Origin: Shigella phage Shfl1
Sequence record: HM035024
DNA: 50,661 nt
Strand: one strand, 5' to 3'
In this document: in pieces, positions 1 through 50,661 of the stretch
Layout: each line of letters begins with the position of its first letter
Numbering within the stretch: position 1 is the first letter of the stretch
Notes under the pieces: generated by a model
The model's input: the letters and a program-made list of their open reading frames with translations, nothing else
Databases searched by the model: none
What the model was told of the DNA's origin: nothing
Position numbers and translations under genes: made by a program

Positions 1-46
1 AGAGGGAGGATCTGGTGTTACCCGGTTCGCCTGGTAGTCATCTCCA

Positions 47-66
47 TTTTTAGCAAAAAGTGCTAT
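47..66 (-). promoter_or_regulatory. conserved promoter-associated motif (reverse orientation), directed out of the window
   Basis: Reverse complement reads ATAGCACTTTTTGCTAAAAA. Confidence 0.4.
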
Positions 67-170
67 CGATTACACTTTAACTTGTCACGACTGTAATATT
101 TGTCTAGAATCGCCATTGTGACAAAATTACACACTGTGACGCCTCTAAATATACATATAGATATATGTAT

Positions 171-187
171 CTATATAATATATATAG
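171..187. repeat. 17-bp AT-rich palindromic element CTATATAATATATATAG (copy 1)
   Basis: Identical 17-mer also at 31230-31246. Confidence 0.85.
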
Positions 188-469
188 TGTTTTTTTTATT
201 TATATATATAGATAATTATATTGTAACAGCTGTGTATAGCTGTCTTACATTGTCTAGCGTACTGTTGGCATATTTCTATCTGCATGTTTATATATACAGT
301 ACTTTTTTGGGAGCTATATATTTCTATAGTGACTCTATACAGCTAGACAAATGTTACACGGCTTAAAATTGGCTCTCAGGCGTTGACGTATCTGCATTGC
401 GCTGTCACAATGGCAATTGTTGACACGTTATGACACCATTTACACACGAATAGACAAAGAGGTTATATT

Positions 470-985
470 ATGAGCAATACCAATCAGGAATTAAAAATCA
501 CCGACATGATTCGCCTAACCTGCGACGCAATGTATCGCGACAAGGGCATGAGTGAGTTCTCTTTCGTGGCTGATGATATGGCCCTGGAAGGCGCGCGATT
601 CTATTTCCGCAATCAGGATGTAAGCGATAGCGATCTTGAGTCTGCCGCTGCCGGATGGGTGGACCAGAACCAGGGGGAGGTAGAGAAGCGATTCAAGTCT
701 GCTTTCATCACTCCGATCATTACCAGGCACTTCTGCAAGTATGGCAAGGTAGCAAAGGTGAAGGTAGGCCGAAATGACGCAGCAATCACAATGATAACGG
801 TTATCGTTACAGACGAAGAGGTTCCTGTGAAGAAGCGCCGCAGTCGGAAAAAAGTTAGCCTGGCCGACTGCCTGGATTCTTTTGACGTTGATGTTAGTAA
901 GCTGGGCGATAGTGAACTGATGGTTCGTGATGTAAATGAGATCGTGCGCCAGATGAAAGCGCATATCGAAAAGTGCGGACTGTGA
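470..985 (+). CDS. hypothetical early protein (171 aa)
   Basis: Intact ORF; AGAGG-type RBS upstream of ATG; first gene after the AT-rich leader region; no recognisable catalytic motif. Confidence 0.55.
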   Translation: MSNTNQELKITDMIRLTCDAMYRDKGMSEFSFVADDMALEGARFYFRNQDVSDSDLESAAAGWVDQNQGEVEKRFKSAFITPIITRHFCKYGKVAKVKVGRNDAAITMITVIVTDEEVPVKKRRSRKKVSLADCLDSFDVDVSKLGDSELMVRDVNEIVRQMKAHIEKCGL

Positions 986-999
986 GCACTGAAAGGTAA

Positions 1000-1019
1000 A
1001 TAGCACTTTTTGTTAAAAC
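1000..1019 (+). promoter_or_regulatory. conserved motif ATAGCACTTTTTGTTAAAAC with TATAGT 18 nt downstream
   Basis: Motif, then 18-nt spacer, then TGgTATAGT (1038-1043) inside inverted repeat GGGATAAC/GTTATCCC. Confidence 0.5.
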
Positions 1020-1074
1020 CGGATCGGGATAACCTGGTATAGTTATCCCATCAACAACGAATGAGGAAACGAAG

Positions 1075-1269
1075 ATGGAAACGCAAATTGACGTAGTGGT
1101 TGTTCAGCGAGACTCAACTCATGAAAAGGGTCTGTTCAAGAAAGGAACCGAAATCACGATCGACCTTGAAGATATGGTTGCGTATCACTCGGGTCTTACC
1201 TGGAACGTAGTGCGCGTTGGTAGCGACTACAAACTCAAAGGCTTTAACACTTACTTTGCAGAGGCTTAA
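1075..1269 (+). CDS. hypothetical protein (64 aa)
   Basis: ORF preceded by conserved motif, -10-like hexamer and GAGGAA RBS. Confidence 0.5.
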   Translation: METQIDVVVVQRDSTHEKGLFKKGTEITIDLEDMVAYHSGLTWNVVRVGSDYKLKGFNTYFAEA

Positions 1270-1271
1270 TC

Positions 1272-1739
1272 ATGACGACCATTACCGTATTTCTGGCCAA
1301 AGATGAACTGGACGACGAAATGTCATTCTTCGCGTTCGAGCATAAAACCGGATCGCACTGGCACACGTACACTCATTACACGGTCATCGCAATTGAGGCT
1401 TACGACGGCGATTTCACTGACAAGCTGAGTAATTTTATTGAAGCGGTTAAGGCCAGTGATGGTTGCGAGTGGAAAGAAGATCACGAAGTTATGCGAATGT
1501 ATGAGATGATCAATCCGGTTCGCCTTGAGTCTTTCGAGCTGGATTCGAATGTTGGTATCAAGGTGAGAAAGTCGGGTGAGTTATTGCCAGGGATGCGTGT
1601 GCTGACTGGTTACTCAGGGCGTAAGGTATGGCGCACTGTATCCAAGATTCGCCAGCGATCGGCAACATGCTACAGCGTATTCTTTGAAGATGGCTGGAAT
1701 ATGCTTTCAGGCAGTGAAGTGAAGTATCTCACCAAATAG
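1272..1739 (+). CDS. hypothetical protein (155 aa)
   Basis: ORF tightly packed 2 nt after previous stop; same strand as early gene train. Confidence 0.55.
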   Translation: MTTITVFLAKDELDDEMSFFAFEHKTGSHWHTYTHYTVIAIEAYDGDFTDKLSNFIEAVKASDGCEWKEDHEVMRMYEMINPVRLESFELDSNVGIKVRKSGELLPGMRVLTGYSGRKVWRTVSKIRQRSATCYSVFFEDGWNMLSGSEVKYLTK

Positions 1740-1755
1740 CACGAACTGTTAAAAC
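1736..1755 (+). promoter_or_regulatory. conserved motif ATAGCACGAACTGTTAAAAC with TATAGT 18 nt downstream
   Basis: TGcTATAGT at 1774-1779. Confidence 0.5.
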
Positions 1756-1821
1756 AGGATCTGGGTATCTTGCTATAGTTACCACATTGAAACGCTTCGG
1801 GGCAAACCCAAAAGAAGGAAG

Positions 1822-1904
1822 CGGCAAACGTAGACCGGAGCCGCGCAAACCTCGAAGCAAATTGACTTGGGAAAACCCATTAGGAAGGAAGGGGCAAACG
1901 TAGA
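1822..1904 (+). repeat. direct repeat GGCAAACGTAGACCGGAGCC (two copies) in a long 5' leader
   Basis: Copies at 1822-1841 and 1885-1904, each preceded by GAAGGAAG-like purine tract. Confidence 0.8.
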
Positions 1905-1957
1905 CCGGAGCCTCGGAACCCCAGGTTAAAAATGATGTACCAATCAGAGGAATCACC

Positions 1958-2188
1958 ATGTCAATCGTCAAGAACCAGCAAGCCATCGATTCAACCAATA
2001 ACAACCGCTTTGCCATTTTCATCACGTCTATAGGTCGACGCTTTGCAGTCAAGGCCGTACCGGGCGGGTACAAAACATACATGGAAGATAACGGAAAGTG
2101 GGTGTGGTGCGAAAACCTTGCAAACTTCCTGGTATGGAACGCAGACCTCCAGGGCTTTGACGATATCAGCACTTTAATTGAGGAATAA
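1958..2188 (+). CDS. hypothetical protein (76 aa)
   Basis: ORF preceded by conserved leader ACCAATCAGAGGAAT. Confidence 0.5.
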   Translation: MSIVKNQQAIDSTNNNRFAIFITSIGRRFAVKAVPGGYKTYMEDNGKWVWCENLANFLVWNADLQGFDDISTLIEE

Positions 2189-2194
2189 ATAATC

Positions 2195-2422
2195 ATGCCA
2201 CATTACAGCAGCCTAACCAAACTGACCCGAGTCAACGGGCACATGATCCCGGCAAAATCCACTCACTACGCAATGGGCGCAAAACACGGAGTCTATTTCA
2301 AGTGGCGCGGTCAATGGAACTTCACGGCTGTGAACAATTTCTATATGCGCGTTCCTGGCGATGACCCGCAATCGGTAGTAGAGAACTCAATCGGCGACAA
2401 CAAGATCGAGGTGCTGAAATGA
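2195..2422 (+). CDS. hypothetical protein (75 aa)
   Basis: ORF with GAGGAA RBS 10 nt upstream. Confidence 0.5.
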   Translation: MPHYSSLTKLTRVNGHMIPAKSTHYAMGAKHGVYFKWRGQWNFTAVNNFYMRVPGDDPQSVVENSIGDNKIEVLK

Positions 2423-2529
2423 ACTTCAATACAATTGCATTATGGTCTGCCGTCTGGTTCTTCTGCATGGGTCACGCCATTGTTAGGATCGTAATCATGT
2501 TACTACTGTGTGCCGGAGCGTTCGAATGA
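2419..2529 (+). CDS. putative 36-aa hydrophobic peptide (MNFNTIALWSAVWFFCMGHAIVRIVIMLLLCAGAFE)
   Basis: ATGA start/stop overlaps at both ends link it to flanking genes; not in the ORF track (below 60 aa); hand translated. Confidence 0.25.
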   Translation: MNFNTIALWSAVWFFCMGHAIVRIVIMLLLCAGAFE

Positions 2530-2699
2530 TGCGCATTCTGATTTGCATGATGGCGGCAGTCGCCATAACTATCCTGGCTGTATCCGGTTGTGTGGAGGTA
2601 AAAGAGCGATGCCACGAAACCGGGAACCAGGTTACTACGTTCGTGATGGTCGGCAACGTATTGCTACCAATCACATCAAATGAGATCACTTGCGAATAG
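2526..2699 (+). CDS. small putative lipoprotein (57 aa precursor)
   Basis: N-terminal hydrophobic signal followed by lipobox-like LAVSGC; GGAG 10 nt upstream of internal ATG at 2526 (track ORF 2508..2699 trimmed). Confidence 0.45.
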   Translation: MMRILICMMAAVAITILAVSGCVEVKERCHETGNQVTTFVMVGNVLLPITSNEITCE

Positions 2700-2708
2700 G
2701 ATTTAACA

Positions 2709-2900
2709 ATGTCTGATTTTATGCACCAAATGATTGCAGTATTCAAAGGCAGTGATGATGAGGAGGTTAAAGAGTGCTTTAACGTTGACAAGTCTTATAA
2801 CGCGTCACTAACCAGCTTTGGTAATATCTCATTGCTTGATGATAATGGCGATCCCTGGATATTCGACGAAGACACTGATTGCTTCGAGATTAAAGAATAG
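2709..2900 (+). CDS. hypothetical acidic protein (63 aa)
   Basis: ORF with AGGA RBS; Asp/Glu-rich. Confidence 0.45.
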   Translation: MSDFMHQMIAVFKGSDDEEVKECFNVDKSYNASLTSFGNISLLDDNGDPWIFDEDTDCFEIKE

Positions 2901-2916
2901 CACTTTTTGTTAAAAC
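2897..2916 (+). promoter_or_regulatory. conserved motif ATAGCACTTTTTGTTAAAAC with TATAGT 18 nt downstream
   Basis: TATAGT 2935-2940 inside inverted repeat GGGGTT/AACCCC. Confidence 0.5.
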
Positions 2917-2970
2917 TCAATATCGGGGTTGCGATATAGTAACCCCATCAACAACGAACGAGGATTTATC

Positions 2971-3177
2971 ATGAAACTGCGGTGCATTGAATCAAATCAA
3001 ATTAACTACTCAGAAGGCTTCGAATATGTCGCTCAAATCGATAGCTTTACAAACAAAAACGGAGAGGTTATTGATGTGGTTCATGGAGTGTATACGTGGT
3101 TCTACTTTGACAAGAAAGCGCTAACAGCAACTAAGCGCAATGGTGATGTGGTGGCTAAATTTAAACGTGAACAATGA
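2971..3177 (+). CDS. hypothetical protein (68 aa)
   Basis: Start trimmed to ATG at 2971, preceded by CGAGGA RBS and conserved CATCAACAACGAA leader. Confidence 0.5.
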   Translation: MKLRCIESNQINYSEGFEYVAQIDSFTNKNGEVIDVVHGVYTWFYFDKKALTATKRNGDVVAKFKREQ

Positions 3178-3187
3178 GGACGATAGC

Positions 3188-3676
3188 ATGAAAATTAAAT
3201 TACTGAGCAATGGCGGTTACAAAGGCTTTACTCGCGATCTGGAAGCTGACCCTATCGTGGTTGACGCGGTGAAGCGTGATGATAGCTTGGGCGGCTACCG
3301 CGTTAAGGTTGACGACCTGGTTAAAGCTGGAGTGTACGATCTTGACTATGGGCTTTCGGTTAGCCCTGTATTTGGTCCGGCTGACTTCAACGAGAAAGAC
3401 GGAACGATGTTCTTCTTCGAATGGGAAGTCCTGGCAAATCCTAGACCGCGCAAGGTTCGACTTCTCAACAATGGCGGCTACCCGATGCGACCAGGTTATG
3501 AGAACCGCACGTTCCCGGTTATCGTGGACTTTACCGAAATCACTAACAACTTGGTCTACGTCAGCAATGAGCATCTCCAGGCTGTAGGATTCACTGGCGG
3601 TATGCATAAAGAGAGTTTGTGCTTCGTTCGCGAAGAAATGCCCGGTTACTATTCTGAGTGCGAGTTGGTTTACTAA
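3188..3676 (+). CDS. hypothetical protein with internal duplication (162 aa)
   Basis: Start trimmed to ATG 3188 (GAGGA RBS); two NGGY-containing repeats (LLSNGGYKGF / LLNNGGYPMR). Confidence 0.6.
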   Translation: MKIKLLSNGGYKGFTRDLEADPIVVDAVKRDDSLGGYRVKVDDLVKAGVYDLDYGLSVSPVFGPADFNEKDGTMFFFEWEVLANPRPRKVRLLNNGGYPMRPGYENRTFPVIVDFTEITNNLVYVSNEHLQAVGFTGGMHKESLCFVREEMPGYYSECELVY

Positions 3677-3693
3677 GCACGAATTGTTAAAAG
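3674..3693 (+). promoter_or_regulatory. conserved motif variant TAAGCACGAATTGTTAAAAG with TATAAT 18 nt downstream
   Basis: TGgTATAAT 3712-3717 inside inverted repeat GGGGATT/AATCCCC. Confidence 0.5.
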
Positions 3694-3747
3694 GGGATTC
3701 TGCCTGATTGGTATAATCCCCACATCAACCACTAAGAGGAAATCGAT

Positions 3748-4233
3748 ATGTTGAAATTAAACGAGATTAAATTCCCTGTAGTTTTTAACACTATTAGCTG
3801 CGGAAAAATAACCTGCCATAACAAAGATCGTGCAACAGATTCGTCATTCAATGAGTGTCATCCGTCTATTGTTGGCAATCTCATTGAACTTCATAACAAT
3901 CACAACCCCGATAACATCCCATCTCTTCCATATTATGTTGAGTATGCTGGTCCTGGTTGGAAGGCTGGTCGAGCAATCTTTCACTCGTCAAAGCCAGAAA
4001 TCAAGCTATCGCTACAGCGCACTCAGATCGAGAACATGCCATTGAGCGCAACGCTAAAAGGTATCCAGCTTGATAGCGAATCCTGGCTTGAAATCACCGC
4101 TACACCGAAAACTATTGAGGTACACGATGATGTGGTGATTCTCCTGTTGCATTACGGCGGCTTTAAGCACAAGACTGTATCAGGTGAAATAAGCATTAAG
4201 CGCGGAACGCTTGTACGCTACGAGGTGAAATAA
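3748..4233 (+). CDS. hypothetical protein (161 aa)
   Basis: ORF preceded by motif, TATAAT and AAGAGGAAA RBS. Confidence 0.6.
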   Translation: MLKLNEIKFPVVFNTISCGKITCHNKDRATDSSFNECHPSIVGNLIELHNNHNPDNIPSLPYYVEYAGPGWKAGRAIFHSSKPEIKLSLQRTQIENMPLSATLKGIQLDSESWLEITATPKTIEVHDDVVILLLHYGGFKHKTVSGEISIKRGTLVRYEVK

Positions 4234-4296
4234 TGAGCAACTGGTATAACGAACATGTAATGCAGTTTTACCGCAATCGCATCAAGAAAATTTTGA

Positions 4297-4316
4297 ACAG
4301 CACGAATTGCTAAACC
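4297..4316 (+). promoter_or_regulatory. conserved motif variant ACAGCACGAATTGCTAAACC with TATAGT 18 nt downstream
   Basis: TGaTATAGT 4335-4340 inside inverted repeat AAGGCCA/TGGCCTT. Confidence 0.5.
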
Positions 4317-4380
4317 TTCCGCAAGGCCATTTGATATAGTGGCCTTATTGAAGCACGGCAACCAATCAGAGGAATTAGCT

Positions 4381-4587
4381 ATGGCTACACGACTCACTCA
4401 GTGGCAGATTTACGACAAGGCATCACGCCTACGCGAATCACTTCGCGGATTGACAGCAAACGACAGAATGGAGATTATCGGGCACGCTTTGCACGAACTC
4501 ACGCCTCAGGACGTAACCTATCATTCATGCGGCAATAAATTCTGGAACGTAACATTCGAGGTAAAGAAAGATGAGCAAAACTCATAA
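4381..4587 (+). CDS. hypothetical protein (68 aa)
   Basis: Start trimmed to ATG 4381 after conserved leader CAACCAATCAGAGGAAT. Confidence 0.5.
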   Translation: MATRLTQWQIYDKASRLRESLRGLTANDRMEIIGHALHELTPQDVTYHSCGNKFWNVTFEVKKDEQNS

Positions 4588-4858
4588 GTTAAAAATTGCC
4601 CCGATCCATTTCATCGGTGTAATGAACGGCACAAAAACGGCAGAGTTCCGCATTAATGACCGCAACTTCCAGCCTGGCGATATCCTGGAGCTATGCGAGT
4701 TCGATCGGGGTGAGTTTACCAGGTGGGAAGTACATGCCAGGGTATCCGATGTTACAGACGTGACGCCATACATCAATAGCGGGTATGACGAGCAAGAATG
4801 CGACTTCACGCAATACGTGATGTTATCAATAAAACCTTACAGAAAGGTTAGACCATGA
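4571..4858 (+). CDS. ASCH-like (DUF3850-type) domain protein
   Basis: N-terminal pattern K-x-H-x-LKI-x-P-x-HF-x-GV-x-NG-x-KT-x-EFR-x-NDR-x-F-x-PGD matches the ASCH/DUF3850 signature from memory. Confidence 0.4.
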   Translation: MSKTHKLKIAPIHFIGVMNGTKTAEFRINDRNFQPGDILELCEFDRGEFTRWEVHARVSDVTDVTPYINSGYDEQECDFTQYVMLSIKPYRKVRP

Positions 4859-5493
4859 AATTTGAGTGCGTATCAAGTAGCGGATCTGGTTTCAAGTGGG
4901 GTAAGGTCTACGAAGGCGCTCGCGTCAATGACAATAGATTCGTCATCACGGATGAGCGCGGTAGAAATGTTAACGTTGTCCGGCGTCACGAATACCAGGA
5001 AATACTCCTTCCGTATGGCGGTAGCTCAAAATATATCTTCCATCGAATCGTGGATGGTGTTAAATTTAAAGACGTAATCGAAGCAATCAACCAACTGCAT
5101 AATAAAGAGGTCAAATTTATGAAATTCGAATGTATCAGTGATAACACCAAAAAATTTACCGTTGGCAAAATCTACGATGTGCCTACTGAGCACGCAAAGC
5201 ACACTGTAGCACTGACCGACGACACGGGCCGCCACCGCATTGCAACCGTAACGCACAACGGTGAAGGTCTTCGCTGGAATAGCGGCGGCACTAAATTCGC
5301 AACGTTCGGCAAGAAGCGCAAGCGTACTTTCTGCGTCAATGGCAAGGTTACAGCGAACAAGATCCACAACGTCAAGCCGTCAGAAGTTTACCGTAAGCCA
5401 GCGACGAAGTTTGAAGAGAAGGCAGATTTGTCTGGTCTGGCTATCGCTCTTGTTCTCCTTGTTGCTTCGATTTCGCTGCTGTTCATCATGTAA
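4855..5493 (+). CDS. membrane-anchored protein with tandem repeated domain (212 aa)
   Basis: Two copies of a KFEC(V/I)S...GK(V/I)Y module; C-terminal hydrophobic helix LSGLAIALVLLVASISLLFIM. Confidence 0.55.
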   Translation: MKFECVSSSGSGFKWGKVYEGARVNDNRFVITDERGRNVNVVRRHEYQEILLPYGGSSKYIFHRIVDGVKFKDVIEAINQLHNKEVKFMKFECISDNTKKFTVGKIYDVPTEHAKHTVALTDDTGRHRIATVTHNGEGLRWNSGGTKFATFGKKRKRTFCVNGKVTANKIHNVKPSEVYRKPATKFEEKADLSGLAIALVLLVASISLLFIM

Positions 5494-5500
5494 TGCTAAT

Positions 5501-5534
5501 GGGGAATCGGCTCTGAACGGTTCCCCTTTCTTTT
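5501..5534 (+). terminator. intrinsic terminator
   Basis: Hairpin GGGGAATCGG...CGGTTCCCC followed by TTTCTTTT. Confidence 0.5.
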
Positions 5535-5641
5535 GGAGAAAACACTATGCCAGACTTTTCTAACTGGAATAACGAGCCGCCATCATTTCAGGAGTTGCTA
5601 TTTTGCCTCCTGATCCTAACATTATCTCTTAAGGGTGTTTT

Positions 5642-5860
5642 ATGGCTACTATCATGACAGCAGAAGATGCAGCACACGATGCAGTGGAAGGGATGCGCCC
5701 AAATAGCTCCAGAATCGCCCACTACTACAAATCTGATGTGTCGGCAGTGCAATTGGTCCATGAAATTTTAAGGCTCCCACAAGTCGATTCAGCGCGCGTG
5801 GTGACGTGCTTAAAAAATTATTTTTGCATCACTATTAAAACGAATAGCACGAATTGCTAA
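5642..5860 (+). CDS. hypothetical protein (72 aa), doubtful
   Basis: ORF only; its 3' end runs through the conserved promoter motif at 5844. Confidence 0.25.
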   Translation: MATIMTAEDAAHDAVEGMRPNSSRIAHYYKSDVSAVQLVHEILRLPQVDSARVVTCLKNYFCITIKTNSTNC

Positions 5861-5863
5861 AAC
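5844..5863 (+). promoter_or_regulatory. conserved motif ATAGCACGAATTGCTAAAAC with TATGAT 18 nt downstream
   Basis: TATGAT 5882-5887 inside inverted repeat AGGGGAAT/ATTCCCCT. Confidence 0.5.
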
Positions 5864-5917
5864 CTATCAAGGGGAATGCGCTATGATTCCCCTACACCAA
5901 CAAACGAGGAATCACCA

Positions 5918-6364
5918 ATGAAACACTTAATTTGCATTGAAACGCCTAACGATGAATACACTCTTCACGGCATAGGAATGTTCAAAGGTCACTACATGAC
6001 AGCAAGTATTCATGATGCGCGTCTTTGCGATGGCGATCTGATGATTACGTCAAAAGAAGTAAATCCGTACATTATGCAGAATCTTGGCAATAACGAATAT
6101 ATGGCCTACGGCTGCAACGCCGTGTACAAGCATATCAAGATCCGCAAGCGTGTCGTGCGTGCATTCAAGAAGATTGCAATGAAATACTGGAAGATGAGCA
6201 AGAAGGACGCCGGACGCTGGGCGCGCAATGTTGCTGACTCGTACTTCTATCGTAACGGTGAGTCCTGCTACTTCCTGATCGATGAAATTATGGAAAACTA
6301 CGGTGGCGACTTCAGTCAGTGTAACTTTGACGATTGGGCTGACTATGAGATCAGTTGTTGGTGA
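5918..6364 (+). CDS. hypothetical protein (148 aa)
   Basis: Start trimmed to ATG 5918 after ACGAGGAA RBS and conserved leader. Confidence 0.55.
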   Translation: MKHLICIETPNDEYTLHGIGMFKGHYMTASIHDARLCDGDLMITSKEVNPYIMQNLGNNEYMAYGCNAVYKHIKIRKRVVRAFKKIAMKYWKMSKKDAGRWARNVADSYFYRNGESCYFLIDEIMENYGGDFSQCNFDDWADYEISCW

Positions 6365-6383
6365 TAGCACGAATTGCTAAAAC
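6364..6383 (+). promoter_or_regulatory. conserved motif ATAGCACGAATTGCTAAAAC with TAGAAT 18 nt downstream
   Basis: TGtTAGAAT 6402-6407 inside inverted repeat AAGGGCATT/AATGCCCTT. Confidence 0.5.
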
Positions 6384-6446
6384 TTGCTCAAGGGCATTTG
6401 TTAGAATGCCCTTCGTTGAGTTAAGCAACCAATCAGAGGAATCAAT

Positions 6447-6650
6447 ATGAAAACTATTACCGGAATGAGCAACGAAACGAGAACGCAGATCGTTAACATG
6501 CTAATCGGGATGGCTGACGATATTCAGAATAGCCATGTCGTTATTGATTCATGCAATCAGACTCGTGAGAGTAAATTTGAATCATCCGGCTACAAAATTG
6601 TTGAAGAAGAATTAACCATCAAAATCATTCGCGTACAGGAGAAAGCATAA
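6447..6650 (+). CDS. hypothetical protein (67 aa)
   Basis: ORF preceded by CAACCAATCAGAGGAAT leader. Confidence 0.5.
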   Translation: MKTITGMSNETRTQIVNMLIGMADDIQNSHVVIDSCNQTRESKFESSGYKIVEEELTIKIIRVQEKA

Positions 6651-7183
6651 TGGATAAAATCACAATTTGGGGTCAGACAATCAACCTGTTTCTCGGCACT
6701 TGCCGCGTGGCAATCTTTGACTTCGACGGAACACTGAGTGACGGCTCAAAACGTCTTCACCTGCTACCGACGAAAGATTTGCACTTGACGGAAAGCTGGT
6801 CTGAGTTTAACAGGGCGGCAATATTTGATAACCCAATCCATAGTACGATTGAAGTGATGAACTCTATGCATGCCTCTGGTCATTATGTGATCATTTTAAC
6901 TGGGCGAAGTGATGAGGTGCGTTACGAATCTGAGTTATGGCTTAAGCATCACGGCGCTCGATATGATTACTTAGTCATGAGGCCGCATACCGACAACCGC
7001 AAAGACACGGTAATGAAAGAAGAGGCTGTGCGCGCGATCGGCATTGATAACATTCTGGCGGCTTGGGATGACTCACCGCAAATTATTCCATTATTCCGTT
7101 CGCTTGGAATAACTACGTATGCTGTAGTTGACTATGGCGATAACGTTCACGATCATTTAAAATATCACGGGGTGGATGAATGA
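6650..7183 (+). CDS. HAD-superfamily phosphatase (polynucleotide 3'-phosphatase-like)
   Basis: HAD motif I FDFDGTLSDG (DxDGT); later motifs IILTGRS and AAWDDSP; resembles the T4 Pnk phosphatase domain. Confidence 0.6.
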   Translation: MDKITIWGQTINLFLGTCRVAIFDFDGTLSDGSKRLHLLPTKDLHLTESWSEFNRAAIFDNPIHSTIEVMNSMHASGHYVIILTGRSDEVRYESELWLKHHGARYDYLVMRPHTDNRKDTVMKEEAVRAIGIDNILAAWDDSPQIIPLFRSLGITTYAVVDYGDNVHDHLKYHGVDE

Positions 7184-7290
7184 ACCTATACGAATTTATT
7201 GCAGCGCATCCGGTATTGACGGTTATCATCCTGTTAATCATCAATCACACTATCATCAATGTGGCAAAATTATTTTTAGGGAGATGCTAA
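7180..7290 (+). CDS. putative 36-aa hydrophobic peptide (MNLYEFIAAHPVLTVIILLIINHTIINVAKLFLGRC)
   Basis: ATGA overlap with upstream stop; hand translated; below ORF-track size cutoff. Confidence 0.25.
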   Translation: MNLYEFIAAHPVLTVIILLIINHTIINVAKLFLGRC

Positions 7291-7291
7291 C

Positions 7292-7864
7292 ATGAAAACA
7301 GCTATCATTTTAAACGGCGCACCTGGATCTGGAAAAGACACTATCGGATGTATCCTGGCTGACACTTACGATCACGTAGCCTTGCGCAGCTTCAAAGCGC
7401 CAATGTTTGAGATTGCCCGGGCAATCCTGGGTGAAGCTAACTACGAGTATTTCATGTTCTTATATGAGGACCGTCGATATAAAGAAGAGCCAGCATCAAT
7501 CCTGAACGGTAAAAGCCCACGCCAGTTTATGATCTGGATTAGCGAGGAAGTCATCAAGCCGCAGTTCGGAAATCGCTTCTTCGGTATGCGAGCGGAAAGC
7601 AAAGTGAAAGAGTCGCACTCCCTTTCGGTATTTACTGACGGTGGATTCAAAGACGAAATCTTGCAGATGATTGAAGGTGATATCCAGGTCAAGCTATGTC
7701 GAATACATCGCAACGGCTGCAACTTCGATAATGACAGTCGAGACTATATCTACCTGGATGATATGATCGGTGTCAACGGTTATCAAGAATGTGACTTCTT
7801 CTCTGTCGAAGGTCATCCAGAAATTACCGCTCATCACATAGCCGCCACATTCATCAATAAATAG
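7292..7864 (+). CDS. P-loop nucleotide kinase (dNMP-kinase-like or polynucleotide-kinase-like)
   Basis: N-terminal Walker A ILNGAPGSGKDT, as in T4 gp1 dNMP kinase and Pnk kinase domains. Confidence 0.55.
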   Translation: MKTAIILNGAPGSGKDTIGCILADTYDHVALRSFKAPMFEIARAILGEANYEYFMFLYEDRRYKEEPASILNGKSPRQFMIWISEEVIKPQFGNRFFGMRAESKVKESHSLSVFTDGGFKDEILQMIEGDIQVKLCRIHRNGCNFDNDSRDYIYLDDMIGVNGYQECDFFSVEGHPEITAHHIAATFINK

Positions 7865-7880
7865 CACGAATTGCTAAAGC
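7861..7880 (+). promoter_or_regulatory. conserved motif ATAGCACGAATTGCTAAAGC with TATAGT 18 nt downstream
   Basis: TGaTATAGT 7899-7904. Confidence 0.5.
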
Positions 7881-7936
7881 GTCGATGGGGTGATTTGATA
7901 TAGTTACCTCATCGACAACGAATAGAGAAAATCGAA

Positions 7937-8146
7937 ATGATGGTATCAACTGATAAGTTTTTTACTTGCACTAAAACTTCCGAGGTATTCGAACTGGTTC
8001 ATACTGACAACGGTGATTTCATGCATGACGGTTGCGACGTTTTCATTGAAGTGAAAGAAAGCGACTATGACGAAGGAGTTTATTACAACCCGGCAGTTAA
8101 CACGCAGTTTTTTACCCCGATCGAGGAAGATGGAGAAGAGGCATGA
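7937..8146 (+). CDS. hypothetical acidic protein (69 aa)
   Basis: ORF; about 17 Asp/Glu against 3 Lys. Confidence 0.5.
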   Translation: MMVSTDKFFTCTKTSEVFELVHTDNGDFMHDGCDVFIEVKESDYDEGVYYNPAVNTQFFTPIEEDGEEA

Positions 8147-8487
8147 TTACGATTAACCTGTCAGAGAAGCAAGCTCGTGAAATCCTGGATACGATCGGCG
8201 ACCAGTTACACATCAAAGGCGCTACCGCCGAACTTCTTAACCAGATCGAAAGGCAGCTTACCCCAGCATCAACGAATCAATCTGAGTTTGCGACCTGGAA
8301 GAGCGAGCGCATCTTGCCAAATATCATCAATGCATGGAAGCGCAAGCATAAAAAAGAAATCAACGTTGAGGATTTATTTACCGATGAATTAAGTCCTTCA
8401 AAGGTTGCTCAATATCAGTTGCGATACATGGAATCAGTTTGCAATCAGGTTTTAGGTGCTAATTTTTCATTTGGGAGAGGTAAATAA
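8143..8487 (+). CDS. hypothetical protein (114 aa)
   Basis: ORF; ATGA overlap with previous gene. Confidence 0.5.
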   Translation: MITINLSEKQAREILDTIGDQLHIKGATAELLNQIERQLTPASTNQSEFATWKSERILPNIINAWKRKHKKEINVEDLFTDELSPSKVAQYQLRYMESVCNQVLGANFSFGRGK

Positions 8488-8717
8488 TGTTCGGTTTAAG
8501 TGAAGCAGAATGGAACGTGGTAAAGCGCGCGGCGAAGGAATTAAATAAATTCGTCAGTGGCATGAAAAAAGAAGATCGGAAAAACGACAAAATCATGATT
8601 GACGTTATTTCTGCTCACCACAAAAAGGTCGAATTACTCATCGATCGCTACAAATTTGTCTGGACTGCCGGGTATATTGCCGGGCGCGTAGGTAACAAAG
8701 AAGGGGATTACGAATAA
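8487..8717 (+). CDS. hypothetical protein (76 aa)
   Basis: ORF; overlapping stop/start with neighbours. Confidence 0.5.
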   Translation: MFGLSEAEWNVVKRAAKELNKFVSGMKKEDRKNDKIMIDVISAHHKKVELLIDRYKFVWTAGYIAGRVGNKEGDYE

Positions 8718-8920
8718 TGGCTAATTTACCAAAGAAAGGCGATCAGGTTCGATGCGTAACGTCACGCAGTGGCGATGCTTTCTCTGCTGGCTGCTCTTAC
8801 GATGTGGAAAAGATTAGTAAAGCAAAGAGACTTGTGTATGTGTACGGCGACGATGGAAACTTGCATGAGATTGATTACCCGCAGGATATGACTAAGGGTC
8901 AATTTGAAATTAATGATTGA
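8717..8920 (+). CDS. hypothetical protein (67 aa)
   Basis: ORF; overlapping stop/start. Confidence 0.5.
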   Translation: MANLPKKGDQVRCVTSRSGDAFSAGCSYDVEKISKAKRLVYVYGDDGNLHEIDYPQDMTKGQFEIND

Positions 8921-9085
8921 CCTGAATCCCTGAGCGGTGATAGTATTAATCCCGTAGACATACGAGGCGCAATGAGTCGCAACGCGTGAGACGATTCTCA
9001 CCATTCCAGCTAACAAGCTCGGTTGCATAGTGGTTAAGCAACGCCGCAGACCCGTAAGCGGCAACAATTCAAGAGGATTGCATAA

Positions 9086-9247
9086 TGCAAAACAATAAAG
9101 ACGAATCAGTAAAAATTGAAATTAAAGTAACTCGCAACGGTGAAACCACTCGTTATAAAAAGCGATTAAATCCTGGCGAGGCTGTTATTGGTCGCATTGC
9201 TGGCGTTATGATTAAGGCGCAGGAAGATGAAGCGATTCAAAGTTAAA
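9086..9247 (+). CDS. small hypothetical protein (53 aa, MQNNKDESVKIEIKVTRNGETTRYKKRLNPGEAVIGRIAGVMIKAQEDEAIQS)
   Basis: Hand translated; AAGAGGA RBS 7 nt upstream; below ORF-track cutoff. Confidence 0.35.
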
Positions 9248-9413
9248 TTAATTATTCGAAAGATGGGAATGTTTTGCCAGTCGTGCAAACAATCTTTCGA
9301 AACAGAATTATCTGCAACCAGTCAGGCAGAAGCCATCACGAAAGCGAAGAAACTTTCAGGCGCTAATCTTGACACTCACAAAATAAACATTGAATTAATC
9401 AAGGAGATTTAAC

Positions 9414-9641
9414 ATGACCATTTTTTTATTGATTATCGCTGGTATCGTTATTTTTGGTGCTGGTTTGCTTGCTGGATTCGTACTTGTGGCGGCAGCAATT
9501 GCGATGGACGCGAAGGATAAAACTGGTGTGTGGCTGACCTACTCACCTAAGAAGGACCAGTGGGAAATGACTGGCGACCTTGCTCACTGCTACTCTAAAG
9601 CTCAGACCCACCCAAAAGGCATTAAACGACGATTATCATGA
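9414..9641 (+). CDS. small membrane protein (75 aa)
   Basis: N-terminal transmembrane helix FLLIIAGIVIFGAGLLAGFVLVAAAIA; GGAG RBS; followed by an intrinsic terminator. Confidence 0.5.
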   Translation: MTIFLLIIAGIVIFGAGLLAGFVLVAAAIAMDAKDKTGVWLTYSPKKDQWEMTGDLAHCYSKAQTHPKGIKRRLS

Positions 9642-9650
9642 TAAATACTA

Positions 9651-9673
9651 ACCCGCTTCGGCGGGTTTTTTTA
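9651..9673 (+). terminator. intrinsic terminator
   Basis: ACCCGCTTCGGCGGGT followed by T7. Confidence 0.7.
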
Positions 9674-9691
9674 TGTCTGCAATATGGTAAA

Positions 9692-9710
9692 ATAGCACTA
9701 AATGTTAAAC
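9692..9710 (+). promoter_or_regulatory. conserved motif variant ATAGCACTAAATGTTAAAC upstream of small terminase
   Basis: Motif directly followed by GAGAGGA RBS region; no hairpin. Confidence 0.35.
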
Positions 9711-9725
9711 AGAGAGGATGGATTT

Positions 9726-10250
9726 ATGAGTGAACCTAAGAACGCTCCCGTAGTCCAGGGTGGTAATTTCAAAGAGCTATACAAGAAAAAATTCGGCACT
9801 GTACTCGCGAAAAACCGTGCGATGACGCCTGAACAATTATTCGATCTGTCAGTGAAGTACTTTGAATGGGCCGAGGACAACGCGATCAAGGCGTCAGAAT
9901 CAGCCAGCTTTCAGGGTGGAGTTTATGAATCGCTTGTTCATAAGCCGCGCGTCTTCACCTGGACCGGATACCGACTATTTATCGGTGCAAGCGAGGCCGC
10001 AATCATTAAATGGAAGCGCGAGGAAGAATACAGTGAGGTTATGGAGTTCGTGGAATCCGTAATCAACGAGCAAAAATTTCAGCTTGCCGCAAACGGCGTT
10101 ATTAACGCCTCATTTATCGGCAAAGATCTCGGAATCGACAAGCCAGCCTCAATCAACATCGAAAACTCAGCGGCTTCAGCGTCGACCACCGTCGCCACTA
10201 CTGAGGACGCAATGAAAGAGGCTGTAAACAGTATTCTTGACATGCTTTAA
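9726..10250 (+). CDS. putative terminase small subunit
   Basis: Position immediately upstream of large terminase; start trimmed to ATG 9726 (GAGGA RBS); sequence has no decisive motif. Confidence 0.45.
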   Translation: MSEPKNAPVVQGGNFKELYKKKFGTVLAKNRAMTPEQLFDLSVKYFEWAEDNAIKASESASFQGGVYESLVHKPRVFTWTGYRLFIGASEAAIIKWKREEEYSEVMEFVESVINEQKFQLAANGVINASFIGKDLGIDKPASINIENSAASASTTVATTEDAMKEAVNSILDML

Positions 10251-10288
10251 CGTTACGGGCGCGCAAGCGCCCATACAGGAGAATTGAC

Positions 10289-11857
10289 ATGATTCAATGG
10301 GAAGAACTCGACGCAACTCAGAAGTTGGCGATCAAAAAAATGAGCGAGGCCAATTTCGAAAAAATGATTCGGATCTGGTTCCAGCTTATGCAGGCGCAGC
10401 AGTTCCAGCCTAACTGGCATCACCTTTACCTCTGTCACGAAGTGGAGGAAATTATTGCAGGCCGACGCGGTAATACTATCTTTAACGTCACGCCAGGCTC
10501 CGGTAAAACTGAGGTGTTCTCAATACACCTTCCGGTATACGCAATGCTCAAGTGTAAGAAGGTGCGAAACCTTAACGTGTCGTTTGCCGACAGCTTAGTT
10601 AAGCGTAACAGTAAGCGCGTCCGTGAGATTATCAGCAGCAACGAGTTCCAGGAATTATGGCCCTGCAAATTTGGCACATCGAAAGATGAAGAGATGCAGG
10701 TTCTTAACGAAGACGGAAAGGTTTGGTTTGAGTTGATATCCGCTGCGGCTGGCGGTCGCATTACTGGTTCGCGTGGTGGCTACATGATGCCGGGATTCTC
10801 AGGGATGGTAATGCTCGACGATATCGACAAGCCTGATGATATGTTCTCAAAGGTTAAGCGTGAGCGTACGCACATGCTATTGAAAAACACCATTCGATCC
10901 CGTCGTATGCATAACGAGACGCCTATTATTGCAATTCAGCAGCGACTACATGCGCAGGACTCAACGTGGTTCATGATGAATGGCGGCATGGGTATTGAGT
11001 TTGATCAGATCTCAATTCCGGCACTGGTTACTGAAGAATACGGAAAGACGCTCCCTGACTGGTTACAGCCTTACTTTGAGCGCGACGTTTTGTCGTCTGA
11101 ATATGTAGAGTTGGATGGAGTTAAGCATTACTCATTCTGGCCCAGCAAGGAAAGTGTTCACGACCTGTTAGCCTTGCGAGAAGCGGACCAGTACACCTTT
11201 GACTCTCAGTATCAGCAGAAGCCGATTGCGCTTGGTGGCTCCGTGTTTAACTCGGAGTGGTGGACTTATTACGGCAGCAGCCTTGACGCTGACGAGCCAG
11301 ATCCTGGTAAATATGATTACCGTTTTATCACAGCGGATACCGCTCAGAAGACGGGCGAGCTAAACGACTACACAGTCTTTTGTTTATGGGGTAAGAAAAA
11401 CGATAAGGTTTACTTTATCGACGGCATTCGCGGCAAGTGGGAAGCGCCTGATATGGAGAAACAATTTACCGCCTTTGTGAATCAGGCATGGAGGCACAAT
11501 AAATCAATGGGCGTGCTTCGCAAAATCTACGTGGAAGATAAAGCGAGCGGAACGGGCTTGATTCAGAACTTAAGGAAAAAGACCCCGATCTCAATTACAC
11601 CATTGCAACGCAACAAAGATAAAGTTACCAGAGCGATGGATGCTCAACCAGTCATTAAGGCAGGGCGTGTAGTTCTTCCAGAAGAGCACCCTATGCTTGC
11701 GGAAATCATCGCAGAGCATAGCGCTTTCACATATGATGACACACATCCGCATGATGACATTGTCGATAACTTCATGGATGCGGCGAACATTGAATTGCTG
11801 ACTATTGACGATCCTATCGAGCGAATGAAGCGACTTGCCGGGATGGTTAAGCGGTAA
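10289..11857 (+). CDS. terminase large subunit
   Basis: 522 aa; P-loop TPGSGKTE; Walker-B-like MVMLDDIDKPDD; C-terminal RNaseH-like nuclease region with acidic residues; lies upstream of portal. Confidence 0.85.
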   Translation: MIQWEELDATQKLAIKKMSEANFEKMIRIWFQLMQAQQFQPNWHHLYLCHEVEEIIAGRRGNTIFNVTPGSGKTEVFSIHLPVYAMLKCKKVRNLNVSFADSLVKRNSKRVREIISSNEFQELWPCKFGTSKDEEMQVLNEDGKVWFELISAAAGGRITGSRGGYMMPGFSGMVMLDDIDKPDDMFSKVKRERTHMLLKNTIRSRRMHNETPIIAIQQRLHAQDSTWFMMNGGMGIEFDQISIPALVTEEYGKTLPDWLQPYFERDVLSSEYVELDGVKHYSFWPSKESVHDLLALREADQYTFDSQYQQKPIALGGSVFNSEWWTYYGSSLDADEPDPGKYDYRFITADTAQKTGELNDYTVFCLWGKKNDKVYFIDGIRGKWEAPDMEKQFTAFVNQAWRHNKSMGVLRKIYVEDKASGTGLIQNLRKKTPISITPLQRNKDKVTRAMDAQPVIKAGRVVLPEEHPMLAEIIAEHSAFTYDDTHPHDDIVDNFMDAANIELLTIDDPIERMKRLAGMVKR

Positions 11858-11911
11858 TAAATGAGATATAATCAAGGCTGTCAATTGACGGCCTTTTTTA
11901 TTGGAGGAAAC

Positions 11912-13195
11912 ATGAAAATTGTTAAACATGATGGATATAACGATATCTTTAACGGCGGTGCTGACGGTTCACCAAAGCCATTTTTTATGTCAGACGCATC
12001 ATATCACGTAGGATCTTTCTATAACGATAACGCCACGGCGAAACGAATTGTAGATGTGATCCCGGAAGAAATGGTGACGGCTGGTTTTAAAATTTCAGGC
12101 GTTAAGGATGAAAAAGAGTTCAAATCTCTTTGGGATAGTTACAAAATTGATCCTAGCTTGGTTGATGTTCTTTGCTGGGCGCGCCTATACGGTGGAGCGG
12201 CTATTGTAGCAATCATTAATGACAACAGAATGCTAACCAGCCCAGTTAAGCCTGGGGCTAAACTTGAAGGTGTGCGTGTTTACGATAGGTTCTCAATTAC
12301 AATAGAAAAAAGAGTAACCAATGCGAGATCGCCTCGCTATGGTGAGCCTGAGATCTATAAGGTGTCGCCAGGTGACAATGTTCAACCTTACTTAATCCAC
12401 CACACGAGAATTTTCATTGCTGATGGTGAGAGAGTTACCCCTCAGATTAGAAGACAGAATCAGGGGTGGGGTGCTTCCGTTTTGAATAAGTCACTGATTG
12501 ATGCAATCTGCGACTACGACTATTGCGAATCACTTGCGACTCAGATTTTGCGGCGTAAGCAACAGGCGGTATGGAAGGTCAAAGGTCTTGCCGAAATGTG
12601 CGATGATGACGACGCTCAGTATGCGGCGCGCCTGCGACTTGCTCAGGTTGATGATAACTCCGGTGTAGGTCGCGCGATCGGTATCGACGCTGAGACGGAA
12701 GAATACGACGTTCTCAACTCTGATATCAGCGGAGTCCCTGAGTTCTTATCAAGCAAGATGGACCGCATTGTCTCCCTATCCGGGATTCATGAGATTATCA
12801 TCAAGAATAAGAACGTAGGCGGCGTATCAGCGAGCCAAAACACGGCGCTTGAGACTTTCTATAAGTTAGTCGATCGCAAGCGTGAGGAAGATTACAGGCC
12901 GCTTCTTGAGTTCTTGTTGCCGTTCATTGTTGATGAAGAAGAATGGTCGATCGAGTTTGAGCCATTGTCGGTCCCTAGCAAGAAAGAAGAATCCGAGATC
13001 ACGAAGAACAATATTGAGTCGGTGACGAAAGCCATCACTGAGCAAATCATCGATCTGGAGGAGGCTCGCGATACGTTGCGCTCTATCGCTCCTGAGTTTA
13101 AACTCAAGGACGGTAATAACATCAATATTCGCGAACCGGAAGAAACAACTGAACCGGAGCCGGGATTGGGGGAGAAGTTAGAAGATGAAAATTAA
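11912..13195 (+). CDS. portal protein
   Basis: 427 aa directly after TerL; acidic C-terminus; start trimmed to ATG 11912 (GGAGGAAAC RBS). Confidence 0.65.
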   Translation: MKIVKHDGYNDIFNGGADGSPKPFFMSDASYHVGSFYNDNATAKRIVDVIPEEMVTAGFKISGVKDEKEFKSLWDSYKIDPSLVDVLCWARLYGGAAIVAIINDNRMLTSPVKPGAKLEGVRVYDRFSITIEKRVTNARSPRYGEPEIYKVSPGDNVQPYLIHHTRIFIADGERVTPQIRRQNQGWGASVLNKSLIDAICDYDYCESLATQILRRKQQAVWKVKGLAEMCDDDDAQYAARLRLAQVDDNSGVGRAIGIDAETEEYDVLNSDISGVPEFLSSKMDRIVSLSGIHEIIIKNKNVGGVSASQNTALETFYKLVDRKREEDYRPLLEFLLPFIVDEEEWSIEFEPLSVPSKKEESEITKNNIESVTKAITEQIIDLEEARDTLRSIAPEFKLKDGNNINIREPEETTEPEPGLGEKLEDEN

Positions 13196-13946
13196 TGGCG
13201 TTGCTACTCAGTGGCGCTATCCTGAAATGAGCGAGCGCGCTATGTCGCGCTCCCTACAGGATGTAGCAGCCAAACTAACTGAAAAAATGCGTGACGAATT
13301 AAAGCCGATGAAATTTGACGCTACCGACGAAGAGATAGACCAGGCAGAAAGGTCATTGCTTGATTACGTTGAATCGCTCATCGCGCCGATTATCGGTTCT
13401 CTATCATCCGTTGCGCTCACGATCTATAAATTCAACTCTAGGCAGTGGTTGCGTATCGCTCGCAACTCTGGAGGGAAGAAGAATCAGGCCGTAATGCTAC
13501 TTGCCCTGATTGGTCCTACCGCTGCCGAAAGCTGGTACTCAGGACAATATAATCTGTGGCGATCGCAGGTGACTACTTCTATCAGGAAATTTGCCGCCAA
13601 CATGGTTACTGATTTCACTGATAAACTTCGTGCAGCATCCGGTCAGGGTAAAAGCAAGGATTTTGTTGTTGAACTTGCTAAGGAGCGATTTGGTATTTAC
13701 CGTAATTGGGCCAAAAATAGAGCGTCTGGAATTGTCGGAACATGGAACAGTAGACTAATGCGCCAACGCATAAAAGATGCTGGTGTCTCTTACTATTTCT
13801 GGCACGGGGTGATGGATTTACGAGAACGTGAAAAGCATGTAAGATGGGAAGGTAAGCGAATAGCGGTAGATTCTGATCACGTATTCCCTGGTGAAGAATA
13901 CAACTGCCGTTGTTGGGCTGTTCCAGACTTTTCCACAGGAGATTAA
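13185..13946 (+). CDS. head morphogenesis protein (Mu F / SPP1 gp7-like)
   Basis: C-terminal signature WEGKRIAVDSDHVFPGEEYNCRCW typical of Mu F-like minor head proteins. Confidence 0.7.
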   Translation: MKINGVATQWRYPEMSERAMSRSLQDVAAKLTEKMRDELKPMKFDATDEEIDQAERSLLDYVESLIAPIIGSLSSVALTIYKFNSRQWLRIARNSGGKKNQAVMLLALIGPTAAESWYSGQYNLWRSQVTTSIRKFAANMVTDFTDKLRAASGQGKSKDFVVELAKERFGIYRNWAKNRASGIVGTWNSRLMRQRIKDAGVSYYFWHGVMDLREREKHVRWEGKRIAVDSDHVFPGEEYNCRCWAVPDFSTGD

Positions 13947-13948
13947 AA

Positions 13949-15061
13949 ATGAAGGCAAAGCAAAGATTCGATTCGGTAAAAATCAAGGCTCACTTTGATG
14001 ATAATGGTTTTTTGGTTGATCGCCCCATCGTGGCGCGAATCGGTGCTCAGGTTTACAAGACTCCACACGGCGATCGCGTTGAGTTCCGTCCGGCATCCGA
14101 AGTTTTCAAGCAAGAATCCTTGCAAAGTTTTGCAGGTAAGCCAATTACTGTCGGTCACGTAACGGTAACTCCGCAGAATGCTAAGGACGTTGTTGTCGGA
14201 TCGTGTGCTGGCGCTGGTATTGCTTCAGGGGTTGGCGTTGAAGTTCCTTTGAGTATTTACAGCGACTACGCGATCAGCAAAGCTAAAGCAAAAGAAGCGG
14301 GTGAATTATCTGTTGGCTACACGTCAGTAGATATTGATAAGCCTGGATGGGGTTCTAACGAGACGGGGGAGTATATCTTCGAAGAGGATATGAAGCAGGA
14401 TGAAGCGCCGCCGGAAGGATGGGTTAAATTTGACGCGGTACAGACTAATATCAAGGTCAACCATATCGCACTAGTTTTCAAGGGTCGTGCTGGAATTGCT
14501 AAATTAAACCTTGATGCTGAACAGGAATTTCCGTATGATAATAACGTTCAATCAACTAACGAGGACAAGCAAATGAAAAAAATCAAGATCGACTCCGTTG
14601 ATGTGGAAGTAACCGAAGACGTTGCTAACCACATCGAAAAATTAACCGCACAGATTGCCACCATTCAGGGGAAAGCCGATGGCTTCGAAGCTGAACGCGA
14701 CGCTCTTAAGGTTAAGGTTGATTCTATCCCTGAACTGGTAAAAGCAGAAGTAGAGAAGCAGAAAGCTGACGCCGCAGCACGTGCAGAAGTTACCGCAGTG
14801 GCAGAAACCGCAGGCGTTAAGCATGATGGCCTTGAAATCAAAGACGTTAAGGTCGCAGTAGTCAAAGCAATGCTGAACAAAGATGTGAGCGAAAAATCTG
14901 ATGCATATATCGACGCTATGTTTGATGTTGCTAAAGATTCTGATATCATGGCTATTCAGCGTAAAGCAGTAAAAGGCGACTCTATCGAAGGCGGTAAGCC
15001 GGAAGAGAAAAACGACGCCGCGCCTGTTACGCCAAATTCACGTTTAAGCAAAGTAATGTAA
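13949..15061 (+). CDS. putative scaffolding protein
   Basis: Position between head morphogenesis and capsid genes; C-terminal half Ala/Glu/Lys-rich, coiled-coil-like (AERDALKVKVDSIPELVKAEVEKQKADAAARAE); start trimmed to ATG 13949. Confidence 0.5.
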   Translation: MKAKQRFDSVKIKAHFDDNGFLVDRPIVARIGAQVYKTPHGDRVEFRPASEVFKQESLQSFAGKPITVGHVTVTPQNAKDVVVGSCAGAGIASGVGVEVPLSIYSDYAISKAKAKEAGELSVGYTSVDIDKPGWGSNETGEYIFEEDMKQDEAPPEGWVKFDAVQTNIKVNHIALVFKGRAGIAKLNLDAEQEFPYDNNVQSTNEDKQMKKIKIDSVDVEVTEDVANHIEKLTAQIATIQGKADGFEAERDALKVKVDSIPELVKAEVEKQKADAAARAEVTAVAETAGVKHDGLEIKDVKVAVVKAMLNKDVSEKSDAYIDAMFDVAKDSDIMAIQRKAVKGDSIEGGKPEEKNDAAPVTPNSRLSKVM

Positions 15062-15072
15062 GGGGAAATATT

Positions 15073-15549
15073 ATGGCACAAATTAACGCATCTTATCAGC
15101 GCGATATGGCGATCGCCCTTCCGGGTATGGTTGCAGACACTTCCAAGTACAACATTGACGGCGCTTGTGTCGTTAACGAAGGTGATGTTTTTGTTGGCGC
15201 TGCCGTACAAGTCGTTCAAGCTCAGGCGGTTGATGGTCATAAGTTGGTTAAGGCTCTTACTACCGGAACCACTCCGTACGGTGTAGCTATTCGATCTCAC
15301 TGGCAGACTGTGAACTCTAAAAACCAAATGGTTTATGAAGAAGGCGGCGCAATCAACGTCATGACCTCCGGGCGAGTATGGATGCTTTCAAAATCAGAAG
15401 AAGCACCAACTTTCGGAACCGCCGTAAAACTCGACGTTGACGGTCAAGAGAAATCTGATGGCACGATCGAAACTACATGGACTTACGCTGGCGGTTGGAC
15501 TAAATACAAAGACGTTCAGCTTGTAGAGGTTCAGTTGCATCAACTGTAA
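15073..15549 (+). CDS. capsid decoration-like protein (paralog A)
   Basis: N-terminal about 130 aa alignable by eye with the next gene (DTSKYNIDGACV / DTSTYNIDGSCV; TPYGVAIRS / TPYGIAFRS); flanked by intrinsic terminators. Confidence 0.4.
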   Translation: MAQINASYQRDMAIALPGMVADTSKYNIDGACVVNEGDVFVGAAVQVVQAQAVDGHKLVKALTTGTTPYGVAIRSHWQTVNSKNQMVYEEGGAINVMTSGRVWMLSKSEEAPTFGTAVKLDVDGQEKSDGTIETTWTYAGGWTKYKDVQLVEVQLHQL

Positions 15550-15565
15550 TTAGAGTTTAATATGG

Positions 15566-15596
15566 GGACTATCCTTTTTGGATAGTCCTTTTTTTA
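15566..15596 (+). terminator. intrinsic terminator
   Basis: GGACTATCC-TTTTT-GGATAGTCC followed by T7. Confidence 0.7.
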
Positions 15597-15609
15597 TGGA
15601 GAAATTATT

Positions 15610-16410
15610 ATGGCTTACGAAAATTTAATGTTGCGCCCAGCGTGTCCGGGCAATCTTTCTGATACTTCAACCTACAACATTGATGGATCTTGTGTTGCTC
15701 AGGGGGATATTGAGTTCGGCGCTGCGGTTCAGGTTGTCGGGATCGTTGATGGAGTGAAGGTTGTAAAGGCGCTTGCTGATGGTGGAACTCCTTACGGTAT
15801 CGCTTTCCGTTCACAATACGAACACCTGAGCGGTAAAATATTAGACGGTGAAGTTTGCAATGTCGTTTCTCATGGTCGCATGTGGACACTTACTTCTCTT
15901 GATGAATCTCCGGCCTTATTCTCAAAGTTACAATTTGGATCTGGTGGTGTTGTTACTGGTAGCTCTGGTTCCGTAGGTTGGACATTTGCTGGCGGGTTTG
16001 TTAAGCACGATGACGGGTACATTATTGAGGTGCAGGTGAAGCAAAATTCTTTCATTACTCCACCTCCACCACCTCCTGTGGTTCTTGTTGAGTCTGCGAC
16101 GATTACCACTAACAAGGAGAGTCCTCAGCCAAACAATGCACCCGTGCAATTTAGCGTTGCTGTGAAACCTGACAACGCCACTAATAAAACTGGCGTGTGG
16201 AAACCTGACAACGCCACTAATAAAACTGGCGTGTGGTCTGTTGATGCTGAAGATGTTGCGACAATAGATCCAAAATCTGGCGTTCTTACTCCAATTGGTG
16301 GAGATGCGGCAGGTAGCGTAAGCGTAAATTGGACGGCTAACGATGCCAGCAAAACTAAAGAATCGATCGCTTATGTCTTTAATGCTACGCCAGCCGAAGA
16401 AGAGTCATAA
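15610..16410 (+). CDS. capsid decoration-like protein with C-terminal Ig-like domain (paralog B)
   Basis: Shared N-terminal domain with 15073..15549; PPPPPP linker; C-terminal Big_2-like segment with exact 12-aa tandem repeat KPDNATNKTGVW. Confidence 0.4.
   Translation: MAYENLMLRPACPGNLSDTSTYNIDGSCVAQGDIEFGAAVQVVGIVDGVKVVKALADGGTPYGIAFRSQYEHLSGKILDGEVCNVVSHGRMWTLTSLDESPALFSKLQFGSGGVVTGSSGSVGWTFAGGFVKHDDGYIIEVQVKQNSFITPPPPPPVVLVESATITTNKESPQPNNAPVQFSVAVKPDNATNKTGVWKPDNATNKTGVWSVDAEDVATIDPKSGVLTPIGGDAAGSVSVNWTANDASKTKESIAYVFNATPAEEES
16165..16236 (+). repeat. perfect 36-bp tandem duplication within coding sequence
   Basis: AAACCTGACAACGCCACTAATAAAACTGGCGTGTGG occurs twice back to back (16165-16200 and 16201-16236). 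Confidence 0.9.
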
Positions 16411-16429
16411 CATAAAAACACTTTGACGC

Positions 16430-16447
16430 TTTAACAAAAAGTGCTAT
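16430..16447 (-). promoter_or_regulatory. conserved motif, reverse orientation, adjacent to terminator
   Basis: Plus strand reads TTTAACAAAAAGTGCTAT. Confidence 0.3.
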
Positions 16448-16454
16448 TATTGAA

Positions 16455-16481
16455 GCCGTGAACATAATCACGGCTTTTTTA
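16455..16481 (+). terminator. intrinsic terminator
   Basis: GCCGTGAACATAATCACGGC followed by T6. Confidence 0.65.
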
Positions 16482-16501
16482 TTAACTACGGAGAAGTAAT
16501 C

Positions 16502-17461
16502 ATGACTACTAAAAAATTTGATGAAGCAGATAAAAGCAATGTTGAAATGTATCTGATCCAGGCTGGCGTAAAACAGGATGCAGCAGCAACGATGGGTATC
16601 TGGACCGCTCAGGAACTACACCGCATCAAGAGCCAGTCCTATGAAGAAGACTACCCGGTAGGCTCCGCACTGCGAGTATTTCCGGTTACTACCGATCTTT
16701 CTCCGACCGACAAGACGTTTGAGTATATGACCTTTGATAAGGTTGGTACTGCGCAGATTATCGCTGACTATACAGATGACCTGCCGCTTGTTGATGCCCT
16801 GGGTACTTCTGAGTTCGGTAAGGTATTTCGTTTGGGTAACGCGTATCTGATCTCAATTGATGAAATCAAAGCAGGTCAGGCAACTGGTCGCCCACTGTCA
16901 ACTCGCAAGGCAAGCGCGTGTCAGTTAGCACACGACCAACTGGTTAACCGCCTGGTGTTCAAAGGTTCTGCTCCGCACAAGATCGTGTCCGTGTTCAATC
17001 ATCCGAACATCACCAAAATTACCTCGGGTAAGTGGATGAATGCCGCAACTCCGAAACCGGAAACAGCAGAGGCTGAACTGACTCAGGCGATCGAAACCAT
17101 CGAGACGATTACGCGCGGTCATCACCGAGCTACCAACATCCTGATCCCGCCGTCTATGCGTAAGGTTCTGGCGATCCGTATGCCTGAAACTACCATGTCT
17201 TACCTGGACTATTTCAAGTCTCAGAATGCGGGTATCGAAATCGACTCTATCGCAGAGCTTGAAGATATCGACGGTGCGGGTACTAAAGGCGTGCTGGTGT
17301 ACGAAAAAAATCCGATGAATATGTCCATCGAGATCCCGGAAGCGTTTAACATGCTGCCAGCGCAGCCGAAAGACTTGCACTTTAAAGTGCCTTGCACCTC
17401 TAAGTGCACTGGTCTTACAATTTATCGCCCGATGACTATTGTCTTAATCACTGGCGTGTAA
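16502..17461 (+). CDS. putative major capsid protein
   Basis: 319 aa ORF after decoration-like genes; strong RBS (GGAGAAG); terminators on both sides imply high expression; size fits an HK97-fold capsid protein. Confidence 0.55.
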   Translation: MTTKKFDEADKSNVEMYLIQAGVKQDAAATMGIWTAQELHRIKSQSYEEDYPVGSALRVFPVTTDLSPTDKTFEYMTFDKVGTAQIIADYTDDLPLVDALGTSEFGKVFRLGNAYLISIDEIKAGQATGRPLSTRKASACQLAHDQLVNRLVFKGSAPHKIVSVFNHPNITKITSGKWMNAATPKPETAEAELTQAIETIETITRGHHRATNILIPPSMRKVLAIRMPETTMSYLDYFKSQNAGIEIDSIAELEDIDGAGTKGVLVYEKNPMNMSIEIPEAFNMLPAQPKDLHFKVPCTSKCTGLTIYRPMTIVLITGV

Positions 17462-17468
17462 TATTATA

Positions 17469-17497
17469 GGGGCTAACTTAGTTAGTCCCTTTTTTTA
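17469..17497 (+). terminator. intrinsic terminator after major capsid gene
   Basis: GGGGCTAAC-TTA-GTTAGTCCC followed by T7. Confidence 0.65.
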
Positions 17498-17511
17498 TTG
17501 GAGAAATCAAA

Positions 17512-17799
17512 ATGGCTAAAGAAAAAACTGTTGTTATCGTAAACGTTGGTGTGGCTCTTCAGATGTTCCGTCTTGAAGATGGTTCCTTTGCTAAAGTTCT
17601 TCCAGATGAAGAGGTCACGCTTCCGGCTTCCGTTCTTGATTTACCTGGCCTGCGTTGCTTGATTGCTCGCGAAGAAATCGAAGTTAAAGACGACAGTGCA
17701 ACCAACCGCAAAATCCGCGATGAAATGGCAAAGATCACTAAGCCAGATCCGTGGGATAGCAAAAGCGTTAAAGAGCTTGAGGACGGCGGCGAATATTAA
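17512..17799 (+). CDS. hypothetical structural protein (95 aa)
   Basis: ORF flanked by two intrinsic terminators in the head module. Confidence 0.4.
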   Translation: MAKEKTVVIVNVGVALQMFRLEDGSFAKVLPDEEVTLPASVLDLPGLRCLIAREEIEVKDDSATNRKIRDEMAKITKPDPWDSKSVKELEDGGEY

Positions 17800-17805
17800 T
17801 CATCA

Positions 17806-17831
17806 AGGCGCTCACGTAGCGCCTTTTTTTA
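17806..17831 (+). terminator. intrinsic terminator
   Basis: GGCGCTCACGTAGCGCC followed by T7. Confidence 0.7.
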
Positions 17832-17843
17832 TGGGGGTAAATT

Positions 17844-18257
17844 ATGAATCAAGAAAATTTAATTGCAGTTATTGAGCAAATGCGAAAGCTGGTTCCGGCA
17901 CTTCGCAAGGTTCCAGACGAAACGCTTTATGCGTGGGTAGAAATGGCTGAGCTATTTGTATGCCAGAAGACCTTTAAAGATGCATACGTCAAGGCGCTTG
18001 CTCTTTATGCATTGCACCTTGCTTTTCTTGATGGTGCGCTAAAAGGTGAAGATGAGGATATTGAATCGTACTCACGACGCGTTACGTCATTCTCCCTGAG
18101 CGGTGAATTTAGCCAGACTTTCGGAGAGGTGACGAAGAACCAGTCAGAGAACATGATGTTATCGACGCCGTGGGGTAAGATTTTCGAACAACTTAAAGCG
18201 CGACGCCGTGGTCGATTCGCATTAATGACAGGACTCCGTGGAGGATGCCACCAATGA
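17844..18257 (+). CDS. putative head-tail connector protein
   Basis: Position between capsid and tail genes; size. Confidence 0.35.
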   Translation: MNQENLIAVIEQMRKLVPALRKVPDETLYAWVEMAELFVCQKTFKDAYVKALALYALHLAFLDGALKGEDEDIESYSRRVTSFSLSGEFSQTFGEVTKNQSENMMLSTPWGKIFEQLKARRRGRFALMTGLRGGCHQ

Positions 18258-18625
18258 ACTACTCACAGATTGAAAGGATGGCTCGTAAAGGCGTAGCTTT
18301 CTTCACCGATCCTTCAAGACCTATGAACCTGATAAAGCAAGGTGAATACGGATATGATGAAAACGGATTCGAGATCCCGCCTATGGAGCAGGTTATTCCA
18401 ATATCCGGCACGACGCGAAGACCGAGTGCGCGTGAGATTGACGGGGAAACTATCCGCGCATCAGATATTTTGGGGATTTTCAATAATGATCATGAAATAA
18501 ACGAAGGTGACTATATAGAGATTGATGGCATTCGTCATGTTGTCGTTGATGCTCGCCCGGTTCAGGCGTCACTGAAACCAGTCGCCTATCGTCCAGTATT
18601 GCGGAGGGTATCAGTCGGTGGCTAA
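18254..18625 (+). CDS. putative head-tail joining protein
   Basis: Start trimmed to ATG 18254 (GGAGG 9 nt upstream, ATGA overlap). Confidence 0.35.
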   Translation: MNYSQIERMARKGVAFFTDPSRPMNLIKQGEYGYDENGFEIPPMEQVIPISGTTRRPSAREIDGETIRASDILGIFNNDHEINEGDYIEIDGIRHVVVDARPVQASLKPVAYRPVLRRVSVGG

Positions 18626-19061
18626 TTATCAGATTCGTAGATTTCAAGGCGAGATTGATGCGTGGATTAAGGCCGCTGAAAGCACGTTAGAACATGCCAT
18701 TGAGATATTCGTAAGGGATATTCACGATGCGCTCGTTAGCCGTTCTCCTGTCGACACAGGGCGATTTAAGGGTAACTGGCAGATAACTTTTAACGAAATC
18801 CCCAACTACGCATTAAATAGATACGATAAAACTGGCGGCGTCGTCCGTAGTGAGGAGCAAGCCAAAACTTATGGCATGTTCAGCCGTGGAGGCGCGATAA
18901 CATCCGTTCACTTCTCAAACATGTTGATTTATGCAAACTCTCTTGAGTACGGTCATTCACAACAAGCACCAAACGGCGTAGTCGGACTGGTTGCATTGAG
19001 ATTGCGATCGTATATGGCAGACGCAATAAAGCAAGCAAGGAGACAACAAAATGCACTATGA
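18618..19061 (+). CDS. putative tail completion protein
   Basis: GTG start with GGAGGG RBS; position. Confidence 0.35.
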   Translation: MANYQIRRFQGEIDAWIKAAESTLEHAIEIFVRDIHDALVSRSPVDTGRFKGNWQITFNEIPNYALNRYDKTGGVVRSEEQAKTYGMFSRGGAITSVHFSNMLIYANSLEYGHSQQAPNGVVGLVALRLRSYMADAIKQARRQQNAL

Positions 19062-19449
19062 GTTATCAGCGGCGGCGCGCGCCGCCTTTCTGTCGAAGTA
19101 TAGAGACTTTCCTCACTACATGGAAAACAGGAACTTTACACCGCCGAAGGGTGGCGGCATGTGGCTAAGGTTCAACTACATTGAAGGCGATACGCTTTAT
19201 CTATCAATTGACAGAAAGTGTAAATCTTACATCGCAATAGTTCAGATCGGAGTTGTGTTCCCTCCTGGTTCCGGCGTTGATGAGGCAAGATTGAAAGCAA
19301 AAGAGATTGCCGATTTTTTCAAAGATGGTAAAATGCTTAACGTTGGTTATATTTTTGAGGGTGCAATCGTGCATCAAATTGTTAAACATGAAAGCGGATG
19401 GATGATTCCAGTTCGCTTCACGGTACGAGTAGACACAAAGGAGACTTAA
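19051..19449 (+). CDS. putative tail component
   Basis: ORF; AAGGAGA RBS; position. Confidence 0.35.
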   Translation: MHYELSAAARAAFLSKYRDFPHYMENRNFTPPKGGGMWLRFNYIEGDTLYLSIDRKCKSYIAIVQIGVVFPPGSGVDEARLKAKEIADFFKDGKMLNVGYIFEGAIVHQIVKHESGWMIPVRFTVRVDTKET

Positions 19450-19451
19450 TT

Positions 19452-20120
19452 ATGCACTTACCAAATGGCGCGCAAATTTTCGTGGAAACCTCTCGCGGAG
19501 AAGAGATCGAGGCAACCGCTGTCACTAACGCAAAAAATCCTGTTGCTACAGTTGCATCTAAGGGAGACTTGACTAAAGGTGATTACGTTATTGTAACTCA
19601 GTCAATGTGGGCTAAGATGATCAGTCGAGTTCTTATTGTGACTGATGCTCAAGAAACGGAAATTACACTTGCTGGCATTGACACAACGGATACTCTTGTT
19701 TTCCCGGCTGGCGGCACGATGAGCTTTGCAAAAGTTACTGGCTGGACTGAGATCCCTTGCGTACAGGAGATTGGTCAGGACGGAGGCGAGCAACAGTATT
19801 ACACTTATCAGTGTTTGTCAGATGACAAAGAACAGCAGATCCCAACGTTTAAATCTGCGATCTCGTTAACGTATACTTTCGCGCACGAATTTGATAACCC
19901 GATCTACCCTATTCTGCGTAAGCTGGATTCTTCTGGTCAGGTAACTGCGGTTCGGATGTATGTTCCAAAAGCGAACGAGATGCGCATGTGGGCTGGTATC
20001 TTGTCTTTTAACGACATTCCATCTACGCAAGTAAACGAAATGGAAACAGTACAACTCGCCGTATCCCTGAAAGGTGATTTTACTTTCGTTTCATCCACTC
20101 TGGCATCTCCAGGTGCCTAA
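19452..20120 (+). CDS. putative major tail protein
   Basis: 222 aa; start trimmed to ATG 19452 (AAGGAGA RBS); followed by GC hairpin terminator; immediately upstream of chaperone and tape measure. Confidence 0.5.
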   Translation: MHLPNGAQIFVETSRGEEIEATAVTNAKNPVATVASKGDLTKGDYVIVTQSMWAKMISRVLIVTDAQETEITLAGIDTTDTLVFPAGGTMSFAKVTGWTEIPCVQEIGQDGGEQQYYTYQCLSDDKEQQIPTFKSAISLTYTFAHEFDNPIYPILRKLDSSGQVTAVRMYVPKANEMRMWAGILSFNDIPSTQVNEMETVQLAVSLKGDFTFVSSTLASPGA

Positions 20121-20132
20121 ATCACATCCATA

Positions 20133-20160
20133 GGGGGGCTTGCGCCCCCTTCTTCATTTC
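20133..20160 (+). terminator. intrinsic terminator after major tail gene
   Basis: GGGGGG-CTTGCG-CCCCC followed by T-rich TTCTTCATTTC. Confidence 0.5.
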
Positions 20161-20194
20161 TGTAGAATCATCGTATCAACTTTATTCACTTCAC

Positions 20195-20213
20195 TTTTAA
20201 CAAAAAGTGCTAT
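20195..20213 (-). promoter_or_regulatory. conserved motif, reverse orientation, upstream of tail assembly chaperone
   Basis: Plus strand reads TTTTAACAAAAAGTGCTAT, directly followed by CAACCAATCAGGAGAAC leader. Confidence 0.3.
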
Positions 20214-20233
20214 CAACCAATCAGGAGAACATC

Positions 20234-20551
20234 ATGGCTAAATTCAATTTTGTGCTGGGCCAGCTTCCAGACTTCAAACTTCCGGTTACTTTCACCATGC
20301 CAAACGGTGAAGATGCGACGATTATTTTTACCGTGCGCCACCTTTCCAGTAAAGAAGTACAGGATATGTACACTAAACAGGGAGAAATGAATGATAGCGA
20401 TTTCATCACTAAGATCGCGTCCGGGTGGAATCTGGAAGAAGAATTTAACGAAGAGAATGCGCGTAAACTGGTACAGTATTACCCTTCCGCAGCGTACAAT
20501 CTGACGGCAACTTACATCAAGGCGCTCGCCGGACACCGCGCAAAAAACTAA
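20234..20551 (+). CDS. tail assembly chaperone (lambda gpG analogue)
   Basis: Position before tape measure; ends at slippery heptamer A_AAA_AAC. Confidence 0.6.
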   Translation: MAKFNFVLGQLPDFKLPVTFTMPNGEDATIIFTVRHLSSKEVQDMYTKQGEMNDSDFITKIASGWNLEEEFNEENARKLVQYYPSAAYNLTATYIKALAGHRAKN

Positions 20552-20868
20552 AAAGGGCGGTTTATCTGTTATATCAGAAACCGCCGACAGAAGAGCAATT
20601 ACGATCGGTTGGCCTCAGTCTTTCTGACTATGAAGACGAGGAACCGGAAACGATAATTGGCGACGCTGAAATGGTGAAGGCGTGGAATGTTTTTACGTCA
20701 ATGCTCACTCAGTGGAGAAGTTCAGGCGCTGGAGCTTATGGTCTTGACTATAATGTTTTGCCTATGCTGTTCAAAATCTATAAAATAGATGATGAAGAAC
20801 TGGCATTGCAGGACGTTAGAATCATGGAAGCGAAAGCGCTTGAAATGATTGCTAAGCAGAATAACTAA
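20234..20868 (+). CDS. tail assembly chaperone, -1 frameshift-extended form (gpGT analogue)
   Basis: Slippery site A_AAA_AAC at 20542-20548; the -1 frame is open from 20548 to stop at 20866-20868. Confidence 0.5.
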
Positions 20869-20890
20869 GCCGCCGTTTGGCGGTTTTTTC
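20869..20890 (+). terminator. intrinsic terminator between chaperone and tape measure
   Basis: CCGCC-GTTT-GGCGG followed by T6. Confidence 0.55.
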
Positions 20891-20906
20891 GTATATAGGG
20901 GGCTAT

Positions 20907-23780
20907 ATGGTTGATAAAGTAGCAGGTTTGTCTCTTGACGTTGACGTGTCAACAGTACAGCGCGCCGTCAAGTCACTGAAAGAGTTTTCAAGGGCCAACG
21001 ACCAGGCCGCTGACTCTATGGGATCTTTAATCAATGAGGCAGAAGTAGCGAAGCAGAAGGCTAAAGAACACGCAGAACAACTCAAGCGACAGAGAAAAGA
21101 GTACGAAGCGGTAGAGAAAGCAATCGATCCTACAGTTGCAAAAATGGAGAGGTTAAAAGTTGCTTCCCAGCAGCTTGATAAACTCTGGCAGCAAGGCGTT
21201 ATTCCAGATGGCACGTTTTTCCGTTTAGGTGAAATGCTGGATATGCAAAACGCAAAACTTGCTCGCAGTCGTGCGATGCTGACGGAAGAGGGTCAGGCGG
21301 CATTGCAGGAAGCGAAAGCAAAAGAACAGGCGGCAGCACGAAGCAAGGCATTCATGGATGCCCTGAATGGTCAAGTTAACGCGATCGGCAAGACTCACGC
21401 TGAATTGATGGAACTTAAAGCGGCTGAGCTTGGCTTATCGAAAGAAGCAGCGCCACTAATCGCAAAACTGAAAGATCAGGGTCGGGCAATGAATGCCGCA
21501 GGCATTAGCGCAGGGCAATATAGGCAGGCAATGCGAATGCTTCCTGCGCAGATCACAGACGTCGTAACGTCTCTTGCTTCTGGTATGCCTGTATGGATGG
21601 TTGCTATCCAGCAGGGAGGGCAGATTAAGGATTCTTTCGGCGGGATCGGCAACACGTTTAAGGTATTGCTCAGTTATATTAATCCGGTCACAGCAGGTAT
21701 TGGTGTTCTAGTTGGTTCGTTAGGTCTTCTCGCGAAAGCTGGTTATGACTCTTACAAGTCAATAACTGATATGCAGAATGCTCTTGTTGAGACTGGAGGT
21801 TATGCAGGAGTCACGGCTGAAGACCTTGATTCTGTTGCTAAAAAGGTAGCTCAGACGAGCAACTCAACAATTTCAAGCATTCGTGAGATTGTTACTGAAC
21901 TTGCCAGTACGGGGAAATATACGCGAGAGCAGATTCAGAACATCACAAAAGCTACCGCCGAGTGGTCGACAGCAACAGGAAAATCAGCAAGTAAAATCAT
22001 TGCTGAGTTCGATAAAATCGCAAGCGATCCTGTAAAGGGTCTGGCTAAACTTAACGAGCAATACAACTTTTTGGAAAAAGGACAACTGACATATATCGAT
22101 ACGCTAAGCCGTACTAAGGGTGAAACGGAGGCAGTGTCTGAAGCAACGAAATTATTCGCCGAAGTTATGGAAAAGCGAATGAAGTCGATCGCAGACAATG
22201 CCACACCTCTTGAAAAAATGTGGAACGATATTAAGCAGTGGGCCTCTGATGCGTGGGGGTGGGTTGGGGATCACACTCTCGGGGCATTAAACCTGATTAT
22301 TGACGTAGTTCAGGGGACGGTAATTCAGGTAAAAATGATTCTAGCGAAGGGTGATGAGTACATTTCAAACTTTATAGCATCTGCAATCAAGGCCACGCAA
22401 TCACTGCCTGGTATGAGTGATTTTGGTGCTGATGTGCTGAAGGAGCAGGAGAACATCGTAAAAAGTTCTCGCGACAACTACGAACAGTTGGCTTCAGAGC
22501 TTGATGCCATTAACGCCCGTGTTGAAAAAGGTGAGATGGGATACGTTGAAGCAATGAAGCAGCGTCGTACCCTTGAGAAGCAGTACATCCAGGAAACTAA
22601 GGATGCTATCAAGGAAGAAGCTGAAGAGATCGAAAAGCGAAACCGTGAGCGAAATAAGCAGTCGAAAATTTTACGCTCACCTACAGAGCAATTCGATAAG
22701 GAGTTAATTTCACTAAAAGCGCAGCTTAAGGTTTTGCAAGAGCACAAGGAGATCGGGCAAAAACTTTCCGCGCAGAGAAAGGCGCTGTTTACTACTGAGG
22801 CTACGATCGCTGTTCTTCGCGAGGCTAGTTCTAAGCGTCAGTTGTCTGCGGAAGAAAAAGCACTACTTGCAAATCAGGAGAAAGTTTTAGAGCTTGCGAA
22901 ACAGAAGGCTGAGATTGGCGATCAGATTGTTAAGCAGCAGCAGTTGAACGCTCTTACCGATAAATCACTGAAATTTGTTAATGATTTGACGGCAGCTACA
23001 GAGCAGCTAAACGCGTCTCGCGGGATGAGCACCCGAGAAATGGAACGGCAAGCTGAGTTGGCTAAGATCACCACTGATTATATTAATGCAGGTGGCAGCG
23101 AAGGAGATGAAAAACTCCAGAACATGATCAAAGCACAAAATGATTACTATTCTGCGGAAGATGCCAAGCGTGCTGACTGGTTGGCAGGTGCTGAAAGCGC
23201 ATTTGCAGATTACGGCGATTCTGCAATGGATATGTATGGTAACGTATATGATATCGCGTCAAGTTCACTTAACGGAATGAGTGATATGATGACTCAATTC
23301 CTGACTACAGGTAAGGCAAACTTTGAGGACTTTGCGAAAAACATCATTAGCATGATTATTAAGATGATTGCTCAGATGGTAATCTTCAATACGATCTCAG
23401 GCATGATGGGAGGTAAGACGTGGAGCTTTGCTGGAGTGGCGTCGTCTGGTGCTTCTGCGGCATCACAGGCAACTCCTACGCCTGCCGCCTCCGGTTTTAG
23501 GTCTTTATCATCTGGCGCTGCCGTTACCTCTCTTGCTGCCGCAGCTGGTAGTGTGGCAACATCTGGATTTAACGCATCTAAAGCAGCACCGAAGGCAGTA
23601 AACCAATCAGCAGGTGGGACGGTCGTTGACGTTAGTGGTATGGAGGTTAAAGTTGACAACGGTTCAGATCCGAGAGGCATTTCTCAGGGTGTAGAAATGA
23701 TGTTCAAAAAAATGATTCGTGAGTCTTGTTCTCAGGGCGGCGAGGTTTATAATTACATTCAGGAAAAAACAGGAGGTTAA
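20907..23780 (+). CDS. tail tape measure protein
   Basis: 957 aa; long Ala/Glu/Lys/Gln-rich helical region; C-terminal Gly/Ala/Ser-rich segment; located after chaperone/frameshift pair. Confidence 0.85.
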
Positions 23781-23782
23781 TA

Positions 23783-24136
23783 ATGGCGACACTTGACACT
23801 TTCGGTTGGTGTACGCAGGTTCAAGGGGGCGGTGGCTCCCTTACTACTACCAATAACGACCGCTCCATCCAGTTTGGTAATGGCTACATGCAGCTTGCAT
23901 CGTCTGGATTTAACACCACTCGACGCGAGTATTCAGTTGTCTATGCCGGGGAAGATTTCATGGCTGTTTACGACTTCTGCGATTCTCACCGCATTAAGCC
24001 GTTCGCATGGACGCCGCCGGACGGGAAGATCGGAGTATGGGTTGTCAAGCCTAACAGCCTGGGGGCGAAGCCAGTATCACGCGAAGTGATGGAGATTAAC
24101 GTAACGTTTATTGAGCAGTTTACATCTATGGAATAG
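23783..24136 (+). CDS. minor tail protein (lambda gpM-like)
   Basis: 117 aa, first gene after tape measure, as in lambda-type tail tip clusters. Confidence 0.55.
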   Translation: MATLDTFGWCTQVQGGGGSLTTTNNDRSIQFGNGYMQLASSGFNTTRREYSVVYAGEDFMAVYDFCDSHRIKPFAWTPPDGKIGVWVVKPNSLGAKPVSREVMEINVTFIEQFTSME

Positions 24137-24147
24137 CGCCACATAAC

Positions 24148-24174
24148 AAAGCCCGCCTTGCGCGGGTTTTTTTG
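24148..24174 (+). terminator. intrinsic terminator
   Basis: CCCGCCTTGCGCGGG followed by T7; identical hairpin at 26328. Confidence 0.7.
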
Positions 24175-24214
24175 TAGCTGTAGAATGGTTGCAGGTAAAC
24201 AAGAGGAAAAATCA

Positions 24215-24997
24215 ATGAGCGAAAACAAAAAACTTTATGATGAAGAAAGCGGGAGAAGCCTGTTTCACAACTGCCTACAATCACTGTATCCGGGCGAAAT
24301 AATCACCCTTATTGAAGTTGATGGTAGTAAGTTCGGTGCTCAGGTGTACAGATTTCACGGCGAGAATATCCAGTACACTCCAGAAGAAATCATGCAGGCC
24401 CAGCAAACAGGAACGCTACCGCCGAAAGAAATTACCTTCCGTGGTGAACAGTACGGCGCGCGACCGTTCGGTATATCAGGGATCTCGTTCGACAGTTCAG
24501 GCAAGGCCACAAAACCACAATTAACGGTAGCAAACATTGATAGTAGAGTGTCTGCGATGATTCGCGCGTATAACGGATTGATGCAGGCGAAGGTGACAAT
24601 CTGGATAACTCAAAAGGACTTGATTAAACCTGATGGCTCAATCGCTGACGGTGCTTATCGGAAGCTGGTATACTATATCGAACGCCCGAGCTATGTCGAT
24701 AAGAGTGTTGCACGATTCGATCTCACGTCGCCGTATGATATGGATGGAATCATGATACCGTCACGACTCACGCAAAGCGTTTGCTATTGGGCGCAGCGTG
24801 GCTGGTATAAAACCGGGAAAGGTTGCGGATACAACGGGCAAAATGGTTACTTTGACAAAGACAATAATCCTGTAGATGATCCTTCGCTTGATTTTTGCCC
24901 AGGAACAGTAACGGCCTGCCGCCTGCGGTTCGGCGCAAACAATGAATTGGATTTTGGCGGTTGCGCTGTCGCTTCACTACAGAGGAAAAATCAATGA
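24215..24997 (+). CDS. minor tail protein (lambda gpL-like)
   Basis: C-terminal cysteine cluster CYWAQ...CGYNG...FCPGTVTACRL consistent with the gpL Fe-S site; start trimmed to ATG 24215. Confidence 0.6.
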   Translation: MSENKKLYDEESGRSLFHNCLQSLYPGEIITLIEVDGSKFGAQVYRFHGENIQYTPEEIMQAQQTGTLPPKEITFRGEQYGARPFGISGISFDSSGKATKPQLTVANIDSRVSAMIRAYNGLMQAKVTIWITQKDLIKPDGSIADGAYRKLVYYIERPSYVDKSVARFDLTSPYDMDGIMIPSRLTQSVCYWAQRGWYKTGKGCGYNGQNGYFDKDNNPVDDPSLDFCPGTVTACRLRFGANNELDFGGCAVASLQRKNQ

Positions 24998-25728
24998 TTA
25001 GTGCAAAAATTAAACTTGAAATTATGACTCACGCTCATGAAGAATACCCCCGAGAATGCTGCGGGGTAGTCACCCAAAAGGGCCGCGTGCAAAAATACCA
25101 TCGCGTTGATAATGTACACCGCGATCCTGAAAATCACTTCATGATGGACGCAGTGCAATACGCATGTATTGAGGACGATGCGGAATCAACTACGATCGCA
25201 ATTGTTCACAGCCACACCGGAGACGGGGCTACAACTCTTCCAAGCGCTCACGATACGTGCATGTGTAATGAGATGGAAGTGACATGGATTATTGTTAGCG
25301 TACCGGAAGGAGATATGCGATTTGTGAAGCCTGAGAAATTACCTCTGATTGGTCGTCCGTGGTCGTTAGGCTCATTTGACTGTTACGGTCTTGTTATGGC
25401 TTGGCACAAAGAGCACGGCGTAGAATTGCGCGATCGAAGGTTGAATTTTGAATGGTGGAAACCTGAGTACGGAATTAATCTCTATCAGGACTATTACAGG
25501 CAAGATGGATTTGTTGAAATTCCAGATCAGAATAATCCTTCATTTGGTGATATGGTAATCATGCAAATAGGGCAAAATGTTCCGGTGTGGAACCATGCGG
25601 GGATTTACCTGGGTGATAATCAGATCTTGCATCACGCATTCGGAAAGCTATCGCGTCGTGATATTTATTCTGGCTGGTATCAGGATCACACAGTTTTAAT
25701 TGTTCGCCATAAGGATCTTAAATTATGA
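24994..25728 (+). CDS. tail assembly protein (lambda gpK-like, JAMM/MPN plus NlpC/P60)
   Basis: JAMM-type motif HSHTGDGATTLPSAHD; C-terminal NlpC/P60-like segment with Cys (FDCYGL) and His; ATGA overlap with previous gene. Confidence 0.65.
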   Translation: MISAKIKLEIMTHAHEEYPRECCGVVTQKGRVQKYHRVDNVHRDPENHFMMDAVQYACIEDDAESTTIAIVHSHTGDGATTLPSAHDTCMCNEMEVTWIIVSVPEGDMRFVKPEKLPLIGRPWSLGSFDCYGLVMAWHKEHGVELRDRRLNFEWWKPEYGINLYQDYYRQDGFVEIPDQNNPSFGDMVIMQIGQNVPVWNHAGIYLGDNQILHHAFGKLSRRDIYSGWYQDHTVLIVRHKDLKL

Positions 25729-26324
25729 ATGATGTAAAAGTGATCAAATTATCCGGTTCACTTGGGAGACGCTTCGGCGTCTTTCACAGATTCGCTATCG
25801 ACTCTTACCCGGAAGCTATCCGAGCGCTATCCAGTCAGGTAGACGGATTTAAAGAATACATGCAGAGTGAAGTCGGATCACGTAGCAAGTTTGCAATATT
25901 TGTGGATGGCGTTAACGTTGGACACCATGAAGAGGAAAAATTCAAGTGCGCCAAAGAGATAAGGATTGTCCCCATCCCTACTGGTTCTAAGTCAGGCGGT
26001 CTATTCCAAGTTGTATTGGGGGCGGCAATAATGGTTGCGGCGTTCTATACTGGAGGTGCGTCTCTGGCATTAATGGGAACAATGTCATCTTCTCTGTTTA
26101 TGATGGGCGGCGCTATGGTGCTGGGAGGCGTGATGCAGATGATTTCACCGCAGCCTGGAGGGGCAAACTTTGAAGTTCAATCAAGCAAGAATAAACCTTC
26201 GTACGCGTTCGGCGGTGCTGTCAATACGACGGCGGCGGGATACCCTCTCCCGGTCCCGTATGGATATCGCGCCGGAGGTGGCGCAACTTTCTCAGCAGGT
26301 TCCTATGCCGAGGATATGAGTTAA
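25725..26324 (+). CDS. tail assembly protein (lambda gpI-like)
   Basis: 199 aa; Gly/Ala/Met-rich hydrophobic C-terminal half; position between K-like and J-like genes. Confidence 0.5.
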   Translation: MNDVKVIKLSGSLGRRFGVFHRFAIDSYPEAIRALSSQVDGFKEYMQSEVGSRSKFAIFVDGVNVGHHEEEKFKCAKEIRIVPIPTGSKSGGLFQVVLGAAIMVAAFYTGGASLALMGTMSSSLFMMGGAMVLGGVMQMISPQPGGANFEVQSSKNKPSYAFGGAVNTTAAGYPLPVPYGYRAGGGATFSAGSYAEDMS

Positions 26325-26327
26325 AAT

Positions 26328-26354
26328 ATACCCGCCTTGCGCGGGTTTTTTTTC
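26328..26354 (+). terminator. intrinsic terminator
   Basis: CCCGCCTTGCGCGGG followed by T8. Confidence 0.7.
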
Positions 26355-26379
26355 GCCTGTATAATGGGTTCACCGATAA

Positions 26380-26398
26380 ATAGCACAAAAAGGTAAAC
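26380..26398 (+). promoter_or_regulatory. divergent motif copy ATAGCACAAAAAGGTAAAC upstream of gpJ-like gene
   Basis: Preceded by TATAAT at 26360-26365 and terminator at 26328. Confidence 0.3.
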
Positions 26399-26401
26399 AT
26401 C

Positions 26402-29400
26402 ATGATTCAAAAAGTGATAAGCGGATCGAAAGGCGGTTCACCTAAGCCGCATAAGCCAGTTGAGATGGAAGATAATCTAATCTCAATCAACAAAATCAAG
26501 ATCCTGTTAGCTGTGTCTGATGGCGAGATTGACGAAACATTCAGCCTAAAGCAGTTGATGTTTAACTCAGTCCCGGTGCAAAACGAGGATGGCTCATTTA
26601 ACTTCGAGGGAGTAAAGGCAGAGTTTAGGCCGGGGACGCAGACTCAGGAATATATCAAGGGGATGGAAGATAGCTCTAGTGAGGTAACTGTAAACCGTGA
26701 GGTTACTACAGATAACCCATACACGATCTCAGTAACCAACAAAACACTTTCGGCAATCCGTATCAAAATGTTTATGCCTCGCGGCGTACGAATTGAAAGC
26801 AACGGTGATAAAAACGGCGTAAGAGTTGAGTATGAGGTGCAACAAGCTGTTGATGGCGGCTCGTTTGAGACGGTGCTCACCGATGTAATCGAAGGCAAAA
26901 CAATGTCAGGTTACGATCGAAGCAGACGTGTAAACCTACCTAACTTCAATAATCAGGTGATATTCAGAGTCGTTCGTAAAACTCCAGACTCTAAAGACTC
27001 GAACGTTGTTGACGCGATTCAAGTAAAGAGCTATGCCGAGGTGATTGATGCTAAATTCCGTTACCCTCTGACTGGTCTTCTTTTTGTCGAGTTCGATTCG
27101 AAGATGTTCCCAAACCAGTTGCCTACGATCTCAATTCGTAAGCGCTGGAAGATTGTAAACGTTCCGTCAAACTATGATCCAGAATCGCGAACTTATAACG
27201 GAAATTGGGATGGAACTTTTAAGAAGGCGTGGACGAATAATCCGGCTTGGGTGCTTTATGACCTGATGATTAATCAGCGTTATGGGCTGGATCAGAAAGA
27301 GCTTGGAATATCTGTCGATAAATGGGCGCTATATGAGGCGGCGCAATATTGCGATCAGATGGTTCCTGACGGTAAAGGCGGTACGGAGCCTCGCTACCTT
27401 TGTGACGTGATAATTCAGTCACAGACTGATGCGTACAAGGTGATTCGAGATATTTGCTCAATCTTCCGTGGCATGAGCTTTTGGAATGGTGAAAGCATTT
27501 CGGTAATCATCGACAGGCCGCGTGAACCTGCGTACATCTTCACTAACGACAACGTGGTTAATGGTGACTTCTCCTACACGTTCGCAAGCGAAAAGAGCAT
27601 GTACACGACGTGTAATGTGATGTTTGATGATGAACAAAACATGTATCAGCAGGACGTTGAGCCAGTATTCGATCGTGAGGCTACTCTACGTTTTGGGAAC
27701 AACGTAACGAGTATTACAGCGATCGGTTGCACACGTCGAAGCGAGGCCAACCGACGCGGGAGGTGGATTCTGAAAACTAACCTCCGCAGCACTACGGTAA
27801 ACTTCGCTACCGGACTTGAGGGCATGATCCCGACAATCGGAGATGTTGTAGCAATAGCTGATAACTTCTGGTCAAGTAACTTGACGATGAACCTGTCAGG
27901 GCGTTTGCTCGAAGTATCCGGTAGTCAGATTTTCCTGCCGTTCCGCGTTGATGCTCGCGCAGGTGACTTTATTATCGTAAATAAGCCCGATGGTAATCCC
28001 GTGAAGCGCACAATCTCAAGTGTTAGTGCGGATGGTAAGACTATAGAGGTTAACATCGGCTTTGGCTTTCCTGTGAAGCCTAACACGGTATTCGCAATCG
28101 ACCGTACCGACATTGCGTTGCAGCAGTACGTCGTGACCAAAATCGACAAGGGTGATGATGATGAAGAGTTTACCTACAAGATTACTGCGGTTGAGTACGA
28201 TCCTAACAAGTACGATGAGATTGATTACGGAGTTAACATCGACGACCGACCGACGAGCATCGTTGAGCCAGATCAGATCCCTAAACCGGAAAACGTGCAG
28301 GTGTCCTCAGAGTCGAGAATCGTCCAGGGTATGAGCGTAGAAACGATGATTGTTAGCTGGGATAAAGTGCCGTACGCAGTTTTCTATGACGTCCAGTGGC
28401 GAAAGGATAACGGCAACTGGCAGAACGTTCCGCAGACGGCAAACAAAGAGGTTTACGTTGAAGGGATTTACGCTGGAAACTATCAGGTTCGCGTTCGATC
28501 TGTAGCTGGCTCAGGTACGACTTCAGGATGGTCAAATATCGTAGCTGCGACGCTGACGGGTAAACAAGGTGAGCCGGGACGACCTATTAACCTTACAGCT
28601 ACGGATGATGTTGTTTTTGGTATCCGTACAAAATGGGGGTTCTCTGATGGTTCTGGAGATACGGCCTATACAGAGTTGCAACAGTCACCGGATGGAACAG
28701 TGGATAACGCAAGTTTGCTTTCTTTGATTCCGTACCCGCAGCATGAGTATTATCACTCACCGATGCCTGGAGGGAATATTGTGTGGTATAGGGTAAGGAC
28801 GGTTGACAGGATCGGTAACGTGTCTCAGTGGACTGATTTTGTCAGAGGTATGGCATCAACAAACGTTGACGATATCATCGGAGAGATTTCTGTCGATATC
28901 GAAAACTCGCCGGGTTACGAGTGGCTTGTTGATAACGCAACAGACAACGCGGCGCAGAACGCAGCTAACGCAGAGGCAGCAATAGAAAACGCGCTCGCCA
29001 ATGACAAAGACGCGATCTACATGAAGAAGGAGAACGGAAAACGAAAAGCTGAGTACACGAAATCACTTAAACTTATTGCTGATGAGACGCAGGCGCGAGT
29101 GACGTCGATCGAGCAGTTGAAGGCAAGTTTTGACGATCAGATTAGCGCAAGCAATAGCGAATTGCGTGAAGTTATAGCGACTGAGACTGGAGCGCTATCG
29201 CGTGAAATTGACCAACTCAAGGCAGAGATTGGTGATGATATCCAGGCAAGTTTGACTGATATCAGAGAGGCTATAGCAAACGAGACTGAGGCGAGAACGC
29301 AAGCTGACTTGTCGTTAAGCGCGAGGCTCGGGAATAATGAGGCGGCACTTTCTCAAAAACTTGATTCGTGGAGTAACGCGGATTCGACTGGTGCAATGTA

Positions 29401-29851
29401 CGGCGTCAAATTGGGTCTTAAATACAACGGGCAGGAATACAGCGCAGGCATGGCTATGTCTCTGATTGGTTCCGGCGCTGCGGTTAAGGCTCAGATTTTA
29501 TTTGAGGCATCACGATTTGCCATCATGACTGGAATGAATGGTCAGACGCAGTACCCATTCGTTGTTGAGAATGGCCAGGTTATTCTAAGTAGCGCGATCA
29601 TCAAGGATGGATTTATTACTAACGCCATGATTGGTAACGCGATTCAGTCTAACAATTGGGATGGAAATCAAGGGTGGCATATTAACAAGAATGGCGCAGC
29701 TTACTTCATGAACGCAACCGTAAGAGGTGCTTTGTATGCAAATAACGGAGCCTTTGCATTCAACGGGACAAACAATACGGTTCAGATAAACAATAACGGG
29801 ATCACGGTTAACCTACCTAACGGTGGACGAGTGGTTGTTGGTGTATGGTAA
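26402..29851 (+). CDS. central tail fibre / host specificity protein (lambda gpJ-like)
   Basis: 1149 aa; last large gene of tail cluster; fibronectin-III-like segments; Gly/Asn-rich C-terminal region. Confidence 0.8.
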   Translation: MIQKVISGSKGGSPKPHKPVEMEDNLISINKIKILLAVSDGEIDETFSLKQLMFNSVPVQNEDGSFNFEGVKAEFRPGTQTQEYIKGMEDSSSEVTVNREVTTDNPYTISVTNKTLSAIRIKMFMPRGVRIESNGDKNGVRVEYEVQQAVDGGSFETVLTDVIEGKTMSGYDRSRRVNLPNFNNQVIFRVVRKTPDSKDSNVVDAIQVKSYAEVIDAKFRYPLTGLLFVEFDSKMFPNQLPTISIRKRWKIVNVPSNYDPESRTYNGNWDGTFKKAWTNNPAWVLYDLMINQRYGLDQKELGISVDKWALYEAAQYCDQMVPDGKGGTEPRYLCDVIIQSQTDAYKVIRDICSIFRGMSFWNGESISVIIDRPREPAYIFTNDNVVNGDFSYTFASEKSMYTTCNVMFDDEQNMYQQDVEPVFDREATLRFGNNVTSITAIGCTRRSEANRRGRWILKTNLRSTTVNFATGLEGMIPTIGDVVAIADNFWSSNLTMNLSGRLLEVSGSQIFLPFRVDARAGDFIIVNKPDGNPVKRTISSVSADGKTIEVNIGFGFPVKPNTVFAIDRTDIALQQYVVTKIDKGDDDEEFTYKITAVEYDPNKYDEIDYGVNIDDRPTSIVEPDQIPKPENVQVSSESRIVQGMSVETMIVSWDKVPYAVFYDVQWRKDNGNWQNVPQTANKEVYVEGIYAGNYQVRVRSVAGSGTTSGWSNIVAATLTGKQGEPGRPINLTATDDVVFGIRTKWGFSDGSGDTAYTELQQSPDGTVDNASLLSLIPYPQHEYYHSPMPGGNIVWYRVRTVDRIGNVSQWTDFVRGMASTNVDDIIGEISVDIENSPGYEWLVDNATDNAAQNAANAEAAIENALANDKDAIYMKKENGKRKAEYTKSLKLIADETQARVTSIEQLKASFDDQISASNSELREVIATETGALSREIDQLKAEIGDDIQASLTDIREAIANETEARTQADLSLSARLGNNEAALSQKLDSWSNADSTGAMYGVKLGLKYNGQEYSAGMAMSLIGSGAAVKAQILFEASRFAIMTGMNGQTQYPFVVENGQVILSSAIIKDGFITNAMIGNAIQSNNWDGNQGWHINKNGAAYFMNATVRGALYANNGAFAFNGTNNTVQINNNGITVNLPNGGRVVVGVW

Positions 29852-29854
29852 CAG

Positions 29855-29880
29855 AAAGGGGCCGATTGGCCCCTTTTTTA
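29855..29880. terminator. bidirectional intrinsic terminator between convergent gpJ-like and receptor-binding-protein genes
   Basis: GGGGCC-GATT-GGCCCC flanked by A-run and T-run. Confidence 0.65.
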
Positions 29881-30843
29881 ATACATGTTTGGAGTGAAAG
29901 GAATTGGCATTGAAATGTTTATATTGAAGGGGAATCGCGCTCCGCTTTGGGTGGAATAGTTACCTACTCTTGTTCCGGGGGCGCTTCTCACGTTACCGCC
30001 ACTCATACACACGCCCTTGTATCGAATGTTATTATATCCACCTGTAACTCTGCATATTGTACCAGTTCTAAGTATTGGGAAAAATCCACCGCACCACTGC
30101 CACCCGTCATTTATCGCCATAGTCCCGCCGAGAACAAAAGGACGTCGAACGATTGAGAAAACAATCTGACCAGCAGGATTGCTCATAGTGATTCCAGGGC
30201 CGGGAGGTGGTGGGGTGTTATTAAATATTACGAGTTGAACGTATACGCTCGCGCCAACGTCATCAATACCGTTATAGTTTGCGTCTCTGCACCATATTGT
30301 ATTCCCGTCAGATTCAAGTGTTACATTTGGGTTATCCCACATACCGAAAGGAACACCCTGGACTGGCAACTGAGCCTGACCGTTAACCTGGATGCCTCCA
30401 ACAAATGCCGCACTCATCAACCTGGCGTTATTCGGTATCGCCGCGAAGTTCGTTGAATCGCTAACAAGCATCCCCTGATTTCCAGCCTGGGCGGGGAGAA
30501 TTTCGTAACAGTTGCCGTAAAACCTCATCCTTCTTCCACCATGACCGTTAAAATTACCTACCGTTATTCTCCCGGTTGAATCATTAACCTTCTGAAAGCT
30601 GGTTAAATAATACACCTCCGGGATATAATCCATGTCGTCTATGTAGATAGCCTGAGATGGAAGGCAAAAAGCGGTAGATCCTGGACTCATTTGCAGACCA
30701 AAATCAAAAACCGATCCAGATGAATCAACCCCGTCCGCTTGTATTGGTCCGCACCATGAAGGGGCGCGAAGTCCAGAGGTTATCTCCATTGCCGGACGAC
30801 CGTCATTTAGGTTTATGTATATTCCTTGTCCCATAATTACCAC
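29878..30843 (-). CDS. putative receptor-binding protein
   Basis: 321 aa Gly/Asn-rich protein convergent on gpJ-like gene and co-transcribed with a small lipoprotein, an arrangement like T5 pb5-llp; no catalytic motif. Confidence 0.35.
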   Translation of the reverse strand: MVIMGQGIYINLNDGRPAMEITSGLRAPSWCGPIQADGVDSSGSVFDFGLQMSPGSTAFCLPSQAIYIDDMDYIPEVYYLTSFQKVNDSTGRITVGNFNGHGGRRMRFYGNCYEILPAQAGNQGMLVSDSTNFAAIPNNARLMSAAFVGGIQVNGQAQLPVQGVPFGMWDNPNVTLESDGNTIWCRDANYNGIDDVGASVYVQLVIFNNTPPPPGPGITMSNPAGQIVFSIVRRPFVLGGTMAINDGWQWCGGFFPILRTGTICRVTGGYNNIRYKGVCMSGGNVRSAPGTRVGNYSTQSGARFPFNINISMPIPFTPNMY

Positions 30844-31067
30844 TCTTTGGTTTTGATTGATACCTTACCGCTGAAGTTACCCTGATCGTCGTCGGATGAC
30901 AGACCTTTGAATCGCATATCTATTTCTCCAGCCGGAACCTTCTTGCCGTCAACGAATCGCATCATGCAAGATCCGTAAGTGTAAGTAACGCAGTCTCCAT
31001 TTTTAAGATTCTGAGCGCAACCAGTCAGGATGAATGCAGCAGTAATAATGGCGATTAACTTTTTCAT
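30837..31067 (-). CDS. small lipoprotein, putative superinfection-exclusion factor (Cor/Llp-like)
   Basis: Signal peptide MKKLIAIITAAFILTGC with lipobox LTGC; start trimmed to internal ATG 31067 (GAGGA RBS); adjacent to putative receptor-binding protein. Confidence 0.45.
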   Translation of the reverse strand: MKKLIAIITAAFILTGCAQNLKNGDCVTYTYGSCMMRFVDGKKVPAGEIDMRFKGLSSDDDQGNFSGKVSIKTKEW

Positions 31068-31124
31068 TTGTATGTCCTCGTCTTTAGTGTGATTGCATTG
31101 TATGTCGCATTTACTTTTATTGCA

Positions 31125-31140
31125 ATAGCACGATTGCAAT
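31125..31140. promoter_or_regulatory. palindromic motif variant ATAGCACGATTGCAAT in divergent intergenic region
   Basis: Near-perfect palindrome TTGCAATAGCACGATTGCAA. Confidence 0.3.
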
Positions 31141-31146
31141 TTTTTA

Positions 31147-31320
31147 GTGTAACAGGTGTCTATTTTTGTAACCGTAACGGGTGTTACAAAATACACCACA
31201 TCCGATCGCAGAGGGATATGATAAAAACTCTATATAATATATATAGATAGATAATATTTAATTTTAGCTTTATATATATAATTATTGCTGTGTAACAGTT
31301 GTCTATCGTGTAACAGGTGA
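31147..31320. repeat. iteron-like repeats GTGTAACAG(G/T)TGTCTAT
   Basis: Copies at 31147-31163, 31290-31306, partial 31308-31320; inverted half-sites TGTTACA (31414) and ATAGACACC (31432); palindrome TGTAAC-N10-GTTACA at 31167-31188. Confidence 0.7.
31230..31246. repeat. 17-bp AT-rich palindromic element CTATATAATATATATAG (copy 2)
   Basis: Identical to 171-187. Confidence 0.85.
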
Positions 31321-31480
31321 TTTTATTGATTCGTCAAATTTCTATCATATATGTTCAAAATTTAATCAATATTGATTCTATTCATGGATATCTGTGTATT
31401 TCTAAGAAAATGCTGTTACAAGTATTACACAATAGACACCACATAAAAACAGTGCTAAGCTATTGATTACGTTGACACTG

Positions 31481-31515
31481 GTTGTAACTTGAGCGATATA
31501 GACACGCAATTACAC
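31481..31515 (+). promoter_or_regulatory. candidate sigma70-type promoter for exonuclease/erf/ssb operon
   Basis: TTGACA (31481-31486), 17-nt spacer, GATATA; overlaps a TGTAAC iteron half-site. Confidence 0.35.
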
Positions 31516-31593
31516 GCCAATTACATGTATTCGATTGACTAAACGCCGTTAATGGCTATAATGGATTCATCGTAAACGAAGGAGATAAACGCA

Positions 31594-32658
31594 ATGTTCC
31601 AAGTATTCACATCAAGTCAGCTTTCTAATGACGAGTATCATAGTAACGAAGGTTGGGCGGCAGAGTATGTAAGCGGATCGAGCCTTGCAGAAATCTACCA
31701 AACTTGCCCGGCTAACTGGCGATTCAAGAAGAATGAGACAACGAAAGCGCTTGAGTTTGGCACTCAGTCGCATACTAACTTTGAGAGTCGTGATCTGTTT
31801 ACTGCAACGTATGCACGTTGTCCGGCTCCGTCAGAGTTCAAGGATCTGATTACGTCACAAGCCGCACTGGCTGCAAAATTAAAATCTTTCGGCCTGAAAG
31901 GTACATCCGGCAAGCAATACCCGGACCTCATCAAAATGATGATTGATTGCGGTGAAGAACTCAACGTTCAGTATCTGATCGAACTGATCGCAGAAGCAGA
32001 GGCGCGTGCTGAAGGAAAGCAATTGGTTGACGCTGACAAATACGACGCCTGCATGAAGATGAGGGCGATCCTTGAGCAAAATCCGGATCACGAAGCATGC
32101 ATCAATAGCGAGACGGCTCAGCGTGAGATCTCAATCTTCGGTGAGATATCCGGCGTCAAAGTTAAGGTTCGTCTTGACCATCTGGACTACAAAGAGAATG
32201 TTCCAGGTCGTGTGCTGACTGGTTATGATGAGAGCGGCGATCCGGTATTTGAAGACGTTATTTTCCCTGAAGCGCTAATTATCACTGACTTCAAAACCAC
32301 GATGAGCGCTAACCCGTTAGAGTTCCCGAGACTGGCATACAATCACGGGTATTATCTTAAAATGGCCTTGCAGCATGACCTGCTACGACGTGCAATCCAG
32401 GCTGGCGCTTTTGAAGGAAACTTTCCGGAAGATATCCCGATCGTAGTTCGATTGCTTGCGCAGGAGAAAAAAGAGCCTTACATCGCACTTGCTTACCGTA
32501 TGACTATGGAGCAAATCAGGATCGGGCGCAGTCAGTACATTAGCGTAGTCCACACTTACAAGGCTTGCTCTGAAATGGATGTTTGGCCTGGATACGCTGG
32601 CGATGCAAGCGAGATTGAACTTGAAACGCCGTCATGGGTACGCTACCAAAACAAGTAA
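31594..32658 (+). CDS. putative PD-(D/E)XK exonuclease (RecE-like)
   Basis: 354 aa; D..E..K-like segments VRLDHLDYKE and IITDFKTT; immediately upstream of Erf and SSB genes. Confidence 0.45.
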   Translation: MFQVFTSSQLSNDEYHSNEGWAAEYVSGSSLAEIYQTCPANWRFKKNETTKALEFGTQSHTNFESRDLFTATYARCPAPSEFKDLITSQAALAAKLKSFGLKGTSGKQYPDLIKMMIDCGEELNVQYLIELIAEAEARAEGKQLVDADKYDACMKMRAILEQNPDHEACINSETAQREISIFGEISGVKVKVRLDHLDYKENVPGRVLTGYDESGDPVFEDVIFPEALIITDFKTTMSANPLEFPRLAYNHGYYLKMALQHDLLRRAIQAGAFEGNFPEDIPIVVRLLAQEKKEPYIALAYRMTMEQIRIGRSQYISVVHTYKACSEMDVWPGYAGDASEIELETPSWVRYQNK

Positions 32659-32732
32659 ACGGCACAAATAGCTAAACAAATAATTAATGAGGTGTTATAA
32701 TGCACCTCATACACCAATCAGGAGAAGTTAAG

Positions 32733-33380
32733 ATGCAATTATCACCAGAAACAAACGAAATACTTCCGGCTCTGTTCAACGCTCGCAATAAATTCGCGAA
32801 GGCAAAGAAGGACGCGAAAAACAATCACCTGAAAAATTCATACGCAACTCTTGACGCAATGATGGCGGCAGTAAGTCCGGCGTTAACCGACAACGATATC
32901 ATGATCCTGCAATCAATGCTGGATACCAGTACAGAAACTACTTTCCATCTTGAAACTATGCTGATTCACAAATCAGGGCAGTGGGCCAAATTCTTCATGA
33001 TGATGCCGATTGCAAAACGCGATCCGCAAGGCGTAGGTTCTGCAATGACGTATGCGCGACGTTACTCTCTAGCCGCAGCGCTTGGAATTAGCCAAAGTGA
33101 CGACGACGCGCAGCTTGCGGTGAAATCTGTCAAGGACTGGAAGAAAGAACTTGATGCGTGTGAAGATATCGAGTCACTGAAGGATGTTTGGGCCAATGCT
33201 TACCGCCAGACTGACACAGCGAGCAAGTCAATCATTCAGGATCACTACAACGCACTGAAGGCTAAGTTTGAGATCGGAAAAGCTCGCGGCATTCGCCCGG
33301 CCAAACCGGAACAGAAAAAACAGGTTGAAGCAACGAGCGCGAAACCTGTACAATCCCAATCAATAACCAACTTTGAATAA
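32733..33380 (+). CDS. erf: single-strand annealing protein (Erf family)
   Basis: N-terminal region (LPALFNARNKFAKAKKDAKNNHLKNSYATLDAMMAAV) resembles Erf family; start trimmed to ATG 32733. Confidence 0.5.
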   Translation: MQLSPETNEILPALFNARNKFAKAKKDAKNNHLKNSYATLDAMMAAVSPALTDNDIMILQSMLDTSTETTFHLETMLIHKSGQWAKFFMMMPIAKRDPQGVGSAMTYARRYSLAAALGISQSDDDAQLAVKSVKDWKKELDACEDIESLKDVWANAYRQTDTASKSIIQDHYNALKAKFEIGKARGIRPAKPEQKKQVEATSAKPVQSQSITNFE

Positions 33381-33426
33381 CAACTCGGGCGGCTTCGGTC
33401 GCCCATAAATTTTAGGAGAGAAAATC

Positions 33427-33840
33427 ATGCATATTATCACTGGCGAGATCCGAAAAGAGCCTAAGATTCTTGAACGTAATGGCGGGAATACTTATATAAT
33501 CGAACTGGCAGAAAGCTACAAGCCTCGTGATGGCGATCGCGAATACACAAACTACACATTCTTTTTTAGCGATGGTGGAAAGCCTGGTCTTGCTGACTGG
33601 TATCGTGAAGCATTCCAGGTTGGTCGCGTAGTGTCAGTATCGTGCGAGACGTTGAAGATCTCATCCCGTGAGCACAACGGAAATGTTTACAATTCATTGC
33701 AGGCTGCTGATTTTCCGAAACTGGTATTCAGTCAACGAGGTCAAGGTAATCAACAACGAGCACCGCAGCAACAACAACGAACGCAATCACAGCCACAGCC
33801 AAATCCTCAATCAACTTTCGATGATGATATCCCGTTCTAA
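33427..33840 (+). CDS. ssb: single-stranded DNA-binding protein
   Basis: OB-fold-sized N-terminal domain, Gln/Pro-rich linker and acidic C-terminal tail DDDIPF. Confidence 0.65.
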   Translation: MHIITGEIRKEPKILERNGGNTYIIELAESYKPRDGDREYTNYTFFFSDGGKPGLADWYREAFQVGRVVSVSCETLKISSREHNGNVYNSLQAADFPKLVFSQRGQGNQQRAPQQQQRTQSQPQPNPQSTFDDDIPF

Positions 33841-33844
33841 CAAA

Positions 33845-33872
33845 AATCCCCGCATTGCGGGGATTTTATCAT
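33845..33872. terminator. bidirectional intrinsic terminator between convergent ssb and tail fibre genes
   Basis: ATCCCCGC-ATT-GCGGGGAT flanked by A-run and T-run. Confidence 0.65.
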
Positions 33873-35653
33873 TTGGACTTCAACATTTTTATCTCTTCTT
33901 GTAACTCTTCAACTTTCTTTATTGTATCCTGCAAAGCTCTCATAGTGTCAAGCAATAAAGGAGTTGTATCAAGCTCAAGCCTTTCAACTTTTGGCCCGTT
34001 TAGCTCGTGGCTCTCATACAACCTTCTCTTAACATATAGATTGTCGATCTCTTCTATCTCCTGAGCTATAACACCTCGCCTTACCCTTTCTTGCTCATCA
34101 TCGTTAAATATAAAGTTCCTAAATCTCATTGATTTTATATTGTTGTATGCAATGCTTGATTCATCATCCTTTATGCTGTGCTTTATATTTCTGTCAGATG
34201 CCGGAACTTGTTGGAAACTTCCAGCCCCTTGCGGTCCAGCGTAAGATATTTGCCCTGAAGCCATAAACCTGAAATGCATTTGCAGACCAATATTGCCTGC
34301 TCCATCCCTATCTTGAGCACCTACTGATATTTGTGCCCTGGGCCATTCAGGATTGCCCGTAGTCATCATGCCAAAAGCTACGCCGCCAACGTACCCTTGC
34401 CCCCTCGTATCACACGATCCAGCAACAAGCGATTGATAGTTTTCAGCACCACTATCGGCGGTGAAAGCATTTCCTTGAAAGCATGAAGCGGACCACATCT
34501 GGTTATAACCCATAGTTGTTTTCTGGCATAAAAACTGATTGGATCTGAATCTATTGTTAGTCTCGAAGTAGTTTGCATATTCGTAAAATAATAAAGTCCC
34601 AGCATATCCATCACTGCCATTTTTTTTTCTGACGTAAATCCCTGGCTCAGACACTCCATCAGGTGACATAATCATCAATGATGACAATATGGACTGACTA
34701 CCCCAGTTAGAACCGTCCCATGAGTTCCTTCCTGCACCTATAGCCCCGGTGGTGTTAATAGTAAGAAAGTTAACAGCATCATTTTCACCTAACCCAATAT
34801 TTTTTCTAGACTCTTTTTTGTTCACAAGACCAGAGAGATTACCATCCTTAGTTAAAAGATTATCGGCATTAATGCTATTAGCTGCGTCTTTAGCTTCTTG
34901 AGCGCTTACCGAAGCCGCATCTTTTGATCTTACGGCATCGTCACGCGCTGCCTGAGCATCGTTTTTTGCAGAGGTTGCCGTTTGCGCTGCCGTTTGAGCG
35001 TCGTTAACGTAAACCGATAAATCACCTTTAGCATCATTAATTGCCTGAATAGCCGAAGCCTCTTCCGTGTCGATGTGAGAGATGACAGATGATTCCTTAG
35101 AGCCGATATCAGTGATAGCCTGATCTTTTGCGGCATTAATTCCACCGACAGCACTGTCAACAATCTGCTGTGTCTGATTCTTGATTGAGTTAGTTTCATC
35201 ACGCGCAGCGTTGGCTGCGTCACGCGCTAATTCAGCCTGATTTTGCGCAGCTTGAGAATCAGATTTCGCCTTATTCACATCAGCAACTATTTGCTCAAGT
35301 TTATTCATATCAAGCTGATTTATCAGATCTATAGCTGCCGCGATCTCAGTCTCTTTGCTTTGATAGTATCGAAGCGTCTCGGCAACGTTTTGAGCTAAGC
35401 CGTTAACAGTTAACGAATCGTTAAGCAAGATCACATACTTTCCGTCAGATGCGGTCTGACCATCCGTAGAGATAGCCTTTAGCTCTGTGTCGCTCACAAT
35501 ATCGCTAATTACAGCCAGCTTAATTGGTTGCTCCAGGAATACGATAGTTGCACCGACTCGAATCAGAGCAAGCTGATCTTTCCATTTTGTATCTGTTCCG
35601 TGAACCGTACCGTCTGCATCCATTGATGCAGTACCGCGTCTGTATAAAGCCAT
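33869..35653 (-). CDS. tail fibre protein with C-terminal intramolecular chaperone (peptidase S74-like) domain
   Basis: 594 aa; C-terminal segment ...SDRNIKHSIKD...LLDTMRALQDTIKKVEELQEEIKMLK matches auto-cleaving chaperone domains of endosialidase and T5 L-shaped fibres; Ala/Gln/Asp-rich coiled stalk. Confidence 0.75.
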   Translation of the reverse strand: MALYRRGTASMDADGTVHGTDTKWKDQLALIRVGATIVFLEQPIKLAVISDIVSDTELKAISTDGQTASDGKYVILLNDSLTVNGLAQNVAETLRYYQSKETEIAAAIDLINQLDMNKLEQIVADVNKAKSDSQAAQNQAELARDAANAARDETNSIKNQTQQIVDSAVGGINAAKDQAITDIGSKESSVISHIDTEEASAIQAINDAKGDLSVYVNDAQTAAQTATSAKNDAQAARDDAVRSKDAASVSAQEAKDAANSINADNLLTKDGNLSGLVNKKESRKNIGLGENDAVNFLTINTTGAIGAGRNSWDGSNWGSQSILSSLMIMSPDGVSEPGIYVRKKNGSDGYAGTLLFYEYANYFETNNRFRSNQFLCQKTTMGYNQMWSASCFQGNAFTADSGAENYQSLVAGSCDTRGQGYVGGVAFGMMTTGNPEWPRAQISVGAQDRDGAGNIGLQMHFRFMASGQISYAGPQGAGSFQQVPASDRNIKHSIKDDESSIAYNNIKSMRFRNFIFNDDEQERVRRGVIAQEIEEIDNLYVKRRLYESHELNGPKVERLELDTTPLLLDTMRALQDTIKKVEELQEEIKMLKSK

Positions 35654-35673
35654 AGTATAAACTCCTTAAGTAA

Positions 35674-35715
35674 ATAGCACGAATTGCTAAACAATGATTT
35701 TATCATTGTGCTATC
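35674..35715. promoter_or_regulatory. inverted pair of motif copies between tail fibre start and primase stop
   Basis: ATAGCACGAATTGCTAAAC followed by AATGATTTTATCATTGTGCTAT. Confidence 0.35.
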
Positions 35716-35729
35716 TGACTTGCAATGGA

Positions 35730-35756
35730 CAATAAAAAACCGCCAGAAGGCGGTTA
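35730..35756 (-). terminator. intrinsic terminator after primase (minus strand)
   Basis: Minus strand AACCGCCTTCTGGCGGTT followed by T6. Confidence 0.6.
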
Positions 35757-36689
35757 GAGTAGGTCACTCGCTGAGAATAACTTGGCTTGCATCCCTGAGC
35801 GGTATCCTCCATGATTTGGGATGATTATTTTTAATTGTCGGTCGTCTGCCATGTATAAAGTCTCCTTGTCTGAAGGTTCGCACGCAACCCTTACTTCTCG
35901 ATCCCCTTTATATCTGTATGCAACCATTTCCAGATTCTCAGGAGTGAAGCAGGCCCATACCTCTTGCTTTGTGTGAAATGCAATATGCTGAGCATCAATC
36001 CAATTAAGGCATAAGTAGATCGCTTTTTCTGTTTTACCAGTCACGGCAACCGAACAACTCGTATATTTCTTAGCGTAAAACGATTCCCTTCCTTCTTCAT
36101 CAATAATCAAAATATTGCAAAACTCGTCATCAAGACCGTCCTCGTGTACAAGTTGACACGGGATAGTGTGAAATACGCTCTCCCTGCCATCATCGCGACG
36201 TTTTACGCCAACGTCGAATGATTCAGTTGGTAGAGATTCAAACATGCTTAGAGGTGTGTTTACGCGCTTCTCTGTGCGCTCCATTACTTTCATCACTTCT
36301 TCATGATCTGCCATCATCACATTGACACCAGACACCGGAGTCCTGCGTGCTTTCTTGTTTGCCTTGACGATGTATTCCTGAGGGACTTTTCCGAGAAATC
36401 TTCCCAGGATGTTTATGCAATCGCTATACGGCATACCAGTTAACTTCATCAACCAACCGATCCCGGAGTCGTTACCGCATGAGTTGCAGATCGCACCGCC
36501 GTCTCCTGGAGTGTTCAGATTATCAGTCCAGCGAAAGCGGTCTTTACCTCCGCAGTTAGGGCAAGGTTGGTGCTTCTTGTTGAAAACCTCGTTAGGTAAT
36601 CCGCATACGGACTGGAACGCCTCGCGCCATAACCCATTCATATACGGCAATACGTCCTCTTTCTGAAACATCATAAATTCTTCGTTCAC
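35754..36689 (-). CDS. DNA primase (zinc-ribbon plus Toprim-like)
   Basis: N-terminal CPNCGGKDRFRW...GGAICNSCG matches the primase-helicase zinc-binding domain; GTG start with GGAG RBS. Confidence 0.6.
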   Translation of the reverse strand: MNEEFMMFQKEDVLPYMNGLWREAFQSVCGLPNEVFNKKHQPCPNCGGKDRFRWTDNLNTPGDGGAICNSCGNDSGIGWLMKLTGMPYSDCINILGRFLGKVPQEYIVKANKKARRTPVSGVNVMMADHEEVMKVMERTEKRVNTPLSMFESLPTESFDVGVKRRDDGRESVFHTIPCQLVHEDGLDDEFCNILIIDEEGRESFYAKKYTSCSVAVTGKTEKAIYLCLNWIDAQHIAFHTKQEVWACFTPENLEMVAYRYKGDREVRVACEPSDKETLYMADDRQLKIIIPNHGGYRSGMQAKLFSASDLL

Positions 36690-36702
36690 TTCCAGATCTC
36701 CA

Positions 36703-36741
36703 AATAAAAAACGCGTAGAAGGATGTTACCCCGCTACGCGT
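36703..36741 (-). terminator. hairpin/T-run between HTH regulator and primase (minus strand)
   Basis: 8-bp stem ACGCGTAG/CTACGCGT with 15-nt loop followed by T6 on minus strand. Confidence 0.4.
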
Positions 36742-36746
36742 CGTTT

Positions 36747-36766
36747 GTTTTAACTAAAAATGCTAT
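36747..36766 (-). promoter_or_regulatory. conserved motif (minus orientation) overlapping 3' end of HTH regulator gene
   Basis: Reverse complement reads ATAGCATTTTTAGTTAAAAC. Confidence 0.4.
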
Positions 36767-37202
36767 TGGTCGTCCCGATATCTTCCTTCTTCACCACTCG
36801 CATAAACTTCTTGTTCTTGCATCGCTTCTCTAGGCACTTGCCGTTACCGTCAAACTTGAGGTCGAATCGCAACCATGCGGCGCGGAATCCTTTACAACCC
36901 TGACGACGGTAAGCACGATGTGCAGCTTCAGCACCTTGCCACGAAATCATGTTGCGCTCCTTCCATCCCTGCACGGTCTGATTGCTAACTTTCAGAGCCT
37001 TTGCGCAGGCCGCAGGGCCGCCATAATATTCGATAAGAGCATCAAGTCTCGCTCTCAGTCCGGCGCGTGTTTCTTCTTTATGGATATAGAAACCGCAGCG
37101 TTGGCGTGGCTTTTTATCTTTACCGCGTCTCGTTCCGTTGTTACCATTGATGTGACGTTTATCGATTTCACCAGTTGACTCTGCGATGCGTTGCATATTC
37201 AT
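36750..37202 (-). CDS. putative HTH DNA-binding regulator (Cro/YdaS-like)
   Basis: GGPAACAKALKVSNQTVQGWKERNMISWQ resembles Cro/YdaS-type helix-turn-helix; basic N-terminus; start trimmed to ATG 37202 (AGGAG RBS). Confidence 0.4.
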   Translation of the reverse strand: MNMQRIAESTGEIDKRHINGNNGTRRGKDKKPRQRCGFYIHKEETRAGLRARLDALIEYYGGPAACAKALKVSNQTVQGWKERNMISWQGAEAAHRAYRRQGCKGFRAAWLRFDLKFDGNGKCLEKRCKNKKFMRVVKKEDIGTTNSIFS

Positions 37203-37214
37203 CTTAATTCTCCT

Positions 37215-37235
37215 GTAGCACTTTTTGCTAAAAAC
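37215..37235 (+). promoter_or_regulatory. conserved motif GTAGCACTTTTTGCTAAAAAC upstream of helicase, divergent from HTH regulator gene
   Basis: TATTAT about 18 nt downstream (37253-37258). Confidence 0.45.
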
Positions 37236-37296
37236 GTTTACTGTATGTCGTGTATTATAGCGTAAACGATACAATGATTCAAAGGATTAAATAGCC

Positions 37297-39315
37297 GTGA
37301 CAATTAACATCAAGAAGCAAATCGCATTACTTGGCGAGGACTATATAAAACGCACTCAAGAACGATTCACTGTCGGTGAGGTCGTTCCTTATCCGTATCA
37401 GGTTGTTGCTTATGCCGAGATCGCAAAACGCCTGTCAAATTACGAGCATCCATTCTTTGTTAAAGCGTCAGTATCTGCGGGTAAAACAATCATATTCGCT
37501 ATGGTGGCAAAGCAGTGTCAAAAAATGGGCCTGAAAATGCTTGTGCTTGCCCGACAGGGTGAGATCGTCGATCAGGATAGTGAGGAGATCGACAACTTCG
37601 GGGTAACGAACTCCATCTTCTCAGCATCGCTTGGAATCAAGTCCTGCTACTTCCCGATCGTGGTTGGCTCTGAGGGTACGGTTGCAAATGGCCTCGACAA
37701 TGAGTTGGCTGATTTTGTCCCGCATGTAATTGGGATCGACGAATGTCACCAGGTGGATTGGGAAGACCTTGCTCAAGCCATCGAAGGAAAAGAAACGATG
37801 GAGCAGATGAGGGGCGAGAAAGGGAAAATTATTATGGACGGGGAGATTCCTCTGATTGGTAATGACGGGAAACCTTTACTTGGAACTAAGCGAAGCCAGT
37901 ATACGATCGTAATCATGGAGATGATGCGTCGCTGTAAAGAGATTCACGGGCATGACCTCAGAATATTTGGCATGACAGGATCTGAATTTAGGGGCGTTGT
38001 TCCGATTCTGGTGGAGAATCCAAAGGCGTTAGGATTCTGGCGTGAGCGCGTAACTGATATCGACACAAACTATCTGATTGAGTTTGGCTCTGTTGTGCCG
38101 ACGATATTCGGTTCGACTGACGGAGTACACTACGATCTGGATAAGTTCAAGGCATCAAGCGAGGACGGCGTACAGGACTTTGCAGAGAAAGATATGAAGG
38201 CAATGGAAGATGAGATCCTTCATGATAAATCTCTTACTCAGCGAATCATGCAAATGGTCGCCAAAAAGGCTGAAGAACGTAACGCGGTTCTGATTACATG
38301 CGCGGGTGTGCGTCACTGTAAAGAGGCGGCGGCGGCACTGCCTCCAGGAAGCACCTATGCAATAATCACTGGCGACACAGACACCAAAACGCGCAAGAAG
38401 ATTCTGGACGATGTAAGGGCCGGGAAGATTAAATACACCTTTCAGGTAATGGCTCTCACTACTGGCGTTAACGTTCCAAATTGGGATTTCAGTGTCATAC
38501 TCCGCAAGATAGGATCTCTCACTCTGTTGATTCAGCTTTTGGGTAGGGGTATGCGGCTGCTTAAATCATGGCAGGTTGCTGAAGGAATGGTTAAGCAAGA
38601 CCATCTGGTATGGGATTTCGCTGGCACTATGGATGAGTTGGGCCAACTTTATTTCGATCCGATACTTGAGCAGGCGCAATTCCAGAAGCGTTTTGAAAAC
38701 GGCAAAGACCCGAAAACGTGTCCTAAGTGTGGTTGCGTTAATAGCTTCTACGCTCGCCGATGCGTTAACGTTATAGACGGTGAGAGATGCGATCACTTCT
38801 GGACTTCTCAGATTTGCGAGGACCAGGTTGATGAGCGAACCGGGAAAATTCTTGTTAAAGGATGTGGTGCCGAGAATGACGTTGTCGCCCGAGTTTGTCG
38901 TTGCTGTGATGTGTCACTTGTCGATCCTAACCTGAAATTGTCCGGCAAGGCGTACACCAAGAATGACTGGTATGAGGTCAAGAATTTTGAGGTAACGCTA
39001 ACCAAAAACCAAAAGGGCGTGATATACAAATACACGCTGATTAACGATGATGGTGATGAGTTCAAGGCGTATGAAAAATTCTTCCCCGAGTCCGACTCTA
39101 AGATTTGCGGTACGCTATGGAAAACTAAGGGTGTATTGCCTCATGTGTCAGATCCTAAAATGCGTCGCTACTTTATCGGAATGAAGAACGCAATCAAGAT
39201 CGTGCAGTACTCACATCATATTGCTCATCCGGTACGAGTCACACACCGACGCAACCAGAAGAAGGAAGATATTATTTCACGTAAAGATTTCGGTATGGAG
39301 GATATCCCGCAATGA
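37297..39315 (+). CDS. SF2 helicase (DEAD/DEAH-box-like) with C-terminal zinc-finger region
   Basis: Walker A SVSAGKT; DExH box GIDECHQ; C-terminal Cys clusters CPKCGC...CDHFW and CRCC; GTG start. Confidence 0.7.
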   Translation: MTINIKKQIALLGEDYIKRTQERFTVGEVVPYPYQVVAYAEIAKRLSNYEHPFFVKASVSAGKTIIFAMVAKQCQKMGLKMLVLARQGEIVDQDSEEIDNFGVTNSIFSASLGIKSCYFPIVVGSEGTVANGLDNELADFVPHVIGIDECHQVDWEDLAQAIEGKETMEQMRGEKGKIIMDGEIPLIGNDGKPLLGTKRSQYTIVIMEMMRRCKEIHGHDLRIFGMTGSEFRGVVPILVENPKALGFWRERVTDIDTNYLIEFGSVVPTIFGSTDGVHYDLDKFKASSEDGVQDFAEKDMKAMEDEILHDKSLTQRIMQMVAKKAEERNAVLITCAGVRHCKEAAAALPPGSTYAIITGDTDTKTRKKILDDVRAGKIKYTFQVMALTTGVNVPNWDFSVILRKIGSLTLLIQLLGRGMRLLKSWQVAEGMVKQDHLVWDFAGTMDELGQLYFDPILEQAQFQKRFENGKDPKTCPKCGCVNSFYARRCVNVIDGERCDHFWTSQICEDQVDERTGKILVKGCGAENDVVARVCRCCDVSLVDPNLKLSGKAYTKNDWYEVKNFEVTLTKNQKGVIYKYTLINDDGDEFKAYEKFFPESDSKICGTLWKTKGVLPHVSDPKMRRYFIGMKNAIKIVQYSHHIAHPVRVTHRRNQKKEDIISRKDFGMEDIPQ

Positions 39316-39728
39316 TTACAGACAAAGGAGATTACTTAGAGTTTTACGAGCGAGATCCCAGCGACACTCGAAAGGAGGACGCGCACCAGGTAGATTGCGT
39401 GTCCTGGCTGAAATACAATTTCCCACACCTTCTATTTTGGCACACTGTCAATGAAGGTGAAAAAACAATCACTTCAGCACTCAGGGATGAGCAGGCTGGA
39501 TTACTTAAAGGCGTGTCAGACTTCGTTATCCTGATTGGTGTAAACTCACGCCACCCGTTCGCAGCTATCGAACTCAAACGGGTTAATAAGTCCGGCAAAG
39601 GAAAGGCATCACCAGTCAGCGATAAGCAAAAGGAATTTCTCCGTAAGGTTCGCGAACGCGGTGGATTCTCTGCGGTGGCTTACGGATTTGAGCAATTCAA
39701 GATCGCAATTTACGAAATGATGAAATAG
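39312..39728 (+). CDS. VRR-NUC domain nuclease
   Basis: PD-(D/E)XK-type core VSDFVILIG ... AAIELKRVNKSG ... SDKQKEFL typical of VRR-NUC. Confidence 0.55.
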   Translation: MITDKGDYLEFYERDPSDTRKEDAHQVDCVSWLKYNFPHLLFWHTVNEGEKTITSALRDEQAGLLKGVSDFVILIGVNSRHPFAAIELKRVNKSGKGKASPVSDKQKEFLRKVRERGGFSAVAYGFEQFKIAIYEMMK

Positions 39729-39744
39729 CACTTTTTGTTAAAAC
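39725..39744 (+). promoter_or_regulatory. conserved motif ATAGCACTTTTTGTTAAAAC upstream of Dam methylase
   Basis: TGgCATTAT 18 nt downstream (39763-39768). Confidence 0.45.
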
Positions 39745-39795
39745 TGCCGGAATGGAATCTGGCATTATTATTTCACCAAAACGAGAGGACTAAAA

Positions 39796-40509
39796 ATGAA
39801 AGACTTCAATGATATTGAAACCATAGACTTTGCAGAAACTGGTTGCTCATTTACTCGCGAAGCAATAGCATCAGGCGGTTATTATCAGGCGCTAAAAACG
39901 CCAACATGCAAAGAGATTTCAGGTCGTCGATATAAGGGTACAAACACACCTGACGCCGTTCGTGATTTATGGTCGACTCCGCGCGAGGTTATTGCATACC
40001 TTGAGGGGCGATACGGAAAATATGATCTCGACGCTGCGGCAAGCGAAGAAAATAAAGTTTGCGATAAGTTTTATTCTCAGGAAACAAACTGCTTAAAACG
40101 TTGGTGGGGTAAAAATAAGCATGTGTGGCTAAATCCCCCTTATAGCCGACCTGATATGTTCGTCAAGAAGGCGATCGAGCAAATGGAGCACAACAACCAG
40201 ATCGATATGTTGTTACCTGCCGATAACTCGACGGCGTGGTTTACTGAGGCGCGACAGCACGCGGCTGAAATCATCTGGATTGAAGCGGATTTGACTGAGG
40301 ATATCGACGGGAATGAGTACGCACGATCAGGTCGCCTGGCGTTCATATCCGGTGAAACAGGAAAGGCGGTTGACGGCAACAACAAAGGTTCGGTAATTTT
40401 CATTATGCGAGAACTTAAAGAGGGTGAGACACAGCAAACTCACTATATCCCAATCACAAGCATTTGCCCTTCAGTGAAAAACAAACGCGCAAAAGTGAGG
40501 AAATTATGA
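39796..40509 (+). CDS. dam: DNA N6-adenine methyltransferase (phage Dam-like)
   Basis: Catalytic motif NPPYS (WLNPPYSRPDMF). Confidence 0.65.
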   Translation: MKDFNDIETIDFAETGCSFTREAIASGGYYQALKTPTCKEISGRRYKGTNTPDAVRDLWSTPREVIAYLEGRYGKYDLDAAASEENKVCDKFYSQETNCLKRWWGKNKHVWLNPPYSRPDMFVKKAIEQMEHNNQIDMLLPADNSTAWFTEARQHAAEIIWIEADLTEDIDGNEYARSGRLAFISGETGKAVDGNNKGSVIFIMRELKEGETQQTHYIPITSICPSVKNKRAKVRKL

Positions 40510-40757
40510 TGAACGAGAAAATGATTCAGGTTAAGTTAACTGATCAAGGTTTATGGCTGCTTTATCGAGCTACGTGCTGCGAAATTATGGAGCGAAACGG
40601 ATTGACTCAGGATGTTATTGGTTGCGATCTGTGGGAGTTCACTAGTTCTCTTGATATGTCTTTCGATGAGATAAAAAATGAATATATCGAGAATTGGCCT
40701 TCAATTATCCAGAAGGACGTAGATGAACTTAAAGCAGATACGATCGTACAGCACTAA
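40506..40757 (+). CDS. hypothetical protein (83 aa)
   Basis: ATGA overlap with Dam stop; start trimmed to 40506. Confidence 0.45.
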   Translation: MMNEKMIQVKLTDQGLWLLYRATCCEIMERNGLTQDVIGCDLWEFTSSLDMSFDEIKNEYIENWPSIIQKDVDELKADTIVQH

Positions 40758-40767
40758 TTGCTAAAAA
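40748..40767 (+). promoter_or_regulatory. conserved motif variant ACAGCACTAATTGCTAAAAA with TATAGT 18 nt downstream
   Basis: TATAGT 40786-40791 after inverted repeat CCCGGCGAAAGTCGGG. Confidence 0.45.
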
Positions 40768-40823
40768 TACCCGGCGAAAGTCGGGTATAGTTATTTCATC
40801 GATACGAAATGAGGAATCAAAAG

Positions 40824-41033
40824 ATGGCACGCATTAACGAAAACTTTTTCAATATAGCTCAACAGTCCGCAAAAATGGCTGTTCATATCACTAATGAGAA
40901 AGGCGGCAACTTTGATTGGGATATTGCCATGAACTTCCTTAAAATGGCTTATTACCTATGCTCAGTCAAAGATATTGAGTGTTTTATTGAAAGCGTGGAG
41001 AAACTAACTAATGCTGATAAAAAAACAAGGTAA
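40824..41033 (+). CDS. hypothetical protein (69 aa)
   Basis: Start trimmed to ATG 40824 after motif, TATAGT and GAGGAA RBS. Confidence 0.5.
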   Translation: MARINENFFNIAQQSAKMAVHITNEKGGNFDWDIAMNFLKMAYYLCSVKDIECFIESVEKLTNADKKTR

Positions 41034-41283
41034 ACGAGAGGTTTGGGAGCACGCGAAGGAATGCGGAATCTCAGAAGATATAGCACTAATAGCAAAATAT
41101 TTCGATATAAAGGATGTTAGCATTATCTCAAACGGAAAGATTTCATTTATGGAAGATATGCCGAGAAAAATGCATAGAGTGCCAGCCACCCCATCACTTG
41201 AGTTTTATCGTGAAGAAGGAAAGAGAATTGAGCGAGAACGAAAGAACGCAAAGAACAACAAGCCTTCCAGGCTTAAATATTAA
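41011..41283 (+). CDS. hypothetical protein (90 aa), uncertain frame
   Basis: ORF overlapping 41114..41515 in another frame; weak RBS; A7 run at 41016-41022. Confidence 0.3.
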   Translation: MLIKKQGKREVWEHAKECGISEDIALIAKYFDIKDVSIISNGKISFMEDMPRKMHRVPATPSLEFYREEGKRIERERKNAKNNKPSRLKY

Positions 41284-41515
41284 CTCAGATGACTACCAGA
41301 CAATATGGATTGGGAAAAAGCAGGTTAAGCAAATCCCTTTCTCTGACTGGTTGCCACCTGACTTTGTTAACGTGCTTTGCACTATCGGTATTGAGCAGGA
41401 GTTGCATATAGGTTACTACTCACCAGGCAGAAACAGTATGATGCTTGAGGTTGACGGAAAACTTGTTGAGTTTAAATCTTCGGATCTAGGATTCTGGTTA
41501 AAGGCTGTGGCATGA
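41114..41515 (+). CDS. hypothetical protein (133 aa), uncertain start
   Basis: ORF overlapping 41011..41283; no convincing RBS at 41114. Confidence 0.3.
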   Translation: MLALSQTERFHLWKICREKCIECQPPHHLSFIVKKERELSENERTQRTTSLPGLNINSDDYQTIWIGKKQVKQIPFSDWLPPDFVNVLCTIGIEQELHIGYYSPGRNSMMLEVDGKLVEFKSSDLGFWLKAVA

Positions 41516-41583
41516 AACTTTATTTTGCTGTAGTATTAACACCGCTAATTTCATTTTCAGTAATGTATTTCATTATCATGTAA
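41512..41583 (+). CDS. putative 23-aa hydrophobic peptide (MKLYFAVVLTPLISFSVMYFIIM)
   Basis: ATGA overlap with upstream stop; hand translated. Confidence 0.2.
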   Translation: MKLYFAVVLTPLISFSVMYFIIM

Positions 41584-41593
41584 GGATTAAAAT

Positions 41594-42745
41594 ATGTCAC
41601 AAGCTAAAATCACCACCGAGCAACTTATTGAAGAGCGCATGAGCGGCCTAACACTTCGCGAAATCGCGGAAAAATACGGTATGCACATTCGCACTGTTGA
41701 AGCGCGCCATGCCAAGCTGGCAAAAGAAGGTCATTTTCACGGTAACGAGCATGTTGCTAAAAACGTGCCCGAGGGATTCATGGTAAAAGGCACGTCGACG
41801 ATGATTCGCGGCGATGGGACCGAGGTAGTGCGCTGGGTAAAAACCGATCAGGACCGTGAGAAGATTGCGGCAATGATGGAGGCGGCGCGCATTGCATTCT
41901 GTGAAGACCTGCCGCGAGCAAAGCCAACCGAGCTACTAACCTCGCAAGGGATTACGACAGCGATGGGTAAGCTGGCACTCTATCCGGTATTCGACCTGCA
42001 CATTGGTGCGCTTGCTCACAAGCATGAATGCGGAGAGAACTACTCTACCGACGTAGCCGAAAAAGTGCTTGTCGACTTCTTCAATTACGCGATCGATATT
42101 GCCCCGAACGCAGAGAAAGCTGTTCTGTTAATCGGCGGTGACTTCCTTCACTCGGACGGCCTTGATGCTGTTACCCCGGCAAGCGGTCACGTTCTGGATC
42201 AGGATTCACGATACGCAAAATTGGTGCATGTTGCGATCCGTTCGGTGCGTCGCGCTATCGACAAAATGCTTATGAAACACAAAGAAGTCGAGGTTCAGAT
42301 TATTGAAGGGAACCACGACCAGGCCGGGATGATTTGGCTACGTGCTGCAATGTCGGCATATTATGAAGACGAGCCGCGAGTATTCGTTGACGTTAGCCCT
42401 ATGATTCTGCATAAGACTCGATGGGGAAACACCTTATTGGGATACACTCACGGGCACACTATGAAAAAGGCAGACACGCGACTTGCAGCGATGGCGGCAG
42501 ACTTCCGTGCAGACTTCGGAGAGAGCAAGTATGTGTATACTCATAGCGGTCACTGGCATCATCAGACAATCACTGAACACTCGTTAGGTATCGATGAGGT
42601 TCACGGTCAGTTAGGAGCGAAGGATGCATACGCCGCGCGCGGCGGGTGGCGCTCATATCGTCAGGCGGCGGTAATCGTTTACGATAAACAGTTTGGGGAA
42701 ATCGGTCGGTTCATCTATCGTCCAGAAATGACAGGATCGCACTAA
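41594..42745 (+). CDS. calcineurin-like metallophosphoesterase with N-terminal HTH-like segment
   Basis: Metallophosphatase motifs FDLHIG (DxH), GGDFLHSDG (GD...), EGNHDQ (GNHD/E), HSGHWHH; N-terminal LTLREIAEKYGMHIRTVEARHAKL. Confidence 0.55.
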   Translation: MSQAKITTEQLIEERMSGLTLREIAEKYGMHIRTVEARHAKLAKEGHFHGNEHVAKNVPEGFMVKGTSTMIRGDGTEVVRWVKTDQDREKIAAMMEAARIAFCEDLPRAKPTELLTSQGITTAMGKLALYPVFDLHIGALAHKHECGENYSTDVAEKVLVDFFNYAIDIAPNAEKAVLLIGGDFLHSDGLDAVTPASGHVLDQDSRYAKLVHVAIRSVRRAIDKMLMKHKEVEVQIIEGNHDQAGMIWLRAAMSAYYEDEPRVFVDVSPMILHKTRWGNTLLGYTHGHTMKKADTRLAAMAADFRADFGESKYVYTHSGHWHHQTITEHSLGIDEVHGQLGAKDAYAARGGWRSYRQAAVIVYDKQFGEIGRFIYRPEMTGSH

Positions 42746-42756
42746 TTGATAAAAAC
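42737..42756 (+). promoter_or_regulatory. conserved motif variant TCGCACTAATTGATAAAAAC with TATAGT 17 nt downstream
   Basis: TATAGT 42774-42779 after inverted repeat CCCGAAGGGATTCGGG. Confidence 0.4.
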
Positions 42757-42810
42757 GCCCGAAGGGATTCGGGTATAGTAACCACATCAAAAACAAAGAG
42801 GCTACATATC

Positions 42811-42987
42811 ATGAAACGAGTTAAGTGCATCAGAAATGACTCCAAAACACTTCCATTCCGCGTAAATCAGATCTATAGTGTTGGTTATGATTTCGTTGGG
42901 GGATTGTTTGAGATTTACGACGGTCGAGGCTCAGTAATCCAGGCGCCTCTGAATGGTTACTACCTGGAATTTATTGAGATAAATTAA
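42811..42987 (+). CDS. small hypothetical protein (58 aa)
   Basis: Hand translated; AAAGAGG RBS; preceded by motif and TATAGT; followed by intrinsic terminator. Confidence 0.4.
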   Translation: MKRVKCIRNDSKTLPFRVNQIYSVGYDFVGGLFEIYDGRGSVIQAPLNGYYLEFIEIN

Positions 42988-43010
42988 CAATATCATTCAT
43001 CACCTTACAG

Positions 43011-43041
43011 GCTGGCATGATTTACATGCTGGCCTTTTTGC
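43011..43041 (+). terminator. intrinsic terminator upstream of lysis cassette
   Basis: GGCTGGCATG...CATGCTGGCC (with G-U pairs) followed by T5. Confidence 0.5.
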
Positions 43042-43106
43042 GTTGTATCAAGTAAATTTGAAGGTTAAAATCGACTCACTTGTTCAAAAAAATATATGGT
43101 GAGATT

Positions 43107-43322
43107 ATGAAAGAATTTTTAACAGCAGCCACGTCAAGCACGGGCGGTGCTTCGTTGGTAGGGGCGGCGACAGGTCAACTTTATATTGCTGGCGCTACAT
43201 TCATTTGCTTTCTGCTTTTTGGCGCTTGGGGAGCGTACTGGAAGTATCGCGATAGCAAGGCAATTCAGGAAGCGTTAAACGATGGCGATCTAAATAAGGC
43301 GCTTAAGATCAGGGGGAGATAA
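43107..43322 (+). CDS. putative holin (pinholin-like, two transmembrane segments)
   Basis: 71 aa; weakly hydrophobic Gly/Ala-rich first segment and second [19 protein letters not shown]; charged C-terminus; directly upstream of lysozyme. Confidence 0.5.
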
Positions 43323-43810
43323 TGAGTTTAAAAAATAACGTTATAGGCGCATCGATCGGGGCAGCTTTGACGTTGACACCTACCCTACTGGAACGAATCG
43401 AAGGTATAGAATACGAGGTTTATTACGATATCGCCGGAGTCCCTACCGTATGCAGCGGAATAACCGGGCCGGACGTCATACCTGGTAAGAAATACACTAA
43501 GCGAGAATGCGATGCTTTGTTGATAAAACACATCGGCGTCGCTCAGCGATACGTTGACAAAAAGGTAAAGGTTGATATTCCGGTAACGATGCGAGCGTCA
43601 TTGTATAGCTTTACTTTCAACGTTGGTACTGGCGCGTTCGGATCTTCTACAATGCTTAAGCTAATAAATCAGGGTAAGCACAGGGAAGCGTGCAATCAGT
43701 TATGGCGATGGGTATACTACTACAACCCAAAAACCAAAAAGCGCGAAGTGTCTAGAGGACTCAAGAACAGACGCGCTGAAGAATACGCGTATTGCGTTAA
43801 GGAATTATGA
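43322..43810 (+). CDS. endolysin (T4-type lysozyme, probable SAR endolysin)
   Basis: Catalytic triad spacing E-x8-D-x5-T in [19 protein letters not shown]; N-terminal Gly/Ala-rich weakly hydrophobic stretch [17 protein letters not shown]. Confidence 0.7.
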
Positions 43811-44211
43811 TGAAACTGAAGAAAACATGCATTGCGATTGTAGTGGCTGTTGGTGTTATTTCTCTATCCGGTTGCTCGATGCCATCTGCCCTGAGCGGTT
43901 TAATCGGATCTAAACCTGAAGTTACAGCACAGATTGGAGAGGAGAACACAAAGCAATTAGCAGGAGTAACCGCAAAATCCGAAGATAAGCGAGATGTTAA
44001 AGTTGAAAAGTCCAATGTAGGAAAGGTTGACTCTTCCGTGAAGAAGTCAATTGAAGTGTCAACCATTCAGGCCAACACGGTTAACGCTGAAAGCATCACT
44101 GTGACTAAGCCTGGAAACTGGTATGATCCTATAGTTGGTTGGACACTCGTTCTCATTGGTCTGTTGCTGGTTTATTTTTCAATTCGTAAGGGCGAAAAAA
44201 AGGAGGCTTAG
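43807..44211 (+). CDS. unimolecular spanin (lipoprotein with C-terminal transmembrane anchor)
   Basis: Lipobox LSGC after signal peptide; C-terminal [18 protein letters not shown]; last gene of lysis cassette. Confidence 0.55.
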
Positions 44212-44228
44212 CCTCCTTTCTTATTTGT
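44195..44228. terminator. bidirectional intrinsic terminator after spanin
   Basis: AGGAGGC-TTA-GCCTCCT flanked by A7 and T-rich run. Confidence 0.6.
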
Positions 44229-44332
44229 ACCTTTTTACATGGAGGAGTAATTCACCCTCCTGATCGCAAAGATTGTGCTCACTGTCGTTATTTGCCCTCA
44301 TAGAAGTAAGCAATAGACTGAGCAATCCTTGT

Positions 44333-44740
44333 TCAAATTCTTCTTTCGTAAGCTGGAGACTTGCGCACAATTCGACGTTCCGATCTATCAACGTTTCTAC
44401 GTTCGCCAAACAATTCTTCATCACTCATTTCTCCAATGTGCATCATTTCCCACGTATATCGATTATTGTAGCCATCAATACACATCAGCTTCATCATTAC
44501 CGGGCGCTTGATCTTTCCCTTGCACCAGTAAAATCCATCCTTACGATCCAAGTAACCATCAGTAACACAACGAGCGCAAAACTCCTTAGATAGCGCGCTT
44601 GTAAATTCACGGTGAGTCATCCCTGCGGCCTTAGCAAATCGCTCACTTTCCTTGTGGGCGTATATAAATTTCGCTATGTGCTGCCGAGTGTATTTGTCGT
44701 AACCTTCGCAGAACCTGAACAGATCTAAAAGAAGAAGCAT
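44333..44740 (-). CDS. hypothetical Cys-rich protein (135 aa)
   Basis: ORF coupled to upstream ATPase gene; several Cys (FCEGY, FCARC, YWCKG, MCIDGY). Confidence 0.45.
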   Translation of the reverse strand: MLLLLDLFRFCEGYDKYTRQHIAKFIYAHKESERFAKAAGMTHREFTSALSKEFCARCVTDGYLDRKDGFYWCKGKIKRPVMMKLMCIDGYNNRYTWEMMHIGEMSDEELFGERRNVDRSERRIVRKSPAYERRI

Positions 44741-44744
44741 ATTT

Positions 44745-46313
44745 TTAACCCATCAGTCGAGGATTGATGAAAACAATATCATCAATACGGCAAGTGTAAT
44801 TCATCTCTTCGAGCGTAATCAGAAGGCTGTCGATTCGCTCAGATACTTTCTGTTGACCGTTGAACGGCGTAACGTTCCGGCACTTTGCAACAATACTATG
44901 AATAGGTGCGCGCCCTTTGTTCTTCTTTGCGATCTCAGTGATAACATCAATCAGCTTACGAGATTCAGCCTCATCACCAGCATACCCGGCAGCGCTGGCA
45001 GACGACAGATAAGTCCTGGAAAGCTCATTGAAGATCATGATCGCTTCCTGCATTGTTTCAAGGTCAATCTCACGGTTGGAACGGTTCGGTGATTCACCCT
45101 CCCAATTCTTGATCGTGTGTAGAACTGAAGCAATACGCAAAGCGTGCTTATCGAACTTGCCGAGATGACCGCGAAGCATTGAGTGAGAGTATTTTCCCCC
45201 GGCGGCGAAATCAGGCTCCATCGCCTGGCGTGCAAGGTTTAATTCACGCATAGCATTACGGCTCACAGAGAGAACAACGTTGTCCTCCTTCATGATGTTG
45301 TGCACGAGTCTGTAATATTTGCTAACCAGTCCGCGATCGACTTCTTTATACAGTGCATCACCATTTTCATCACAAAGAATACGAGTACCTAAAAGCGGTT
45401 CCTCTCGAACCAGGAGGAAACGCTCAGATACACCGATACCGCGCTGTCCTGCGTCCATGATACCCTTGATTGTTTCATCCTGAGCAATTACGCAGATTGA
45501 ACCGACCGGGCATAGAGACAAGTTATTATCCTGGTTGGAACGCGCGACCTCCATATGGTTTTTATCCCACGCCTTAAGGATAAGCTCACTGTTAGATTTC
45601 TTATCTGAACCGCCATACGTAAGCCCGAGCAATGTATTGATTGCCGTTGCCTCGTCAGATATTACGGAAAAGTGACCTTGCACTGCCGCCACTTTCGCAA
45701 GACCTTCAGGTGTAGGATCTGATACCGCGAAAACAATATCAGCCATCTTCTTGATCTTCTCTTCCAGTTTTTCTTTGTCCTCGTACAGTGCCGCAGTCGT
45801 GTTGCCTTTAGGATCATTCTTGATTTCCTTCTCAACCTGGCGTAGCTGACTGGTTAAACGGATACGTTCCTTTTTGCGCTCTTCATTCAGTCGCTGAATC
45901 TCCGCACGCATAGGTGTAATCGCCGCTGAGTTAATCGCTGACTTACCTGTTGATGGTGGCTGGCTGATTACCATGTAAAGCGCGGTCGGCTGTTCCTCTC
46001 CGTGATATTGCACCCAAAACTTCCCGAGCATCGCGGCTGAGATGCAACCGATAAAATGAGCATACGCGGATGAAACCGGGAACTGGACTGATTCAGCTTT
46101 TGCTTTTGCATATTCGAATACCAGGTTATCACCACCTAACGAAATCAGAGGGAACTTATCGTTTCCGCTGTTGATATCGATCGGATCTTGCCAAAAAGAA
46201 ACTGAATCCCCGTAACTGTTTTCACGAATTGCGATCGCCACCGGATTCACTCCAGTGCTATTTGCGATCTCAATAATTTGTTGGTAATTCAGTTTTGGCT
46301 TAATGTTAAACAT
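44745..46313 (-). CDS. P-loop NTPase (DUF3987-like, putative replication ATPase)
   Basis: Walker A ISQPPSTGKSA; Walker-B-like VISDEA; start trimmed to ATG 46313 (AAGGAG RBS). Confidence 0.5.
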   Translation of the reverse strand: MFNIKPKLNYQQIIEIANSTGVNPVAIAIRENSYGDSVSFWQDPIDINSGNDKFPLISLGGDNLVFEYAKAKAESVQFPVSSAYAHFIGCISAAMLGKFWVQYHGEEQPTALYMVISQPPSTGKSAINSAAITPMRAEIQRLNEERKKERIRLTSQLRQVEKEIKNDPKGNTTAALYEDKEKLEEKIKKMADIVFAVSDPTPEGLAKVAAVQGHFSVISDEATAINTLLGLTYGGSDKKSNSELILKAWDKNHMEVARSNQDNNLSLCPVGSICVIAQDETIKGIMDAGQRGIGVSERFLLVREEPLLGTRILCDENGDALYKEVDRGLVSKYYRLVHNIMKEDNVVLSVSRNAMRELNLARQAMEPDFAAGGKYSHSMLRGHLGKFDKHALRIASVLHTIKNWEGESPNRSNREIDLETMQEAIMIFNELSRTYLSSASAAGYAGDEAESRKLIDVITEIAKKNKGRAPIHSIVAKCRNVTPFNGQQKVSERIDSLLITLEEMNYTCRIDDIVFINPRLMG

Positions 46314-46368
46314 CACAATAAACTCCTTAGTTGACGGTGTGAATGATACACCGCCAATGTTACACGCG

Positions 46369-46386
46369 TTTTGCAAAAAGTGCTAT
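46369..46386 (-). promoter_or_regulatory. conserved motif (minus orientation) upstream of P-loop ATPase gene
   Basis: Reverse complement ATAGCACTTTTTGCAAAA; hairpin GGTGT...ACACC with TATCAT downstream. Confidence 0.45.
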
Positions 46387-46389
46387 TGG

Positions 46390-46806
46390 TTATAAGTATT
46401 TGGCCTCAAAGGTTGTGCCGTCAGCAATACTAAAACCAACCTCTTCGCGAAATAATGTCCAGCGGCAACCGTCCTCATCAAAGATGTAACCAGCCACTCC
46501 ACCGAGAGCGCGACCGCTTTCAACCTGGTAACGCTTTCCAACTTTGAATGATTTTTTAATTGGGTTGCGATGGTCAAGCCCGGTACACTTTAGTGTTTTG
46601 GTCTTAAGTTCAGTGAATTTTGCGAAGAAGATTTCATCAGATCCGTGAATCTGTAATTCATCGTGCTTTTCAAGTTTTAAATACTTACCACACTTTAACT
46701 TAACCTCACGAGTACCATCGTAGCGCTCTCTACCTTTGTACAGGTTGTTAACTTCAAATCCTGTGATTTTGTCTGCGGAAGTACATTTAAGTTTGATGGA
46801 TTTCAT
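46390..46806 (-). CDS. hypothetical protein with three K(L)KC-containing repeats (138 aa)
   Basis: ORF preceded by conserved leader CAGGAG; internal repeats IKLKCT / VKLKCG / KTLKCT. Confidence 0.5.
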   Translation of the reverse strand: MKSIKLKCTSADKITGFEVNNLYKGRERYDGTREVKLKCGKYLKLEKHDELQIHGSDEIFFAKFTELKTKTLKCTGLDHRNPIKKSFKVGKRYQVESGRALGGVAGYIFDEDGCRWTLFREEVGFSIADGTTFEAKYL

Positions 46807-46868
46807 TGCGTTAACTCCTGATTGGTTATCTTGAATAAGGTCACTTTATCAAATGACCTTACGGCAAT

Positions 46869-46886
46869 ATTAACAAATCGTGCTAT
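46869..46886 (-). promoter_or_regulatory. conserved motif (minus orientation)
   Basis: Reverse complement ATAGCACGATTTGTTAAT; followed by inverted repeat AAGGTCA/TGACCTT. Confidence 0.45.
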
Positions 46887-47096
46887 TTACCAGGGAATAT
46901 AATCGTCGTCATTATCACCAATATCATCTCCTGGCATCTCGAAGTCGGGATTATATTCACTTTCTGCGTCCATATCCATATTCCCTAGCGCGTCGTCAAG
47001 CGTAATTTCTTTATATGCAACCTTGATACACCATTCCGCACTAAGCCCGGCATCGAGCGCGGCAAAATAACGGGTCCAGAAATTATCCTGTTCCAT
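46887..47096 (-). CDS. small highly acidic protein (69 aa)
   Basis: About 19 Asp/Glu against 3 Arg/Lys; GGAG RBS. Confidence 0.5.
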   Translation of the reverse strand: MEQDNFWTRYFAALDAGLSAEWCIKVAYKEITLDDALGNMDMDAESEYNPDFEMPGDDIGDNDDDYIPW

Positions 47097-47099
47097 TAA

Positions 47100-47324
47100 T
47101 TAGCTCCATGAATTAATGTAAATCGAGTTAGCCTCAAGCGTTGCGCGAACATCTGCATCTGTTGCATTTACTAAGCGCGATCCTGGTGTGCTGCCAATAA
47201 CATTATTACCGTTCCGAGCCTTAGTTACCGTCATTGAAATAAAACCGGAAGACTTATCCATTTTGATAACTACACGCCCTTTCGCGTTCAGATGCTTGAT
47301 GATATTCTCAACTTTAATGCTCAT
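47100..47324 (-). CDS. hypothetical protein (74 aa)
   Basis: ORF with AAAGGAA RBS downstream of motif and hairpin. Confidence 0.5.
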   Translation of the reverse strand: MSIKVENIIKHLNAKGRVVIKMDKSSGFISMTVTKARNGNNVIGSTPGSRLVNATDADVRATLEANSIYINSWS

Positions 47325-47383
47325 TTTTAATTCCTTTGTTTCGTTTGGTGTGGGAGTAATATACCTTACTCCCTATTTATTGT

Positions 47384-47402
47384 CTTTAGCAATTAGTGCT
47401 AT
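47384..47402 (-). promoter_or_regulatory. conserved motif (minus orientation)
   Basis: Reverse complement ATAGCACTAATTGCTAAAG; followed by inverted repeat GGGAGTAA/TTACTCCC with TATATT. Confidence 0.45.
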
Positions 47403-47541
47403 CAGTACTCTGAAATTACTTTACACTCTTTGATTGTTCCACCTAGCACTACTTTCTGCATCATTGCTTTTTGGTGGCTATCGTAAACGCGAACATTTTT
47501 TACGCTGTTAAATTTGCCAGTATAGAAAGTGTGAATATAAA

Positions 47542-47862
47542 TCATTTTTTACCGTCCCATGTTTGATACACCGTCACAAGGTTAATGCTATGGTCGAACT
47601 CGTCAATGCTAAGCGATCCGATTCGAACCAGTTCTTTATCATGCTTTATATCAATCATCCGGCTATATGGATGGCCTGGAACATATTTGAATAGTCGCTT
47701 ACTGTCAGCAATGTCGGCGTTGATTCCATAGAACCGACCTACAGCCGCCTTTACGCGTTCCATGATGTTTTTTTCGTGGATTGCTGCCGCGTTATTCAAT
47801 GCCGCGACCGTGCTTCCGTTAATCTTCGGTGATTTCGTTGTGATTTTATAAGTGTGGTTCAT
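47542..47862 (-). CDS. hypothetical protein (106 aa)
   Basis: Start trimmed to ATG 47862 (GGGGGA RBS). Confidence 0.45.
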   Translation of the reverse strand: MNHTYKITTKSPKINGSTVAALNNAAAIHEKNIMERVKAAVGRFYGINADIADSKRLFKYVPGHPYSRMIDIKHDKELVRIGSLSIDEFDHSINLVTVYQTWDGKK

Positions 47863-47878
47863 TATTCCCCCTAACCAG

Positions 47879-48079
47879 TCAGGATAGCTTTCTCGCTTCA
47901 TCAATGATAACAGGTTCGAGACGCTCAAGTCGAACGCGGAACGTGTTCATAAATCCTTCGTTATTCTTCAGTAGCTCGAATGCGTCTGTTGCCTCAATTG
48001 CGCTATTTCCCATGTAGGCAACTACTCTCTTTTGCGTCTTGCGTGAGATCGCAACCACGCGGTAGATATTATCACTCAT
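47879..48079 (-). CDS. hypothetical protein (66 aa)
   Basis: Start trimmed to ATG 48079 (AAGGAGG RBS 7 nt upstream). Confidence 0.45.
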   Translation of the reverse strand: MSDNIYRVVAISRKTQKRVVAYMGNSAIEATDAFELLKNNEGFMNTFRVRLERLEPVIIDEARKLS

Positions 48080-48443
48080 ACAATGCCTCCTTAACACGAT
48101 CCGCAATGCAGGAGTTTACAGTGATTGAGTAGTTAGCCACGCCCCATAATGCAATATTGCCAAGCTCGGTACGCATAGATGGATTATTAAGCTGAATGAT
48201 TGCCTCTCCAGTGTCTTTATCGACGAATCGAGACACTCCAGAATGGTCCACCACGCGCGTTACGCGATTCACGCACTCCATTGCATCACTCACACCATAA
48301 TAGGCGCTCAGAGCGGCTCTCACGGCCTTCTCTTGCTTGTTGTAAATCTTGTGCGCAATGTTCTCGATCGCAACGTGCTCTTTTTCGTCAGTAGGTATTG
48401 CTGCGCTTGCTGAGAAGTCGAGGTCAGTGAACTGCTTAAACAT
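48072..48443 (-). CDS. hypothetical protein (123 aa)
   Basis: Start trimmed to ATG 48443 after motif, TATAGT hairpin and CGAGGAA RBS. Confidence 0.5.
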   Translation of the reverse strand: MFKQFTDLDFSASAAIPTDEKEHVAIENIAHKIYNKQEKAVRAALSAYYGVSDAMECVNRVTRVVDHSGVSRFVDKDTGEAIIQLNNPSMRTELGNIALWGVANYSITVNSCIADRVKEALYE

Positions 48444-48500
48444 AATTATTTCCTCGTTTACTGTTGATGGGATGACTATACCATCCACCCCATTTATGCG

Positions 48501-48518
48501 TTTAACAAAAAGTGCTAT
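48501..48518 (-). promoter_or_regulatory. conserved motif (minus orientation)
   Basis: Reverse complement ATAGCACTTTTTGTTAAA; TATAGT (plus 48475-48480) within inverted repeat GGATGG/CCATCC. Confidence 0.45.
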
Positions 48519-48679
48519 TCTATAACTTCCTTTTGAACGACCTTGATCTCATCAAAGAAGATATTCCTGTCATTCTCAGTGAGATTCTTGATCTCGTTAG
48601 CTTTGCTCTCGGTTGAGCATATCTCGATCAGTTCGTCACCTTCATAATAGATGGTCCCAACAACGCAATATACGATCAT
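48515..48679 (-). CDS. small hypothetical protein (54 aa)
   Basis: Hand translated; ATGA overlap with upstream gene; GGAGG RBS; 3' end overlaps promoter motif. Confidence 0.35.
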   Translation of the reverse strand: MIVYCVVGTIYYEGDELIEICSTESKANEIKNLTENDRNIFFDEIKVVQKEVIE

Positions 48680-49056
48680 AATTTTTCCTCCAGCACTTCA
48701 CGGATGCGGTTTATTGCGTCCAGCTTATCGCAATCCCAACGAGTCGTTCCGTTATCCGGTCGCTCTTCGAACGCGAGACTCACCTCTTCGAGAAGGTTGT
48801 CAATGATAGCCTCCTTCTCGTCACCGCCCAGCTTTCCGAACTCAACCGATCCTACGTAACGATTGATATAAGCAATCATGCTCTGATGTTCTTCAATGGT
48901 GAATATATCCGTGATACTGATCCCGGTATCTCGCTGAGTGATAACAACCCGGTTGCTGGGGTGGATTATCCCGCCCACCAGGCGATTGCAAATCTCAACT
49001 GTGAAACCTTTCTCATTTGCGCGGTCAATTGCTTCCTGAAGTTTTGAATCTGTCAT
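48676..49056 (-). CDS. hypothetical protein (126 aa)
   Basis: ORF preceded by conserved leader CAACCAATCAGAGGAAT. Confidence 0.5.
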   Translation of the reverse strand: MTDSKLQEAIDRANEKGFTVEICNRLVGGIIHPSNRVVITQRDTGISITDIFTIEEHQSMIAYINRYVGSVEFGKLGGDEKEAIIDNLLEEVSLAFEERPDNGTTRWDCDKLDAINRIREVLEEKL

Positions 49057-49123
49057 CTCGTCATTCCTCTGATTGGTTGATGTGTTAAATATACCCCGAT
49101 TACCTTCGGGGCGTTTAGCAATT

Positions 49124-49141
49124 CGTGCTATTAAGCGATAT
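49124..49141 (-). promoter_or_regulatory. conserved motif (minus orientation)
   Basis: Reverse complement ATAGCACGAATTGCTAAA; hairpin CCCCGAAGGTAATCGGGG then TATATT. Confidence 0.45.
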
Positions 49142-49466
49142 CGAACTCAGCGGCATATGCTTTCTTGAAGCCAGCTTCACGCATGGTGCGCTTGCTGATT
49201 TTGCGAGGGAATTTGTACTGGCTGTTAGGCTTAATCCACCAAAAGCAGGCAGTTTCACGAACGATTTCATATTTACCATAGCGGGTGAAGGTGTCACGTT
49301 CAGCGTCCGGCTGATAAATACAGGTCAGGAATTTAGCTGCATTTTCTTCAGTTTTGATTTCTTCCCATACGAAGGAATCCATACCGTTAACTTTGCAAGC
49401 TACCATGATGTACTCAACGCCGTTTTCGATTTTGATGATTTCGTTACCGCGATTTTCGTATTTCAT
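49131..49466 (-). CDS. hypothetical protein (111 aa)
   Basis: ORF downstream of motif. Confidence 0.5.
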   Translation of the reverse strand: MKYENRGNEIIKIENGVEYIMVACKVNGMDSFVWEEIKTEENAAKFLTCIYQPDAERDTFTRYGKYEIVRETACFWWIKPNSQYKFPRKISKRTMREAGFKKAYAAEFDIA

Positions 49467-49529
49467 TTTCCTGCCCCTGATGTGTATCTCGTTTCGATGA
49501 GGTAATTATGCCAAATCACACCGATCGAG

Positions 49530-49548
49530 TTTTAACAAAAAGTGCTAT
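49530..49548 (-). promoter_or_regulatory. conserved motif (minus orientation) overlapping 3' end of methyltransferase-like gene
   Basis: Reverse complement ATAGCACTTTTTGTTAAAA. Confidence 0.4.
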
Positions 49549-50236
49549 TTGCGATTGCTTTGAAAAATCCACGCGGCGACAGCGATCGTATCAACTTCGT
49601 TTTGGCAGACTTGCCGCCCAGCTTGTTATGCTGTGCAGAGTACCCGTCAGGAAGGTTTACAGGTTTTCTCTCCGGCATGACAAAATCGTCCGAGGTCCAA
49701 AGGCACGTCTTTTTCGGGTAAGCATCGCGCGGCGCAATATACATAGGGAACCAGGGATGTGAGTCATTCTCAGGAAGGTAGCCGCCATACTCCCAGGGAT
49801 TGAATGAGTGATCTGGTTTTCTCCAGGCAGATGACAGGACGCTAACCGGATTCTCAATGATGTAGGTCACGCCCAGGGCATCGCCAATATTCGCAGCAAT
49901 CCGTGCGGTTGCAACAGCCTTCTCCTGGAATAACGGATCGCGCTCACGCTTACTTGCAAAGTGCGCGGCACCACTAACAGCCAGGTCGGTGCATGGAGGA
50001 AATGCCATGATGAAATCTGGCTTGCCATACACACCCGCGATCGCATCACGTTCGAACTTCTCATCAATGAAGACGTTCACATACTCAATATTCGGATGCT
50101 CTACCCGGGCGTTGTACTTTGCATAATCTCCGTGATCGGCCCCGTCAAAGTTGAAGCACATTACCTTATGACCTCGCTTAGCCAGTTCATGACCAGCAAG
50201 GCCGGAGCCATCGAATAATGACCAGATTAATTTCAT
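49532..50236 (-). CDS. C5-cytosine-methyltransferase-like protein (short, divergent)
   Basis: Motif-I-like LFDGSGLAG, motif-IV-like FPPCTDLAVSG (Pro-Cys but Thr in place of Gln), motif-VI-like IIENPV; only 234 aa. Confidence 0.4.
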   Translation of the reverse strand: MKLIWSLFDGSGLAGHELAKRGHKVMCFNFDGADHGDYAKYNARVEHPNIEYVNVFIDEKFERDAIAGVYGKPDFIMAFPPCTDLAVSGAAHFASKRERDPLFQEKAVATARIAANIGDALGVTYIIENPVSVLSSAWRKPDHSFNPWEYGGYLPENDSHPWFPMYIAPRDAYPKKTCLWTSDDFVMPERKPVNLPDGYSAQHNKLGGKSAKTKLIRSLSPRGFFKAIANSTFC

Positions 50237-50445
50237 TTCGTTACCTCCTTGAATACCGTTTTTCCGTCATTGGTCAGGAATCGATCCCACCCATTCATTG
50301 AACGGAAAACGCCGATTTGATTTTGATGATTGTCAGTCGCAAAGTAACCGCCATCAATAAGGTAGATCTCATATACTGATTGATTCGTGAAGCTGTCGGT
50401 GCTGACGCTAATGCATCGCACAGCACATTCAAATTCTGGTTCCAT
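50233..50445 (-). CDS. hypothetical protein (70 aa)
   Basis: ORF preceded by conserved leader CAACCAATCAGAGGAAT. Confidence 0.45.
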   Translation of the reverse strand: MEPEFECAVRCISVSTDSFTNQSVYEIYLIDGGYFATDNHQNQIGVFRSMNGWDRFLTNDGKTVFKEVTK

Positions 50446-50504
50446 TGCATGATTCCTCTGATTGGTTGATGTGATGAATCATACCCTGCCAACATGGATA
50501 AGTC

Positions 50505-50522
50505 GTTAGCAAAAAATGCTAT
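50505..50522 (-). promoter_or_regulatory. conserved motif (minus orientation)
   Basis: Reverse complement ATAGCATTTTTTGCTAAC; TATGAT downstream on minus strand. Confidence 0.4.
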
Positions 50523-50661
50523 TCCAATAGTTGCTCATTATTCCATCAATACTGGAATAGTTGGAATAATTTTGATTGTGATTGATTGCGAATGATGAAA
50601 CGTGATTATTGCATGATGTGCAACAGTTGTTTGATTTGTTGCTGAGATTGCAATGATTGTG

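Follow-up and report, generated by a model that had tools for sequence, protein, structure and literature searches.

The T1-type lysis cassette of Shigella phage Shfl1 and its predicted pinholin, SAR endolysin and unimolecular spanin

The lysis module of phage T1 (Tunavirus, Drexlerviridae), which comprises the genes for gp13, gp12 and gp11, is a textbook case and the source of the unimolecular spanin (u-spanin) that serves as the prototype. In annotations published since 2015 the T1 module appears as "pinholin (class II), SAR endolysin, unimolecular spanin", and many Drexlerviridae genomes already carry this three-part annotation. Of the members of the T1 gp11 family, all but two belong to cassettes with genes for a pinholin and a SAR endolysin (PMC6139136, 2018). 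T1 Gp12 has been described as 'also a predicted SAR endolysin' and the holins of TLS and T1 as 'proposed to be class II pinholins' (PMC11447400, 2024), and an account from 2026 gives the same description with the addition of a DUF7244/SH3 protein, which is proposed to have an accessory role, as a 'shell' component, in the lysis module of Drexlerviridae (PMC13164509). The three-gene lysis cassette of a T1-like phage is hence already known, and the three-part reading of it that is considered below is in print. On close relatives of the Shfl1 proteins, experiments have shown the topology requirements of the spanin and its complementation of lambda Rz/Rz1, both with T1 gp11 (PMC6139136), as well as the structure and regulation of the endolysins R21 and RrrD. 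The pinholin and SAR labels rest on prediction across the whole T1 family.

The window analyzed here is a stretch of 50,661 nt from Shigella phage Shfl1 (sequence record HM035024). Positions 43107 to 44211 of the window hold three open reading frames (ORFs) on the plus strand in the order holin, lysozyme and spanin. An earlier note, made from the letters of the window, had proposed three overlap-coupled genes at this place, and re-derivation of the ORFs returned the same coordinates and both junctions: the holin and lysozyme ORFs meet at TAATG, with an overlap of 1 nt, and the lysozyme and spanin ORFs meet at ATGA, with an overlap of 4 nt, or of 1 nt if the second ATG of the spanin is used. 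The cassette matches T1 gp13-gp12-gp11 in gene order, product sizes (71, 162, and 133 aa), coupling by overlap and flanking genes, and direct alignment with T1 gave identities of 100% for the holin (gp13), 98% for the endolysin (gp12) and, over its full length, 79% for the spanin (gp11). The two genomes are colinear from the exonuclease (gp16) through the DUF7244 protein (gp14), holin (gp13), endolysin (gp12) and gp11 to the convergent terminator; the T1 HNH gene for gp15, which lies 5′ of the module, is absent in Shfl1. By megablast the region is 92-98% identical to Tunavirus genomes, including those of phiL, SA32RD, pSf-2, SH6 and ADB-2, and the rightmost 20 kb of the Shfl1 sequence shares 95.6% identity with Shigella phage phiL. 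The features of the cassette are kept in hundreds of Drexlerviridae genomes and so are not due to chance, and the Shfl1 region is almost certainly a T1-type lysis cassette with a gp11-type u-spanin.

Hairpins delimit the cassette on both sides. A terminator scan detected a hairpin with a U-run, resembling an intrinsic terminator, at positions 43009..43035 of the plus strand (-16.9 kcal/mol, z = -3.3, with none of 200 shuffles as stable). It is located between the DUF7244 gene and the holin gene, forms the 5′ boundary of the cassette and is identical in T1 and pSf-2. The DUF7244 gene itself (42811..42987, plus strand), which lies outside the region considered in the earlier note, encodes a 58-aa SH3-clan protein that is the orthologue of T1 gp14 (Pfam PF23896 at 3.8e-27). 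At the other end the same scan detected a bidirectional hairpin terminator (44199..44219), which overlaps the spanin stop codon (TAG, 44209-44211), has an A-run on its 5′ side and a T-run on its 3′ side, and separates the cassette from convergent minus-strand genes. Its predicted folding energies are -16.7 kcal/mol (z = -2.8) for the plus strand and -17.1 kcal/mol (z = -3.9) for the minus strand. T1 likewise has a 5′ hairpin and a 3′ bidirectional terminator, the latter annotated as a terminator at the equivalent place. A consensus scan of the plus strand between the 5′ hairpin and the holin gene revealed no sigma-70 promoter. Two further candidate elements near the start of the holin gene were rejected, namely an RNA structure sequestering the Shine-Dalgarno sequence in the manner of lambda sdi, since positions 43050-43130 fold no better than shuffles (z = +0.28), and an antiholin start at the in-frame TTG at 43080, which has no Shine-Dalgarno sequence and just 5′ of which there is a 1-nt deletion in T1.

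The spanin gene (43807..44211, plus strand) is the last of the cassette and is closed by the terminator. Its product, the orthologue of T1 gp11, is 96% identical to the 'Rz-like spanin' of pSf-2 and 100% identical to the 'hypothetical protein' Shfl1p71, and its match in PHROGs is 1804 ('Rz-like spanin', 2e-45). Neither this protein nor the holin gave anything above threshold when scanned against Pfam and NCBIfam, such that only PHROGs names both, and a sequence search of the spanin against solved structures gave no match even at E <= 10. The earlier note had pointed to a lipobox and a C-terminal TMD as the marks of a u-spanin like T1 gp11, and both are present. The N-terminus has the sequence pattern of a lipoprotein signal, with MMKLKK followed by a hydrophobic core and then the lipobox L20-S21-G22-C23 (nt 43864-43875), with Ser24 at position +2. 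The TMD extends from I109 to I126 (nt 44131-44184; Kyte-Doolittle hydropathy (KD) 2.2-2.3, Hessa sum 0.25) and is followed by the basic tail RKGEKKEA. Between these two elements is a beta-rich periplasmic region. Cysteine occurs at two positions only, C8 of the signal peptide and C23 of the lipobox; neither is periplasmic, and periplasmic cysteines are also absent from u-spanins, of which the gp11 family is the largest (PMC6139136).

Lipobox and C-terminal TMD occur together in 117 of the 120 homologues compared, the other three being fragments or frameshifted calls; the lipobox is LSGC in 112 of the 120 and the +2 residue is Ser in 114. The same architecture is found in cassettes of Rogunavirinae, Nouzillyvirus, Tlsvirus, Hanrivervirus and Klebsiella phage Sparks. 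In T1 gp11, the prototype u-spanin, which complements the lambda RzRz1 lysis defect, the wild-type lipobox is LSGC as well, and complementation of lambda RzRz1 persisted in a mutant with AWAC in place of LSGC (PMC6139136). Relative to gp11, the Shfl1 protein carries ∼20% substitutions in its periplasmic domain and TMD, and the T1 TMD cysteine C111 is absent. Judged by sequence, every feature that marks a u-spanin of the T1 gp11 type can be detected in the Shfl1 protein.

The lysozyme gene ends in TGA in Shfl1 and in TAA in T1, and this exchange provides the Shfl1 spanin with a second, upstream ATG, so that the gene has tandem ATG codons at 43807 (134 aa) and 43810 (133 aa), of which T1 has the equivalent of 43810 only. 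The codon at 43810 is the likelier start, because it is the codon from which the 133-aa protein is called in the records of Shfl1, pSf-2 and T1 alike. The study of gp11 by Kongari et al. in J Virol in 2018 is said to have reported internal-start products.

The endolysin gene (43322..43810, plus strand; ATG 43322, TGA 43808-43810) encodes a 162-aa lysozyme of the GH24/T4 type (Pfam Phage_lysozyme PF00959 at 6e-34), which is the orthologue of T1 gp12 and a predicted R21-type SAR endolysin. Its catalytic residues, E27 (43400-43402), D36 (43427-43429) and T42 (43445-43447), have exactly the E-x8-D-x5-T spacing that had been read from the sequence before, and they are invariant among 65 homologues. 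The nearest solved structures by sequence are those of R21 of phage 21 (3HDE (3HDF), at 4.5e-35) and of RrrD of DLP12 (4ZPU), the paradigms of the SAR endolysins of the non-cysteine type. An AlphaFold2 (AF2) model built on 65 sequences (pLDDT 90) has 4ZPU and 3HDE as its best Foldseek matches, with a TM of 0.83 over the full length, N-terminal helix included. The GH24 fold and the catalytic triad are common to gp12, R21 and RrrD, and identity to RrrD is 45% over the catalytic domain; the C-terminal region of gp12 is unlike that of R21/RrrD and contains a 15-residue insertion-like segment.

The Gly/Ala-rich, weakly hydrophobic N-terminus ascribed to the lysozyme by the earlier note corresponds to V7-L23 (nt 43340-43390), an uncharged stretch of 17 residues, or 19 counting N5-N6, which is preceded by K4, consists to 53% of G/A/S/T and has a KD of 1.68. 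Cys is absent from it, as would be expected for the R21 type and not for the P1 type, and in the AF2 model it is part of one continuous helix spanning residues 2-27. Across ∼115 homologues (34-99% identity), one or two basic residues are followed by an uncharged stretch of 14-20 residues (usually 17-19) rich in Ala, Gly, Val, Leu and Thr, and then by a conserved P-L-L/I-E-x-I/V motif that holds the catalytic Glu. The sequence of the stretch drifts among these homologues while its character is kept, a pattern such as selection for a membrane tether would be expected to leave. The N-terminal helix of R21 and RrrD is likewise Gly/Ala-rich, uncharged and devoid of Cys. However, the N-terminus of gp12 is eight residues shorter than that of R21, and its uncharged stretch of 17-19 residues compares with 24 in R21/RrrD. 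The stretch holds Pro20 and four Thr and is at the short, weak end of the SAR range, with a KD of 1.68 over 17 aa compared to 1.99 over 20 aa for the RrrD core (fetched sequences) and a simple Hessa sum over 19 residues of +6.8 kcal/mol compared to +0.8 kcal/mol for R21, the latter value being computed on a sequence that did not come from a database.

Functional information is available for a distant homologue, the Drexlerviridae endolysin 57_3Lys (roughly 50% identity), induction of which leads to lysis of E. coli that is inhibited by sodium azide in a dose-dependent manner (bioRxiv 10.64898/2026.09.09.750462). The N-terminus of 57_3Lys is MKQKLLISAATAAAIYIAAP, with E26, D35 and T41 (bioRxiv 10.64898/2026.09.09.750462), and is nearly the same as the P0111 N-terminus; P0111 in turn has 51% identity to the Shfl1 endolysin. 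Taken with the conservation of the N-terminal stretch, it is probable that the Shfl1 endolysin is a genuine SAR enzyme; its export by the Sec system and its release from the membrane are presumed by analogy.

The holin gene (43107..43322, plus strand; ATG 43107, TAA 43320-43322) is preceded by a Shine-Dalgarno sequence, GGTGAG, 4 nt 5′ of the start, and encodes a 71-aa orthologue of T1 gp13, a predicted class II pinholin. The protein matches PHROG 2877 ('holin') at 1.9e-38. Its family was found by tblastn in 825 phage records, nearly all of them Drexlerviridae-like and some labeled 'pinholin' or 'class 2 pinholin', and constitutes a separate Pfam entry, PF27028, in the source databases. Residues 4-45 form an uncharged run of 42 residues, in which the weak first and strong second segments described in the earlier note were both recovered: segment 1, aa 4-21 (nt 43116-43169), is 78% Gly/Ala/Ser/Thr and marginal, with a KD of 0.99, whereas TMD2, aa 25-45 (nt 43179-43241), is strong, with a KD of 1.5-1.9. 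Between the two is a polar turn, T22-G23-Q24, which is TGQ, TGE or SDN in relatives and is always polar. When relatives are aligned, A28, T31/F32, F35, F38/G39 and G42 are invariant and make up a conserved helical face within aa 25-45; a basic cytoplasmic tail is predicted to follow the TMD. An AF2 model, which could draw on only nine sequences, has a pLDDT of 66, with a confident helix at residues 22-58, values below 50 at residues 11-20 and no hairpin.

The S21 68/EssD protein (PF04971, Phage_holin_2_1) is also 71 aa long and adjoins an R21-type endolysin on the 5′ side, and it likewise combines a weak, Gly/Ala/Ser/Thr-rich first segment with a strong second TMD and a C-terminal tail that is basic. 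In hydrophobicity, segment 1 of gp13 equals or exceeds the TMD1 region of EssD, an experimentally established SAR (KD 0.99 compared to 0.38, on fetched sequences), which makes a SAR-like first TMD plausible in the Shfl1 holin. The holin gene is located directly 5′ of the gene for an R21-type endolysin, to which it is translationally coupled, and each of the seven Drexlerviridae cassettes that were compared has this pairing. The S21 pinholin was rejected as a homologue, since BLASTP of the holin against EssD (E. coli K-12 DLP12 prophage) gave no alignment at E <= 100; nor does the holin match PF04971, which EssD itself matches at 2e-35. The designation pinholin is accordingly a functional and topological analogy, drawn from the pairing with an R21-type endolysin, and not a family membership. 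On these features it appears somewhat more probable that the holin is a two-TMD pinholin than that it is not.

Different constructions can be put on the same two proteins. It could be argued that gp13 is a holin with a single TMD (N-out, C-in) that forms large holes and that gp12 is a cytoplasmic lysozyme with an extended first helix, the role of the spanin being the same. This would agree with the T1 GenBank record, which annotates gp13 as a holin and states that it 'contains single transmembrane domain', with the AF2 model, where nine sequences yielded no confident helix for segment 1, and with the uncharged stretch of gp12, which at just 17 residues is weaker than the SAR domain of R21/RrrD; the literature searched, moreover, yielded no direct experiment on T1 gp12 or gp13. 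To our knowledge, however, the soluble GH24 endolysins P22 gp19 and T4 E carry no such uncharged N-terminal extension, and a cytoplasmic enzyme is at odds with a stretch that stays uncharged and hydrophobic throughout the homologues despite drift. The nearest characterized relatives of gp12 are, furthermore, SAR endolysins, the Drexlerviridae homologue 57_3Lys by itself brings about lysis that is sensitive to azide, and surveys from the Young laboratory class T1-family cassettes as pinholin plus SAR (PMC6139136). A single-TMD holin working with a cytoplasmic lysozyme is thus improbable. For gp13 itself, the one-TMD and the pinholin models lead to the same final active topology, with a single TMD, the N-terminus outside and the C-terminus inside.

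Export with cleavage is a further way to account for the N-terminus of gp12, which would then be a Sec signal peptide, with the mature enzyme free in the periplasm and regulated otherwise. An n-region with Lys4 and a subsequent hydrophobic stretch with small residues (GAS, GAA) are what such a peptide might look like, but the Ala-X-Ala-like sites (after S11, G13 and A15) would leave an h-region of just 5-9 residues. The stretch is also continuous with the helix that carries Glu27, and since residues 2-27 are one helix in the AF2 model, cleavage would take away a portion of the fold on which R21 depends once it is released. R21 and RrrD are themselves uncleaved and were crystallized as full-length forms (3HDE, 4ZPU), and a cleaved gp12 is considered very unlikely indeed. 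The membrane-tethered SAR endolysin paired with a pinholin is the preferred reading of the two genes.

The Shfl1 cassette is the late lysis cassette of a Tunavirus, a T1-like siphophage, and probably follows the pinholin/SAR endolysin/u-spanin route. The support is uneven by component, consisting of experiments on a 79%-identical protein for the spanin, of homology to R21/RrrD, N-terminal conservation and one azide test of a distant homologue for the SAR assignment, and of hydropathy and pairing for the pinholin. The three-part interpretation given in the earlier note, pinholin, SAR endolysin and unimolecular spanin, is supported in that it matches the published descriptions of T1, whose cassette this is; a reading of the sequence by itself had sufficed to recover the topology logic of the cassette.

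By analogy with these systems, the following sequence of events can be proposed. Before lysis, the 162-aa lysozyme would be exported by the host Sec system and held inactive at the periplasmic face of the inner membrane, tethered by the helix V7-L23, which ends four residues before Glu27, while the 71-aa holin would build up in the inner membrane. The spanin would be lipoylated at Cys23 (Cys22 if counted from the T1-equivalent start) and, because its +2 residue is Ser, would be sorted to the outer membrane. Its C-terminal helix would remain in the inner membrane, such that a single chain would cross the periplasm through the murein mesh. At triggering, the strong second helix of the holin is predicted to oligomerize and to form small holes that depolarize the membrane, whereupon the N-terminal helix of the lysozyme may exit the bilayer and, like that of R21, refold onto the catalytic domain, and murein would be degraded. 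Once the murein mesh is gone, the spanins could gather in clusters and bring about fusion or disruption of the outer membrane, and the phage would be released. The two-TMD topology of gp13, the size of its pinholes and the fusion mechanism of the u-spanin are inferred.

In gp13 the hydrophobic segments are contiguous, with a polar turn of three residues, whereas in S21/EssD a charged loop lies between them, and the dual-start Met-Lys-x-Met motif of the S21 type is absent. In gp12, the distance from the uncharged stretch to the catalytic Glu is four residues, compared to eight in R21/RrrD. It is conceivable, though rather doubtful, that the gp13 family represents an independent, sequence-unrelated invention of a pinholin, or else a single-TMD holin with a Gly/Ser/Thr-rich N-terminal tail that is periplasmic from the start, and that gp12 could be inactivated sterically by its short tether, which ends four residues from the catalytic Glu, unlike R21 with its refolding switch. 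The Shfl1 spanin would do the same job as lambda Rz/Rz1, that of disrupting the outer membrane as the final step of lysis, and both systems have one outer membrane lipoprotein anchor and one inner membrane TMD anchor. The two share no sequence similarity, and Shfl1 has no embedded gene. The periplasmic domain is beta-rich and without cysteines in the Shfl1 spanin but a coiled-coil in lambda, and the two anchors, which lambda divides between two components, are carried in Shfl1 on one polypeptide.

The spanin gene of the window opens with tandem ATG codons (43807-43812), of which the second, 43810, is the conserved start. A single ATG is found at this position in T1, within the sequence TAATG, whereas the window and its Tunavirus relative pSf-2 have TGATG with an additional ATG before it, which arises because the lysozyme stop codon has changed from TAA to TGA. 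Across the family, overlap coupling of the endolysin and spanin genes is frequent yet not uniform, since the overlap is 19 nt in Rogunavirinae and Nouzillyvirus cassettes (the Opt-719 and TH27 loci, L003 and L004, at locus positions ∼2280-2300) and 1-4 nt in Tunavirus, and the two genes are separated by a 2-nt gap in the Hanrivervirus "grams".

Several database entries of relatives, all outside the window (P0104, P0002, and P0186), appear to reflect errors of annotation or sequencing. In vB_SsoS_008, the "endolysin" opens with holin sequence and is therefore a fused call, and the spanin of the same phage is without a TMD, which suggests a frameshift. In the ISF001 endolysin, an I8K substitution within the tether, the uncharged N-terminal stretch, reduces the uncharged run to 15 residues.

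Upstream of the holin gene, on the plus strand, lies the T1 gp14 orthologue (42811-42987), a 58-aa DUF7244/SH3-clan protein (Pfam, 3.8e-27) that has been put forward as an accessory component of the lysis module (2026; PMC13164509). A stable terminator-like hairpin (43009-43035), identical in sequence in T1 and pSf-2, separates the two genes. Because this conserved element intervenes, the DUF7244 gene and the cassette may have separate transcripts, or may share one only through read-through. On its other side, the gene is bordered by the exonuclease gene (41594-42745; T1 gp16 orthologue), and the intervening interval (42745-42811, compared with T1 41955-42583) lacks the HNH homing-endonuclease gene gp15 present in T1. 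SH6, ADB-2, ISF002, and other relatives appear to carry an extra segment here, as their two-piece matches to the queried 1.7-kb region exceed the span in the window by ∼290 bp. A plus-strand ORF of 133 aa (41114-41515), which precedes the exonuclease gene, had no match in Pfam; it has a Cys/His-rich N-terminal stretch, CREKCIECQPPHH, and its positional counterpart in T1 is the shorter gp17.

Directly past a long plus-strand ORF (26402-29851) are two overlapping minus-strand genes, of which one (29878-30843) encodes a DUF6453 protein (4.8e-126) and the other (30837-31199) a "phage lipoprotein" of family PF24052 that carries a lipid-attachment motif. The pair, which may represent an alternative exclusion module, occupies the approximate position of the Cor superinfection-exclusion gene in T1.

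Follow-up and report, generated by a model that had tools for sequence, protein, structure and literature searches.

A compact "Dcm-like" cytosine-C5 DNA methyltransferase predicted in the early gene cluster of Shigella phage Shfl1 and related to the phage trigger of retron Ec86/Eco1

The small "Dcm-like" C5 methyltransferases of phages are an already known family: some 1,500 phage genomes have an annotated member, and experimental work has identified these proteins as the phage Dcm to which retron Ec86/Eco1 responds. Their function was described for phage K42, which is KarlJaspers-like (bioRxiv 10.1101/2023.08.16.553469, later Wang et al., Cell Rep 2024;43:114857). In that study a 711-bp "dcm" gene was lost or disrupted in four of four K42 escapers of the retron, and K42 Dcm expressed alone in E. 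coli was toxic only when the retron was present. LC-MS found high levels of 5mC in the msDNA with the wild-type enzyme but not with a C82A/E128A/K175A/K176A mutant, and changing either C of the CCTGG in the msDNA abolished defense. The same work reported that 34 of 35 Ec86-sensitive phages encode a Dcm of the K42 kind, that in the host MG1655, which is itself dcm+, the retron was untriggered and msDNA 5mC was not high, and that K42 Dcm caused no marked growth defect in McrBC+ K-12 lacking the retron. Later papers treat the link between retron Ec86 and K42 Dcm as established. In the BASEL study, C5 methyltransferases were abundant in the Drexlerviridae and showed no simple link to restriction resistance. 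We found no data on the family in the methylome literature, including the BF23/T5 methylation paper.

The annotation label "Dcm-like" comes from E. coli Dcm/M.EcoRII, a 472-aa enzyme that methylates CCWGG, carries Pro-Cys-Gln (PCQ) and a variable region of about 158 aa, and is encoded adjacent to vsr. The eukaryotic DNMT3 enzymes target CpG and act as tetramers. A third group of possible relevance is that of the CmoX carboxymethyltransferases, whose defining features are the motif SPPC, Arg at the position of M.HhaI N304, and linkage to a CmoA gene (PMC12783734); SpCmoX (PDB 8yf3; Nat Commun 2025, PMC12783734) has 333 aa and a full target-recognition domain (TRD), and its gene neighbors those for CmoA and CmoY.

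The window analyzed here is the whole 50,661-nucleotide stretch of DNA from Shigella phage Shfl1 (sequence record HM035024). The features discussed below are as follows.

49532..50236, minus strand: mini cytosine-C5 DNA methyltransferase gene (phage "Dcm-like," PHROG 757), 234 aa, ATG start
Residues 6-12 of the mini-methyltransferase: motif I, SLFDGSG
Mini-methyltransferase, motif IV: FPPCTD, with the catalytic Cys82
Residues 128-130 of the mini-methyltransferase: motif VI, ENP
Mini-methyltransferase, motif VIII-like segment: K175-K176-T177-C-L-W180
Mini-methyltransferase, motif X-like segment: I-R217-S-L-S-P221-R-G223
50233..50445, minus strand: upstream 70-aa ORF (PHROG 16851), whose stop overlaps the methyltransferase ATG
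48483..50464, minus strand: accessory block of about 2 kb missing from phage T1 (blastn of the window against T1)
39796..40509, plus strand: T1-type Dam N6-adenine methyltransferase, 237 aa, NPPY motif (PF05869; homolog of T1 ST20)

Translation of the methyltransferase ORF gave a 234-aa protein with LFDGSGLAG at residues 7 to 15, FPPCTDLAVSG at 79 to 89, and IIENPV at 126 to 131, exactly the motif strings that an earlier sequence-only reading of this DNA had picked out. That reading had also called the protein about 100 aa shorter than typical C5 methyltransferases, which agrees with the 327 aa of M.HhaI, and had pointed to a Dam-like gene at 39796..40509, which matches Pfam PF05869 at E=1.5e-69. 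The methyltransferase ATG is preceded by a strong Shine-Dalgarno sequence, AAGGAGGT, and overlaps the stop of the 70-aa ORF as ATGA; cotranscription and translational coupling of the two genes are therefore probable. The 70-aa ORF is not kept beside the methyltransferase in other phage lineages.

The window is that of a T1-like Tunavirus, and its closest megablast match is vB_EcoS_SA30RD (94.8% identity), where a tblastn search recovered an ortholog covering all 234 aa at 98.3% identity. The SA30RD ortholog (OL960579.1 SA30RD_53, 4157-4705 of the extracted locus) is annotated as a 182-aa "DNA methylase" with an internal start; it is because of this choice of start that motif I is missing from the annotated protein, the 234-aa frame itself being intact. 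In Shfl1 the gene is part of the block of about 2 kb that T1 does not have. This block forms the end of the leftward early cluster that is nearest the promoter and consists of five leftward ORFs of 54, 126, 111, 234, and 70 aa, those other than the methyltransferase belonging to PHROGs 3002, 20265, 29431, and 16851. Since T1 has no homolog of the mini-methyltransferase by tblastn, the gene is accessory; T1 does carry the Dam gene. One of the K42 escapers had lost a 2,262-bp, four-gene region that included dcm (bioRxiv 10.1101/2023.08.16.553469), and its survival without that region indicates that blocks comparable to the one in Shfl1 are dispensable. The Dam gene of the window is unrelated to the C5 enzyme and physically unlinked to it. 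Directly upstream of the Dam gene, on the plus strand at 39312-39728, is a gene for a 138-aa protein with a VRR-NUC nuclease domain (PF08774, E=5e-13), the counterpart of T1 ST21, which is annotated as hypothetical.

The protein belongs to a large and widespread family. PHROG 757 ("DNA methyltransferase") matches residues 1 to 231 at E=1.3e-84, and tblastn found homologs in 1,519 phage records spanning the Drexlerviridae, Dhillonvirus, Vequintavirinae, Klebsiella Webervirus, and Arthrobacter phages, under annotations ranging from "hypothetical protein" to "Dcm-like C5 cytosine methyltransferase." A large protein database held 4,937 homologs at E<=1e-3, and an exhaustive search gave 970 clusters at 50% identity, nearly all of them 210 to 260 aa long, so the small size is a property of the family and does not reflect truncation. 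By contrast with this abundance, the family is invisible to curated sequence models: neither Pfam PF00145 nor NCBIfam matched the Shfl1 protein even at E<=10, which likely accounts for the frequent "hypothetical protein" labels. Among 82 members of the family, just 2 matched PF00145 at E<=0.01; precomputed PF00145 matches exist for a few close homologs. A search of PDB sequences with the single protein found nothing, and a search with the family profile found just DNMT2 (E=1.4). Membership in the C5 methyltransferase superfamily therefore rests on structure and motifs. The domain also occurs in multidomain relatives, including a 658-aa ORF in Burkholderia seminalis (4974-6950 of the extracted locus) and phage fusions of 1,126 and 1,397 aa (BFVD A0A6J5SE15 and A0A6J5NPY6, one annotated as Helicase/UvrB), so the compact core serves as a module of large enzymes as well. 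Thirty-six records labeled "Campylobacter phage" (MG065682.1, MG065680.1, and others, of about 135 kb and about 50 kb) contain homologs 41 to 55% identical; because genomes of these sizes resemble Vequintavirus and Drexlerviridae coliphages, the host labels may be unreliable.

The closest characterized relative is the KarlJaspers protein bas06_0055 (Bas06, QXV82308.1), to which the Shfl1 protein is 56% identical over 229 aa (E=6e-88). Both belong to PHROG 757, are of nearly the same length (234 aa in Shfl1 and 236 aa in KarlJaspers), are encoded in the early-gene cluster of a Drexlerviridae phage, and carry PPCTD, ENPV, and KKTCLW; the four residues replaced in the K42 mutant, C82, E128, K175, and K176, have identical residue numbers in the Shfl1 protein. 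The two differ in that KarlJaspers is a Hanrivervirus and Shfl1 a Tunavirus and in 44% of their residues. From this homology to K42 Dcm, we infer that the Shfl1 protein makes 5mC and triggers retron Ec86/Eco1.

Conservation was assessed in an 82-sequence family alignment (A1). The residues of motifs IV and VI are strongly conserved (C82 in 97%, E128 in 98%, N129 in 92%, and P130 in 98%), and the most conserved positions overall are P80, C82, G89, E128, N129, P130, P147, D171, Y173, K175, T177, W180, P188, R217, P221, G223, and A227, with K175, T177, and W180 conserved in 96 to 98%, R217 in 97%, and Phe at position 79 in 87%. The residue after Pro-Cys, which is Thr83 in Shfl1, is Thr in 87% of the sequences and otherwise gives PCD, PCE, or PCN. 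Gln, whose replacement by Thr was noticed in the sequence-only reading, occurs there in no family member examined. The acidic residue of motif II is Asp in 91% of the family and Asn29 in the Shfl1 protein; Asn is likewise present in the KarlJaspers enzyme, which is active.

Structure prediction and profile comparison, which the sequence-only reading had called for as a check, both point to a C5 methyltransferase. An AlphaFold2 model built from alignment A1 (mean pLDDT of 94.8, pTM of 0.90) has a class I SAM-methyltransferase fold with C5-methyltransferase topology, and in a Foldseek comparison of the model with the PDB, ranks 1 to 46 were the catalytic domains of DNMT3A, DNMT3B, and DNMT3C (E down to 4e-8), followed by DIM2. 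Profile comparison with hhalign gave E values of 9e-5 to 4e-4 for DNMT3A, 0.063 for M.HhaI, and 0.17 to 0.29 for E. coli Dcm; the DNMT3A and M.HhaI sequences used were exact matches to PDB chains. The extended hhalign alignment to DNMT3A places SLFDG/SLFDG, PPCTDLA/SPCNDLS, IIENPV/LFENVV, and KKTCLW/RARYFW in register. Motif I, SLFDGSG, follows strand 3-7 of the model and aligns to SLFDGIATG of DNMT3A, the family consensus being SLFD-x-[TS]-G. P81-C82 aligns to SPCN of DNMT3A and to FPCQ of both M.HhaI and Dcm, so that the Thr of the Shfl1 protein stands where DNMT3A has Asn, and motif VI is ENP, with Pro where the canonical Glu-Asn-Val has Val. The spacing from motif IV to motif VI (Cys82 to ENP) is 46 residues, as in DNMT3A. 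K175-K176-T177-C-L-W180 is paired with R-A-R-Y-F-W of DNMT3A by hhalign at low confidence and lacks the Q and the second Arg of Q-x-R-x-R.

Beyond W180 the protein departs from the usual architecture. The segment from motif VIII to motif X (W180 to R217) has 37 aa, compared with 96 in DNMT3A, 139 in M.HhaI, and about 158 in E. coli Dcm; it contains no recognizable motif IX-like element and is too short for a sizeable TRD. The segment I-R217-S-L-S-P-R-G, which is followed by a helix at 222 to 232, resembles by eye G-R-S-W-S-V-P of DNMT3A, and with the C-terminal helix of the model it may be read as a motif X-like element. The hhalign alignment is unreliable there, and its pairing of IRSLSPRG with the TRD loop of DNMT3A was distrusted because of low confidence beyond W180. 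The Shfl1 protein is thus a C5 methyltransferase catalytic core with just a vestigial variable region. The earlier statement that there is no obvious TRD holds as far as length is concerned, but the short segment is nevertheless well conserved; judged from the family alignment, such conservation of the variable region is unusual for a TRD.

Orthology with E. coli Dcm was considered and rejected, as hhalign aligned just motifs IV to VI (E=0.17 to 0.29) and the lengths are 234 and 472 aa. What the two would share is 5mC chemistry and the presumed target motif, while the family differs in having PCT and a 37-aa region. It also differs in its neighborhood: a tblastn search with E. coli Vsr matched at 1 of 80 bacterial loci carrying the mini-methyltransferase, and no Vsr gene was listed at the annotated phage loci examined or found among the tested window ORFs near the gene.

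Conceivably, the family is more closely related to the catalytic domain of eukaryotic DNMT3 than any other viral or prokaryotic proteins are, in which case it may act as a dimer and its specificity may not be simply CCWGG. The two groups have motif variants in common (SLFDG, PC-x-DL, R/K-x-x-x-x-W, and R-S-x-S-P), and the TRD is even more reduced in the phage family. Identity to the DNMT3A/3B catalytic domain is just 12 to 18%, however, the Shfl1 protein has neither regulatory domains nor a DNMT3L-type partner, and the resemblance may come in part from the shared small TRD and the many DNMT3 entries in the PDB. We consider this relationship doubtful. If it were true, these proteins would be the smallest self-sufficient sequence-reading C5 methyltransferases, with an undescribed mode of DNA recognition.

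A protein this small might alternatively be a catalytic-core remnant, inactive or dependent on a partner, like DNMT3L or a split methyltransferase, and unable to methylate alone. The absence of a canonical TRD and of motif IX, the lack of any score against PF00145, and the Asn in place of Asp at motif II are all compatible with such a remnant. Against it stand the intact and conserved catalytic motifs, the activity of K42 Dcm alone with the same Asn29 variant, and the wide conservation of the family at this length, which argues for a self-sufficient enzyme. The neighborhood likewise offers no partner: besides the methyltransferase itself, no neighbor gene is shared across seven phage lineages, and no recurrent neighbor was found across the 80 bacterial loci, which were collected with a closer alignment (A2). 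Large neighbor "families" produced by clustering were discounted, as they were out-of-frame ORFs inside the methyltransferase gene. A remnant of this kind is very improbable. The sequence-only reading had left three candidates side by side, and the one that required a partner is argued against by the stand-alone K42 enzyme together with this lack of a conserved neighbor.

Another of those candidates, an enzyme making a different C5 modification, was considered in the form of transfer of a nonmethyl group, such as carboxymethyl from Cx-SAM to yield 5-carboxymethylcytosine, as in phage CmoX. R217 probably sits, on sequence comparison, at the position of M.HhaI Asn304, where the Arg of CmoX contacts the carboxymethyl group of Cx-SAM. 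DNMT3A, though, also has Arg at this position (its sequence was checked) and yet uses SAM, so that the Arg of the motif X-like segment is equally found in a methyl-transferring enzyme. The Shfl1 protein has A-F-P-P-C where CmoX requires S95-P-P-C98, and with FPPC in place of SPPC it differs from SpCmoX also in its genomic company, CmoA and CmoY both being absent from the Shfl1 window; for CmoA this was established by tblastn of the whole window with E. coli CmoA (E<=10). Finally, the homolog K42 Dcm makes 5mC by LC-MS in a cmoA+ host. We regard carboxymethyl transfer as extremely improbable, and a different C5 modification finds no support, given the 5mC of the homolog, the absent CmoA, and the Arg shared with DNMT3A. 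The remaining candidate, a minimal cytosine-C5 methyltransferase, is the one favored by the predicted fold, the motif conservation, and the published 5mC activity of the 56%-identical homolog.

The target of the Shfl1 enzyme is taken to be CCWGG by analogy to E. coli Dcm. Against a maximal-order Markov expectation, the Shfl1 genome contains 110 CCWGG sites where 110 are expected; in T1, which lacks the gene, the observed/expected ratio is 0.82, a difference of about 1.8 standard deviations in a single pair of genomes. These counts fit protection of CCWGG but do not prove it. It is also possible that the enzyme is a genuine C5 methyltransferase of the family with a specificity other than CCWGG. 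A minimal TRD, possibly in a DNMT3-like dimer, might then read a shorter or different site (such as CC, CCW, or CWG), and the retron result would reflect a site overlapping with CCTGG. For K42 Dcm, too, CCWGG was an assumption by analogy, the Dcm of the MG1655 host neither triggers the retron nor gives high msDNA 5mC, the family shows no TRD likeness to E. coli Dcm, and DNMT3A, whose reading is limited to CpG, has a larger variable segment than the 37 aa of the family. Several observations weigh the other way. Defense was abolished by a change at either C of the CCTGG in the msDNA, CCWGG is not avoided in the Shfl1 genome, and the conservation of the segment from motif VIII to motif X across the family suggests one shared specificity; that K42 Dcm did not markedly impair growth in McrBC+ K-12 without the retron would fit a Y-mC context such as C-mC-WGG. 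On balance, a different specificity seems unlikely.

With high confidence, we therefore assign the gene product to the compact "Dcm-like" family of phages, as an orphan enzyme that uses SAM to methylate cytosine in DNA at C5, with CCWGG as the most likely target. In the scheme that we propose, the N-terminal Rossmann half would bind SAM via motif I (SLFDGSG). The Pro-Pro-Cys-Thr loop would supply Cys82 for the attack on C6 of a flipped-out cytosine, which Glu128 of ENP would contact as in other C5 methyltransferases, and the methyl group would then pass to C5. Reading of the target would rely on the 37-aa vestige that separates motif VIII from motif X and on the conserved loop at 146 to 176, much as in DNMT3. 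The gene would be expressed early from the leftward operon, so that replicating phage DNA becomes methylated, most likely at the inner cytosine of the CCWGG sites, and such methylation could protect the phage from EcoRII-type restriction in hosts with or without Dcm. The cost would be methylation of the msDNA stem-loop of retron Ec86/Eco1 and, with it, abortive infection in retron-carrying hosts. The anti-restriction role is one that we infer, and it is put no more strongly than this because of the BASEL results on methyltransferases and restriction resistance.

For annotation, the outcome is a firm assignment of two orphan methyltransferases to the Shfl1 genome, Dam and a Dcm-like C5 enzyme. 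The latter is predicted to protect the 110 CCWGG sites of the genome and should expose the phage to retron Ec86/Eco1. Since E. coli BL21 carries this retron, the liability bears on the choice of host and on host-range prediction. The compact family to which it belongs is abundant, yet missed by the Pfam and NCBIfam models.

Several short palindromes are strongly avoided in the window by the same Markov measure (observed versus expected): RCCGGY (0 versus 27), CTGCAG (0 versus 7.5), GCCGGC (0 versus 6.6), GGCGCC (1 versus 9.4), CAGCTG (2 versus 10.8), CTAG (20 versus 67), and GGCC (71 versus 119). RCCGGY is avoided in T1 as well (1 versus 24 expected), and GATC shows no notable avoidance in the window (267 versus 321). 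A scan for consensus promoters and terminators near the methyltransferase gene returned nothing beyond shuffled expectation. Upstream of the leftward operon, the noncoding stretch 50519-50570 contains the interlocking inverted repeats CTATTCCAATA / TACTGGAATAG and ATTATTCCATCAAT / ATAGTTGGAATAAT; from 50465 on, the window corresponds to the T1 genome at its extreme right end, and the repeat region could be a regulatory or terminal element.
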